A DNA stretch of 64,000 nt from Rhodosorus marinus CCMP1338 (GCA_029953675.1 JAMWBK010000003.1:1054001-1118000); one strand, 5' to 3'. Positions 1-64,000 are shown, counted from the first letter of the stretch. A program made the numbers and translations. The notes: a model not told the origin generated them from the sequence alone.

Positions 1-185
1 TTGTTCCAGTCCAACATCCAAAGTTGCCCCTCCGCCTCATGTCCGCTGATACAGCGGCCGCGTCGGTGACATGAGTTGTTTCAGTTTGCGGGAGCTGGAT
101 GGAACAGAGAAGATCTTGATGATCTTTTATCCAAGTATTTCGTTGACTAATCCACAGGATCAGAAGTCCAGAAGAACTTTTCACA

Positions 186-2769
186 ATGTCGTATTATAGT
201 GGAGGTGGGGGAGGACGCGGTGGTGGAGGCTACGGTGGTGGTGGTGGTGGTGGTGGTTATGGCGGTGGAGGTGGAGGTGGATATGGTGGCGGCGGAGGTG
301 GATATAGAGGTCGCGGAGGAGGAGGTCGTGGTGGTTATGGCGGTGGGCGTGGTGGTGGTGGCGGTGGCGGCGGTGGATACAATCGCCAACCGCGAAGTGG
401 CGGAGGAGGTGGCTCTGCTGATGAGCTGTACAAGGTATCCAAGCACGCTCACATCCGCTGCATATCTGTGAACGGATTGCTGAAGATGGGTTACTTGATG
501 ATCCCGTTGTTTGTGCTCATTCATTCCTTAGTACATCCAAAGCATCGACAGAGCCCAGTATCCGGCGTATCGGGATATCATGGGAACCTGGGAGTACAAG
601 GATTTCAGTCTCATCGTAGACTACGTTCAGTCAGACCCATTCGCACCTCCATCGAGGTGTAGAGTTCGAGTCCCTGCCTCACAAGCTGGTTTCCCTGCCG
701 ATCTCACATCCAGCAAGATTCGAACAGTTGGGTTTTGCGACTATCTCTCACGAATGTTCTGGAGAGAGACCAACGACGCCGGTGCAGTAAGCTTTTGCAG
801 TACGGCCTGTCCACGCTCTGTCTGCGCAATTTTAAATGCTGCTCTTCCGTACATAGGACGCAGCTCCAGAAAGTCAAGGGTGGCATGGTTCCAAGGGTGG
901 CGCGATCATGATGGAGAAGCCCGGTCAACATGTTCTTGAGAGAACCTCTGTCTTGATCTCCAAGGGGTTCATTGAAGCTCGATTCACGATAACTCTTCCC
1001 GCTCGAGGACGTTCAATTGGTAAGTTTGACAACCATCCGATCCTAGGCTCTTTCCGTTTTGGAAGAAGCCAAGGTCGATGCAAAGCGTCCGGTTTCAGTG
1101 CGACGGCTGATGGGACACTAAGCAAAGTGTGTGTTCCGCAACTACAGAGGGCCTTCGAGCTGCGGCCATTTTTGGAGACGAGCTTCCACCGATAGTCGCA
1201 AATTCACTTTATGCTCGGAGCCTGAACCTTGATCACCTCCGAGAACACGTCATCAGCGTCGAAGATCAAGAACACCTAAGAAGAGTATCTCTGAACAAGC
1301 TAGGCCTTGTCGCGTTCGTGGCAAATGGAGCAGTCCTCCCAAGAAAAAGCGGTATCGATGATGCTCCAATGGATAAAGCGAAGGCGATACTGTTCGAAAC
1401 GCCACCAAGTTTGGCGGCCGAGGTCAAGCTGCCCAGCGGTCGAACGTTGACAGGAATGGGTATACCCAAGGGGATTGCTTTAATCGTAAGTTGCACTCAC
1501 TCTACAGCGGATCAGTCTGGTACGTGACAGAATGCAGCCGGATTAACCGCGAGGGGTTTCATTCTTTGACACCACTCCAGGTTGGAGGAGGGTTTCATGG
1601 AAAATCGACTCTCCTTGAAGCACTCGAAGTAGGTGTCTATAACCATGTACCTGGTGACGGAAGAGAGTTCGTCGCGACTGATTTGACCGGAGTGAAAATC
1701 AGAGCCGAGGATGGGAGAAGTGTTACCTCCGTCGACATATCACCGTTTATCAACAACTTACCATTTCAAAAATCTACCAAGTCTTTCTCCACACCGGACG
1801 CCTCGGGGAGTACATCACAAGTACGCAGTTAACCACATAACCACATTACCACAAAGACCGGTGGAATACTCACCTCGGGTCGGTGTCCTTACAGGCGGCG
1901 AACATCATCGAAGCTGTTCAAGCTGGCACGAAGTGCCTGTTGGTGGATGAGGATACATGTGCGACGAACTTCATGATTCGAGATGCGCGAATGCAGGAGC
2001 TGGTCGCCCCTGATAAGGAGCCCATCACTCCTTTCATCTCTCGTATTCGGACTATGTATGAACATATGGGGATTTCAACGATCCTGGTCATCGGAGGCGC
2101 AGGGGACTATTTCGATGTGGCAGACCATGTGATTATGATGGATTGTTATAAGCCCCATGACGTCACTGCGAGGTAAGGCCTTCAGAACTGTAGATCGCTT
2201 GTTGCGCATCAACGCTCATTGGACTGCTTGTGGATCGACTCAGGGCGAAGGAGATATCCAAGGAAAGCCCTGGGAACAAGATTAGACGTGACGGCAGCGA
2301 CAAGGCCCTTTTCGATGGACTTTCATTCCGATACCCGAAGAGTCAGTCCGTGTTGGGCATACAGAGTCAAAGCAAAGGAAGAGTATCTGCGCGGACGATG
2401 GAGCGTATTGAATTCGGAGGCATTGACATTGAGTTGGATGGCGTTGCTCAAGTGATCGAGAAGACGCAAACTCGCGCTATTGGTGACGCTATGGTCTACG
2501 CGGCAAATAGGTATGCCCAATGCCCCAATGTGCTCCTGCACAAGGAGATTCGATCTTCTGACTAAATCTGCACTCCTTTTCTGAGTAGGTACATGAACGA
2601 TAACCTGACCGTGAAAGAAGTCCTCGACAGAGTTGACCTGGATATCGAAGATGAGGGTTTAGACTGTATTAGCATCATGGGACCCGTCGGGACGTTGGGC
2701 CGCCCGAGGCCGCTGGAAATTGCTGCCGCTCTTAACCGTCTGCGGGGGGTGGCTTTCAAAATACGTTGA
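186..2769 (+). CDS. Predicted ABC-class P-loop ATPase (ABC_ATPase / MRB1590-like family) with Gly/RGG-rich N-terminal tail; multi-exon
   Basis: Spliced exons give YIQSIDRAQYPAYRDIMG..VQSDPFAPPSR, Walker A GGGFHGKSTLLEALEVGVYNHVPGDGRE, DASGSTSQAANI, Walker B LLVDEDTCATNFMIRD, and the C-terminal RPRPLEIAAALNRLR ending at TGA 2767-2769. Exon 1 (ATG 186) is poly-Gly with YGGG/RGG units. Confidence 0.9.
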
Positions 2770-3783
2770 TTAGGCTTGTCGATGATGACTATTTGGTTCA
2801 TGCATTAAAAACTGAAACTACAATGACCCGAGAGCGTGGCCGAACAAAGTGAGGCACGGCTTCTGTCAACCAAATCTGTGAATCTGCGACGTCCAAAGCG
2901 CTCCTGCTCACCTCAGAGACTAAGCGCCTCCAAGAGCTTTCTGAGCCGTGCCTCCATCTATCTAACTGCTGAATCGGATTCTACCACCACCAAAAAGAAC
3001 ACCCCCTCCGCCAAACAAAGTCTTGTATTTGCGCTCAAAAGGAAGACCTGCCCAGCAGCAACCTGAACTCCACATGTTTGCCATCTAAAAACTTCTACGA
3101 AATAGAGATCTTGTAGTTTGACCGCATAAAATATTTTCATTCGAAAAAGCGGATTGAAATATCCATATTTATCGATTGCATAAAAACTACAAAATTTCAT
3201 CACTTCTTTCGCATAAAAAATTATGTTTTTGCAAATTTTCAAAGCTGGACAATCATCCCCGCCAAGAAAATAATACAATTCATTCATGTAAGAAGGACAG
3301 GTTGGAAGATGTGGCTTGGCAACAACAATGCGGAAAAGGGGCTCAAGGAGCACCTGGAAGTAAAGCTGAATTGGATACATCAATCGCCTCATCTGAAGGA
3401 AGCAAAGCAACTCTCAACAAGATCCAGGACAATATCAAAGTTTCCTCGAATCTATCTTAGCACTGCATTAAATATTTTACCAAGTCGTGACGACCTGTCC
3501 GCAGCGGAAGAGTCAGACTATGGTGAACACTTTCTCGATCTGGGTTTCAGCTAGTCTGAACTGTTTAGCCGCGCGAGAGGAACTGTTTTCAGTCTTTTTA
3601 ATCTTTGGTCTTTGGCATAGCCGGGTTTAGTTTGAGAGACTTGGGCGTTGAGGTGCCTACTGGATTATGGCAGATGAGAATGCTCAAGTTTAGCCAGGTA
3701 GCTTGCAGGCCTTTGAGGATGGTCGTGCCATAGGGGACCCTGGCAGGTTCGAACGACTTGAAGTCGTTTGGTTAGAGAATCGA

Positions 3784-6022
3784 ATGGATTCTCGAAACTT
3801 TGCCCTTGCGCAGGGTCTTGTTGATCGTTCTTATGTCTCACAGGCCAGGCAATCGCGATCTTCAAGGGAAGGGCTCGTTCGACAGCTTTTGGCGAATCGT
3901 CGGCTACCTGAGCATGGATGGTAGGCAAGTCGCTTTCGGCCGTTCCAATCAGTTGGAAAATGACCAGTAAAAGTCGTTTGTCCTAAAGGATCCTAATGGG
4001 CCTTTCCTTGTCTGTGCCTGTAGGGACGATGTCACGATCAAGCTCTTCCTCAACGAGATCGCGAGCATGGATAGCAATAATTTTCCGGGAAATGTAGGGC
4101 TTGGGGAGAGAGAGGGACGTGTATATAGTAGCTTAGTGCGAGAAAGGAATTTCCATCTTCATCATGGAATCGGTGAGTGGTCCCTCAACCATCTCAGGTG
4201 AAGAGACCATCGCGGCTCACCCACGGGTTTCTCTACGATGCCTTGCAAGGCCGATCTGGAGATATCGGAGCTGTGCAGCCAAAAGCTGCTGGCTCATCGT
4301 TAGTAGTCAAGATTGCTGGGTCACTTGCGTTGGTACGAGTCTCTCATTCATAGCTTGATGGTCAACCAGAATCACGTAGAGAGGTCACGAAAGTGTTGGA
4401 TATTTGGCTGTGCCGTGTACAGGATGCATCAAAGGCAGCCGGTTTTACGAATGCCAAGCATGCTGCGGTAATCCCAGTGGCAACCGGTATGGCCTTGACG
4501 TTGACAATGTGCGCTCTCCGAGAACAGAGATCGTCTTGTCGAAAGGTGATATTCTTAAGGATCGACCAGAAGAGTTGCGTCAAGTCTGTGCTCACAGCCG
4601 GGTTTGAGCTCGTCCTCGTGGACAACGTGAAAGATACAGCTGCTGATGAGGTACAGCCCGTCATCTCCGATGACCAATAAACCACTTAATCTCAGGATGC
4701 CAACTGCCAAACGCAACTGCACAGGTTTCGACCGACTTGGAGAGGCTGGAAGCGCTACTCAACGAGGACGACTATGTGTGCGTTCTGTCAACAACAAGTT
4801 GCTTTGCTCCGAGGATTCCTGATAGGATTCCCGCAATCTCAGCGCTTTGCGCCAAGTACGGTAACTACCCTCGCATCCGGACAAGCCTCTCAAACAATCA
4901 AGAACAAAACAACTCACGCTGGACCTTCGCCTTGGAAACGCGTGCAGATGTCCCACATATCGTTAACAATGCATATGGACTCCAGAGCCGTCGTTGCATG
5001 AGTAAGACCCTCCAAATTAGGCTATAGAAGATTCAAGATCAGGCGCTCAAGAGTTGCATCGCTTCCCTGACCTTGTGAACAGATTTAATACAAGCGGCAG
5101 CGACAACCGGCAGAGTTGACATCGTGGTTCAAAGCACAGACAAGAACTTTCTTGTACCAGTTGGCGGTTCAGTACTCAGCGCGAGCAGTCCAAAGCTCAT
5201 CGATGCGGTCCTGAAAGCGTAAGCTTGTCCGGAAACATAGTCCATACTGTCCTTGCTTTCCCCCTCGAAGCTATGGCTGTAAAGCTTGGCCAACAGCGTC
5301 ATGAGCACTTTTAACGAAGTTCGGTTAATGTGAAACTGGCATACGGGAGTCTCAGCCTCTTTCTCTTCACGCGTTCGTTCGTTTCCTTAGGTATCCTGGG
5401 AGAGCCTCCGCTTCACCGTCTCTGGACGTCATGATCACTTTGCTTTCAATGGGAAAGCAGGGATGGTCCCGGCTCTTAGAGGTTCGTGAGCGTACCGTGA
5501 TCCATCTCCGCGAGACGCTTGGATCAGTAGCTGAAGAGTTTGGTGAGAGAGTGCTCGACACGGAAGAGAACGAAGTATCTGTGGCTATGTCGCTTTCTCG
5601 AGCAGAGTCGAAAGGCATCAACGTAACGTTCATTGGCTCAAAGTTATTCTCTAGATTCGTCAGTGGTGCTCGCGTAGTACCGAGGCTTAACAGCAAGTCC
5701 AAGGTCGTAGGTCACCACACGCGCAAGGCCGCGGCCCACGACGTTGCTTATTTTCGCTTTTCTCCACGTACAGGTATGCGGAATTACGTTCAATGGAGGC
5801 TTTGGGGCTCATTGCGCTGATTACCCAGTGTCGTACATAACTTTTGTAAGTTGAAGTAGCTTCCTGCCCCTGAGAAACTTCCTTCAAGCTCAATTGTTCT
5901 GACCAAAGATCGGCTCCGTGTAGGCTTGCACTCTTGGAGTGACCAAAGACGAGATTGACATTGGGATGGGTCGCCTTCGAGAAAGTCTAAGCGAATGCTA
6001 CAAAGCACTAGATGGTAACTGA
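3784..6022 (+). CDS. SEPSECS: O-phosphoseryl-tRNA(Sec) selenium transferase (SepSecS); multi-exon
   Basis: Exons encode [82 protein letters not shown], the PLP-lysine motif [26 protein letters not shown] and [11 protein letters not shown]. Stop TGA 6020-6022. Confidence 0.95.
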
Positions 6023-6136
6023 TCGACTGCAGATTTCGGTCTCAGATGGAACCGTATTGGACCACGTTTGCCCCTAAATGAGACCGCCACTGCCAAGGAC
6101 GGGGTTAGACGGTTACGCAAAACTCGATTCACCCTC

Positions 6137-6496
6137 TCAACTGAAACTCATATCGCTCGCAGAAGCTTGAACATTCACTGAACACACAGCGAACAACGTG
6201 GAACTTAATACCTTCCAGCGGTCCCCAACAGTTTTTCCCGCGATTCCTTGCACATCGTCCTCCTTCCCATGCTCAACGATCGCAACCTTCCTTCTCCCAC
6301 CCCCTTCCGTCTCGACCATAACCCGAGAGAACATCCTCAGAGGCACTCGCGCTTCCAGAACCAGTCTGTTCATCAAATGCCTCGCGTCGCCCTCGGTCAA
6401 TCCGAACTCAGCAATAATCTTGGAAACAGTCACTACCTCCAGTTCTACCGCAATTTTGATCAGAACCTTTTCATTCAACTCATCCAGAAGGTCCAT
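6137..6496 (-). CDS. 119-aa ORF resembling the N-terminal winged-helix domain of DNA polymerase delta subunit 3 (Cdc27/POLD3)
   Basis: ATG-started intronless ORF with protein-like composition. VVTVSKIIAEFGLTEGDARHLM, RKVAIV and STLFAVCS loosely parallel POLD3 IVTYKWLSYTLGVHVNQAKQML, HKVAVV and IHVYSIQ. Visual similarity only. Confidence 0.35.
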   Translation of the reverse strand: MDLLDELNEKVLIKIAVELEVVTVSKIIAEFGLTEGDARHLMNRLVLEARVPLRMFSRVMVETEGGGRRKVAIVEHGKEDDVQGIAGKTVGDRWKVLSSTLFAVCSVNVQASASDMSFS

Positions 6497-7091
6497 TCAA
6501 CCAAACAGCCTCCCTTCAATCACGACCGTGCCTGCCTAGACTCATGCTCCGTACCGCTCACGCTCGAGAAATGGGAATCCTTTGCGTACCACTCTTATAG
6601 AAAACGCCAGCACTCTGCAAGAAACCTCTGTTCAAACAGACTTTGGATGAAACAGCTGATTAATCCCCAGATTGAAATACATGCTGCGACGAGAACCTTA
6701 ATCACTCCCGTGACGCTCAGACCTTGACTGCCCTGGAACCATTGTCAGACTTTGACATCCTCGAGATACCTACTCTGGTTCGTTTAAGTCTTATCTTTAT
6801 AGACTTTCATATGAATGATTCCCCTCTTGAGAAGGAGTAATGAAGAGGATCGAAGCTCAACGACCTGAAACTTTCAAGGTCCGTTACCCTGAAGCCATCC
6901 CCAGGCTTTGACGTCGTCGATTACCGAATCGTTCGACTATGAAGCTGTTGAAAAAGAAGCGAACTTGGTTTCGCAACCGAGCAGCTTTTCTAGATCCTAA
7001 ACTCGAACCAGCTTTAGCGTTTTGGGTTGCCACACGCAGCGACTCTTTCCAGAACTCTCTTTCTTCGGTGGATCTTTGAGAGGGAGTGAAG

Positions 7092-8057
7092 ATGACGTTG
7101 AGCGAGGATCTATGGCACGAGAACGTGGAACATTTTCGGAGTTGTACGGTTCACCCATTCCTGACTGGCATAGTTAATGGAGACCTTGAACTTGATTGCT
7201 TCAAGTAAGGAAACGCCCTGTTCCTGCTCGGACCTGATCGGACTTGTCTAAACCTCACAGACGAAATCGCCTCCCCTGTACTTGCAGAGAATACATTGCC
7301 CAGGATGCATACTTCTTGGAGCTCTTCGCCAAAGCCTACTCGGCGTTGGCATCCAGAGCTCTTGAATGGAGCAACTTTCTAAGACTTCACGCCCTTGTTC
7401 AGGTAGGCCGTCGAGCTTTCAATAGACCGTCCCTACTTCGGGCTGAGACATGGACACTCGCTATCGTGCTAAGGGCGTTGTAGAGGAAAGGCAGCTTCAC
7501 AATGAGTACGCGCAAAGATGGTCCGTAGACCTGTCCGATTCCAAGCCTCTAGCATCAACGATTGCCTATACAAATTTGATTTTTGGGTACTTGGACCGCT
7601 TCCCAGGATCGCTTTCTCCACTCGCGAGCATGCTGCCTTGCATGAAGCTTTACCTTGAACTCGCGCGGTGGGTCGCTGAACAAGATAGCTATCAAGCTGA
7701 GAGCAACCCGTAAGCCTTCAACAATACAAGGAGCCGAGCCAAGCCATGCCGTTTTCTCATCACGCATAGCACATATTCGTCTTCAGATATAGCGAGTGGG
7801 TTTCGACGTACGCAAGTAGCAGTTTTGAGGAACTCGTTCGGACATTAGAGGTAAGCACTCCCCAGCAGACCATTGAGCTGAGGTCCGCACGGTATTAATA
7901 ATGTCATGGACATGTTAATCCGGTAATTTGAACCAACAAGGATCTCGTCGGTACGCACTGTTCGAAAGATGAGATCACCTCTGAGATGTATTCCTCCGCA
8001 ATGAAATGCGAGTACGACTTTTTTTCCGCTGTGATCAAGAATCCGAGCACACCCTGA
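7092..8057 (+). CDS. TenA/THI-4 family thiaminase II (aminopyrimidine aminohydrolase); multi-exon
   Basis: Spliced motifs HPFLTGIVNGDL, YIAQDAYFL, EERQLH, MLPCMKLY (catalytic Cys-type motif), YSEWVSTY and EYDFF. ATG 7092, TGA 8055-8057. Confidence 0.85.
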
Positions 8058-8164
8058 GATGGTAGAAACTCAATACGACTGTGATTCCATGCTGAACACC
8101 GCTTCTGATGCTCTGGGGTTCAGCAGATCTCCGAGGACCTCCACTGTATGCTTTACATTATGAG

Positions 8165-11100
8165 TTATTTCTTCTTACTAATCAGCTCAAATACAACGCC
8201 TTCTCGATTGTCTCCGGTCGTGTCCACGCTCACGCGTACTCTGACGGTACCCATTACCTTAAAAACTCTCCCATCCGTACATGTTAGTATTAGCTTGTCC
8301 TCGTCAAGAACAAAGGCGTCTCCAGCGGAGGAACTCGCATCCACGTTTGCAGGGGGTCGCTGCGGATCGAGATGTACAATTCCCTCAACTCCGTATCTGA
8401 CATTGACCACGAAACCGAGAGTTAGCCTACGGAATCGTCTATTGAAGAAAAAAGCAGCAGCTAGCGAAAGCATAATGTCCACAAGTAGCACCGTGCTTAC
8501 TTTGGAACCAAAACTACCAGCGCGTTGCTGAGCAGTCTGACAATCCTCGCGTCCTCTTCAATGACCTTGTCTCTCAAAAGTACTCTTGTATGCAGAGCGA
8601 TGGATGACCTTGCAGCATACTGAGCACATCTATGTCGATGGTTGATATTGTCTACAAAACACCACCACAAAGGGGAGAGTTTGCAACTTGTTTAGCGGTA
8701 TCATCGAGAGGAACACGGAGCCTGCCGTTCATCAGTGCATAAAGGAGTCCCTACCTGCTACCTCCTGCATTTTTTTTGAGTTCTGTAAATCTTGAGGAAG
8801 TGAAGCGTAGCCCAAGCTCGCTGCTAGCAGTCGGTGCACAATCACATCTTGATGCGGGCAACGTGTTAAAGGCAACGCATTAAAGGTACGTGTTAGATTT
8901 CTGCTCTCACACGACGTGAGAGAGGGGAACACCTTCATACCGGCGTATCGTCTAATCGGTGAGGTAAAATGAGTGTAGATAGGTGCCGCTAGTCCGTAAT
9001 GGACATATTCGGGTGCCGAAACTTCTCCCGAGCTAAAGTAGACCGCCTGAGTCATACAGCGAGTGGTCAAAATACGCAAGAGATTGGCGGCATAGGGGTC
9101 CTGGCGGAACAATCGCTCCGCTTTGTTAAGACTGTCGTTGAGCGCCTTGCTCGAGCTCACATCAAGCTCCACGCCAAACTAGGGTCCAGAAAAGAATTCG
9201 TAGTCAGAGTAGAATTGAGAAGCAAAGCGTAGGAACCAGAGTTCTCACGGATTTCGCGGTTTTCAGCAGCGATTCGAATTGCTCAGGTAGCGGCTTTGGG
9301 TGTCTTCGTAGCATCGCGCATTGTGGAAATTGCCTAGCACGAGGACAAAGCAGTCGTTCAGAGAAAGCCCATCGACTTAAGAGCAATTGAAAGATCATGA
9401 ACTTCAGCTTGAACTTACTGAACGAGTTTCTTTGCAACGGCGATGTTGGCCAAAAGCATGAATTCCTCGACCTTTCACGCGCACGAGCAGCTACTACGTT
9501 AGAGCCTATGCAAACGTCGAACCTAGCACAAATACAAAGCTTACCATTCTATTCGTCTCCCGGATCTCATAAGTCTGAGCGTCAACGACTGCATGTGTTT
9601 CCTTTTGAGTTGATTTCAGAAGTACGCGTTCGGTGTGAGTGACCACCACCCTAGGCGTGTTTGAAATACAGACATGGTATATTCTCCAACTCCCCTACCT
9701 CCTGGAACTTGAACTTGATCTCTGGAGATGCCAGTGACAGAGCCCCTGCCTCAGTCCTGCGCAGTCGAAGCTTTTCTGCGATTGACGCGAGACCAAACAA
9801 CGACTTTGCGATGTCCTCCTCATCCTAAAGTTTTACAGAACAGGATGGGGATTAGCTCCATCAGAGGCTGAAGCTATTCTATGGGTTCATATGCATACCG
9901 GATTGTCGTATCGTTTCCCTTTTCTGTGTGCGTCTATTCGATTCTGCGCTTCCTCATACGTCATCGCTCGAGCTGACTTGATGACAGATCGCCGGAAGTA
10001 GACATCAAGCTCGTTTGCTTCTCGATCCATATGAAATATAGCGGAGAAGGCGAGCCTCTCAACCTCTCCTGTAAACCCATAGAGGGTAGACCAGGATAAA
10101 CTCGAATTAACAAACTTTGAGATATCCACACGCTTTCCTTTCCCGAGCAGCTTACCCATTAGGGAGCACAGCTTTGACGACAGCAGGGAAGGAAGCATTT
10201 CTATTCTCCTGTCCACAAGGTATACGGTGGTACCGCGGTCGGCTGCTTCTTTGTCAAGCTCAGATCCGTGCCTCAAGAATGCGGTAACGTCCGCAATGTG
10301 CACGCCAACCTGATGATACCAATATTGGAGATTCAGAGGTTGACGGTAGGGGAGAACGACGAGTTGTCTAGACTGGGCATCAGTAACCATCAATACCTCA
10401 AATGTCCCATCCGGTCTCTCTTCGCAATGCAGAGCATCATCAATATCCGTGCATCCTGGAGGATCCACGCTCACAATACACTTGGATCGAAGATCTAGCC
10501 TGTGCGACAAGACCCGTCCGTTTCTGTTAGGTAGTGTGCACAAAATAGGAATGATTCACCGGTTCCCCACCACATACCTGCTATGTACATTCTCTTCAGT
10601 AACCTTCCAATTTTCAGTAGGCAGACAGGCCTGCGCCGAGAGGACAATAAGTGCTCGAAGGTCAGGAGATCAACGGCGGCTGGATGTCGGTACCAATTGC
10701 CTTACTTACAAGAGCGGCAGTGCTAAACTTCCAAGTTGGGACGTCATTTTCTAGGAGAAGCATTTCTGTTTCCGCGTCGACGTCGCCAACTTCGCCTATT
10801 TCACGAACTACGTGACCTCTGTAGGTAATATGCCAACAGCGGAGACAGTCCATGAGGATTTCCAGCAAGAGGATAGAAACTTGCGCTAAACGGCTGTCTT
10901 CAATGCTGGGCGGCTTTGACTAAGTCATTTACCTTGGCAGATGACTATTCCGGTCCCATGAGTCGATGACAACTTGCAAACGTTTCCTCAACAGATCTTG
11001 CACTCTTCGCGAGCGAATCCTTATTCTTGGTATCGCTTTCTCAGCCTGTGTGGAGAAGGCGACCAATATCGAAGTAAGACGTTAACTCCCTAGTCCTCAA

Positions 11101-12855
11101 ACATTTCAAATTTCCACCAACCGGAATGAAGAGCGCGGAATCTCCGCCTGTGTATCTCGCTGCGTCCAATGATCCACCGAAGGGTCTCCAGTTGCGCTTG
11201 CTCACGGCCACTACTTTCCCCGTTGGTATGGCCTGAACAGAGTCTGCATCGCGGAGACAAAGCTGAGCAGGTAAACTTGCGGAGTATTATAAGATGAATA
11301 CGCTTAGGGCAAGATGCGAACCTGATTGATGCACCTCAGACGCTAGTTTCTTACTGTCGCTTCCATCGTCATCTTCAGAGTCGTCTCCCTCATCCAATGC
11401 AACCTTCGAAGGTATCTTCCACTGCAATGAAGAGGTGCCAGCTCCAAACTCAGGCACAGCCTATCACTCTCGGGCAGTCATTCCAAACCCAAAGAGACTT
11501 TTTACTTGAGGTATCATTACCTGCTCCTTGGGCAGCGTCTCTACAATAACAACATCTCCCTGTACCGATCGGTTCATATTCTCCCGTCCCTGTATAAGAA
11601 CACCAAATCTGCAGCATGAAATTGCAATCCGAGCTATATCTTCAGATTCCAAGCTCTAACCAGTCAACAAAGGGTGAAGCAGCGCCAGGAACTAGGGTGT
11701 ATCCTCACCGTTCACCCTCGTCACCAGCCCCTTTCTGAATATTGACGGTTCCTTCCAGTCGATTGAACGGATTTGTATTAAAAACTCCCTGTGGGTTTGT
11801 TCCGACGTATGAGTTTCTGGAGAGGCTCGCCTTCGTATTCTGACGATAGATACCTGTAACAGCTTCCCGTTCTTGACCTTTCTCTGCGCATCGGCTAGAG
11901 GTATGTAATCGGGATACAACCTGGGTCTCTTCGCGTCCCTCATGTCCACGTCTGAATCCTCATCTCGCGTTTGGACAAGATCTCGAAGCTGTGGTTCGCT
12001 CCCTTCGTACTTTCGAACCAGGTTTTCTACAGAGAGAATCTGGCGATTTTGGTCGAGCCTTAGGGTCTGAATGGGTTGGTTCGTACAGTAGCAGTTACAC
12101 TCTCACCTCCACGTCCTCAAGGACCTTGCCCATAAGGTCCTTATCAGTAACAAGCATCAGTTGTCTCCGAATCGGTTTCCAATGCTGAGCTAGCCAAGTC
12201 GCAGCGCTCAGGATACATTCTTCACTGTAGGCGCTTGTATTGGTCTGATCAGAGCGCTTCACGAAAGTCGATCGATGGTGTTCATTGCTGCATATGGGCG
12301 AACAGTGCAGAAAGAGTGTGTTCAACTCCAACCGGGTTCGGCTTCACAGAAGACATAAAAAATGTCCGGAATTGAAAACACCTTACCTGAAGATTGCGTA
12401 GTTTGAACTTGACCCCATTGTCGTCAGAGCCTCTTTAACGCGTGCGTAAACCTTTGCGCTTGTAAGGCGGACTTCGCTTATAACTGTTTCAAGGAATAAC
12501 ACTTCTTTGAACGGTGTAATACCGCTCAGGATGACGTCCGTTTGATCAAGGACGGCCGATACATCCGGAATCACGTAGACTTCCTGATTTGCACCGAGCC
12601 GTCCGCTTGCCAATCCAAGAGCTGGGTGCTGTTAATCAACAATCCCACAAGAAAACATCAAAAACAATGAACATGTCAGCGCTTGCGCTTCTTCCTCAGC
12701 TCATCACTCAAGCTTTTCCCGGGTTTAACAACCTTGCACATCCGACAAAGACCACAACCGCAGCTGAGGTCATCGCGTAAGTAGTGCTCCCTGGAAACCG
12801 CGATCACGTTCCCCCTTCTAGACTTCCGTATTACAACGTTCTCCTGAACAGACAT
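8165..12855 (-). CDS. DIS3: Exosome catalytic subunit DIS3/RRP44 (CR3-PIN-CSD-RNB-S1); multi-exon
   Basis: N-terminal REHYLRDDLSCGCGLC, PIN-like YVIPDVSAVL, NRSVQGDVVIVE, RNB catalytic VDPPGCTDIDDALH, HYGLAAPIYTHFTSPIRRY and a C-terminal S1 region. Start ATG 12855. Confidence 0.95.
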
Positions 12856-14532
12856 CCTCAATCAACAAGGATGATTCCAACCTCGCTCATTCAAGAATCC
12901 AGCCACAATTCAGGTAGACACACCAAGCGCTCTATCTCTCCTGACGCATCTGCAGGGATCCTATAAACTCTATAATCTCTTCTTCAAGGCACCAAACGCT
13001 TTGTATCGTTCTCCCACTTCCATCGCCTTTTCCAATATATAAAGTTGTCATCAGCGACGTCTTTAAGACTGTTCGAGGAGGATGAGCTGCTGATTCAAGG
13101 ATGATTGGCTTGTCCAGAGCTGTTAGTTTCGTCCATGGCACAATATGCACTAGGGAATTTTTCGACGAAAATCCTGTGACCTTGACGCTTCAGATGTTTC
13201 CAACAAAGATATCAAGATTTCTCATGGATGAGGTAGGAGATGAACTGGTTCGCGGGTGAAGCGTTCTTAGTTTCGTCCAGGGCGACATTGTCTTTGCACG
13301 TGCATCATGTTAAATTGATCGTCTAGATGTTGAGTTTGCACTTCGTGGGTTATCCCTCCCGACTGGGTGTGTACCCATCGGTTTGCGGTAGCTTGCTTCC
13401 CATAGAAGCTTTGGCTACTGCGGTAGGGGTTGGGTAGTAGCCGGCTGGTTCGGTTAGGCCGGTACTGGTTAAGCTGGCCAGTGAAAGGGATGGTTGGAAT
13501 GGTTTTTGACTGGTGAAAGTGGCATGAGCTTAGTTTGCTAACCTCTCCGCGGCTTGAGAATCCACCTTGACCCAGAGAGCGTACGGGTTTGGCGTAATGG
13601 GGTTGTTCTCACTCGGGGGTCAACAGCCTGCTCTTGGAGGTGAGGATTGTGGAGTTAAGTACTGGCTCTGTCTTGTACGTGGTCGGCTATTGATTCCGGG
13701 TTCATGAAAGGCCGCGTTAAAGTCCGAAATGCGGATGATACCAACGTGTAAATCATTTCGCTCTTGGCGCTATCCGCATGAATCCTCGAATTACGCGAAT
13801 CCGACCACGAGAAACTGGAGTTTGGAGGCCTGTTAAACGAGGTCCAATTGGTAGCACTCGGCGATACTTTTTGATTCTTGCCTTTGTCTGAAAAAAACGC
13901 CGCACTCCACGGCCCAGGTCGCAACCTTCTTCAAACAGACCCAAACCCTCTTTTTTCATTCCGATGACTGATCCGCGTCGGTCTGGACCGTCTTGCAGCA
14001 GTTCCGGAAGTAAGACGGTTTCCATCCAGTTTTTAAGTTACCCTAGAGCGCTGCTGAAGCCTCTCCCTGTCCACGTGTGGATACTCCTTCCCAAGCGTCG
14101 ACTTGTTTCCACGCGTTTTGCCCTGAATGTTGAAAGTTGGAGTTTTTGACAGGTTTGTGAACCGCGATAGTGAGCTTAAGGGATGGACTGATGTTGTCCT
14201 AGGGCGCACAGAAAGCTACAACCTGGGGACCTTATACTCCCCAACCAGAATCCCGTAGCTCTACTTACAGAAAGGCTGTGAAGGGACGAAAAGGTCAATC
14301 TGGGACATGAAACAAGGATCACCGTAAGTCCAGTGCGATCAAAGGCTCTCCTTCAAACGAACAGGGCAGTTCTCCGCCCAGGGATTTCGATATCACCTTC
14401 GTAAACGGACTCCTAAAAAAGTCATGACCGAACCCGAGAACATCACAGCTACCTTCCTCTTTCTGTAGTGGAACTCTAATCGGGCTTAACTCCTTGAAGA
14501 CTAGACGGAAACAGAATCTAGAGACTGTACAA

Positions 14533-14653
14533 TGTTGGTAGTCTGTGAGAGTCAGAGGGTATCGAGTTTTGAAGGCCATTGCCTAGGCCATTGCCTAGGC
14601 CTAGCCATTGCCTTCAAAACTCGATACCCTCTGACTCTCACAGACTACCAACA
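14533..14653. repeat. Perfect 44-bp inverted repeat (arms 14533-14576 and 14610-14653) with a 33-nt spacer built of short direct repeats
   Basis: TGTTGGTAGTCTGTGAGAGTCAGAGGGTATCGAGTTTTGAAGGC is the exact reverse complement of GCCTTCAAAACTCGATACCCTCTGACTCTCACAGACTACCAACA. GCCATTGCCTAG occurs twice in tandem across the spacer. Confidence 0.97.
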
Positions 14654-15783
14654 CATCCACGGCTCCGTTCTCGTCGGTGAATCTCAATCAATAAAAGTCA
14701 TTGGACCTCAAAACCATCACAAATTCATAAAAATTAAAAAATTATAAATTTTTATTTCTATTCAAATATCTAAGTGATCACGCAAAAAACTAACTTTTTC
14801 TAATAGAGCCAGATCTTTGATTAATAATTCATCGGAAATTCATGGATCCCGTAAAACCGAAACGGCGTGCCATTTCACATGTCTTTCAAAATTATTTATT
14901 TTTCTTCTATGAAGGAAAATATTTTAAAATATTCAAGTTTTATTTATAGACCGGTTCGGTGGAGGATTTTCATTTGTTTATCGCAGGCTCCACACCGTCT
15001 TTCGGGTTCTCCAAAGTCTTTCCCCCTCCAACCCTAAGACAAATAAGCAAGCCGATAAAATTTGCATCCACAAACAACCCCCCCTCAATTGATAATTCTC
15101 AGAGAAATTTGTTAAAAAGAACTCAAAAAAACATTTTAAAGAAATATACTTTGCGCAATTTTGTAGTTGATAAAATATCATGTATACAGTCCGATCCCTC
15201 CACCCCCCTTACTTACCCCCACCAAGAGCCTACAGCAGAATCTGCAAAAAGCAATCCATTCCGGGGAACCGAAGTGAACTTCTGAAAAAACCAAGAATTT
15301 TCCGCAATCCTAAAAACCAAGGGCCAAGAATAGGACAGATGTCCTTATTTTGATTGGTATTAATCTCAGCCGACGCTAGAAAAGGGGTTAACCTATTCGC
15401 GCTCCCTAAGTAATAGTACTATTTTAGTACGCTACTATTCTTTTAAAAGATATTTTCATTTGGATATTTGTAACCTCTATAGTACAGAACAAGTACTATT
15501 GGAATTTTGTGGTTTTTTAGGGGGTAAAAAATCAAGTAAATGTGGTTTTTAAGCTTTAATAATAATTTTTGGTGGTTTCGTGGAGGACAAGCCTCGCGGA
15601 GATTAATTGGGACTTTTGTTTGTTTGCGGAAGGGGAAAGGGAAGTGGTGGTTGTCTCCGAGATGGCGCTAGTGTTATAAGAGCGTATGCGCGAGTTGGGG
15701 AGGAGGAGGGCGTGGTCTGAAGGGGAGGGAGGGTTGGAAGTTGGGTTGGTAGGCAGGATTGAATGTGAAGGGATTTCGTCGAG

Positions 15784-16027
15784 ATGGAGGTTGGATTTGT
15801 TTTGGGGGTTGGTGGTGTTGTTGGGGCTGGCAAGTCTTTTGCCGGTTCCCGATGTCAGCACGGGGGGCGGGTGATGGTTTCTTCAAGGAAGTTGAGGGAA
15901 TCTGTGGTGATGATGGGTAAGAAGAAGAGGGTTGTAGATGATGATGATGGTGGTATTGAAGTGTTTAAGAGCGTTGATGAGGGAGAGGATCTGTTGGCGC
16001 TTGCGCTTATGGAGGAACCGCAGGAGG

Positions 16028-16059
<32 letters not shown>

Positions 16060-18961
16060 AAGGGTGAAGAAGCGGAGGAAATACCCGCGTTTTCTCCAGT
16101 TGGGGAAGGTGAAGATTTGCTTGAAGCGGCACTCGCGGATGACGAGTCCGCAAAGGCTTCTGAGAATGGAGCTTCAAAAAAGGGCTCGAAGAAGAAGGGT
16201 GGAAAGAAGAAGTCGGTTATTGTGGCAGAGGAAGACAACGCAGTGGACGTCTTCGCGAGCATTGAAGACCCAAGCGCCTTGCTTGAACGGGAGCTAGAGA
16301 CTCCGCAGCAGCAATCGAAGAAACAGAAGAAGGGTATGAAGGGCGCTGTAGCTCCGGAACCTGAAGTTGCGGTTGTGGAGGTTGAGCAGCCTGAGGTTGT
16401 TCCCGAGGTTGTTCCCGAGGCTGAAAACGGTACGCCGCCCGGTGGTAGCAATGAGCCACCTCTAAACCTTGGTTGTTGGAAGTCAAAATTGTCTCAAGTC
16501 ATCTGTTTCTACACTTGCAGAGGTCGATGACGAATCTAGTGAATCCTTGCCGGAGATTGTTGCTGAAGAAGAGCTCGAGGTAACTCTAGACCTTTGAATT
16601 CCTCTCAGACTTGAAAGTCGCCTTATCCAATTTGATGTGCTAACGGCCATTTCAACTGTTGATGCAGGAGGAGGTCGAGGACTTGGATGCTGAGACTGTC
16701 GACGAGCTCGAGCACTTGGCGCTTGATGTAGAAGATTTCACAATGCGTGGAGTAAAGAAACGCGCTCAGGTTGTTCGCAAGAACTCCCTAGAGAGGAGCG
16801 GTGGAGACAGGTTCGTCTATGTGAGGATGGAGGAAATTGGACAAACTTTCAAAAACACTGACGTGCTAAAAAGCGTCACTTGGGAAGTAAGCTGCGGGTG
16901 CAACGGAATGGCCTACGTTTGCACCGAAATGTCTGCATTGTTCTAAACTATTCTTGGCCTTGGTTTTCTCATGTCAGGTCAAGACCGGTGACAGAATTGG
17001 GCTCGTTGGACAGAACGGAAGCGGAAAGACCACGCAGTTGAAAATAATTGCGGGTCAACTAGAACCGACCAAAGGAGAAGTAATCAAATCTTCGCCGAGA
17101 CTTAAGGCATCATTCCTCCGCCAGGAGTTTGTGGACGAGCTTGATACGAATGCCAGTCTGCGGACTGAATTCGAGAAATCGTTTGTGGATGAGTCCAAGG
17201 CGCTTGCTCGCTACAAAGAGGTTGAAACCTCCTTGACCGCCGCTTCTGAAGATATGGAGCAGATGGAATCGCTTCTTAATGAGATGGAGGAATTGCGCCT
17301 GAATATCGAGGCTATGGACGCATGGAATCTAACCTCGCGGATTGACAAGATTCTTCCGCTCCTCGGATTCGATCAAGACGATCTCGAGGCGAAAGTAGGA
17401 TCCTTCTCTGGGGGTTGGAAGGTTCGTATGGAGAGTTGGCGTTTCCCGTACAGTATTCAGCCAATGCTTAAACCCGCTTCTGCTCCCTTTCACGTAGGTC
17501 CGAATCGGAATTGGCAAGCTTCTTCTTCAGAACCCTGATCTCCTGCTTCTTGATGAGCCAACCAACCATTTGGACTTGGACAGTGTGGAGTGGCTAGAAA
17601 ACTTCCTCCGAACACTGGACACACCCATGGTTATTGTCAGTCATGACCGAGAATTTATGGATAGACTGTGCACCAAAATTGTTGAAACTGAGGGGGGAGA
17701 GGCATTTGAATTCAAGGGCAACTACACCGACTTTGTGAAGCAAAAGAAGGAGCGCCGCGAGCAGTGGGAATCTGCTTGGGACAAGCAGAAGAGGTTCGTC
17801 GATGAGCAGACGAAATTTATCCGGCGATTTAGGGCATCCGCCGCGCGAGCAGCGCAGGTGAAATCGAGAGAGAAGATGCTTGCAAAGCTTGAGAAGAGTA
17901 TTGATTGGGTGCGACAACCGCCTCGGGGAGGCAAGCCTCTTGTGTTCCGGTTTCCTCCTGCACCCCGTTCCGGAAGGGACGTCTGTGTGCTTGAGGGTAT
18001 TACCCACGGCTACAATGGACAACTGTTGTTCAAGGATGCGAACTTCGTCTTGGAAAGAGGAGACAGGATCGCCATTGTCGGACCCAACGGTGCCGGTAAA
18101 TCGACTCTGTTGCGGCTTGCGCTTGGATTGGAGAAACCGCTTCAAGGTGTAGCAGAATGCAAGAGCCTGCATGGTGTCATCCCTGCATACTTTGCGCAGA
18201 ATCAAGCGGATGAGCTGGACTTGAACAAGAGTGTACTCCAGATCGTTGAGGCCGCGCAGGCTGGAGATATGACCTACGAAGAGATCAGAGCTGTTCTTGG
18301 CAAGTTCCTGTTCAAGGGAGACGCTGTTGACAAGAAGGTAAGACAGGGGGGGGGGCGGAGCGGTAGCTCCCTTTCGCAAATCTAACCTCTCCCTACGTGT
18401 GTGTGTAGATATCTGCTTTAAGCGGTGGTGAAAAGGCAAGAGTAGCTCTATGCAAAATTATGGTGTCCCCGGCGAATCTATTGATACTGGATGAGCCGAC
18501 CAACCATCTCGACATTCCAGCTAAGGAGATGCTGGAAGAGGCTATTCAGGAGTTTGACGGAACTGTCCTGGTTGTTTCTCATGACCGTTACTTCGTCTCA
18601 AGAGTAAGCGCGACTCTCTTAAGAATTCTGTTGGACGAAAGAACCCACACCCTGCGCGCTAATATAGGATGAATTGTTTTTCTTTGATCTGAAGATTGCG
18701 CACCAGATTCTCGCCATTGAGGATGGTCAGGTTGAACTTTATGACGGGGACTATCGAAGCTACATTGAGAAGAACTCAGAGTTGATGTCCAAGTTGCAAA
18801 GCCGGCAGCTAGATGGTCTCACTACCATCAAGAGTGCACCGGTCATTCAGGCTGAACCGGTGCAACTTGACAGGAAGCAGAAGAAGAAGAAGAATTTTGG
18901 AGGCTCCGGAATAAAGAGCGGGAAGACGAAGGAGATGAACGCGAAGCGGTGGTCAAGATAG
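15784..18961 (+). CDS. ABC-F family ATPase (ribosome-associated type), probably plastid-targeted, with Lys/Glu-rich low-complexity N-extension; multi-exon
   Basis: Two NBDs ([12 protein letters not shown]...FSGGWKVRI...[11 protein letters not shown]; [11 protein letters not shown]...LSGGEKARV...[10 protein letters not shown]), the inter-domain linker, and no TM segments. The N-terminus MEVGFVLG looks like a transit peptide. Confidence 0.92.
16030..16062 (+). repeat. (AAG)11 microsatellite encoding poly-Lys in ABC-F exon 1
   Basis: Read directly; translates to K11. Confidence 0.95.
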
Positions 18962-19211
18962 ACGAGGAGACCAAATTTTTTCTACCGAGGACCTGTTTTA
19001 ATCGTTACTTGGGAAATTCTCGTAGGAGTCACTTAGCAGACATGAACTGACAGACACAACCAACTGACCGACTCGGTCAAACTCCGAATAAACTACATGT
19101 ACTTAAAAAGTTTTCTATTAATGTATAAAATGCAAAAGGATCTTCCGCATTTGTTAAGCAGCAGTGTCGATGGGACCCCATGCCATTTTGCTTGACAAAA
19201 AACGAAAGCTA

Positions 19212-22200
19212 TTAGGCAACAGCAGCCTTCGTCACGATGGACTCATCATCACTAGAATCATTCCCCGAGGAAGATCCGTTAAAGCCCCCGTCTTCCTCTT
19301 CCTCCAAGCCGTCGTTGTCCTCGTCATTGTCCTCGTCATTGTCCTCGTCCTTGTCCTCGTCATTGTACTCGTCATTGTACTCGTCATTGTCCTCGTCATT
19401 GTCCTCCTCGTCCTCATCATCCTCATCGAACTCTTCTTCGCTTGTTGTAAAATCCCCTCCGTTCAGTTCAAGGCTCGAGCGTTCGAGATCGAGCAGCTCC
19501 AGCTCCTGCGTGACTGACGGAGTCAGCTCTTCGGGATCTAGGTGGTCCATCGAACCCTCTGAATCCTGGGCGTCGACGACTGAGGAAATGTACTCCTCAT
19601 CCGAAGTCCGATCTTCGGTCTCATAGCTTTCTTCGACGTTGGAGCTGCGGACAACGTACGTCACGTCATCGGCCACTGGAAAGCGATCCATTAAGTTGAT
19701 TGCTCTGCGGGCGTTGAGCTTTACCGCTTCCGACAATATGGGGAGCCTAGGTATCTGCCTCAGCATATCCATAACTCTTCGCAACCGTCTACAAATGTCG
19801 CCCTCTTGCAGATTCGTGCCCTTCATCAGCTCAGACCACTCAATACCCTTGGCCCACGCCTCCACCATACCAGCGTCGGATTCCTATACGATAATCGAAG
19901 AAGCGTTTCCTTGAGCAACCAAGCTCAGAAAAGAGACCTACTAATAGCGGATATGGCTTACGTCCAACGTGATGACAATGTCGAGTTTCCTTTTCCGCTG
20001 GGCTGTCTCGAGGTTGGAGTAAAGAGGTCTAATATCGTCGACTGCCTCAAGCGTTTCCGGATCCGCCTGGAAAGTGATGACTTGATCTCGCCTAGCCCCT
20101 TCTGCAAGAAGGGCACTGATCAAGCCCGCCAGTTGTGGTGGTTGCAGCCTGGCAGGATATGGAGCACCGTGACGCTTATGAGCTTCAGGAAAACGACTGT
20201 AGAAGTCGATTTGTTCGCAAATTTGAAAGCTTACTCAGAGATGCTATCTGAAAGCAAAACCATGCTGATCCACAACTCGTTCGACGATCTGAGTGATGCT
20301 CCAAGTGAACCCAATTCTGTCACCTTGTGGTCTTCCGTAAGGAACCCAAACTCCTGTAGGACCTCAGCTGCGCTCATGAATACTTTCCAGTTGGACTAGC
20401 GCAGGAAGAAATAGCAAATGGAAAGCTTAGCTGGACCGGGTTTCAATTTTCGTAAAAACTGCGATAAGTGTGTTCAAACAAACCTCCTCCTGAACACTGA
20501 GCTTGTCCATCTTTCTCTCTACCGAGCGAAGCTGTTCCACAGAAAACTGCTTCTTCAACTTCTTGACAGCCTTAAACGCTTTGACCAGGTCACGTCGATC
20601 CTTTCTATCATAAAGCAAGTTTTCAGAAAGCTTCTGCCGAACACCTTCCATCAGATCTTTCTGGGCAAGTAAATGACCGGGTACAGGTGGAAAGCTAATC
20701 TCCGGGATCAAATCGGCCTGTACATTGCAAGGAACAACTTAGAACAGCAACTTTTTCCAACGGGACCACTCGAGTTGATGAAAATTTTGTATGCTTACCA
20801 AGGCGCTCGATTCGTCATTCCCCGCGTAGTACATTTGATCAGTCGATGAGAACTCAAAGTGTCCTCGCGACGGTACAAAGCGTGCTTTCCATCTGCAATA
20901 GTTGTGAAAGACAAGCAACGGTTAGGACTCGGCTGGCTGGCTTATGGCCAGTCGAGGTATGTTCTTGACTCTCTTACTCCTCGGGGTCGATCTCGTCCCA
21001 CTTCAGAGTTTCACCTTCTACGTCGACGTGCACAAACTGCTCGTTGACTAGTAGTCGAATCTCATTGCTCTGCGTCAGAACCGCAGTAAGCTCTTCCGAT
21101 TCTGGGTCAACTTCGACGTTGCCCAATACAACGGCGTACTCTACCAGGCTTTTCCAGAGCGAATCAGACCGACCCTGGAAGAGATGTGTTTCCAGCTCAA
21201 TCTTCTGAACGTTCAAGCAAGTCGTATCGGCATCCCTTTGTACAATGATCGCCTTTGTCCCCACTGGAACAAACGGAAGGATCTGCTCCCTATCAGCGAC
21301 CTGGTTCAGCAGGCTAATTTGTGCGAGTTTCTTCAAAACTTTTTGCTCGGTTCGCATTCTGTTCGACAGCTTCGCCAGTCTCGACACCTCGTCCAGCGGT
21401 GCGGTTTCCAACAGTTTCTTCGCCTCCACAAACATTTCAGCATCGGACATTGTACCCCGTCCTCCAAGCCGCTCTTGCCTGCCCTTCCTCATTAAGAACG
21501 CACCAAAGGACTTTTCAACAAGCTCCTTCGATCCGTCTAAATCTCTTCGCTTCAACAGATTTAAAACCATTCCAAACGTCGCTGCGAATGTGGAATTCAA
21601 AGCTTCTACGTCTTGGTTGATTACGTTGTACGCAGTTTCAGCACCTTCAAATTGGGATCTCACGAACACACAAGTACCCCTCTTGTCTTTGCCTCTGCGA
21701 CCAGCTCGTCCAGCCATCTGAAACACTTCTGACGTTGAAAGTTCTACAATACCATCCGCACCGGCTCTCTTTGATAGTGAAGATATCGCTGTGGTTCGAG
21801 CTGGCGTTGCATCACAGAAAGAAAAAGCAGGCAACTAGCAGTCAGAATATATCGATACCAGACCAGTGGCGATGCGACCTTCATTTGCGCTTCCCGCTTG
21901 GAGAGTCCCAAAACATACCAGGCATATTAATACCAGCAGCTAACGTTTCAGTTGCAAAGACAACTTTGATAAGTCCGTCTTGAAACAACTCTTCGACCAC
22001 TGCTTTCCAAATTGGAAGCAAGCCAGCATGATGTGATGATATCCCCTTCCTCGCCAGTCTGAGCTTGTCCTCCCCTATCAAACCAGGGTGTGCGTTCTCA
22101 AACTCCGATACCTTCTCGTCCACGAGTTTAGCTTCTTCTTCCGTCAGTAGGTCGCTGTGCTCGCCCTGGGCAATCATCCCTGCAGCTCTGTCACATCCGC

Positions 22201-23731
22201 CTCTGCTGAAAATAAACACTATAGCGGGTAGCATCGATCGTTTTCTCAAGCATCTAATCAAGTATCCATAGCTCGGCACCTCTTGATTCGAGGGTCTGGC
22301 GTTCATGACCTTGAGCATCCTGCCCTTCTTCATGCCTTCCTCGAACATATAGTCTATCTCCTTCGCAATTTCTGCTGGACTTGCTTTTCTGTTACCCCGC
22401 CGAGGTTTCTTCCCCTTCCGAACGTCATCGTCCCAGTCTCCAGCGATTCCTCTATGCTCCACTCTCATCTTCGCAGCCTTCAGCACGTCGTTCGAACAGA
22501 CTTTTGGGTTGATCATATTTCGTCTACAGGAACGTAACGCACGTTCGTTCGGGACGCGTTTAGTCGTTAACCCAATTTGTGGAGTACCAGGTACCAGAAA
22601 AAGGAGTTAAGAAGTGTGTAGTACGTACCCGCCGGATCCAGGTCTCTGACTTGTCAAAGTGAATAATCCGTTTCTGCTACAGTACGCGAAATCAAGGGGT
22701 ACCGGCCTGAAAGAAGAAACTACTAGCTCAGTGGGACCATGCACTTCAGAGAACCACGCTCTAACTTCATCCACGTTCCGCATTGTAGCGGATAGTGCAA
22801 CAAGAAGGGTACGCTTTGGACTGATGATGACCGATTCCTCCCAGACCTGTTTTCGAATTTTGAGTTTGCCCAATTGGATTTGAAAGAGGTGCACTTAGCG
22901 GTCCTGCTCAATACTATCCGTAGCAAGACTAGGATTCTTGAGGATTTAAAGGAATCCCAGACTCACCGTCCCTCTCTCCCTGTCGTTCATGTAATGGAAT
23001 TCGTCGAATACTACTGCATAAATGTTGTCCATCATGCTGGGGCCTACACCGCTCACTTCAAACCCACTCTCGGATGCGTAAAGCATGTTGCGATACACCT
23101 CAGTCGTCATGACTAGAATATCCGCGTCTCGATTCGCGCTGACGTCACCAGTCAGCAGACCGACTCGGGAAGCTCCAAACTGCTTTTTGAAATCGCTGTA
23201 TTTCTGGTTTGACAGGGCTTTCAACGGGGTCGTGTAGAATACTCGCAGGCCCTGAGCCAGTGCTAAGTAAACAGCTGCTTCACCAATCACAGTCTTTCCA
23301 GATCCTGTCAGTTGGAAAAGAGCATAGCGTTAAGAAGAGCAGTCGCTGGCTGGGCTTCTTTCCCAGGACGAAGGTAAAGATACGACATCCGCTCCGCTCA
23401 TACCTGTTGGAGCAGCTACGACCGCGCTTTCGCTGCGAGCGAGAGCACGTATTGCCTTCAGCTGGAAATCATCAAGCGGGAATGAAAACGCCGAGGCAGT
23501 GAGGTCCACCTTGTCTTCTGCTGACAAACTGCCACCATCTGGAACTTCCGCCCACGCGTCACGAAGAACAAACGCAGCTTCCGGTTCCCCAGCTACTTGA
23601 CTCACTTCTGGCATCCATCGGCTCGCGTCGTGTTCATAAATAACCACTCTCATACCTCTTCTATTTTCACACCAGCTCCGTTCATTTTGCGGAATACGGC
23701 CTAGTCCGCCCAGGCTCAAAAAGCATGCCAT
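19212..23731 (-). CDS. Ski2-like DExH RNA helicase of the ISE2/HelY type, probably plastid-targeted, with acidic C-terminal tail; multi-exon
   Basis: FPLDDFQ Q-motif, VVAAPTG, YTTPLKALSNQKY, VFDEFHYMNDRERG, LVALSAT, FIFSRGGCD, HHAGLLP, FATETLAAGINMP, QMAGRAGRRG and the DSHCT-like EGDICRRLRRVMDMLRQI. Confidence 0.92.
19310..19420. repeat. Degenerate 12-nt tandem repeat (TCCTCGTCATTG-like) encoding the D/E/N tail (DEDN/DEYN) of the helicase
   Basis: About 8 consecutive 12-mers are visible; the minus-strand translation is EDNDEDNDEYNDEYNDEDKDEDNDEDNDEDND. Confidence 0.85.
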
Positions 23732-25300
23732 CTTGAGGTTGTCTCAGTAAATCCTCTGCGCTAGGCAATCAACAGCACCACCCAACAAGTCCTACTTGCT
23801 TCACCAACGCAAGGGCTGAAGCATAGCACACCTTAATCCGCCTCAATCTCACAGATCGTCTCTATTCAGCAGCGTCTTCCAGTAGGATCCCTACTCAAGA
23901 ATCCAGCTGCCAAAGTCACCGGGTCCTGGTCCCTTCGAGAGAACAATTCTCTTGATATGACTTCGATCGAAAAGTATCACCACCAGGATTTCACAATACT
24001 GTTCGTAATCTCTCCTCAACCGATCGCCGCGATTAGAACACGGTCAGCGTTGCCCTCATTCTCCCTAGGTGATCTTCAACAATCTCCGCGCTGTCAAGAC
24101 CCTGTCCAAGAGTCGACGCTTCTCCGAAAGCTGCTCCTAACCAGGTTGATCGTTCTGCAAAACTATCAATGCAGCTATCAAAGCAGTAGTCGACTCGATC
24201 TTTTGCTATTGATCTGCTCCCCCGCCCCGTCGCGCGTGCAAAACCCTATCACTTTTTCGCGAGGTAAACATCGACAGGCATCGCGACTGCTTACTCGACG
24301 ATGTCAATAGCCTGGGTTTTCTAAGCGTTTTTCTTACTGGGACAGAGTAGTGTCTTGCATGAACTTTTGAAGATCAGTTAACAGTTTCTCTCAGCTGTTC
24401 CCCCCGCTTTTCCCTTGTCAAGTTTCACCGGGCATAGATTAAATCTCGTGTCATCTCGCGGCACTTGTCGCGCTGTATGCAGATTAACAGCGGCGCCCTG
24501 GACTTGGTTCCTTACTGAATCTTGCGAAGAGCCTGTGTGAGAAACCGCTGCAGACGATGTATGTATAGGTATTCACAGTCTCTCATCCAGTATCGAAAGC
24601 AGGAGCTTGAGTGCAGAAACCCAACCAACCACAAACGCTTGGAGGGGACTATGAAAGTTACCAAAATCGCTTAAGCTTTAACATCAAAACGAGCTCTATC
24701 CATGCTAGTAGCATTACTAGATGTTTGTTTAAGGTCCCGATCTGTTCCATCGCAAACTTCCATGGGCCTTCTGGGTGAAACCATGAGACTAACCCCCCGA
24801 CGTCACCGCTTCACTTGCGCGTGCAGAGTATCGTCTAATCATCGTCACCCCCTCCACATACCCCTTTTCAATAGTGACTGAATATATATTCTCTTGTGTA
24901 TTCATACAAGCGACCTATTTTTATATGGATTGAATCGGAAGATGACACTTATTTTGCTTCATTTTTATTTTACATGCATTTTGTCGAATTGGGATGCTGT
25001 GCAGCGAGCGAACTGGTTGATTAGACGAGCAAATGAGGGAAGTTCGGTTTCGTTTGAGGCGTTGCTAGTCAGTTTTTGACATGTGCTTATAATTCAAGCG
25101 AGAGATGGGTGACATACCATCAAACCAGGTAAGTTTTTGAAGACTTCTCATTGGAAAAGGCTGTATAGCGTCGTGCACGCACCGCTGACGATGATTCCAT
25201 GTTGAAAGTGCACCGTGGACAGTGGTTCTTGAGAAGCATTTTGTTGCAATGGACTAACACACGTTGCTCATTCCTGCTACGTCGCGGTTTTGATGAGAAG

Positions 25301-25726
25301 ATGAAGGTGAGCAGCGCCAGAGCAGGTAAAGTTCCTCTGAAGCCTGGCTTCTCGCAGCTTGATTGGCTGCGGAAGAAGAGTACGAAGATTCCGCCGCGGC
25401 CTCGAAATATTCTTTTAGAGGAGCTCAGGGAGCACTCTTCGGTGGGCAACGCTTGGACTGCTGTCAGAGGAAAGGTTTACGACATATCCCACTATTTAGA
25501 CTATCATCCAGGAGGGGGCCCTTATCTCATGATGGCCGCTGGGAAGGTTTGCGTTTGCCAGATATGATCGTAAGCACTCGATCAGCAATCTATGTGCTGA
25601 ATTGAAGCACATCTATTGTTCTCGTAGGATGCTACCGCCCTCTTCGATAAGTATCATTCTTGGGTTAATATTGAGTTCATGTTGGACAGAATGGTCATCG
25701 GCACCTTGGTTGGGAACCACACCTGA
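25301..25726 (+). CDS. Small cytochrome b5 heme-binding domain protein (like the NCB5OR N-terminal domain); 2 exons. The start could instead be ATG 25199.
   Basis: KVPLKPGFSQLDW, WTAVRGKVYDISHYLDYHPGG (heme His), and after the intron AGKDATALFDKYHSWVNIEFML. Stop TGA 25724-25726. Confidence 0.88.
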
Positions 25727-25989
25727 GATGCTGTAGGAAAGACTCCATGGGCACCGGCAGTCACAGACACTGAGTGGAAACGTGCTTTCGGTGCAACTCA
25801 ATTAATTTACTAGCTCTGTACAAGTAGCCTGCACAGTTCCTTATCTCGTATCGCGTGGCTTGAAGGAACGACGACTTGAATGCCAGGTCAAAGCAATTCG
25901 GCATGTATAAAATTTTTGATGAAGAATAGGAACCAGACTGGATCGATACAAACACTTCATTTGAGTGAGTTCGAGCGGTTGCGCCAGAC

Positions 25990-27527
25990 TCAGTTGCAAG
26001 GTAGTCCTCGAACGCCTCGCAACGCGCACTCAAGGAACGTGTCCGTGACACCGGATAACGTGATTCCAATTGTGTCGGAAACTGTTGTCACACCTAGCGC
26101 CCACTCCCTGTCACTGCTTGGAGTTTGATGAGACACATTCCAAAAGGTATTCACATAAGAAGCTCCGCCAAGAAGCCCCTCCCAAAGTATCATGGCGAAA
26201 ACTATCCAGGCGCTTTGAATCAGCTCGTAAGCCGTGACAATCAGGAGAACCACTAGGTTAACCAGCTGCATCCACAGAGAGACGGAAGAACAGTCAGGCA
26301 CCGGAAACAACTACATCAGTCCCGGGGGAAATTTGGATATCAAGTTTCCAACCTTTCGCGCGGAGGACAGAAAGGCTGCGGATCGATACCTGTAGTATTG
26401 CCAGAAGCCAAATGTTCTTGATCTTGATGAACGAAATCGACGAACGCGAAATGAACACTCCGATCTGGTAGAGAAACTGGTACGTCACGTACAAATCCCA
26501 CTTTCGATCGGTCGAACCGGCATCCGTTTGTTCTCTCAGTACTCTGCGGACGTTTACAAAATCAACCACAGGAAGTACTCCCTGGTTTATCGTATACTCG
26601 AAGTAGTAAACCAGCATCAACGGGAGCATATATTTTAGAAACAGAACCTTCAGGAGAGGTAGCTTCTGTATGAAGGCTCGCGGGCCGAGTAATATTGGCC
26701 GTGCATCGGTGACAGACGATTTCTCTGGCTTGCGGAGGATAAAGTAGTAGGTTAGCAGCAGCCCCAAAGGAATCGGGGAGGTTAGTCGGAGCGTCGTTCT
26801 CGGAGTCAAATTGCATACGACCGTCAAGAGAAAGTAGAAACCTGCCCCAAAAATCCCTTCGCGCATTGTAGCACATAGAGCACAGGGGTTAAGGGCAACC
26901 TTCAGCGCGAGAAAGATGATCTATCCGTTTGGGTTGCTCTGTACCTGCTCCACCGGTTCCAGAACTCCAAGCGCCGATTGTCTTCGGGGAATACGTTGCC
27001 GTTAGTGACAGGAAACTGCTCTCACCGAGCCCACCGACGAGAGAAACAAAAGCAATGGCGCTCAAGCGGATTGCAGTGCTTTCTACTCCTGCAATGATGA
27101 AGAAGACGGAGAATGGAACCAGCGAAATAAATGCAATCCTGATACTGTATGGGATTGTATGGACTCCAAATCCGTATAAAAGCTTCACCACAAGCCCTGG
27201 GGTGGCAGCTGCAAGGAGTACAGCACCTGAATGATCCTCAAAAATGTGCTCTGCAGCCTACGAGTGCAAGTACACACGAATGTTGAGTTTTAGAATTCTT
27301 GCTACAGGTCCTTCACTGGCACAGGTGACAGTACTCACAGATAGGATGACAACATAGCAAAAGTTATTAATCAATCCAAAAAGGAAAAAGGCGACAATGT
27401 TACGCAGATGCTCAGGCTCATCCGAAAGTCTTTTCGCTATGTCATCTGCTTCTTGGCTGAGACCAGGACCGTCCTCGGGTTCCTCGAAGTCCTCATCTAT
27501 CTCAATTTCATCCACTCTCCTCTGCAT
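25990..27527 (-). CDS. CLN3: CLN3/battenin (BTN1) family membrane protein; multi-exon
   Basis: FFLFGLINNFCYVVILS, LGESSFLSLT, WSSGTGGAG, PLMLVYYFEYTINQG, YQIGVFISRSS and EGLLGGASYVNTF. ATG 27527 (MQRRVDE). Confidence 0.93.
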
Positions 27528-28284
27528 CCTCGGCTCGTCAGACCCAGAAGAACGAAATATGGACTCGAACGGCAGTCCGTTTTCTCCTGAAGCAGCGTTC
27601 AGTCCCAGTCCTTCCTTCCACAGGACTCGACGAAAGCGCTTTGTCAACCGTAGTTCATTCTCGGTCTCTACGAAACAATGGATGCCATGAGCTAGAGGGC
27701 ACCTAGTTCACTTCTTTGATCATCCATTGAATATTTCACGTGAACAATTTTGCTCAGTGCTTAACGAGGACGTGGGCTATAGATACTTCAGTGATGCAGC
27801 GGTACTCATTTTTCGGTTTGCCATTGCTAACGGGATTGCAATGAGGTATCGCGACGTATCCAGCTGTCGAAGCCAGTTTCTGACAGCCTTAGCCTACTCA
27901 ACCTTGGCTTTCTCTGCTGTTGTTCATCAGCGAGTTACGAGCAAGGTGCTCCGTCAACGACGCCCAACCTCGTAGCAGCCATGATTGATCAGTTCACAGG
28001 ATTGTAAGGCGTAATTTCGGTGGCTAGTTCGATGCGATTAGCTCTTTCTATCCGACATTCTGGATGAGTCTACCCTGCCCTGTCCGGTCTTGCTTCTGGA
28101 GCTCAGTCAAGCAAAAGAGCTCGGCTCCATCCCAGGTTTTGGCTACTGGTGAGTAGATCCGCACTTCACATGCTTCGGGACGGCTCGGTTGGTTGTAAGA
28201 CGCCTCTTGGCTATGTAGAAAAGGAGATCGCGTCGGAGGCGGGGAAGAATGTAATGAAGGCCCTTTGGAGGATGTTCTAATATT

Positions 28285-28683
28285 ATGGTAGGGATGTGTG
28301 ATGACGACCAGACCTTGTATGATATCTTAGAAGTAGATCCTCGTGTGGGGCAAGCAGCGATTCGTTCGGCATATCGTCAGCTTGCCGTGCGATGGCATCC
28401 CGATAAGAACGTTGACAGCAAGCGAGAGGCAGAGGCGAAATTCAAGAAGGTGTCCCTGGCCTATGAAGTGCTATCCGACAAAGAGAAGCGCGCCGAGTAT
28501 GATCAGCATTTGAGCCATCCGGAGGAGCTCCGAACTCTACTGGAATCGTTCGAGAGCAGTGAGGAGAGGCAACACCCTCTCGCTATGTTCCAGCTTTTCT
28601 TTGCCGGTGAGGATCCGTTTGTCAAGCATTTTGGCCGCCAGTCGTTTGGAGGTGACCTTTTCAGCTCGACGGAGATGGACTAA
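28285..28683 (+). CDS. Small J-domain protein (DNAJB6/B8-like N-terminal J domain plus short G/F region), intronless
   Basis: LYDILEV...AYRQLAVRWHPDKN...FKKVSLAYEVLSDKEKRAEYD followed by FQLFFAGEDPF. Confidence 0.9.
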   Translation: MVGMCDDDQTLYDILEVDPRVGQAAIRSAYRQLAVRWHPDKNVDSKREAEAKFKKVSLAYEVLSDKEKRAEYDQHLSHPEELRTLLESFESSEERQHPLAMFQLFFAGEDPFVKHFGRQSFGGDLFSSTEMD

Positions 28684-29013
28684 ACCGCCAGACAACTCGG
28701 GGTGGATGGCCCATCGCTATGAACCGTGGGGATTTCGATGCCCGCTCCGCGCAGATACAACAGGACTTGGCTGGCCATCCAGTTAGGCAAATCGTGCAAG
28801 CACGCCGTGGAATTCTGTCCGTGCCCGGCAGGGCGGGAGCGTATCCATCTGGCGCATATAGAGTCAAGCCTCGCCGACTATGTAAACGTATTTTCAAGCT
28901 CTAAATTCACAATCAAGAAGCAATAATCTTGCACCAACAGGGACATAGCCCCCATCGTTGCTACGACCGCCTCGCAACATGCCCCGCACCTTTCCATCCA
29001 ACTCCACCGCCAT
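28680..29013 (-). CDS. Candidate 2-exon small gene (73 aa, MAVELDGK-SARLDSICARW...), function unknown
   Basis: Strong-context ATG (gccaagATGG) next to an AT-rich promoter island, donor GTGCGG at 28989, acceptor acatAG at 28878, and an open 198-nt exon to TAG 28680-28682. No homology recognised. Confidence 0.3.
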
Positions 29014-30666
29014 CTTGGCAATCCACACGATGTAAGGTGTTTTATTGTATAAAACTATATTTTATCGTTTAATCTATAGAAATAACCCATAAATCGATAC
29101 AGACAGAGATTCCGATTCCAAAAAAAAACAAACAAACAAAAACGCAACAACAGCTCAAATCCCTGTTTTTTTTCAAGACGAAGACACGGCTTGATCGCCC
29201 CCAAGTTGAAATTTGACCTATTTACGTTGATTCCACTCAACCCCGTCCTTTTCCAACGGAAAAGTCCGTCTATCAAAATCTTTCAGACATTTGTCCAGGA
29301 GTCTTCAAAATGAAAATAAAAAACAATATACTGCGGCAAACATCTAAAATAGATTAAAAAAAGGAGCGATATAAGTCATCACCGGAAAAAACAAAAACAA
29401 AAAAGGACACTAGAGTTTTAGAAAAAAAAAGAACTTTTCCCCCAAAAATTGTTTGGACGGTATAGACAGGCTGTCCAAATCGTGTTCACTGGTGGGATTT
29501 CTGGCCATTCGATGAAGAACCAATGGGGTCCTTTAACCAGAAAGGTCACGTCTGGTGTAAGAAAGTTTTTAGAAAACTATAAGAGTCTTTTTTTGTTGGG
29601 GTGGTATATGTCGTAGGCGGGCATGGTGGCCCGTGTGAGAAACGTGTTTTCCCTTTGATATGAAAGTATGATGATGAAACTCGAGGGTGAGATGGCAATT
29701 TGTCGCGAAGTTTTATTTGTCCAAAAATGAGACTTTCGTCTATTTTTGTAGGGAATCAATCATTTGATATCGAGAATAGAAGATAGTAGGAAGGGGGGGG
29801 TGGGGGGGTGGGGGTGAGGCCGGAGAACTTGGGGGGAGAGGAGGATTTGATCCCCCCCTTCCCCCCGAAGTTACTGAAATTTAGTTTTGAGAATAAACTC
29901 CGGGCAGTTTTCTATTTTTCCAAAATCCGTTTCATATCTTACACCATTATCGATCCGTGAAATTTATTCTCGAAAAACATTAAATCTTCCTCGGGTGGTT
30001 TTGTCTCTGGTGAAACACAATGAAACTTTCATCAACTGAAACAATCAAAGAGAGGGCCTCTTTTCCCAATTTTTTCAGAAGAATTTTATGCTTTTGTTTT
30101 TTTGGAATTAACCAAGCTCTTGATCCAGAAACATATTCCATAATTTGCCAGACTTAAAATAATGTCGAGTATTTCCAAAATCCGGATCCGGGCGACATAA
30201 AGCACATTAATTGTGTCTAAAATAAATGATTTGATCATAATATACATTTTGTTTAGATTATATATTGTAGATTATGAAGGAATATAAATTGTGTCTACTT
30301 TATGGATATATTTGGATTATCTTTTTTTTATTTTGGGAGGCCTTCTTGTCGGGAGATGACGTATGTAGCCTTTTAGCTGTTAAGTACGACAGCTACCAGG
30401 TTGGAAAAGGACGGGGAAGGCATGCTCAGCAGCCTCATGATAATGAACGTAGGTTGGTGAGGAATTGGTTGAGGCTGGGTCGGACCTCAAGATTTTGGTG
30501 AGCTGTTCTGGTTGTGGGTTGCCTGCTGCGAAGGTTAGTTTTCGGGGCGATGATGGGTCGCTTGGTTGGGGGTTGGTAGTGGGAGCTGGTGGTGTGCGGT
30601 GAAGGATCAAGGGAGGTTGGGGGGAAGGGAAAGTTGGGCACCTGTTTTGAATCTGAACTTAAAAGT

Positions 30667-33600
30667 ATGGTTAAGAGTACACCCGAAATCTCGTTCTCTA
30701 AGGGGTCGGAGACATCCCTTCTCTCGAAGGGAGAGCCGATGACCGCATGGGAGCTGAAGGGTGTACACAGAGGCGTATTCTCTCTGGTAGAATCTAATTC
30801 TGGAAAACTGCGCAAGGGGCATAGAGTGATTCCTCCAAAGGACGTGAAGAAGTGGTTCCAGCATATTATTCGCTTCAAGCGCAGGAACGCTTCTGCTCTG
30901 CCTGCTGCCGCAGTTGAGCCAACAAAAGCGCGAAGCGTTTCAGAGACATCCAAGGCCTTTGAGGTCGCAGAAAGTGCAAAGAGGGTGCCAACAGCCGCTC
31001 AACAAGCAACTCCGGCTAGCAGCCAAGCGCCAACTGCGTCCCAGCCGGCAAGCAACGCTCCTACCGGCGCGATAGTTGGAGGTGTTCTGGGGGCAGCGGC
31101 ACTCGGCGGAGCAGGGGCTGCGGTTGTGGGTAACAATCTCAAGTCAAACCATGAAGCTGAAGATGAGAGCCCAACGAAGGCTGATGACGGCGCCGCTCCT
31201 GCCGAACCTGTTGAAGCTCAAGAATTTTCGATGGCAGAGGAGCCCATTGCGGTGCCAGAACAAGATTCTGGTGCAGTGGCCGCGGGAGTCTTGGGTGGTG
31301 CTGCCCTGGCGGGAACGGCTGCAGCTCTCGTCGGTTCAGAGCTGAAGTCCGAGGACGAGCAAGAAAATGCAGGCAACGCAGAACTGGAAGACACCAGCGC
31401 TTCTGTCGAGCCCGTTGAAGCTCAAGAATCTGCAGCTATATCGATATCCACTGAAGAACCAGCGCAGGAGATGGTTGGGAGTCAAGGGTTGGATGCAGGG
31501 ATTGTAGGAGCTACAGGCCTGGCGGCTGGGGCGGCAGCGGCAGCTGCAATGACCTTGGAAGGAGATGAGGACGAGACCGCTGCGGATCAAAAAGCGGACG
31601 AGAGTTCACTGCCCGAGGCATCTCTAGAAGAGGCTCAACTTGCGGGTATGCAAGTGTCGGGAGATGCTGGTGAAACTCTCTGTGGAGCAGCCGAAGGTGT
31701 CGCTGGCGTCGCTACTGCAACGGCTGCGGCCGCTACGACTCTCGGTGGTATGAGCGAACAGGAAGAGTCCTATGTTGAGGAGATCGTAGAAACGTACTCC
31801 ACTGACGCGGACGACGATGGTGCATACGACGAAGAAGCAAATAACGGGGAGCAAGTTTCCAACATCGAGAGTGCGCCCCATGCGGGGCAACTCAGTGGCG
31901 AAAAAGCAGGCTCAGCGAATGTAGCTGCCGAAACTTCAACGATTGGAGGGACTGCGCTTGCAGCAGCTGCTGGCGTAGCTGCTGTGGGAGCTATTGCCGA
32001 CGAGAGGACCAGCACTGAGGCAGAGGGCGGAGAACCTCTTGATCAAGTTGAGGAGGAATTGACGGATGAGAGCAACAACGTGAGTCCCAATTTGAAAGAA
32101 TCTGGAGAAACAGCAGGGGCAGAGTTGAACTGGTCAGAGTCGGCCAACCATGCCGGCGATCATGATCCGGCTGCGGATCTCGATTCGTCCGCTGTTGGAG
32201 CCGTGCTCGCTGCAGGAGCTGCTGGCTTTGGAGCTGTGGCTGGGGTTTCGCTCTTAGCAGACGAGACTCCCCCGGAAGCGGAGGCAGAGAAAGAGGCACC
32301 AACAGGCGCTGAAAGCCAGGGGGATAAGACACTGAGTGAAGCGTCCGGACTTGATGTGGAGAAATCCATTTTGGAGGAAGGCAACGCCAACGCAGTTGCT
32401 GGCGTGCTCGCCGGAGCTGGGGCAGGAATTGCCGTGAGTGAGCTGACAGCAGAGGACACTGCTGGGAAGCATGACACTTCGGCACATGATTCGTCGGTTG
32501 TCATGGAAGACACTTCTGCGGTCATGGATGATTCGCCAAGCCCAGTCCAAGTCGAGTTTGCTGTTGAGGAGAAGGGCATTGATACGGATTCGGCCCCTGT
32601 GATCGTGGGTGCCGCAGCTGCGGAGACAGCCGCAGCCGACGCTGGCTTGGACTCACTAGCTGAGAAGTTTAAGAAGTCGAGAGAAGAAATTGAATCCATT
32701 AACGCGAATGGCCAAGGGAGCATGGTGCAAGACGAATCCAATATCGCCGCTGACAGCGCTTTCGCTGCTGTCCCGGTAGCGGCCGTGGCCGGAGCCGCGG
32801 TGGCCTCCGAGCCTGCAGGAAAGAACCTTCGCACTGTCGTCGAGTATGACACGGAGGACGAAATCGCCTCAGAGGAATCAGCAAGGTCCGGACCCCCGGC
32901 CATCATTACTGCGTCGGCGGTGAAGAGTAAAACCGCAAAAGTGCCGGCCGCGTCGAGAAAAATGGGAAAGGTCGCTGGATTCTTCGCCACAATTGTGTGC
33001 TTTGCCGCTGGTTTCGGCGTGATTGGACTCATTTTGATAGGTCACTTCGCTATGACTTACAATCATCTCTGCCATGGAAGCGTAAGATATATTCCCCCAT
33101 ACCATAGTCGTCCTGTTGACTGCTAGCAGCTTGTTCGAGCATTTGTTGATATCATCATTCTGGACACAACCAAACCACAGTTAATCGGACATGCAGACCG
33201 AGTCGCTTGGAAGGGTGACTTCGACTCATATAAACTTCCGGAGCTCACCGATGTGCAAAGGGAGAAGTGCTTCACTGAAGTGGAGCCGGCGGATCTTGAT
33301 GTACGAACGAGCACATGTTTTTTTTTCTCGGATGCCTGACCTCAACTCCTGCTGATATGTGCGTTCATAAAAAATGCTTGTTCTGCAGATCTCAGGAGCG
33401 GGACCTTCTACTGTGAAGGACGTAGTAGTATCAAATGTGGGTTAACAACCAAGGAGTGAAGTGACAATGCAAACCCTGCTAGTGGATGGCTGAACTGTGT
33501 TTCCTCTACCGATTAGGTTCATTTTGACGCCGACGAGACTGCCCACAGAGACACAATTTCTCACTCAATTTTATCAGATGTAAGTTGTTCTTTCGAAGAG

Positions 33601-36001
33601 TGTCACGTAAAGGCGTACTGCAAGGTAATTGACAAGTGACGGCTGTGTGCGTGGAGCAGGTTACACATCACGGAACTCACCAAAGCAACGGGCGACAGAT
33701 CTTGAAATCAGTTGTTCACTCGGTAAGCACGGAAAAAGCTTGCTTCTTTGACGTTTCTTGGTTGCTTACATAGATATGTGCTCTTAAACTCTGATGAACA
33801 TGAAGACGACGTATGAAGGTCAGTCCAGGATAGAGAAACTGCTGGTGAAGAACTCGATGCTCTACAGGGTACGAAGCGTTCGTGCACCAAAGAAACATGC
33901 TCAGGACTAATTTCACCTGATTGAACCGTTTCTTTTACCTGTTTCCGGAGCAGACTGTCTTTGCGAGCGGAACGATCATTCATAAACCTTCCATTCTTAG
34001 TAGCCTGATCGGAAGAGTTTCGTGTATGGAATCGGCTGTGATAAGTTCCCCAAAGATATGGAAATCAACGATAAGAGATGTAAGTCCAATACTTGATAAA
34101 CAGGTTTCAGTTATGGATCAACCGCAAACTGATGCTTCGGTTCGTTCGTGTGATAGGTTGAAATCAGTGGCCGCGCTGCATTGTCAAGAGGTAGCGTGAA
34201 GAGCAGTGATATTATTGACGTATGTGCATTCAAACCAGTGACCCCTCTGGGTGACCCCTCTGGGTGGAGGAAGACTCAAGTCGCTCTGGCTAACAGTTGC
34301 TCTTCTGTTGATACGTTTTGCTATAGACGCGCGCACTTGGACCCATGTCGATCGAAGGAATGTCGGTTAGCTCTAGCTCGGTCGTAGGATTGGCTGTTGG
34401 TGGCGACTTGACCGTAGATAAGACCTCCATTTCTTCGTCCTCGGTGGAGAAGGTACTTGCGCGATTGCCTGGGTTCATATATCTACGCCAAGCGTTTTGC
34501 TAACTGTCGCTCCCGGCAACAGGTTTACCTGCTTCAGTCCTTGTTTTTGTCCAAATCGTCGATATCAAAGTGCAAAATCAACGAGGTATTAAGGCCACGG
34601 ACGCTTGACTGAACTTTTCGCGAGGCCTACCTCTTGAAATAATTTAACTCTGCAATTTCTCGTCTGCTTTTTTTTGTCCAGTTTGAAGTACTTGATTCCA
34701 CGTTCCTAGGCAAAGTCGCCGTGTCAAAGTCTGACGTCAAGAATGTGAGTCTTTTGGAAAGCAAAATGGGAAACGCCAACCCCTCACACCAGCGGCGTAT
34801 CCCTCATTTTCCCGCACGATTTTGAATTCTGCTTCTGTAGGTTGTCTTCAAAGAAAACCTGAAGCTGGACGAAGTCGCAGTCAGCGGTACCTTCTTGTCC
34901 GAGGTATGTTATTGAACTAGTGCAATGACCATTTTAAGAGCAACTACCGTGCAGACGTACTGAAAGGAGAGCGACACTGATGTGAAACAGGTGTTCGCGA
35001 AGCGTTCGGTTCAGATGAAGGGAGTTACTATCAAAGATTCCGCTCTCGGACTTTTCACGGTCGGAGAGTCAGCCACTCTGTCGAAGTTGTCGATGCTAAG
35101 AGGAACACTGTTGAAGGTATGACTCGTCCTACTCCTTCGATTACAGCTGCGAGCGTCAAACCTTACGTTTTCGTCGTGGACGTTATTCTGGACAATAGAG
35201 TCTGTTCCAAGGACGCGTAGATGCGGAAGGAATTGTTATTGTGGATTCTGTCGTGGAGGACGTGAGTGCAAGACCCCCCCAAAAGAAGTGTCTGCTCTCA
35301 TTCTTTGCGAGATTATGGCTAAAACGTTCCTTGAACTGCTAGGTACTTTTCGGAGATATTTCATCGTTCAATTCCGGAACTTTCAAGGCCTCCAAAATCA
35401 AGTCAGTGGCCTTCCTAGGCCCGGTCTCGTTTTCCAACTCGAAGTTTAAGGATGTTTGGTTTGAGGATGTGACTTTCGGAGGTCCTGTTTCGTTTGATGG
35501 TACCAAGTTTTCAAGCACGACCTTTGCCAATGTGAGTCATGTTTCTCTCCTCCCACGGTGGAACCGGTGTGCATGTTCTCAGCCGTCATTTTCCTGTGAT
35601 CAGTGTGTTTTCAAGGACGCAGTTGACTTCGGGAGCGCGGATGCTAAGGATACTGTATTCTCGAAGGTAGGAACAGCGCCAAACTCTTCTGGAAACTAGT
35701 TAATGGGCGCGTTTCTCATCTCAGAAGTTTTCGTGGTTTCCCGCAGACTCTCTTCGAAGGAAACATTGAGTACGAGCCGAGCTCAGGAATGCACGACCTA
35801 AGGTTGAAACCTGTAAGCAGTTCGAAGATTTTACTGCTGAAAAGGCTTGGTTGGGGTCTGAACTGTTTCTCGTGTTGCTGATTTCTTGTGTAGTTCGACG
35901 TGCTGAGACCTGCAACTGTTGGCGGCCGACCGAAGAAGCAGATCTCCAACGGTCTTGAGGAGATGATTAGGAAGAGCGAGGCCATGTTGCAGGAGCAGTA
36001 G
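30667..36001 (+). CDS. About 1296-aa predicted type II membrane protein: acidic Ala/Gly-rich N-region, one TM helix, C-terminal 21-residue-repeat pentapeptide-like beta-solenoid; 18 exons
   Basis: Hand-assembled GT-AG exons: 30667-33081, 33181-33300, 33389-33436, 33517-33579, 33660-33722, 33806-33868, 33954-34079, 34157-34219, 34327-34452, 34523-34585, 34682-34744, 34841-34903, 34991-35116, 35199-35261, 35343-35531, 35604-35666, 35747-35812, 35894-36001. All are open and all introns are phase 0. TM segment VAGFFATIVCFAAGFGVIGLILIG. The true start may lie upstream. Confidence 0.85.
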
Positions 36002-36435
36002 TTGTCAAGCACTCCAAACGTGAATAAGAGCCCAGTGTGTCTCGCCCTTTTGTAATTAGGCCGATGAGTTTCCCCTTGTCTATCGATGTGTGTATGATCT
36101 CTGAAGTAAGCGATGCAACGAGGCGTTTCCTCCTTGCGTTTTGCTGATGTTTTTTTCAGAAGAGTAATGAAGAATTTATTTGAGAACGTACATCTCGCCA
36201 ATCTGACATCCCCAAAATGAGCAGCGAGTCATCATTCGCGTGTCCACATCCTCACGCTCGACATTCCGTGTATTCGACTGTAGCTCAGTCGAGGTGCGGT
36301 AGTATCAACAGATACTCGGAGAATATCGAAACCGATGCAGGACGGCCAAACCGAGGCCTTCAAGCCCTAACTACTTTGGCCGAATACGGCAGAAAGGATT
36401 CTAGTTGTCGCTCCTCCGCGTAGACGGCCTTGACG

Positions 36436-36770
36436 TCAGATGATGGTGAAAACAATGAAGTGCCGCCTTTCGTCCAACAGCAGGGATAATCTGAGATGAG
36501 CTCGTTCTCGCCGTGTCAGCTGATGAACTTGGCATTTCAACCGTAAACGCTTGGCTTGGTCCAGATCTCTCTCGGCCGAGTGGTCGCGATATGTGACCAC
36601 ATATCGCATCGTCTGGGTGGCTCTCATTCCAGAGTTCCTACTTCAGGGTATTTAGATACATATTTCATGTACCAGCCATGGAGCGTGTCTTTTTCGGCGT
36701 CAAACGATGGCGGACTGAGCTGCAGATATGCATCTAGCCCTGGGATCAGTTCGGTTGGGGTTTTGCAAGG
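36436..36770 (-). mobile_element. Possible degenerate hAT transposase C-terminal dimerisation-domain remnant (frameshifted)
   Basis: LDAYLQ...DTLHGWYMKYVSKYPEVGTL resembles the hAT consensus eld.Yl...l.wW....yP.l. It stops at 36624-36626, and another frame continues with HSAERDLDQAK. No terminal inverted repeats were found. Confidence 0.3.
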
Positions 36771-36781
36771 ACGAGTTCCCT

Positions 36782-37634
36782 CTATCCATTACTTTCACTT
36801 CCTCGAAGCTTGCCCACGGTCTCCACAAGCCTGTCGATATTGCTGCTTATCAGCTCAGTGTCCCTCTTTAGCTCGCGAAAGTCTGAAACCATTGGGGTGA
36901 TAGTTCGCTTGAGCTCAGATACCTCAGTTTTGAGAACGAGGATGTCTTGATGCGCTTGCATTACTTGCTGTGCAAGGCTAGAAGAGGTGTTAACTTGGCT
37001 CTTGAATACTTCGGTAAACGCCTTAGAGTTGTAGTCCATGATGATTCGAAACTGATCGACAGCTGAGCTCACGGTTCGGTCCTCGCTTCTAATCATCGGA
37101 GGAGCTGGATTTTGGAAGGAGCTTGATAGGTTTTCTAGAGCTACGTGTGGTGTGCTATCTTCTCCGTCGCGACCAGCGCCCATCATCGGACTCTCTTGAA
37201 GGTCTTCCTCCGTTCCTATGTTGCTCTCATGTCCTCGTCCAGTTGGGTATGCAGATATTCGCTTCCACAACTGCCTCGCTTTACGCACAAACGGCGCCTC
37301 TGTTGAAGTTCACAAAGCATTCAGGGAGAAGACGATTGTCAGCAGTTTTGTATGAGAGCAGAAGACAATGACTTCACAAGATAATCAACTCGCGAGCACA
37401 GATACCTGGCGTTACTCTGGAATTGACGATCTTGTCGAACTTGTTCTTCAGGGACTTCAGAGACCGAGGATAGATAGCCTGAGCTTGACTCCACTTTGCA
37501 TACTTGCTCGCAACCAAAGGCCAGAGCTCAAGTCCGAGCGACGCATTGGTTTCAATCAGGTAGAGCAAATAGTTGATTTCCTCATCACTAAAGTTCGGGA
37601 TCCCAGCCCTTCCTCTCGCTGCCTCCTCGCTCAT
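36782..37634 (-). CDS. 248-aa protein with N-terminal Myb/SANT-like domain and C-terminal coiled coil; 2 exons (37634-37406, 37299-36782)
   Basis: NFSDEEINYLLYLI...WPLVASKY...RSLKSLKNKFDKI pattern. A phase-1 GT-AG intron joins it in frame to APFVRKARQLWKRI. Heptad-rich tail ILVLKTEVSELKR..FRELKRDTELISSNIDRLVETVGKL. Confidence 0.7.
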
Positions 37635-38698
37635 TTTCCTCAGCTTTACTCGTTAAGAACCACTAAATCTATTCCACACTGATCGCTTCATTGCTGAAGA
37701 CTAACCTCGCGAGAGGATACTCAATGGAGGGCGCGAAGTGACATGACCGCGTGACTTCGTTCTCAATACATTTGCTGAAGTGCATTATCTTCTCAACGTC
37801 AGACATGGCTTCCAACCTGAGTAAGGGTTTCCGGTTTCAGTAGGAGGGAAACAGGGAAGCTGGTCTGATTTGTAGTTATGTCAATGGCTTTCCAGCGGCT
37901 GGTCAATGGCGACACAGAGCTGTACGAACCAGCTCAGCAGGGTTTCGGTGTTTCGGTATGCCATAGTGGAAACCTGAAAACAGCTTTTCTGCCTTTTGAT
38001 TGCGTTTTGGACGAACTTAGGCTTCTGGGTCGTTTCTTTATAATCCTCATGCGGTCTGACGATATAGCTTGATTAACGGTGACGCCGTGATGAGCAAATG
38101 GGGGTGCCCAGCGCGATCGAGATGATTTTGCTTTCGGGGTATACTAAAAGAGATTCATTCATCTTTTGATTCATACCATGTATACCGTTAGGCGGTGTCC
38201 CTTTCTGTCGGGGCGAACGAAATCGCTTATGGTACCATCACTCATAACTCGTGTTCTTCCATCAGCATTCCTCCACGCAAAATAATCGAATTCTCAATCA
38301 GGGCCACAGCGGAACAATCCTCGCTCAAACTGATCGGGCCAGTAAGTATACGCGGATCACTTCTTTATGCCGTTTCCTAACAACCCCTTTACCTTTCTCT
38401 TCGAGTAGACTTCCCGCCACCGGACACCCTAAATTAAGGTCTATTCATAAATATAAAATGTATATTCTCTAAAATACTCAATAATAAGAATTTATTTGTA
38501 TATTTCTTATTTTAAAACTGTATGTTTCCAAATATCCTTATTTTTGACGCATCGATTGGCGTTGATAAGGAGCAATCAGATGCTTCCGATGAGGAAAGCT
38601 TTATATAAGGACGTTAGTTTGGAATGGGAAAGGAGAGCATATTGAGGTAGAAGATATTTAGAGTCAGCTTGAGTTTGCTTTTATTAGCTATCAGCGCT

Positions 38699-39371
38699 AT
38701 GGAGCGTGTTAAGCAGATAACTGTAAATGCTAAGAAGCTGCTTCATGTTTGTGGAATGCGCTCAGAAGGGGACAATGTATCGAGATCGTTGGATGGAGTG
38801 ACAAGTGGTAGGGTGGTTGAACGAGCGCTTGCAAGTCTTTTGAATTTTGTTGGGTGACACAACAAGATTGTTGTGTCCGCAGTTACATGCGGTAGGCTTA
38901 CCTGTGACTTTTTGGGTTTGTGGTATTTCAGATCTTGATGTCGAAGCGCTTGCAAAGGGTCTGCTGGAGTTGATTAGGGAGCTGGATCAATATCTGCAGA
39001 GCTTGTTGCAGTCAAACAAACCAGCGTCGTTGCTGCTTCAAGAGGTATGCATGCGCAACTTATACGCAAGCGATGAACCAACGTCAGGGCTGATTGGCTG
39101 GTTTTGTCTCCACTCTACCCGTCAAGGAAGTAGCCAGGTTGGAAAAGGACTTGACTACAAAAGCAGAGCTTATGAAGAGAACGGACGACATGATCACAGA
39201 TGCACATACCAAGATCGAGTGCGGACTCCCCCAAACACTACAGATCGATAGGTTTTTTCTTGCTGGTTTTGTCTCATCCTTTCGAATGAACTCACATCCT
39301 TGCGTTTGACAATCATTAGGAAACTTAAGACTCAGCATACCAACGCGCTGTACAACTCTTCGACCTCATAA
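38699..39371 (+). CDS. About 121-aa helical protein, possibly Mediator subunit 21-like; 4 exons (38699-38807, 38932-39044, 39127-39218, 39320-39371)
   Basis: The exons splice in frame to ALAKGLLELIRELDQYLQSL...EEVARLEKDL...DDMITDAHTKIEKL, which parallels MED21 AALIARTAKDIDVLIDSL...LYKLEEE...DMLLEKIQ. The family call is visual. Confidence 0.5.
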
Positions 39372-40279
39372 CCCAGTCAATCATGCTCATTATGAAACCG
39401 TCCAGAGGGCTCCTCAGTTGCTGAAAATTCTGTTGACGAAGGAATGGCTTCGCAACCATAAGCGATAGACTTTGAGAAAATCTAGTCTCTGTGAAGGCCA
39501 GGCAATTTAGTTTTCGTACCAGCCGACTGCCGTGAGGGTTGCACGTATTCTGCATACGAGCCAAAATGGGCGCCCATCGGGATGGAGCTTCAAGTTAGGA
39601 TCTTTTGCACTTGCTCCAGAGGTTGTTTATCTTGAAGACTACTTGATGTTAATTGAGGCCGATGAGTATCAATAGGCTTGTGTAGGGTCAGCCACCTACG
39701 GGAAGGCTTTTAGTTAGACCCACTGAGGCAGTGAGCTAAGAAAATAAGTTCAATCTCAATTCCGTGTTTTGTTAGTGGTGATTATAATAAGGAGCTTCGT
39801 GCTTAGTGAATCGATGAGCGTGTATTGAGGTGAGGGGTTAGAGAGACAATTATGAAGGAAGCATCGAAGCCTGAAAGGTATCAAATCAAATGTTCACGCG
39901 AAAACACTGGGCAAGTAGGAAACTATTCATCATCTGCTTCGCCGCCATCCCAACGGTTGACTAAAGCGCTCTTAGAGCGTCGAGGCCGGTTGCATGGGTT
40001 GCGAAACGTGAACAATCGTCACCCTTAGGTGGGAGTTTGAACATCGTCTGGCCGTCGCCACACAAGAGCAATCACCACAGGCCCCTCCATTCCAAGCTTG
40101 GAACTTGGGGTGGCTTCTATGCAAGCCCTGCTCCACACACAGTACCAGGAACACAATTGCGAAGTGAGCTCCTGCGGGGGACTGCCATACGCTGAATGCA
40201 CGCCTCGTCCTAGTAAGCCACGACACCGCTTTGCATTCGGCCGGTACAGTCTTGACGTATCAAGTAAGAGCCATCCAAG

Positions 40280-42107
40280 CTACTGCTGCATGCTTCCCTC
40301 GAAGTTGAAACCTCCTTGGGGTTGATTCGCCATGTCAAGACCAAAAGCATACTGGCCGTCAATGGCTTGAGGTGCTACGTCTCCGACCTCACCACCATCG
40401 AAGTAAGTAACCAACAGGGCGACGGCCTTCTCGTAAATATCAGCATTCTCATGCTGCTGCAGGGCTTCCAATTTATCAACGCCTCCACATTCTTCGATTT
40501 CTGTTGCGGCTGAATTGACATCGTTCGGATTTCGGTGCTTTTCGTAGACTTTGAGAATCTGTTCCAATCCCTCCATGGCAAGCTTTATGATCTTTGCGTC
40601 AGGCGCCTCAAGCAGGTCACATATGAGGGGTATGCACCCACTCTTAACTAGAAAGGCCACCTGAACAAGTCCGGACAGTTGTCTCGTCAGATCATCTACC
40701 GGGACCTTTCATTTCATGAGAGGCTTAGTCCTACCTGTTCCGGGGATCCACCGTAGGTAGCATTTGAAACTGCCCAAGCAGCCTCTTTCTTAACCTCAAA
40801 GTCATCCTTCTGCAACTGCTGGAGAAGAACCGGAATGAATTCGGCCTCAAGCACCGCCTGAATCTGCGCCTTAGTACCCGCAGTTATGTTCGAGATGGTC
40901 CAACTCGCTTCCCTCCGAATCGACTTTCGGTCAGAAGTTAGCATTGTCTTCAGAGCCGCAAGAGCATTATTGTCAATCACGGCCTGAGTCTGTTGTTCGT
41001 TCCCGGTTACGATATTTCCAATAATTCGGAGCGCCGGGACTTGAATCGAAATGTTCCTGTGCATCAGAAGCTGTACCAATCTACCGATGACGTTTGTATT
41101 GACAACTGCTTGAATCTATTGACATATAGAAAAGAAAATTCAGACCCATGGCAAATACCCCTCCTGAACACCCGCCGAGGTTGTCATATCCCCGCCACTC
41201 ATCCAACTTACGTGCATATCCTCGCCATCTGACAGGTAAGACAATGCCCAAAGAGCGTCTGTAACAACTTCCTCGTCGTCTCTATAGACGAGCTCAGTTA
41301 AAACCGGCAAGGTTGGTGCTACCCTCTCGAAGTCGGGCTTCGGTTTTCCTCGACACAGATTTGAGAGTGCCCACGTAGCGTTGCGGAGCATCGACTGTCC
41401 TGCATAGGTGTTCAGCTGAGACAGTAGAGGGTTCAAGGCTCCTGCCGCCAGGACAGCATCCCTGCAGCTTGCTCCATCTCCAGCAATGTTACCAAGCGCC
41501 CAGACTGCCTGCTCCCGTACGTCATCGTTCGGTGACGATAACAGCTTCGTGAAAACTGGTACAGCTCCATGGCTAACTACGACACTAAAAATTTGGTCCG
41601 GAGAGGTTGGGTTAGCACATACATCAACAGCTCTGGATGACTGATGAATGCGATTCACTAAATTACTTACTTCGTGTGCTCGGACGTTCCTGATGCGATG
41701 TTTGTCAGTGCCCATGAAGCTTCAAACTGGAGTCTGTGGTTGTTATCTCGATCGAGGAACGAAATAAAAACTGGAACAACTCCTGCATGTACAACTTGGT
41801 CGATCGGAGGATTCTGATCTACGGAAAGCATTCTCCGCACCGCTATAGTTGCCTCTAACTGCGCGACCGGATCTTCCGAGAAGATGCCCTGAACTATTGC
41901 CCGATTCCTCTCCGAGAATTCATCGCTCTCATCGAACTCGAGATTCTGCTGAGTTGCCACATCGCGACGCTTCTTCATGAGCTGTTCTTCTCTCCGGGAT
42001 TTTCTAATCTCCACTGCATTTTCTTCCCGCTTCCGACGCGAATCATCGGGATCGATGCCCTTCTTGTAGGCCTTCTTCCGCAGGTCCTCTCGCATCCTGG
42101 AAGCCAT
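40280..42107 (-). CDS. KPNA: Importin alpha (karyopherin alpha); multi-exon
   Basis: IBB domain ([25 protein letters not shown]), ARM repeats ([55 protein letters not shown]) and C-terminal [12 protein letters not shown]. Confidence 0.97.
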
Positions 42108-43639
42108 CTCCTTATCGAATCCCCCTCAGAATCTCTCGCTCATCTACACTCCCAAAACGTTTCTTACTACCTCTATAAAAAAAAAATACCTCTCGATCAC
42201 CCTCACTCTACCATCCACCTTCCCACTCCCAAGAACTCATCCAAACCTCCCCTCACCCATGCCATCCGCCTCCTGTCTCAAAAACACATCCCCAAAACAA
42301 ACAAAACCGCAATTTGTCCCCCCAACGCCTTCTAGAAAAAGCGCTACTACTCAAAAACCATGTGAAATCATTTCCTGTAACAATTCCCTCGGGCCTATAT
42401 CAGAAGTTATAGACTAGCTACTGTTACCCCTTTCATTGTGAGGTAACTTTTTTCCCGTCTTGCTCCATCGAGGCTTTCAATGAAAAGCGTTTTTGTATTT
42501 TTTTTCCTGCTTCCTTTTGAAAAGGCACAAAACTCGAGGATGCCCCGAATTTCGCCGCTCAAGACCCCAACTCAAAAAAGCAGCGCTTTATTGTTTTTTT
42601 ATTTAATTAAATCCTATTTTGTTAAAATTATGATCTAGAGTCGTTATTTTATTGAACAAAAAGTTTTGAGTTTAAAGTTTGATCAGGGCTACCTCCTTTT
42701 CTTTAGAACTTGGAGGATAAGGAACTTTAGGGGTTAAATTTATTTCAAGTTCTTACGAAGACCCCCGTAATAAATTAATTTTATGATAATATTGGGTTTT
42801 ATTCGGCTCGAGGCAGAGGGTTGGTTGGTCATCAACGAAAACGACTAATTGTAAAGGGGGGGGGAAGTTACTTGTGACTTGTCCATAGATGGAATCGGTG
42901 TTTTTTTTGGCAACCCTCCTCACGTATAGATCGAGTTTGACGAATATTTGTTTTAAGAGAATTTTTCGGGGGAAAAATCATACAGGGGAAATTTCCAGGG
43001 CGCAGATCCACCCCTCCAGCAAGGCGCGAGGGAAGCAAATGTATGGATTGGATACATAGTATTTTCGCGGTATCGACCGCTCTCGTACTAACAAATGTTT
43101 CCTTTTTTTGAAATTTCAGCATTTTTAGTCCAATCAGCAAGAATCATGGACGGAAAGGTCTATGTTGTTGGATTAATCTTCTCAAATTCAAGTAAATGCA
43201 GCGTGTGATGATCCCATTATTTAGTAACGTATTACCTAGAAACTGTGTTTCAACGGCAAAGTACTGGCATTGACAGTTTGCTTGGGTTTTACGCCATGGC
43301 TTTCTAATGCCACCTTAGCTTAAGCTTAACGTTAAGAAGGAGACATTCACACTTCAAGCAACCACCATATCCCGATGACGGCACTCCCCTGCATGTTGGT
43401 TCACAACGTTCGATCCATGATATTCGACATCCGTACATGATTTCTGAAATGAGCAGTTTTCCATCAAGCGATGACGGCACTACTCCCCTTGGCAGCTTGC
43501 AAGCTCGGGTAGGCTGCCGTCGATTAGTGCACAATATACAATACCCTTATCCACAGGCCCATGGCGCTCATCGTTGGCATCTATCGATCATTAGTCTAAG
43601 GATACTGTTAAGGCACGCGCGGGACTTTTACATAATGCA

Positions 43640-43743
43640 AACGCAGGCTAATAGTATCCTTTGGGGGGGCCAACGCAGGCTAATAGTATCCTATGAGAGG
43701 GGCTAACGCAGGCTAATAGTATCCTATGGGGGGGCTAACGCAG
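43640..43743 (+). repeat. 32-33-bp minisatellite, about 3.2 copies
   Basis: AACGCAGGCTAATAGTATCCT at 43640, 43672 and 43705, each followed by an 11-12 nt G-rich tail; partial fourth copy at 43737. Confidence 0.95.
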
Positions 43744-45136
43744 CTGCCACACTACACAATCGGAGTGGACCATTAGGAGAGCCCGCTGATACCTAGTCTT
43801 CGGTTCTGCTTTTCATAGCTATGGACCACCGGGAACCTGTAGACAGTGATGAAGTCGTGTTGCACAGCTACGAGAAAAAATAAAAAACACTATCAGCGGG
43901 CTATCCTGAAGATCTAGTTCGCTAGCCGCCAATAGGATCTCTGCGCTACTATCCCGCAGGGTAGTATTGCCCCGTCTAGGTCAGTTGGACATGCTAAAGA
44001 ACAGAACATCTCCCACTGGATTGGCCGGATGATGCGCTCCTGCGGGTCCTCTTAATCTGAGTTCGCGCAGCTTAGCTAGTGCGTCTTGTACAATGCGAGT
44101 AGCTGTCCCGTACCTTCGCAATGAAAGCATTTGGCAGAATGGGAAACCTCGCTCAGGATTTCTTGGGCGACATTCGCGCGCACTTGTCGTCGGAAACGAT
44201 GGAGCTCAGTGACGCGCGAACCAGGCCAATAGGACCCTATAGGAACGGGAGGCTGAGACTACGTTAGTAGCTCTGCGCGTACATCATCAGGACAGCCCGA
44301 TGATGCCTGTTTCCACTTCTTTTTTACGTTTTCTGTGACTCAGTTGCGCGGTAGTTAAACCGGCCTTTCCCATGTCCTTGATAGGCTTGGTGTTGCGATG
44401 CCCTAGGCAGCTGCCTAGGAAAGGTTACGGTTACCATAGAAAGTCGAAAATTTTCCTTCAAATTCACGAGAAAAGTACAGAATGAACAGCCAAGCCGGCC
44501 GATTGTCATCCATCAGTTCATGACATGCTACGTTCCAACTTGATATTGAAAACAGGTCTTCTATCAGTACATGACCGCTAACACCCCTAAAACCGTCAAA
44601 AATACAAAGATTGTCGTTATACATCACTCCACGACAGAAGACGCAAAGCCCAATACCCCTGTGACCCAGCAGCCCGATTACTCCCCTACTTCTACCCCTA
44701 ACTTGCAGATAGTCATCAATCAGCCCATGACGTGAAACGTCCTTTGGATTGAATTCTAAAGGCGTTCCTTCTATCTATTCATGACGGGGAACGCTTCAAA
44801 TAATTTTCTCCTCAAAAATGTGCTGAAGGTGGTCACCCATCAACCCATGACAGCACCATCCCCAAGCCAAGAGATATCCAAATGGAATTTTTCTCCCCTG
44901 AAAGGAGGAACTTCTTCGGTGTGCTAGAGGACTTGGGGAGAGTGTAGGTTAAGAGTAGAGGAGGTGTATTTGGATCTGAACAAGGCGTATCCGGAACATT
45001 TCGAAGAATGCAGTTGCGCATGTTGGATTCTCCGTCTGATTTTGTGGACTGTTGAGTACTTAATGCTGTGAGGATGAACAGTGATGTTAGGTAAATAGGA
45101 GCATACCTTTTTTGCTGTTTGTTGTCGTTTGCGAGA

Positions 45137-48100
45137 ATGACGAATCGATACGGTGGTCAGAGCATAGCGCAGGCGCTCTCCTTCATTAGGATATTGGAGG
45201 GCGATTTGAAGGGGATCAGCTCTGAAGCGAAGAAGAAAGCCCCTGAGGTGAAGGAGGCTGCCGAGCTCGGACTTTTGAAGCTGAAAGAGATCGATCTTTC
45301 CGCAGAGGAGATTTCTGGCGGTAAAGAGGACGCGGGCGAGGATGATGAGGAGTGGGGGTCTAGGGCTCTTACTCAAGCACTTTCAACTGCTGAAGAGATA
45401 TCCCTCGCGTTCATCGCTGCTTGCGATCCAAGTGTCCCGAAGGTTAATCTGCAGGCACTGGGCGGCATCCACAAGATGGTCATGCACTCAGCTATCCCCC
45501 CGGACCTACTTACCGATCTGTTCACAGCGCTTGAGAAGCTTGTGGAACCAACGACAGATCAAAACGTGTTGCTGAAAGTTCTCGAGGCCCTGCTCTCACT
45601 TCTGACCTCGCGTTACTTCCAACAGCATCTCACTCAATCGATGCAGCGGATGGGGCTATCGATGCTTCTTAATCTGAGCAATATTGGAGAAGATCTATCT
45701 TCGAGTCCCGTGCAGACTATAGCCACAATCGCGATTGTTCGAAAGCAGACTTCCGAAGTAGCGTTCCGCCAGGTCTGCTCTGAGATTTTTTTTCATGCCA
45801 GCGAAGCTGCGGAAGCAGATTCGGAGAAGGACGCTGTCGACGGGCAGAGCCCGGTAAAACTCGGCTCGTCTTCAGTTGGGGACCTTCCAGAAGCAGTAGC
45901 TTGCGCATACCTCCTATTTCGTGACCTCTGTGCTCTTGTTAACGGCGACGCTTGTACTTGGCTGGGTGTGGAGAGCATAAGGCTGGGGCTTGTACTAGAG
46001 GTTGTCGAGGAGGTGCTTCGAGGAGACCTATTTCAGTCCTCGAAAAGAATAAGGTCGCTCTTGACTTCGAGACTGTGCCCGGCGCTGCATGAGCGGTTAA
46101 ATTCGACCGCATCCACCGCAACGTACGCTCTTCTTTTGAGGATTGTCTTCCTTCTCGTTGTGAACTTCCTGGACGATCTTCAAGCGGATATGGAGGTAAT
46201 GCTATTCCTGCTCGTGAAAACAGTTGAAGACCCGGATTCAATGGGCGAATGCAGCTCGGCTCTCCATCGAGTCCTCGCGCTGGAAGCCCTTAGGTGTACA
46301 TTCAGCCATCACGATGGAGAGGTTATTCAGGGCCTCAATCGCGCCTTTGACTCAACTTCCGGTGCCACTGGTATTGTTAAATCGACGTTCGAGGTGCGAA
46401 CAGAACCACTCATGCTTCCAATCTCATTTTCTGAAACACGGGCAGTTGCTAACCTCGCTGTGGACTCTCTCATGTCGAAAACAGGTAGCCAGTCAGTTGG
46501 CCAAAGGCAACACCCTAGACGTGTCTCCGGGCTCACTGGCAATGCTGGAAGGATCCGCGGCTCCCTTCAGCAGTACTTTGCTGAAAGATGAGGATACTGA
46601 AAAGACGTTGAGCATCATAAGCTTGTCATTGTGTCGAGCATCGTTGAGAGCAATGACTGCAATGGCGGCCCAGGATGAATATGCGGCAGTTCTGCTTGGG
46701 CTGTCTTGGAAGCATCTTACGACTTCACTAATGCAAGTGCTTCGCCCTGACGGAAAAGAGGAGGCGAACCATGCCCGGGCAGTAACGTTTGTTAGTGAGC
46801 CCCTCGTGAAGCTAGTCGGTCTGGATGTTGGACATGAGGTTGTCAGGGCCAGAGGATATGTGGCTGAGAGTTTGTGCTCCGTCTGCGATGCACAGCTGCG
46901 TTCGGGAAAACCGATGGTAACCCTGAACGTTTTTGAATCGCTTTTCGCGGTCGTGATCAATTGCAGACCTGCACTTCAAGAAAACTGGTCCGACGTAGTT
47001 GCAGTTTGCGACCGTCTCGATTCTGCGCTTCAGTCGAGCAAGGCGCTCACCGCACTGGAGGAGCCGCTCAATGCTTTTCATAAGTCGGTACTGGACCTTC
47101 CGTTACAGAGTAAGAGGGGTTTCGTTGAGGCGCTGGTCGGCACGTCGAGAAACACTTACCGTAACACCTCGGAGAAAGAGTCAAGCGAAATGTCTCTTCA
47201 ACCGCTGGTCAGGATACGAGACTTTTTACTTGGCCTTATCGAGGGAAAGGATGCTATGGAAGAAGGTGTTTGGGATCTTGTCCTCGGTCATTTGGTCTCC
47301 CTGGTTCGAGATCACGTAGATCCATCCCTGAGACAACTGGCTTTGAAGTACATACACCAGCTGCAGCTCGCGGCACTTGGAGTTGTTGATGAGTCACTGC
47401 TTCCGCACGGCAAGGTACCACAGATACCATCGAGTCAGATATACCCGTTAGATCCCTTCTCACACGCTTATGTGACTGGCCAGGTTATTGTGCCGATGAA
47501 GGATTTAATGATTGCGACCAGTCACGACACCCGCGTCGGCGTGATCGAAAAGCTGAGGGTAATTTTGGAGACGAAGGGTGAGCTCGTGCATGGGCATGAA
47601 GCCTGGGAGAATATTGTGGCGGTTCTACGTATAGCAGTTGAGAAGGGTGGCGATGTGCAGGTTGCAAATGAGGAGGTGGAGCCGAAATCATCCGCTCCGG
47701 ATGAGACCGACAAAGCGTCTCTCATGCACCTTGGCTTTCGAGCTGTCCAGCTCATTGCCACTGATTTCTTACAAGTAATGTCCTTCTCAGTAGTCGGAAG
47801 TTTCATTGACGTACTTGGATTATACGGCACGCAGAATGAAGATGTTAATACTGCGTTAACCTCGGTGTCTCTTCTGTGGGGAGTAGCAGACTTCCTTTCC
47901 AAGGTATGCTCAGTGTTGCTCAAATAAGAGAAGGAAAGCTGCCCCCGGCACAGCTGCTTGTTTGTTGCTGAAGATTTTCTCCCATGAACTATGGTCCGCG
48001 CTACAGTCTGAGCAAACCACCACGCAGGACACACTATGGTTGGCAATCTTCACATGGCTGAAGCACCTCGGTCTTGACGGAAGACCAGAGCTACGGAACG

Positions 48101-49977
48101 GAGCAATAAAGTCCCTGATAAGCACACTTCTTGCCCACGGGACGGTGCTCTCACCTAAAGCATGGGCGGGATGCCTCACAGACTGCTTGGATCCTCTTAT
48201 TAAGGAGGTAATGGTGGGGGGCCTGAATGAGGAAGCCTCCTCCGTGGAAGCCCCTGCTGACACCAATTCAGCAAGCGACGGGAACACTAGGATCATCATC
48301 CATCACAGCCGTGATACTCCGGAAAAGCAATGGGACGAAACCAGGAATCTAATGCTGTCTAGTATGGCAAGACTTTTGAAGAGGTTCAGCGACCGACTCA
48401 TCGAAACTGTACAATTTGACGTGCTGGCCAGAACTTGGTTGTCTTCATTGGAGGCCTCATCAAAGTGCGCTGCAGCAGATCCGAAGGCGAAGGAAATTGC
48501 AACTTCAGGAGTTGACGCCATGCTCGATATCCTAAAAACGGCTGCTCTGTTGGGCATAGATGAATCAGGGCAGATACGGAAGGAAAGTGCTGAGGAGCTG
48601 GAGGTAAAGGAAAGGCTGTGGAATGCTGCCTGGCAAAGCATCGACGGATGCGTTTGGACCAGCGACGAGCCAGAGAAGAAATTCATCTCAAACGGCCATG
48701 CGCTTTTACGTCTCTGCAAAGGACTTGCGAGGGTTTGGTCCGATATCTTCGAATTTAGATCCAGCGGAGATGCTCTCAATATCGTCAATGTTCTGGTTCG
48801 AATCGCGCAGCAGGAAGTGGCAGAAACGCACACGATCGAAATAAGGAACGCAGCTTTGGATTCCATAGCGCAGCTCAAGTTCCTTGTGAGTGAAGTCGAG
48901 GCATGGACTTCCCTGGTCAAAGAAATGCTTCGACTTTTGCTCTCGAAGCAGAGCGACCCGTTAGCCGACGAACTCGCCAAGCGAAGAGTCCTCCTAACCC
49001 TACAAGCGCAGTACAAGGGATCGGAGTTACCTCAGCAAGTGAAAATTGACGAGCTCGAGGATGTGGTCGGGAGCATCTTTCCGCTTATGTTGGCGAGAAC
49101 GGAATACGTTCAGGCCTCGATCACAGCCGCCAAAGAGAATCGTGCAGTCGTTCCTCCAAGCCGACTCACTTCGCGGGTTGCTGGAGAATTACATTTGGAA
49201 CTGGACAAACCCGTCTGGGCGGTCGCAGTCGACACCTTCCAAGTGGCCGTGGACGCCGGGTGCGGCGAGGGAGGAGCTTACAAGGGCAGCGTTTGGCCTG
49301 TACTTGTGCAGAGCTTTGAGCAGTTTCTCCTCTCCAAAAGTGGCGCACCCGTGAGGGGCATATCGAATCCAGGCGCAAGAGTTGCGTTTACGATGAAAGA
49401 GTTCGAGGATTCACAACGGAGTCTCCACGCGAAGGTCTATCGGTTGGTTCAGGAATACGACGAAGCCCTTGTTGAGACTGTACGAGTTTGCTTGCAAAGA
49501 AGTGAAGGCGTTGAGGAGGTCTTCCGTCAGCGCATGCTGAGGATCTTGACGGAAGGTGCGACGCAGGGCCAGAATCGTAGCCAGTTTGCCAGAGCTTGCC
49601 AAGCTGTCCTGTTTAGCTTGGCGAGCGGGAGCTCCGGTTCGGACGGATCGCTGAACTCGGTAGAACTCGAGGCCCAAGCCTCGCTTTCCTCTGTATGCGA
49701 AGCCGTACTTCGTTCTTACGTTCGGGACGGACGTAGATCAGGAAAGTGCCCGCTTCCTGCTTCACGGCGAGCTGAAGTTCTACACCTCCTGAATCAGCTG
49801 CATGCCCTGCGCGTGGATACGAGTGATGGCAATCCCCGCGGGGGTTCTCAGAGGCACATCGTTGACCTGTACCCCACAATTTGTCAGTGTGTTGAGATTG
49901 ACGACGCTGATGTACGTACTTTGACAAGGGCGCTTTTGTTGGAAGCGGGTGGTGCGTTGGGTGTACGACAACCCTAG
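45137..49977 (+). CDS. MON2: MON2-like large Arf-GEF-related HEAT protein; 3 exons
   Basis: N-terminal DCB-like LEGDLKGISSEAKKKAPEVKEAAE, LGFRAVQLIATDFL, QNEDVNTALTSVSLLWGVADF, DGRPELRNGAIKSL, HHSRDTPEKQWDET and C-terminal RHIVDLYPTICQCV. Confidence 0.9.
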
Positions 49978-50180
49978 CCATAATTCCGTAAGCTTGAGGT
50001 GGACATTCATTTACTACAGGACTAATATAACTTTTATCCGAGCTTTGACTTATAAAAGCTGCCTAGGTTCCTAGGAACAAACTCAGTAACCCGACTTTAG
50101 GCACTCACAAGTTTATCTCGGTTTCGATCAGCATCTTCAATCTCATAAACGGGAGTTCACGGTTCGCTTTCGATGCCCAC

Positions 50181-51428
50181 CTAGAGCATGGCAAGGAGCT
50201 TCTCATCAAGAGACCTTGAATCCTTTGCAAACCCTCGAATACCTTCAGAGAGCTTATCCGTAGCCATTTTATCCTCATTCATATACCAACGGAATGACGC
50301 TTCATCTGTGGCCAGCTTCGTCTCCAGATCACACAAATTTGCAGCTGGCATCTGCAAATGTGGCACCACTTCATCATAGCTGTTCTTCATCTGCTCAATG
50401 AACTTTGGAGCAATCGTCTATGGACAAATAGATGTCAAAATGGTCCAATTCGTCAGCTCTATGAAACAGGATGCAGCAAGTACCTGGGAACTGAGATGTC
50501 ATTCCGCAAACCTACCAGGCGATCGCATCCAGCCAGCTGCAAGATTTCGTCCAAATTTCTGAAGCTAGCACCCATGACGATGGTTTTGTAGTCGTGGCAC
50601 TTGTAGTAATTGAAGATGTTCTTCACAGAGATGACGCCGGGGTCCTCTTCGGGTGCATAGCTCTCAACTCCGTACTCCTTCTTGTTCCAATCCAAAATTC
50701 TTCCAACAAATGGGGAGACGAGAGTGGCTCCAACATCAGCTGCCACAGCGGCCTGCGCGAGAGAAAAGATCAAACTGCATTCACCCCGAAGAAATCGAGC
50801 ATTTTAGTCTACATTGAAGAGGGGTACGCTATTGACAGCTCTAGACTTACGTCATATTGCACGAGATCCCGTCCTTTTCCAGGATCTCGCAAGCCTTCAG
50901 GCCCTCCCAAGTACTTGCAAGTTTGATAAGGATACGATCCTTCCCAACTCCAACTTCCTCGTACATTCTGAGAAGCTCATGTGCCTTCTCCACACTTGCT
51001 TCCGTGTCAAAGCTCAGTCGAGCATCGACTTCTGTGGAAACGTAGCCGGGCACGATTTTGGTGATCTCAGCTCCGAAAAGGGTTGAAAGCTTGTCGCGAG
51101 CAACCACAAGCTGCGATTCTTTCGTGCTAGCCGACTTTTGCGCGTACTTGATCGCGGTCGCAACCAGGGCGTTGTACCGATCCATTGATGCTGCAGTGTA
51201 AATCAGCGACGGATTTGTCGTCGCATCAACTGGCTTATGCTTCCTGATCGTATCAAAGTCTCCAGTATCCTCGACTATAACCGTCAACTTTTGCAAGTTC
51301 TCAAACTGCGTAGCCTTCTCCGTATCTACTGCAGCCTCTGCCTGCGCCTGTCGACGACTGCTCACATTGCATCTCGCACCAGCTACGCGCCTCGTAGAAA
51401 ACGAAGAGCCAACTACAAATCCGATCAT
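50181..51428 (-). CDS. TAL: Transaldolase with probable plastid transit peptide; 3 exons
   Basis: [29 protein letters not shown], Schiff-base Lys motif [29 protein letters not shown] and LSEGIRGF. N-terminus [10 protein letters not shown]. Confidence 0.96.
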
Positions 51429-53954
51429 CTTGAATACTGCAACCTTTGAACTTTCTAAAATATCATCCACAAAGGATCCACAGCTCTATACACCTACCCT
51501 TGCAACCTTCAAACACCCAACCACACCACCTTCTCCCCCCCGCAACCCCGCCATCCTCCCACAATCGCGAGCGTCCCTTATATATCCTCTAAGCAAGCAC
51601 TCCATCCTGTCGAGATCCTCATCAAAATGCAGACTTTTGATCAAAACAAAATTGCAAACGTACAAATATTTTTTCACTAAACGAAAAACCAAGGAGCAAA
51701 GTCTCGTTCCCTAATTAAAAACTTGTTGGCCAAGCAAAAAAAAAAAAAAAAAGAGAGGGGAACATTCGGCCCTTGGCGTAAAGCCGTTCGCACCTCATTG
51801 CTTTTTCTCTATTTTAGTTACAATTTCAAGCCCCAGGTACAATTCAATCGTCTTTTTTATTGTATGATTGAGGAAACATCCTTTCACAATTACACCACAC
51901 CAACTCTTTAAAACAAAACTATTTCACGAGTCAGACCACTATTTACCTGCTGTATTCCACGATCACCTTCCTAAATATTTAATTATACAATATTATCATT
52001 CTAGTATCTCATGAATCAAACTTTAAGTATTGAGATATATTTCTACCTCCGTACAGGACAGACTGTCTTTACTCAAATTAACCAATAATCTCATACCATA
52101 TCCTATTGGTCCTTTTTTAATTTGAAAATCTTTTCCGTTGGGGTGATTGAAAACGAAGCCAATCCTCGTTTAGTAAGTCGATGAGTTCAGTCCATTTGGT
52201 AGTCTCTTGGCGGACGACAAGACGGATAGTGTTTGTGTGTGTAGGTTTTCTTGGACAGCCATCGGCGGAGGGGGATTTGCATGGCTGTTATCTCTATGGT
52301 TTTTGGAGGAAACACCCTCAGACTCTGAGACTGTGGCAAAAAAAAAAAAAAAAAATTCCTTCGTGATGAGGGTTTGATCAACCCCAATCTCTACTAGCAC
52401 ACACTGGCTCGGGAAAAACGGATGTGCGCTTTGTGTGCGGAGGCTTTTTTCTGTACGGGGATCAGTAAAGTATTTAGTGGTCGGGATTTCGCTGGAATAT
52501 ACGACTGGATTGGCATGTTTGGGGATGCTGTATCTTATGCTTGTCGTATGTTATGAAATTTTCTTTTTTTGGATCGTGATTTTCTACGCTGTACTGAGCC
52601 TTCAGATTCTGGACGTTCTGTTTTTTGGATGAAGTACGAACTGGATCGACTGTGCTTGGACATTCGACTCTCCACGGCTCGGACTTGAATGCATTGTCAG
52701 AAGGCTGAACTGGACATCCGATGTATATGGTGACCCTCAGTGTACGGATCAAGGCATGAGCTAGCGGCCAGTTGAAGTCAGTCTTCTCCGCTTGGAGTCG
52801 TCCGCATGGCTTAGGCCGTTGTGCTACATCCACTTGCTTGAAGACTTTCTTGATCAGGTTGTTTCCTTTAGAGTATGCGCAGATGAACAGATGCGATCCG
52901 CAGTATCGGAAAATTCTCTGAGCGCTCCTCGTTTTGGGACGGTTCAGAGCTCGTTCTCCTCATCGTGTTAATTCTGTATTGAACATTGTTCGTCGTAGTG
53001 AACAGAAGCGATCAAGGACGTAAACACTGTGGAATCAATATCGTTCCTCTTATGCGTATCTATGGGCTGGCACCTGTCTGCGTGTCAGCTTAGGGAACAG
53101 CGCACCCACTCACGCCGAGCAGCGCTTTTGTAGCAGTTGGTGTTTCTCATATAGGTAATAGCAGATTCGACAAGTGCCAGGTGTGCCTTGTGCGATCATT
53201 CGGCATGGGAGTTGTATCGATCCACTAGTGTATCTTCCACAGTAGTCTATAAAGCCGCGTAACCTTCTGGGAAGGCGAAATCTACGGCACCAAACCGCAT
53301 CCGCGCTTTGACGGAGGGTTCAGAACGATCGGAGCAACCTCATCATCTCGCGTCCGGATTGAAAAATCGACTCTAGGATTGCTACGCAGTTTCTGAGCTG
53401 TGTCACTGATTTTCTTTGAGCTATAAAATACTAGTAATCAGACCACGCACTCGAGACCTCGTCAACCGCGCGGAGACTGAGGCTTCTGTCACCTCAAAAG
53501 TCATTTGGCTGTTCCCTCAATTCCGATCTTCAAGCTTTTCGCTCCTACGCAGAGAATGGACAGAGTCAAAAACAATCCAGGATGCCAAAAACTCTATCAA
53601 CGAGTCCGCCACATTCTTGAAACGAGCTGAATCAGTACACCAGCCTCGCGCAGGTGAACTCAGCAGTGCTTTGCGACGTGCTCCATCCATTTTCTCACGG
53701 TCCCTTCCTGACGATGTTACTGAGCAACAAGTTTATCTGAAAGTTGAAGAGATCTTTGACGGCAATAAAAGTCATCTGTAGAAAATCAAAATTGACAACT
53801 GAACTTGGTGACCACCTCGCTCTCCATACACAGTCGCGGTGGTTGGAAGGCTTCACGCTTGAGCAATCTGGTTGAGAGAAGGCTGGTTGATATGGGAAAG
53901 CTTGAAGATGAATTTCATATTGTTAGGATGGCTTGAGTAAAGGATCATTTGGTG

Positions 53955-55207
53955 ATGGAGAAGTATCGAAATACTGCTGATCATTCAACGGGAGTACATC
54001 CCTTTATTCCCATAGTTGGAGTTGGGTTTCCCGTTCTGAACGTAGTGCTCGCGCCAGTTTTTCTTGCCGTACGGATACCAGTCTTTCTCGTGGGTGCTTG
54101 TCTTCTTGTTTTATCTGAAGTTATTGGCGCTTTTGCGAGGTTGGCGGCGAAAACCTTGCTTGTCGCGTTCGGAGCGAGTCGCGTGGAGGAGAAACTGTTG
54201 CGGCCTGGGGCAGATGAGACGCCTGAGATCATCGTCGCTAACCATGGTAGATCAGATCCTTTCCGAATTTAACTGCTCTGCCCTAATTCTGTTCGTTGCG
54301 CTGGTATTCACTGACAACTTCTCTTTCATCCTTCCACAAAATCAAGGATCGTTTATCGACGTGCTTCACGTAGCGTCGCGATTCTCCGCGCGGACGTTTG
54401 TGATCTACGACTCGGGAAAACACAAATTTGTGTCAAAGTCTCTTCTCAAGGCAGTCCTGCATTCATTCAGCAGCGCAGATGTCTCTAGGTCTACTGATAA
54501 CAAGGTGCTGGAGGTTGATTTCAAGTCCATCAAGTACCCGACCGTTGTTCTACCTGAAGGAACTACCTCGAACGGAAGAGGGATTCTAACTTTCCTAAGC
54601 GGTGCGTTCAGAGGTATGTGAGCGCATAAAAATCTCGTTCAGTAGCCCCAAACAATGCACTGCAGTGGTGGTATCTCAGGTACATCTTTCTTCAAACTTT
54701 CTTGGCCATCCAAGGTGTCGATCGAGGAAAGAAAATTACGTTGGTTGGGTTCAACTATGGAAATCCCCGAGTTGTAACCTTCTCAGCGGTATGCGACAGC
54801 CCAAAAATTTCTCCAAAAGCTACGCTTCAAAGGCCTTTTCAGCTGACTGCGGACATACGTGCTTAAATTTGTGGCCTGTTCTTCAGTCCTACACCGTTGG
54901 AAGCAGCGTTTCTTACTTGCTGAAGATGTTAGCTCATAGCAGATGTATTGTCAGTACCAGAATTTCAATGCTGACGACACAGTCATCCGTAAGAGACAAA
55001 AGCCGTGCAAGCTCCTATCCAGTCTCCTTCGGTCTGATTCTAAACCTCTCTAATCCTCTACACGGGGAACCATAGGACCCGTCCGTTGAGATACGAAAGG
55101 CTCTAACCAATGCTGCTCAACTACCCTTGCTATCGGTTGGACACAGTGAACGGGTAGAGTTCGAAAGAAACTGGCGCACCACGCAGGGCGCAAGGGCCTA
55201 TTCGTAG
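53955..55207 (+). CDS. Lysophospholipid acyltransferase, LOA1/Vps66/AUP1-like; multi-exon
   Basis: N-terminal MEKYRNTADHSTGVHPFIP (yeast Loa1-type), spliced IVANH-GSFID (HX4D motif) and LPEGTTSNGRGIL. Stop TAG 55205-55207. Confidence 0.8.
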
Positions 55208-55699
55208 GAAAATGGGTAACGGAAATCTCGCCCTCGATTCGCCGTTTGGGCTTTTCAACTTTTTAAGTGGAAGCAATGAAAGGCCTGTTTCCATCTTTAA
55301 TGGGGTTACTATTCCGCCACGGATACCTGATTCTGCTTCCCGTAAAATAATTTTTCTTTATCAACCGGATTCGGTTTCTTGCTTCTCGGGCCTTCATGCT
55401 TCGCACGGTAGTAGGTTTAGATCTGCAGGTACTTTTTCCACGAATCTAGCGGAGGTACCCAGCCCACTCGCGGCGACTTTGCGCGCGAGGTATTAAATTG
55501 AACCAGTGCCTCCTTTTCTGGGGTCGAGAATCACAGATGCTGGCGTTGCAGAAGGGTCAATACCCTCAGAAAACAGGCGAACTTCCAAGGAGTATGGCTC
55601 TTAGTGCCAAATTCCCGATGTCCATTATGCACTTCATGTTTTGAATTGCAAAGCCACCTCCGGATCCACCATTCCATCCATCCGTGGAGAGCGCAGTGT

Positions 55700-57654
55700 C
55701 TATGGCGTATCTCTAATCTTCAAAACAACTCCTACGCCAATTGTTGCTCCTTCATCTCGGATCATGAACCGTCCCAGTTGCGCGAATTCCTTGAAGGGCT
55801 CGATGCAGACACCTTGCGCAGTGGAAATCCGTGCAATGACAGTCATTCCCGGCTTTGCAAACCTGTTTAAAACGTGCGAGAAAGCACATGTCTTAGGCTG
55901 TTGCTCTTGCTCCTGCTCTTTGCTCCGAGGAGCTCAAGGATTCTTCTCCGGACGCCAATTGCAGACGTGGAACTTTCTTACCTGGGATTCTTCGTAGCAA
56001 TTTCCCCCGTTTTCTTGTCCAGAACAGCAAGTAGTTTCTCGATTGAGCACTCAACAACAGCTGCATTCACATGCATAACAGCGCTGTAGCCTGCTGTGAT
56101 AATGCTCTTGTGCTCTAGAATCATGAGCCGGACGTCGAAGCGATTTGAACCCTTAATTTCGAAAACAGATACCCACGGTGAGACAATTAGAACCACCCAG
56201 CCTCTTAGAGGCAATAGACTTAACGGAGAAGCCTTTGCAGCACTCACCGGGATAGCATGATCCTCAGAGCAAATCACAGAACCAATTCTAACGTCTTCTT
56301 CTTCAATACCTTTGAGCCTGAGCCGCAAGTTGTCTCCCGGTTCTGCTCTTTTCAAGTCATCTCCCGTCTCTAGCTGTATGGCCTCGATCATGATCGGGCC
56401 TCTACTGGGCATAACAACAAGCCTCTGGTTGACCGTGATGACACCAGATTCAAGCTTGCCCATAACGACTGTTCCCATTTCCTTGTACTTTTCGAAAATC
56501 GGAAACCTAACCGGTGCTTTCATCAGTCGCTCGGGGGGTTTCAAGTTCTCCAAAGCGTCCAACAGGGGCTCTCCCTTAAACCATGGGCAGATTTCCGGTG
56601 TGACCTTCAGCCTGAGGTTCTCGCCGCTTATACCCGAGATGGGCAACCATGTGAGGTCGCTAGGCCGCCATCCAACCTAAAAAGCAAAGAGACAAGAGCA
56701 ACACCAGCGCTTAGTTTCCGAATGCGTGGCGTTCAACTATCCATGGCAGATGCTTACCTGTTTCAAGTACGGAAGAAGTTTTTCCCGGCATTCGTCGTAT
56801 CTCTCCTTTGACCATTTGCCGTCTGCAAGCAAAATGGTTGGATCGTCCATTTTATTGATTAACACGATCAGGGAGCGAACTCCGGATGTCTTTGCGAGCA
56901 TAGCGTGCTCTCTGGTTTGCCCTCCTCTTTCAAACCCTGTCTCAAACTCTCCCTTCCGCGCAGAGATCACAAGAAGAGCAACGTCCGCTTGAGATGCACC
57001 TCCAATCATGTGGGGAACGAAATTCTTGTGGCCCGGGGCATCCAGAATTGTAAACTTCTTCGACTCGGTAACAAACGTAGCTCGACCGCACTCCTCGGTT
57101 TTTCCCTTGTTTCGCTCTTGCTCGGTAGTGTCCAAGGCCCAGGCATACTTCCAGCTTTCTCTGTTTCTGGCCTTCGCCTCACGCTCGAACTTTTCCATTG
57201 TCCTCTCGTCCACGCCACCTGTTAGGTACAAAATGTGCCCCGAAATTGTAGACTTTCCCGCATCAACGTGACCGATAAACACAATATTAACATGTCTCTT
57301 GCCGTCACCAGAACCCTCAAAGTTAGCAATTATTTCGCCCTCTTGCTCTTCGCCGACGGTTTCTTCGACATCTTCAGCCGGTCCTGCAGCCGGCTCTGCA
57401 GTCGGCTCGGAACTTTGTTCCTCAATTGATACTTTCTTGACCTCCTCCGCAGCATTATCAACGATGCCGATGTCCCCGTTAACATTGTCAGCACTCACAC
57501 GGGCCTCAGAAGAATCAGCCCCCGCAGCAGAATCTTCCCAAGATTCAGTCACCTCCTCACCAGCCTCACCTTCAGGTTCCACCTTTTCATCCGGCACTTC
57601 CGCCGGCGCCGGAGCTCCAAACCTCGGAACAAAAACTGGAGCGTCTGGATCCAT
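55700..57654 (-). CDS. eRF3: Eukaryotic release factor 3 (SUP35/GSPT); 3 exons
   Basis: PAM2-like MDPDAPVFVP, NIVFIGHVDAGKST, RNRESWKYAWALD, DAPGHKNFVPHMIGGASQAD, INKMDD and QLGRFMIRDEG. Stop TAG 55700-55702. Confidence 0.97.
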
Positions 57655-57928
57655 GCCTCCACAATCCTAATTTCCAGCAACAATAAGAAAAAACAGCAAA
57701 CACCTTCACCCTCACCAAAACACAGAACAATCTAAAGCTCTATACTCTACGCTTCCTTCACTCCCATGCCCAACGCAAACCCCCCACCTTCTCCCTCTTA
57801 TCCAAATATCTAGATCTTATAATACCCACTCCAAATCCCTCCCACACACCCTAAAAACAAAAAAGTTATCTTCACAAATATACACATTTACATCTCTCTC
57901 CTCCCAATATCTATATCTCTCCCTCTCC

Positions 57929-57931
<3 letters not shown>

Positions 57932-57986
<55 letters not shown>
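57932..57986. repeat. (CT/GA)~27 microsatellite within a pyrimidine-rich tract upstream of eRF3
   Basis: Read directly; lies about 280 bp 5' of the eRF3 ATG. Confidence 0.95.
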
Positions 57987-57990
<4 letters not shown>

Positions 57991-59367
57991 TCACTCTCCA
58001 CTCTCTCTCACCCTCTCTCTCCCTCCCTCTCTCCCTCTCCCCCTCTCTCTTTCTATCTTCCCGAACTTTCTAAAAAGAATGGCAGAAATCCGCATCCCAA
58101 CAGCACAAAACAAAATTTCTCTTTAAAAAACTTAGGTTGTTGAAAACGGAGAAGAAAAAAATCCAATATGGTAGAGTCCGTCCCGACCGGATACGAGCTA
58201 AAAATTTCAAATTATATATTATCTACACCAATAATAATCTATTTAGGATATACTCTGATGAAATAAAATAAGACACGTGTCTGGAATGATATTATAAGCA
58301 AATTGTAGTTTTGCACGTGTCGTTGGTTTTATGTAGTTTAGGGGGGGTTGGGGTTTGTTGGTTTTATGGATTGAGTCGAGTTTTTTTGTTCTTTTATATT
58401 GTAATATTCGTATTCTCGGTGGTTCGTTGGATCCCCTAGGTTTCGTTCCGTTGTGGTTGCGTGTGGTTGATGGATGGGTTGGAGAAGGTTGTAGTATTGG
58501 GGCTGGTCTGGCTGGATTTGTGCGTTTGACAAGTTGAGAACTTCAAACTACTCTCCTTAACGGTGTTTACTGCGCTACCCCAACCGCGGTGAGGATGACC
58601 AGAACCGGGCCCATCGTCTTTTGGTGAGGAGTTTTCACCTTTTATGAAGTTGCAGTTGTTGACCTTCATTGACCTTGTCCCTCTGCGAGAGAGTGTTGAC
58701 ACCCGCTTTTCGGTCGACTAATAGAAGCTTAAGAGTTCCATCAAGTGCATGTCCAATACTTTGGGCTTCCTGCGCATCTCGTGGGCAGCTCGTAGTAGTC
58801 GGCTGAAATAGGCCAGGAGTTATACCAGTCGCCCACTATACACGATACGGTGAGGAGAAAAGTCCCGCAAAAGTATTTCCAGACCTCTCATAAGAGCGAA
58901 TTCTATAACTCTCTTGACTCAACAGCTCGTGACACTCGGCCTAGGAGCCCTTCGAAGATTCCAATCGGCAGAGCCCGTTTTCTGCGGAACAATTTCTACG
59001 AAGGACGTTTTTCAGTAGACCTAAAGACACCCATGGGCTTAGCAAAGGTCAAAAGTTGCTAGAGCATCTCCATTCTATCCCCTGTGTGTATTGTCCTCAT
59101 CACCCTGAAAACCGTTTCGCACGATCAGAGGGCTGACAGTAGTCGATGATGTCTTTTTTTGGTGCGGATGGGCTAATGAGATACATTTAGAATTTTCATA
59201 ATAATTATGTTTTGGTTTCCGGTGGAATCCGATTCTGGTGGAGGAGTTGAACGGGTGTACATAAGGAGCGAAGAGACGCTTGGATGAGGAGTTGGTAGGA
59301 GAGCAGTATTATCCTTGAAAACTGATGGATAATTTTAGCGCTGCGACTGAAGACAGAGAGATTCAGG

Positions 59368-60357
59368 ATGCTGGGTGTTCGGGTTCCGATTGTATTGGCG
59401 CCAATGGTGGGGGTCAGCGGCTGGGAGCTGGCAAGTCAGGTGGCACGTTCCGGTGGGTTGGGTTTGATTGGTGTGGGTCATGAGGGAGGGACTGGTCCGG
59501 ATAAGTTGAGAGCTGATTATAAGAAGGCTCTTGATTCTGGTGCAAAGGCGAGCTCACTCGGGTTCGGTTTCACAGTCGAGTTCATGGACAAAGATGATCA
59601 GAGTTTTAAGCAGGTATTAGAGCTGAACCCGAAGCCCGGCGTGGTCTGGCTATCCTTTGGACACGAGCAAAACATGAGGGCTAGAGTAGAACAGGTTGTT
59701 AATTCTGGTATAAAAGTCATGACAATGGCACATAGTGTTGGAGAAGCAGTTTCTCAGCATCGCTTGGGATCCAACGCGGTTGTGCTGCAGAGCGGTGATG
59801 CAGGAGGTCATGGAACGCAGATTCATTCGGATTCGTATACATCTACAGTACCGGAATTTAGAACACATGTTGGAAAGGACTTTCCAGTGCTCGCGGCAGG
59901 CGGAGTTGTTGCCGGTGATGGGCTTGCAGCGGCGCTGACGGTTGGTGCGGATGGCGTAGTCATCGGAACGCGATTCAGTGTCTGCAAGGAATCGATGGTG
60001 CCTCCGGACTACAAGAGAGAACTAATCGGGTGCGATACCCATTCGGCTTCCTTGCGAAGTGAATCATGGGACCTTTTTGCAGCTACAAAATATCCTCCTC
60101 GTATTCATGCGCGGGCCGTTAGCAACGTTGTTTCGAAGCGGTTTCATTCGCCCGTTGGAAGCGAGAACAAAACAATCACCCAACAGGACAAAGATTGGTT
60201 TAGCAACGGCGGTATGGAAACTAGACCAGTGTGGGCTGGAGCAGGTGTGGCACGGGTAACCAAGGAGGATTCCGCGAAGGAGGCGATCGACTCAATGCTA
60301 GAAGAAGCCCGCAGCGCTCTGAACCAAGCGGATATGGCTTTAAAACGAATTATCTGA
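59368..60357 (+). CDS. Nitronate monooxygenase / 2-nitropropane dioxygenase family FMN enzyme, intronless
   Basis: PIVLAPM, GGLGLIG, QSGDAGGHG (catalytic His motif), PVLAAGG, GADGVVIGTRF and VWAGAGV; 329-aa single ORF. Confidence 0.92.
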   Translation: MLGVRVPIVLAPMVGVSGWELASQVARSGGLGLIGVGHEGGTGPDKLRADYKKALDSGAKASSLGFGFTVEFMDKDDQSFKQVLELNPKPGVVWLSFGHEQNMRARVEQVVNSGIKVMTMAHSVGEAVSQHRLGSNAVVLQSGDAGGHGTQIHSDSYTSTVPEFRTHVGKDFPVLAAGGVVAGDGLAAALTVGADGVVIGTRFSVCKESMVPPDYKRELIGCDTHSASLRSESWDLFAATKYPPRIHARAVSNVVSKRFHSPVGSENKTITQQDKDWFSNGGMETRPVWAGAGVARVTKEDSAKEAIDSMLEEARSALNQADMALKRII

Positions 60358-60517
60358 CAGAACGTGATGGTTGATGTCTGGAAGTAAAGGTTATGTGGAA
60401 ACAGGCTCGCTTTTATGCCAGAAAAGAAGACGTTTGGTGAGGAATCTGAGCATATCCTGCAATGCTTCCCGAATATGGTATTTATCACGGAAGGAGACAT
60501 AGCTAAGATTTTATGAA

Positions 60518-61538
60518 CTAGTCCTTAAGGAAGATTAGAGTTCTGTTTGCAGGAACGTTAGGACACTGCGACGTCGACAGTTTTCGGAAACGCTTAAATT
60601 CATCCTTGCTGATCTTTCTGTTTGCATCGCCGGTGAAACCTCTGGTGCTGATCTGAATGAATACTCCACCATCGCGAAGCTCATAAACGCCTCTCCTCTC
60701 CACTTGGAACGAATCCCCATACGGCTCAACACCTCCTCCACCGCCACCACCGCCTCCGGAACATCTGTATCATGCAAACGAGCGAGTTGCTCCAGGTCAG
60801 CGCACTTGTCTACCAGGTATGGTGCTTTTGAATGGCATGCTGAACTCACTTTTCAGGGCATCCGAGAACGCAGGCCCACCAGGAGAGATCGAACGGTTCG
60901 TAGAAGACGGAGCAAAGCAGTTTGCACGTCTGGATACACTGAGCGCGGTTCTTCGATTTCGTCATTTTCTTAGCGATGACTTGATCCGGGCCCTTGGGCT
61001 TACGATTCAAGCATCGAGCTTTCCGCATTTTCGCCCAATGGCTCTTGGAATCCTTGAGGATGGTGCGCTGAACGTTCCTCGTAATCCCTCCAGTGTCAAT
61101 AATGACTCTGACGCCACCTTCCTCAAGTTCGTAGTAACCATCATCGCCGATAGTATACTCCGGGTCTCCGTACGGTTCAACACCACCGCCGCCACCACCA
61201 CCGCCACCGCCACACCTGAATCACAGGACGAGTTCATTGGTGAGGGAAACGGTCGGAGCCGAAAAAGCTAGATCTGGAGAATTAACGTACTTGTCGGGGC
61301 AACCGAGAATACACGCCCACCAGGAGAGATCGTAAATTTCGTAGAAGACCGAACACAACAGCTTGCAAGTCTGTATGCAGCTTGCAAGGTTTGATGATGA
61401 TGTCATAGCAGCTGCAATCGAGCCCCTTCGAACAATCTTCTTTATGACCACCCTTTCGGCACTGGTGTCAACCAAGCCATGATCGCCAGCGGCAAGTGCA
61501 ACCAGCACAAACAATATCAAACAGAACTTTACTTGCAT
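60518..61538 (-). CDS. Secreted protein with two Cys6 hairpin modules, poly-Gly linkers and two related downstream domains; 3 exons (61538-61291, 61215-60850, 60764-60518)
   Basis: Signal peptide MQVKFCLILFVLVALAAG. CIQTCKLLCSVFYE(IY/PF)DLSWWAC(I/V)LGCP(D/E)KC occurs twice. Both introns are phase 2 at the same position inside the Lys codon before the last Cys, and the spliced frame is open to TAG 60518-60520. Confidence 0.88.
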
Positions 61539-64000
61539 CGTTGGTTTTCGGCTTGCCTCCTCGTCTAACCTCAAGCTGCGACTGAGCTGCGAAACGACAA
61601 TCCAAGTGGCCGAGCAGATATATATTCACATCGACTTATATAGGGTCCAATGACCACACCAGAATGAGGTGGAGCCGCACAACCTAAAAGTCAATCCTAG
61701 TGGAAATCAGACATACATCAACCTCCTGTGAAAGTGGCTAACAGAGAAAATACAACCCAACACTCAAAACGCCACACAAGGACCATCTACTTCAAATCAA
61801 GAAGAACGCAATAGACGCAAAGAAAATCCTGGCAACTGCACCCTGGCTATCAATCACGACAAAATGAAGCGCGGGGAATCAAGAGCTTCTTCCCCCCCCC
61901 CTCCCCCTCCAAACTGGTTTGAAAAATCTCGCCATGCTCTGAAGAAGAGTACATCTACCATATTTTTTGCTTGAAGTTTACGAGGACAACATTCCCGGAA
62001 ATGATCTTTCAAAACCTCGAATACACAGCGGAGGCTTACAAAAAACAAATCTCCCAAGACCTACTTATAGATGAGATTCACGTTGGAAAGAAGTTTCTTA
62101 CCATCTCCAAGTTGAAGGTCAGTCGATATGCACATCGAACGGATCTCTACCTCCCACAATCTGGTGAAGTTACCGCATTGACATCACGTACAAACCCTAA
62201 GTAGCCATTTTGAGCCATGGAGAAATTTAGTTCAATAGACAATCAACCATTTCAGTACATGTTCATCCAATCATAATATTTGGGAGAATAATACAACCAA
62301 TCGAGAAACGTATCGAAGTCAGTACCAATCATTAACGATTCAAGTTCGAACCGTCTCCAATCACTTTGGGGAGCTTACACTCTGTATAATAATATTTACC
62401 GGGGGGGTTATTATTCTTGGCAAGTTACTGAAGAAGATTAACGTCAACAAATAATTGCTCTGATATTTTGCATTGCAAGTGATTGTTAACCCCTTAATTT
62501 AATTTTGTGTGTTCATCAAAAATCTACTTTTTCAGAAAAACGAGCGTTCGGAGGTGGCAAACGTAGAGAAATGTTTTTGTATTCATGGGCACAGACGGAC
62601 GATATCTAAATTTTGATTGGAGAATTTATGCAGGTCAATCATTGATAAATGGATAAAATAGAAGTTTGCTTCGTTTTAATTGGATGGTCAACGGTAGTCG
62701 TACGACAAGTTGTTGTCGTTCGGGATCTACTCTAACTTTTTATTGTTTTTTGTTCCATATTTCAATATTGCCAAATATCGCTTGCGATACCGCTTTCAGG
62801 TGGAGGATTAGTCTCGTGGGTGAGCCGGAGCCCAATGTGGTTTCCGATGTTGTGTAGGTAATAGTCGAACCTCTGAACACCAGGATCCATCTTGCTTTGT
62901 GTTCACTGTTTCTTGCGGAACTTTGGCTGCCTCGATGCCCTGTGACAGGTCTGCCCTGGTATATTGGGCATGAGGTCTGGAACCCAGCAAGCTCTTGTTT
63001 TGAATTGCTGTTTTGGCTCCGGGGGTTCTGCAAGCTCGAGCTAGGTAGTGTTTTCCGGTCGACGCGGCTTGCCAGGTAGAGAAACTATTAGCTGACAAAA
63101 TCTGGTTCGCTATCGCCTCGAATTCGAATCATCCGGCTGCACCATGGCATACTGCCGAGATAGACTCGTTTTAGTACTATACAGGAGTCGTATAACTTTC
63201 CACCTCTCGCGGCTTGATGCATCTCTACAAGGTACCGCCCTCTTGCTTTTTTGAGAAATTTAGAACAACAGCGCCGGAAGAATCCTTTCATATCATTTGA
63301 TTGGCGTCACGAGATGCCTAGCCGTCGCCCGTCCCTCGCGGAATAGGTTCAGGACGGTACCGATCTACTTTCAACCAATCCACCAGTCCAATTCCTTCGA
63401 TTCCGCTCTCGACTGGGCCATTTCTCAAAGCTGCATGCGGAGGCGGGAAGCGGCCCAGGGGACCTTGGACCGCTTCTGGTTCTCACTCCTCAGACTCTGG
63501 TCTAATTCAAAAGAAATACACACTTAACGGGCTGTTTGGTCGTGAAGAACCCCCAAGGGTCTTTCATGTCTACTTGTCGCACAGGGCCTCATTCAAACGC
63601 GGCAATGCTTTGCAGTTTCCCCTGAGCCGTTCTGATGGTGCACTTTCACATTCTGCTGTAAAATACTACTTTCTGGCCCAGATGACCAAAAGTCCCTCAG
63701 GCAAAAGGGAATGAAGAGCCCGTCGTGTTGAGTTTGTCGCTGTTCAGGTGTTTCCAGAGAAATCTTGACGCCGAATGCCGTAGCTGAGGCCGGCAGTGAT
63801 CCTTCCCCATAAATTGCCTCGCCTGGTCGGCAAGCTAGAACCTGAGATCTCCCGAGCGCAGAAGAAAGGAGCTCTCGCAAAGGGCGTGGTACCCAAGCCG
63901 GAAATGAATTTCATCCTGGCCACGCAGGTAACTCTCAGGTCCTGTACGAGTTGTCTTTTTTTTCCCGAAACCTGAAGAGGACCTGAAGAGGAATATGAAA

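Follow-up and report, generated by a model that had tools for sequence, protein, structure and literature searches.

A lineage-restricted, probable 21-residue-coil variant of the pentapeptide-repeat fold with an exon-per-coil gene structure in the red alga Rhodosorus marinus

The locus described here raises the question of what protein is encoded by thirteen consecutive exons whose lengths are all exact multiples of 63 nt, and how such an arrangement arose. The window analysed, a 64,000-nt stretch of Rhodosorus marinus contig JAMWBK010000003.1, contains on the + strand a gene (30667-36001) of 18 exons and 17 phase-0 introns that encodes 1296 aa (Table 1); it appears to be a single-copy nuclear gene, whose product is predicted to be a single-pass membrane protein. 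A segment scan and junction print-out exactly recovered the array proposed in an earlier note on this DNA, in which 13 consecutive AG/GT-flanked, phase-0 exons, each a multiple of 63 nt, encode 18 aligned 21-aa repeats. Single stop-free AG..GT segments of such lengths are common across the window (~4 per kb per strand); therefore the significance lies in the unbroken in-register chain and in no individual segment. The 48-nt and 66-nt exons flanking the array encode partial or terminal coils, and the introns are 70-107 nt each with GT..AG ends, carrying G at +5 in 15 of 17 cases. The same note held that the ORF track misses the gene entirely, which is true of prokaryote-style ORFs but not of the public annotation, as GenBank has one gene call of 1296 aa, made with BRAKER trained on RNA-seq, with start and stop identical to our gene model and bearing a weak Pentapeptide_3 mark.

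Every predicted junction is used in a full-length transcript-derived protein, P0014 (MMETSP0011, 1295 aa), from a second R. marinus strain. Between the two strains compared, conservation is higher in the C-domain (90%) than in the N-domain (75%). A 48-nt intron 1 ending at 33129 was rejected, as transcripts use the acceptor at 33180/33181, the sole single-acceptor change yielding 1296 aa.

Table 1 Features of the R. marinus gene, in positions of the window
Feature	Position	Strand	Length	Encoded element	Basis and remarks
Exon 1	30667..33081	+	2415 nt	N-terminal domain, then TM helix	gene model, composition/hydropathy, GenBank start
TM helix	32971..33042	+		VAGFFATIVCFAAGFGVIGLILIG, aa 769-792	Kyte-Doolittle and translation check
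Intron 1	33082..33180	+	99 nt		P0014 and P0001 proteins read ...HLCHGS/LIGHADR... (slash, junction)
Exon 2	33181..33300	+	120 nt	juxtamembrane domain LIGHADRVAWKGDFDSYKLPELTDVQREKCFTEVEPADLD	conserved in Purpureofilum
Exon 3	33389..33436	+	48 nt	ISGAGPSTVKDVVVSN, remainder of coil 0	gene model, transcripts
Repeat exon 1	33517..33579	+	63 nt	coil 1	segment scan, junctions, transcripts
Repeat exon 2	33660..33722	+	63 nt	coil 2	segment scan, junctions, transcripts
Repeat exon 3	33806..33868	+	63 nt	coil 3	segment scan, junctions, transcripts
Repeat exon 4	33954..34079	+	126 nt	coils 4-5	segment scan, junctions, transcripts
Repeat exon 5	34157..34219	+	63 nt	coil 6	segment scan, junctions, transcripts
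Repeat exon 6	34327..34452	+	126 nt	coils 7-8	segment scan, junctions, transcripts
Repeat exon 7	34523..34585	+	63 nt	coil 9	segment scan, junctions, transcripts
Repeat exon 8	34682..34744	+	63 nt	coil 10	segment scan, junctions, transcripts
Repeat exon 9	34841..34903	+	63 nt	coil 11	segment scan, junctions, transcripts
Repeat exon 10	34991..35116	+	126 nt	coils 12-13	segment scan, junctions, transcripts; 21-aa difference vs Purpureofilum here
Repeat exon 11	35199..35261	+	63 nt	coil 14	segment scan, junctions, transcripts
Repeat exon 12	35343..35531	+	189 nt	coils 15-17	segment scan, junctions, transcripts; Pfam matches here
Repeat exon 13	35604..35666	+	63 nt	coil 18	segment scan, junctions, transcripts, Pfam
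Exon 17	35747..35812	+	66 nt	TLFEGNIEYEPSSGMHDLRLKP, degenerate 22-residue terminal coil	gene model, P0014, conserved in Purpureofilum
Last exon	35894..36001	+	108 nt incl. stop codon	C-terminal tail FDVLRPATVGGRPKKQISNGLEEMIRKSEAMLQEQ, probably helical	gene model, GenBank end, P0013 and P0014

An exhaustive profile search over 1.84 billion (1.84e9) representative proteins returned 11 matches, among which the only true relatives are the Rhodosorus cluster and one protein, P0005, from Purpureofilum apyrenoidigerum, a member of the same algal class (Stylonematophyceae); metagenome scans found nothing real, and the records contained no genomic locus for P0005. The family occurs in just two stylonematophycean genera. 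The alignment of P0005 spans 534 aa (34% identity, E=9e-89), runs coil against coil and contains a single 21-aa gap, and the best match of a coil is its positional orthologue in 14 of 18 cases. The relative with a different coil number that the earlier note had suggested seeking was thereby found, with 19 coils in Purpureofilum versus 18 in Rhodosorus, a difference of exactly 21 aa, although two Purpureofilum coils are off 21 residues by one, so that exact 21-ness is not absolute. The array would appear to be older than the split of the two genera, one whole coil having changed since.

Across the 18 units, positions 3, 9, 14 and 19 (i) are bulky and hydrophobic (mean volume 160, KD 3.4, 0.2 charged residues per 18), positions 1, 7, 12 and 17 (i-2) are smaller (mean volume 122, 1.0 charged per 18), and the remaining coil positions are polar. 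Hydrophobic autocorrelation of the window protein peaks at lags 5, 16, 21 (r=0.51), 26 and 42. In both genera the period is 21 instead of 20, lag-20 autocorrelation being absent in the window protein (r=-0.02) and likewise in the second genus (r=-0.12). Position profile and autocorrelation together bear out a true 21-residue period with 6-5-5-5 spacing, which is 21 rather than 20 because every coil contains an additional residue in the Gly turn that follows face 1. As for the Ser/Thr ladder proposed for position 17, 15 of the 18 units do carry Ser or Thr there, but the position is an inward-pointing i-2 site and forms no surface ladder. When each coil was left out of the profile in turn (leave-one-out HMM test) and ranked against ~1750 background fragments, 8 of the 18 ranked first and 14 were in the top 6. 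Scores against the profile of the family itself were weak for coils 1-3, 11 and 18; in coils 1-2, some of the core positions are occupied by His or by polar residues.

HMMER searches against Pfam confirmed that the repeats are pentapeptide-like. Pentapeptide_3 (PF13576; cut-off 27 bits) matched coils 15-18 of the window protein with 41.7 bits and P0014 with 46.3 bits, while the Purpureofilum orthologue passed three pentapeptide models, PF13576 (60.9), PF13599 (43.5 vs 38) and PF00805 (21.7 vs 20.2). Pfam detects just the last ~4 of about 20 coils, and coils 15-17 are the most canonical pentapeptide-like stretch. PF23894 (LD_SV2) remained below its cut-off of 29 bits, with 22.0 for the window protein and 21.2 and 12.2 otherwise. 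The i / i-2 pattern on four consecutive faces matches the pentapeptide rule, the inward side-chain orientation being deduced from the sequence pattern; the 20 residues per coil of four pentapeptides were not found, given the 63-nt exons and the lag-21 period. Each coil would therefore be expected, on this pattern, to be four-faced, every face carrying a bulky inward residue (3, 9, 14 or 19) and, two positions before it, a smaller inward one, with one additional residue in the Gly-containing turn after face 1, giving a putative 21-residue-per-coil variant of the right-handed quadrilateral beta-helix. We infer that the repeat domain adopts the known pentapeptide-repeat fold in a version with longer coils.

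Single-sequence AlphaFold2 models, which contained short beta strands only, were of low confidence, with mean pLDDT 52 for the 108-aa translation of 35343-35666 (including 24 intron-encoded residues) and 44 for P0005. With the low-confidence 108-aa model as query, the 21 top-ranked Foldseek matches were SV2 luminal domains, followed by further pentapeptide beta-helices (Rfr, alr1298 and MfpA), none of them significant (E>=0.013), and the low-confidence P0005 model matched mixed solenoid types (E>=0.73). Such mixing, the low confidence of the models and the confinement of the Pfam match to coils 15-18 could also be read as signs of another beta-solenoid, for example a three-sided right-handed helix of the pectate-lyase/PbH1 type, in which case the pentapeptide match would describe the last four coils only. 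Three-sided helices typically have 21-22 residues per coil. We regard this geometry as decidedly unlikely, since the autocorrelation peaks at 5, 16, 21 and 26 disclose a 5-residue sub-period, the alternating i-2 / i inward pattern falls on four faces, not three, in all 18 coils, and the best structural matches of the 108-aa model, although not significant, are overwhelmingly four-sided pentapeptide helices. Moreover, no hexapeptide LbH, bactofilin, PbH1/pectate lyase or DUF3494 match appeared in the Pfam search, even at E<=10 for the window protein or E<=1 for the orthologue set.

The repeat domain lies C-terminal to a strong TM helix (Kyte-Doolittle 2.55 over 19 residues), the sole segment above 2. 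The 764-aa N-terminal domain that precedes the helix is acidic and Ala/Gly/Glu-rich, with a net charge of -89 and 8-9 moderately hydrophobic, uncharged Gly/Ala-zipper-like segments. The N-side flank of the helix is Lys/Arg-rich (SRKMGK), and P0005 begins directly at its hydrophobic anchor, as an N-terminal signal anchor. Placing the putative solenoid outside the cytosol, as had been proposed, is reasonable on both grounds, with the acidic low-complexity N-terminal ~765 aa probably cytosolic; P0005 is possibly 5'-truncated, which makes the topology argument weaker. The juxtamembrane domain is likely to be an N-terminal cap. Its residues W..DFDSY..P..T..Q...CFT are conserved in Purpureofilum, as are the Cys residues on either side of the domain, including that directly after the TM helix, and the final residues of exon 2, ADLD, open a canonical 20-residue coil 0. 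From the membrane outwards, the protein would thus present a small Cys-containing cap and then a rod of ~20 coils, namely a first coil of 20 residues, 18 that have exactly 21 and a terminal one of 22, and this rod may be ~10 nm long and exposed extracytoplasmically (lumenal or cell-surface). The rod would probably act as a rigid extracytoplasmic spacer or scaffold with a coil-specific surface that binds a partner.

All 13 repeat exons are symmetric and could be skipped without frameshift, and coil number differs between the genera by exactly one unit, both of which would suit an alternative-splicing toolkit in which in-frame skipping varies rod length or surface. No skipped exon or missing coil was found in the seven assembled transcript ORFs of a 90% cluster, a small sample of assemblies and not read counts. 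Two of these extend over the full length, and the other five terminate in a retained intron that supplies a premature stop, after coils 3, 5, 6 and 11 and at the last intron; six of the seven hold all coils to their own end or to the retained intron. In addition, the sequence of every coil is distinct and conserved, with an orthologue at the matching position, which argues against the coils being interchangeable. The tuning of rod length by exon skipping suggested in the earlier note therefore finds no counterpart in these transcripts, and we consider the toolkit very unlikely.

As for the origin of the array, 12 of its 17 internal coil boundaries and its two ends each carry a phase-0 intron, always inserted after position 21 and before position 1. 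This shared position and phase, with symmetric exons, is the pattern expected of exon duplication. Neither the introns nor neighbouring units have kept a similarity that would reveal copying: the best local score among introns was 21 against a shuffled maximum of 24, and the units average 16% amino-acid and 34% nucleotide identity, only coils 16 and 17 being close (10/21). This is compatible with a very old duplication. Growth by exon duplication, another proposal of the earlier note, is hence upheld by intron placement but not by intron or unit similarity; if it occurred, it was ancient, as the introns are dissimilar and the units 16% identical, and the introns, having no mutual similarity, give no sign that exon-plus-intron units were duplicated.

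The missing similarity between introns would also be expected if they had been gained independently at a recurrent proto-splice site made by the repeat codons instead of being inherited with duplicated exons. The codon for position 21 often ends in AG and that for position 1 often encodes Val (GTN), so that coil boundaries often read AG/GT (GT opens 7 of the 13 repeat exons, and AG closes ~5 of the 13 exons before them). Red algae are generally intron-poor, and R. marinus, with 24,821 introns in 8392 genes (about 3 per gene), is intron-rich for one. Yet this reading needs twelve independent insertions of identical phase and position, the five intron-less coil boundaries carry similar codons, the gene's non-repeat introns are likewise all in phase 0, and no introner-like repeat family was found among the gene's introns, so that we hold it to be unlikely. 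Exon duplication appears to be the most economical reading: a 63-nt exon with its intron may have been duplicated in tandem in ancient times, after which five introns would have been lost or two- and three-coil blocks duplicated. Overall, the best explanation, and in our judgement a probable one, is a membrane-anchored rod formed by a pentapeptide-type beta-helix of 21-residue coils that grew by ancient duplication of a 63-nt exon.

Pentapeptide repeat proteins (PRPs; Rfr fold; PF00805, PF13576, PF13599), such as lumenal Rfr32/Rfr23, MfpA/Qnr and HetL, likewise have four faces per coil, with a bulky central residue (L/F/I/V), a small inward i-2 residue and polar residues elsewhere; Rfr32 and Rfr23 are cyanobacterial. 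The likely N-terminal cap and the probably helical C-terminal tail have counterparts in many PRPs (PMC8145042). Their coils have 4 x 5 = 20 residues, deviations being sporadic loops, of 13 residues in AlbG, 6 and 9 in HetL and 24 in Rfr23 (PMC8145042). In contrast, all 18 R. marinus coils bear one extra residue in the same turn, most are too divergent for Pfam detection, and the family is eukaryotic, membrane-anchored and confined to its two genera. The luminal domain of SV2A/B/C (PF23894; PDB 4JRA, 5JLV, 6ES1), which gave the best PDB sequence matches as well as the best, non-significant Foldseek matches, is also a pentapeptide-type beta-helix that a eukaryotic membrane protein displays to the lumen. 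When the repeats are aligned by HMMER with the solved SV2C luminal domain (20 residues per coil), a gap of one residue opens in each coil, at the Gly turn. SV2 differs in that its coils number about 4-5, have 20 residues and lie between TM helices of a transporter, into which they are inserted, and nothing points to a shared ancestry beyond membership of the clan.

Symmetric exons that each encode one repeat unit are familiar from ribonuclease inhibitor (57-residue LRR exons) and fibrillar collagens (54-nt exons), whose arrays are classically read as growth by exon duplication. The R. marinus gene shares with them an exon length equal to the repeat or a multiple of it and one intron phase and repeat position throughout; unlike theirs, its unit is one turn of a putative beta-solenoid and its host is a red alga. 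Searches of the open-access literature turned up no previous account of a beta-helix whose coils are encoded one by one. With nearly every coil on its own 63-base exon, the gene illustrates cleanly how exon-sized modules can make up a repeat protein. The protein is best described as a probable, lineage-restricted variant of a known fold, and the exon-per-coil structure of its gene is striking.

Over 33.3-36.1 kb, a scan for stop-free segments bounded by AG and GT, with lengths that are multiples of 63 nt, recovered the 13 repeat exons as the earlier note had listed them (63, 63, 63, 126, 63, 126, 63, 63, 63, 126, 63, 189 and 63 nt). The introns at all 13 are of the GT..AG type, 70-107 nt long and in phase 0, and the joined exons give exactly the sequences quoted in that note for its 18 units of 21 amino acids. 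Lone segments of such lengths occur at about 4 per kb per strand window-wide; the evidence therefore lies in the unbroken in-register chain, not in any one exon. Column composition of the 18 units agreed with the proposed hydrophobic pattern, positions 3, 9, 14 and 19 being F/L/I/V, while position 5 is Gly in 8 units. Hydrophobic autocorrelation of the spliced domain peaked at lags 5, 16, 21 (r = 0.51), 26, 37 and 42, with no peak at 20. In a leave-one-out profile test against a background of about 1750 peptides taken from elsewhere in the window, 8 of the 18 coils ranked first and 14 fell within the top six, the weak ones being coils 1-3, 11 and 18. No further repeat copies were found in the 64-kb window outside the solenoid gene.

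The extended gene model starts with an ATG at 30667, reaches its stop at 36001 and comprises 18 exons separated by 17 introns, every one of them in phase 0. GenBank annotates one gene with identical ends, a 1296-residue product and a weak mark for Pentapeptide_3. A 1313-aa model with a 48-nt first intron (acceptor 33129/33130) was rejected, as the transcripts and the 1296-aa GenBank product place the acceptor at 33180/33181; its 17-residue excess arose because the first intron ends at 33180, not 33129, and the corrected model is likewise 1296 aa. At junction 1 the proteins deduced from transcripts have the sequence ...HLCHGS|LIGHADR.... Exons 2 and 3 encode a 40-aa juxtamembrane domain followed by the first coil (ADLDI-SGAGP-STVKD-VVVSN), which is, judged by its sequence, a canonical 20-residue pentapeptide coil. 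Past the array, a 66-nt exon encodes a degenerate 22-residue coil and the last exon a 35-aa tail.

Transcript data came from the 90% cluster of seven members headed by P0001, the top match of the profile search; it consists of ORFs from R. marinus transcriptomes (MMETSP0011, UniProt A0A7S2ZVY4 and others) together with JGI ORFs. Splicing is complete in P0014 (1295 aa) and in P0013, which carry the 18 coils in order with no residue gained or lost at any junction; the strain behind P0014 shares 90% identity with the window over the TM-plus-C-terminal part and 75% over the N-terminal domain. Five of the seven ORFs (P0001, P0012, P0015, P0016 and P0017) terminate by reading into a retained intron; the introns concerned are those that follow coils 3, 5, 6 and 11 and the last one of the gene. 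This suggests either slow or inefficient splicing of a gene with 17 introns or libraries rich in pre-mRNA. The in-frame exon skipping envisaged in the earlier note found no support, none of the seven assembled ORFs lacking an exon. Since the spliced ORFs match every junction and none is without an exon, the junctions are real and the isoform variation seen across these assemblies is intron retention. Retention of intron 15 would add 24 residues (VSHVSLLPRWNRCACSQPSFSCDQ) between coils 17 and 18 and leave the protein untruncated; this isoform is absent from the seven transcript ORFs.

The N-terminal domain is acidic and rich in Ala, Glu, Ser and Gly (20% Ala, 12% Glu; net charge -89), gave no Pfam match, and has no counterpart in the recorded Purpureofilum orthologue. 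Within it lie 8-9 uncharged Gly/Ala-zipper-like segments of 16-25 residues (Kyte-Doolittle 1.4-2.0), composed of Gly/Ala/Val with GxxxG-like spacing (e.g. GAIVGGVLGAAALGGAGAAVVG) and bordered on either side by acidic linkers, which could be marginal TM or membrane-associating segments. A single strong TM helix (aa 769-792, KD 2.55), directly preceded by SRKMGK, is also encoded by exon 1. Antisense to this exon lies a 290-aa ATG ORF rich in Ala/Ser/Thr (32160-33032, minus strand), where GenBank has no call; most likely it is not a gene but an artefact of a sense strand that is low in complexity and poor in stops.

Contig JAMWBK010000003.1 belongs to the nuclear genome of R. marinus, class Stylonematophyceae (assembly GCA_029953675.1), in which 8392 genes and 24,821 introns were annotated using BRAKER trained on RNA-seq (PMC10250338). 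For a single-exon gene within the window (59368-60357), the GenBank product is identical. GenBank gene calls over 25290-37634 give nothing to indicate a functional link between the solenoid gene and its neighbours, which are listed below. Further upstream, an ORF with a long Lys run and acidic repeats (15784-16530, plus strand) lies just before an ABC-F type ATPase gene (16954-18385), of which it may be the low-complexity N-terminal exon.

Features of the solenoid gene and its neighbourhood (positions within the window)
Feature	Position	Strand	Basis
N-terminal domain of solenoid gene, aa 1-764	30667-32960	+	within exon 1
Intron 15, 72 nt, in frame, stop-free	35532-35603	+	window sequence
Cytochrome b5 gene, neighbour	within 25290-37634	+	GenBank gene call
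CLN3 gene, neighbour	within 25290-37634	-	GenBank gene call
DnaJ gene, single exon, 132 aa	28285-28683	+	GenBank gene call
Unannotated gene, 248 aa	about 36782-37634	-	GenBank gene call

The 18 units share a mean identity of 16% at the amino-acid and 34% at the nucleotide level, only coils 16 and 17 being notably close (10/21). Intron-intron alignments gave similarity no higher than shuffled controls, and Tandem Repeats Finder detected no DNA-level tandem repeat of an exon-intron unit. Given that the same intron position and phase occur at 12 of the 17 internal coil boundaries, the simplest explanation is an ancient duplication of an exon-plus-intron unit, after which five introns would have been lost or multi-coil blocks duplicated. 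Shared positions and phases might instead reflect introns gained independently at a recurrent AG|GT proto-splice site, with Val (GTN) at position 1, a history that we regard as improbable. Intron 8 carries a perfect 13-nt tandem duplication at 34238-34266 (GTGACCCCTCTGG x 2.2), the sole tandem repeat in the repeat-exon region.

Attempts to align mixed 21/42/63-aa exon products, or P0005 with exon fragments, in MAFFT piled the fragments on one coil, and alignment A3 was used instead, with four rows of 42 columns made up of the three 126-nt exons and coils 16-17 of the 189-nt exon. Its profile gave poor scores for synthetic 20-period pentapeptide sequences in a local test. Exhaustive search of 1.84 billion representative proteins returned 11 proteins at E<=1e-3, among which the Rhodosorus cluster and P0005 are the sole relatives. 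The remaining matches (P0002-P0004 and P0006-P0011) were dismissed as bacterial adhesin-like, ordinary prokaryotic 5/10-period pentapeptide, LRR-like or junk repeats; a 21-residue period was absent from both pentapeptide matches checked, P0003 and P0006. The profile search revealed no paralogue cluster from R. marinus. When the spliced 508-aa C-terminus served as query, a word-indexed homologue search gave no match; with a three-sequence family alignment it returned P0005 only, the Rhodosorus proteins themselves not being returned. Two scans of metagenome contigs yielded no genuine relative: the first gave no match and the second only SMUY01234532.1 (1-2566), a chance match to a WRVDFDSY motif on a contig that lacks repeat-HMM signal and encodes, in a different frame, a 589-aa transposase-like ORF.

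P0005 is a 598-aa protein (EukProt) of Purpureofilum apyrenoidigerum, also of the Stylonematophyceae, with a hydrophobic anchor at its very start, the shared juxtamembrane domain and an acidic C-terminal tail; Cys residues on both sides of the juxtamembrane domain are conserved between the two proteins. It passes three pentapeptide Pfam models, and its autocorrelation is r = 0.51 at lag 21 and r = -0.12 at lag 20. With 34% identity over 534 residues (E=9e-89), it aligns coil to coil with the Rhodosorus protein, interrupted only by a gap that measures exactly 21 residues and by two indels of a single residue. It is a relative with a different coil number, of the sort that the earlier note had proposed to seek in related algal genomes. 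The best P0005 match was the positional counterpart for 14 of the 18 Rhodosorus coils, mean BLOSUM scores were 32 on and 5 off the diagonal, and identity at exposed positions was 26-39% for orthologous and 9-16% for non-orthologous coils. As most coils keep their positional orthologues, an array of about 18 distinct units therefore predates the Rhodosorus/Purpureofilum split, since when, by the alignment of the two proteins, the array has changed by one whole coil. No genomic locus of P0005 is on record.

Taken together, the gene probably encodes a type II-oriented single-pass membrane protein with an extracytoplasmic quadrilateral beta-helix of about 20 coils and about 10 nm, in a 21-residue variant. 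This predicted topology is based on the positive-inside rule, on the start of P0005, which resembles a signal anchor, and on cysteines that are conserved. The TM anchor would hold the four-sided rod on the extracytoplasmic side, its length assuming about 4.8 Å per coil, the established rise of beta-helices. A putative role as a rigid spacer or scaffold presenting coil-specific binding surfaces is conceivable, though we put it forward with reserve. More speculatively still, the 21-residue coil might represent an undescribed regular sub-class of quadrilateral beta-helix, in which a one-residue bulge or ridge would follow one corner of the rod without a break and the gene would evolve in quanta of one exon and one coil, as suggested by the difference of exactly one coil between the two genera. 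If true, the length of a beta-solenoid would here have been tuned naturally, in exon-sized modules, in the course of evolution and not via splicing.

The gene is already annotated and its products stand in UniProt as uncharacterised proteins; as the sequence falls within the pentapeptide clan, it does not count as a novel kind, and it has no bearing on any long-standing open question. Its novelty lies in a coil that is regularly 21 residues long, in an occurrence confined to two genera of the Stylonematophyceae, and in phase-0 exons that correspond almost one to one with coils; searches of the open-access literature turned up no account of these features, of the family or of a coil-per-exon beta-helix. 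Because only two genera were found among the 1.84 billion representatives, the protein may mark a class-specific cell-surface or endomembrane feature of stylonematophycean red algae. The red algal lineage is commonly regarded as intron-poor. One structural turn per exon, with every intron in phase 0, is an unusually clean case that bears on the co-evolution of repeat proteins and introns. For structural biologists and protein designers, the family would offer a natural template for a beta-helix of different perimeter.

Structure prediction was run with AlphaFold2 in single-sequence mode on 35343-35666, which covers coils 15-18 and, because the 72-nt intron is in frame and stop-free, its 24 encoded residues. 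The model reached pLDDT 52, with 66-71 over the first three coils, drawn as short strands. In Foldseek against the PDB, SV2 luminal domains led a list in which every match was non-significant (E>=0.013), followed lower down by the Rfr, alr1298, MfpA, AlbG and Np275 pentapeptide helices and a few unrelated solenoids. P0005 alone gave pLDDT 44, and its Foldseek matches were non-significant and uninformative. In Pfam, coils 15-18 match Pentapeptide_3 (41.7 bits, cut-off 27), and Pentapeptide_4, Pentapeptide and the SV2 luminal domain score below threshold. Among PDB sequences, the closest matches were SV2C luminal domains, solved pentapeptide helices with 20 residues per coil compared to 21 in the Rhodosorus repeats. 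In the HMMER alignment, SV2C takes one single-residue gap per coil opposite the Gly-Pro/Gly-Arg turn, the gaps being 21 query residues apart.

The Pfam and SV2C sequence matches, an assignment of the 21 columns to four faces and its agreement with the Rfr packing rule all indicate coils of the pentapeptide-repeat type that are longer by one residue. In that assignment, the i positions (3, 9, 14 and 19) have a mean side-chain volume of 160, KD 3.4 and almost no charge; the i-2 positions (1, 7, 12 and 17) have a volume of 122 and are rarely charged; i-1, i+1 and i+2 are polar, and position 6 is a supernumerary small or polar residue. The Ser/Thr ladder that the earlier note drew at position 17 is present in 15 of 18 units, not as a surface feature: because position 17 is an i-2 position in this assignment, which matches the Rfr packing rule, the ladder would face inward. 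The Rhodosorus pattern at i and i-2 agrees with the packing rule of the Rfr fold summarised in PMC8145042. If the regular coil is borne out, the 20-residue rule of the pentapeptide fold would for the first time be broken in a regular manner: in known structures each coil consists of four pentapeptides and loop insertions are no more than sporadic (PMC8145042), whereas the Rhodosorus array repeats a regular coil of 21 residues.
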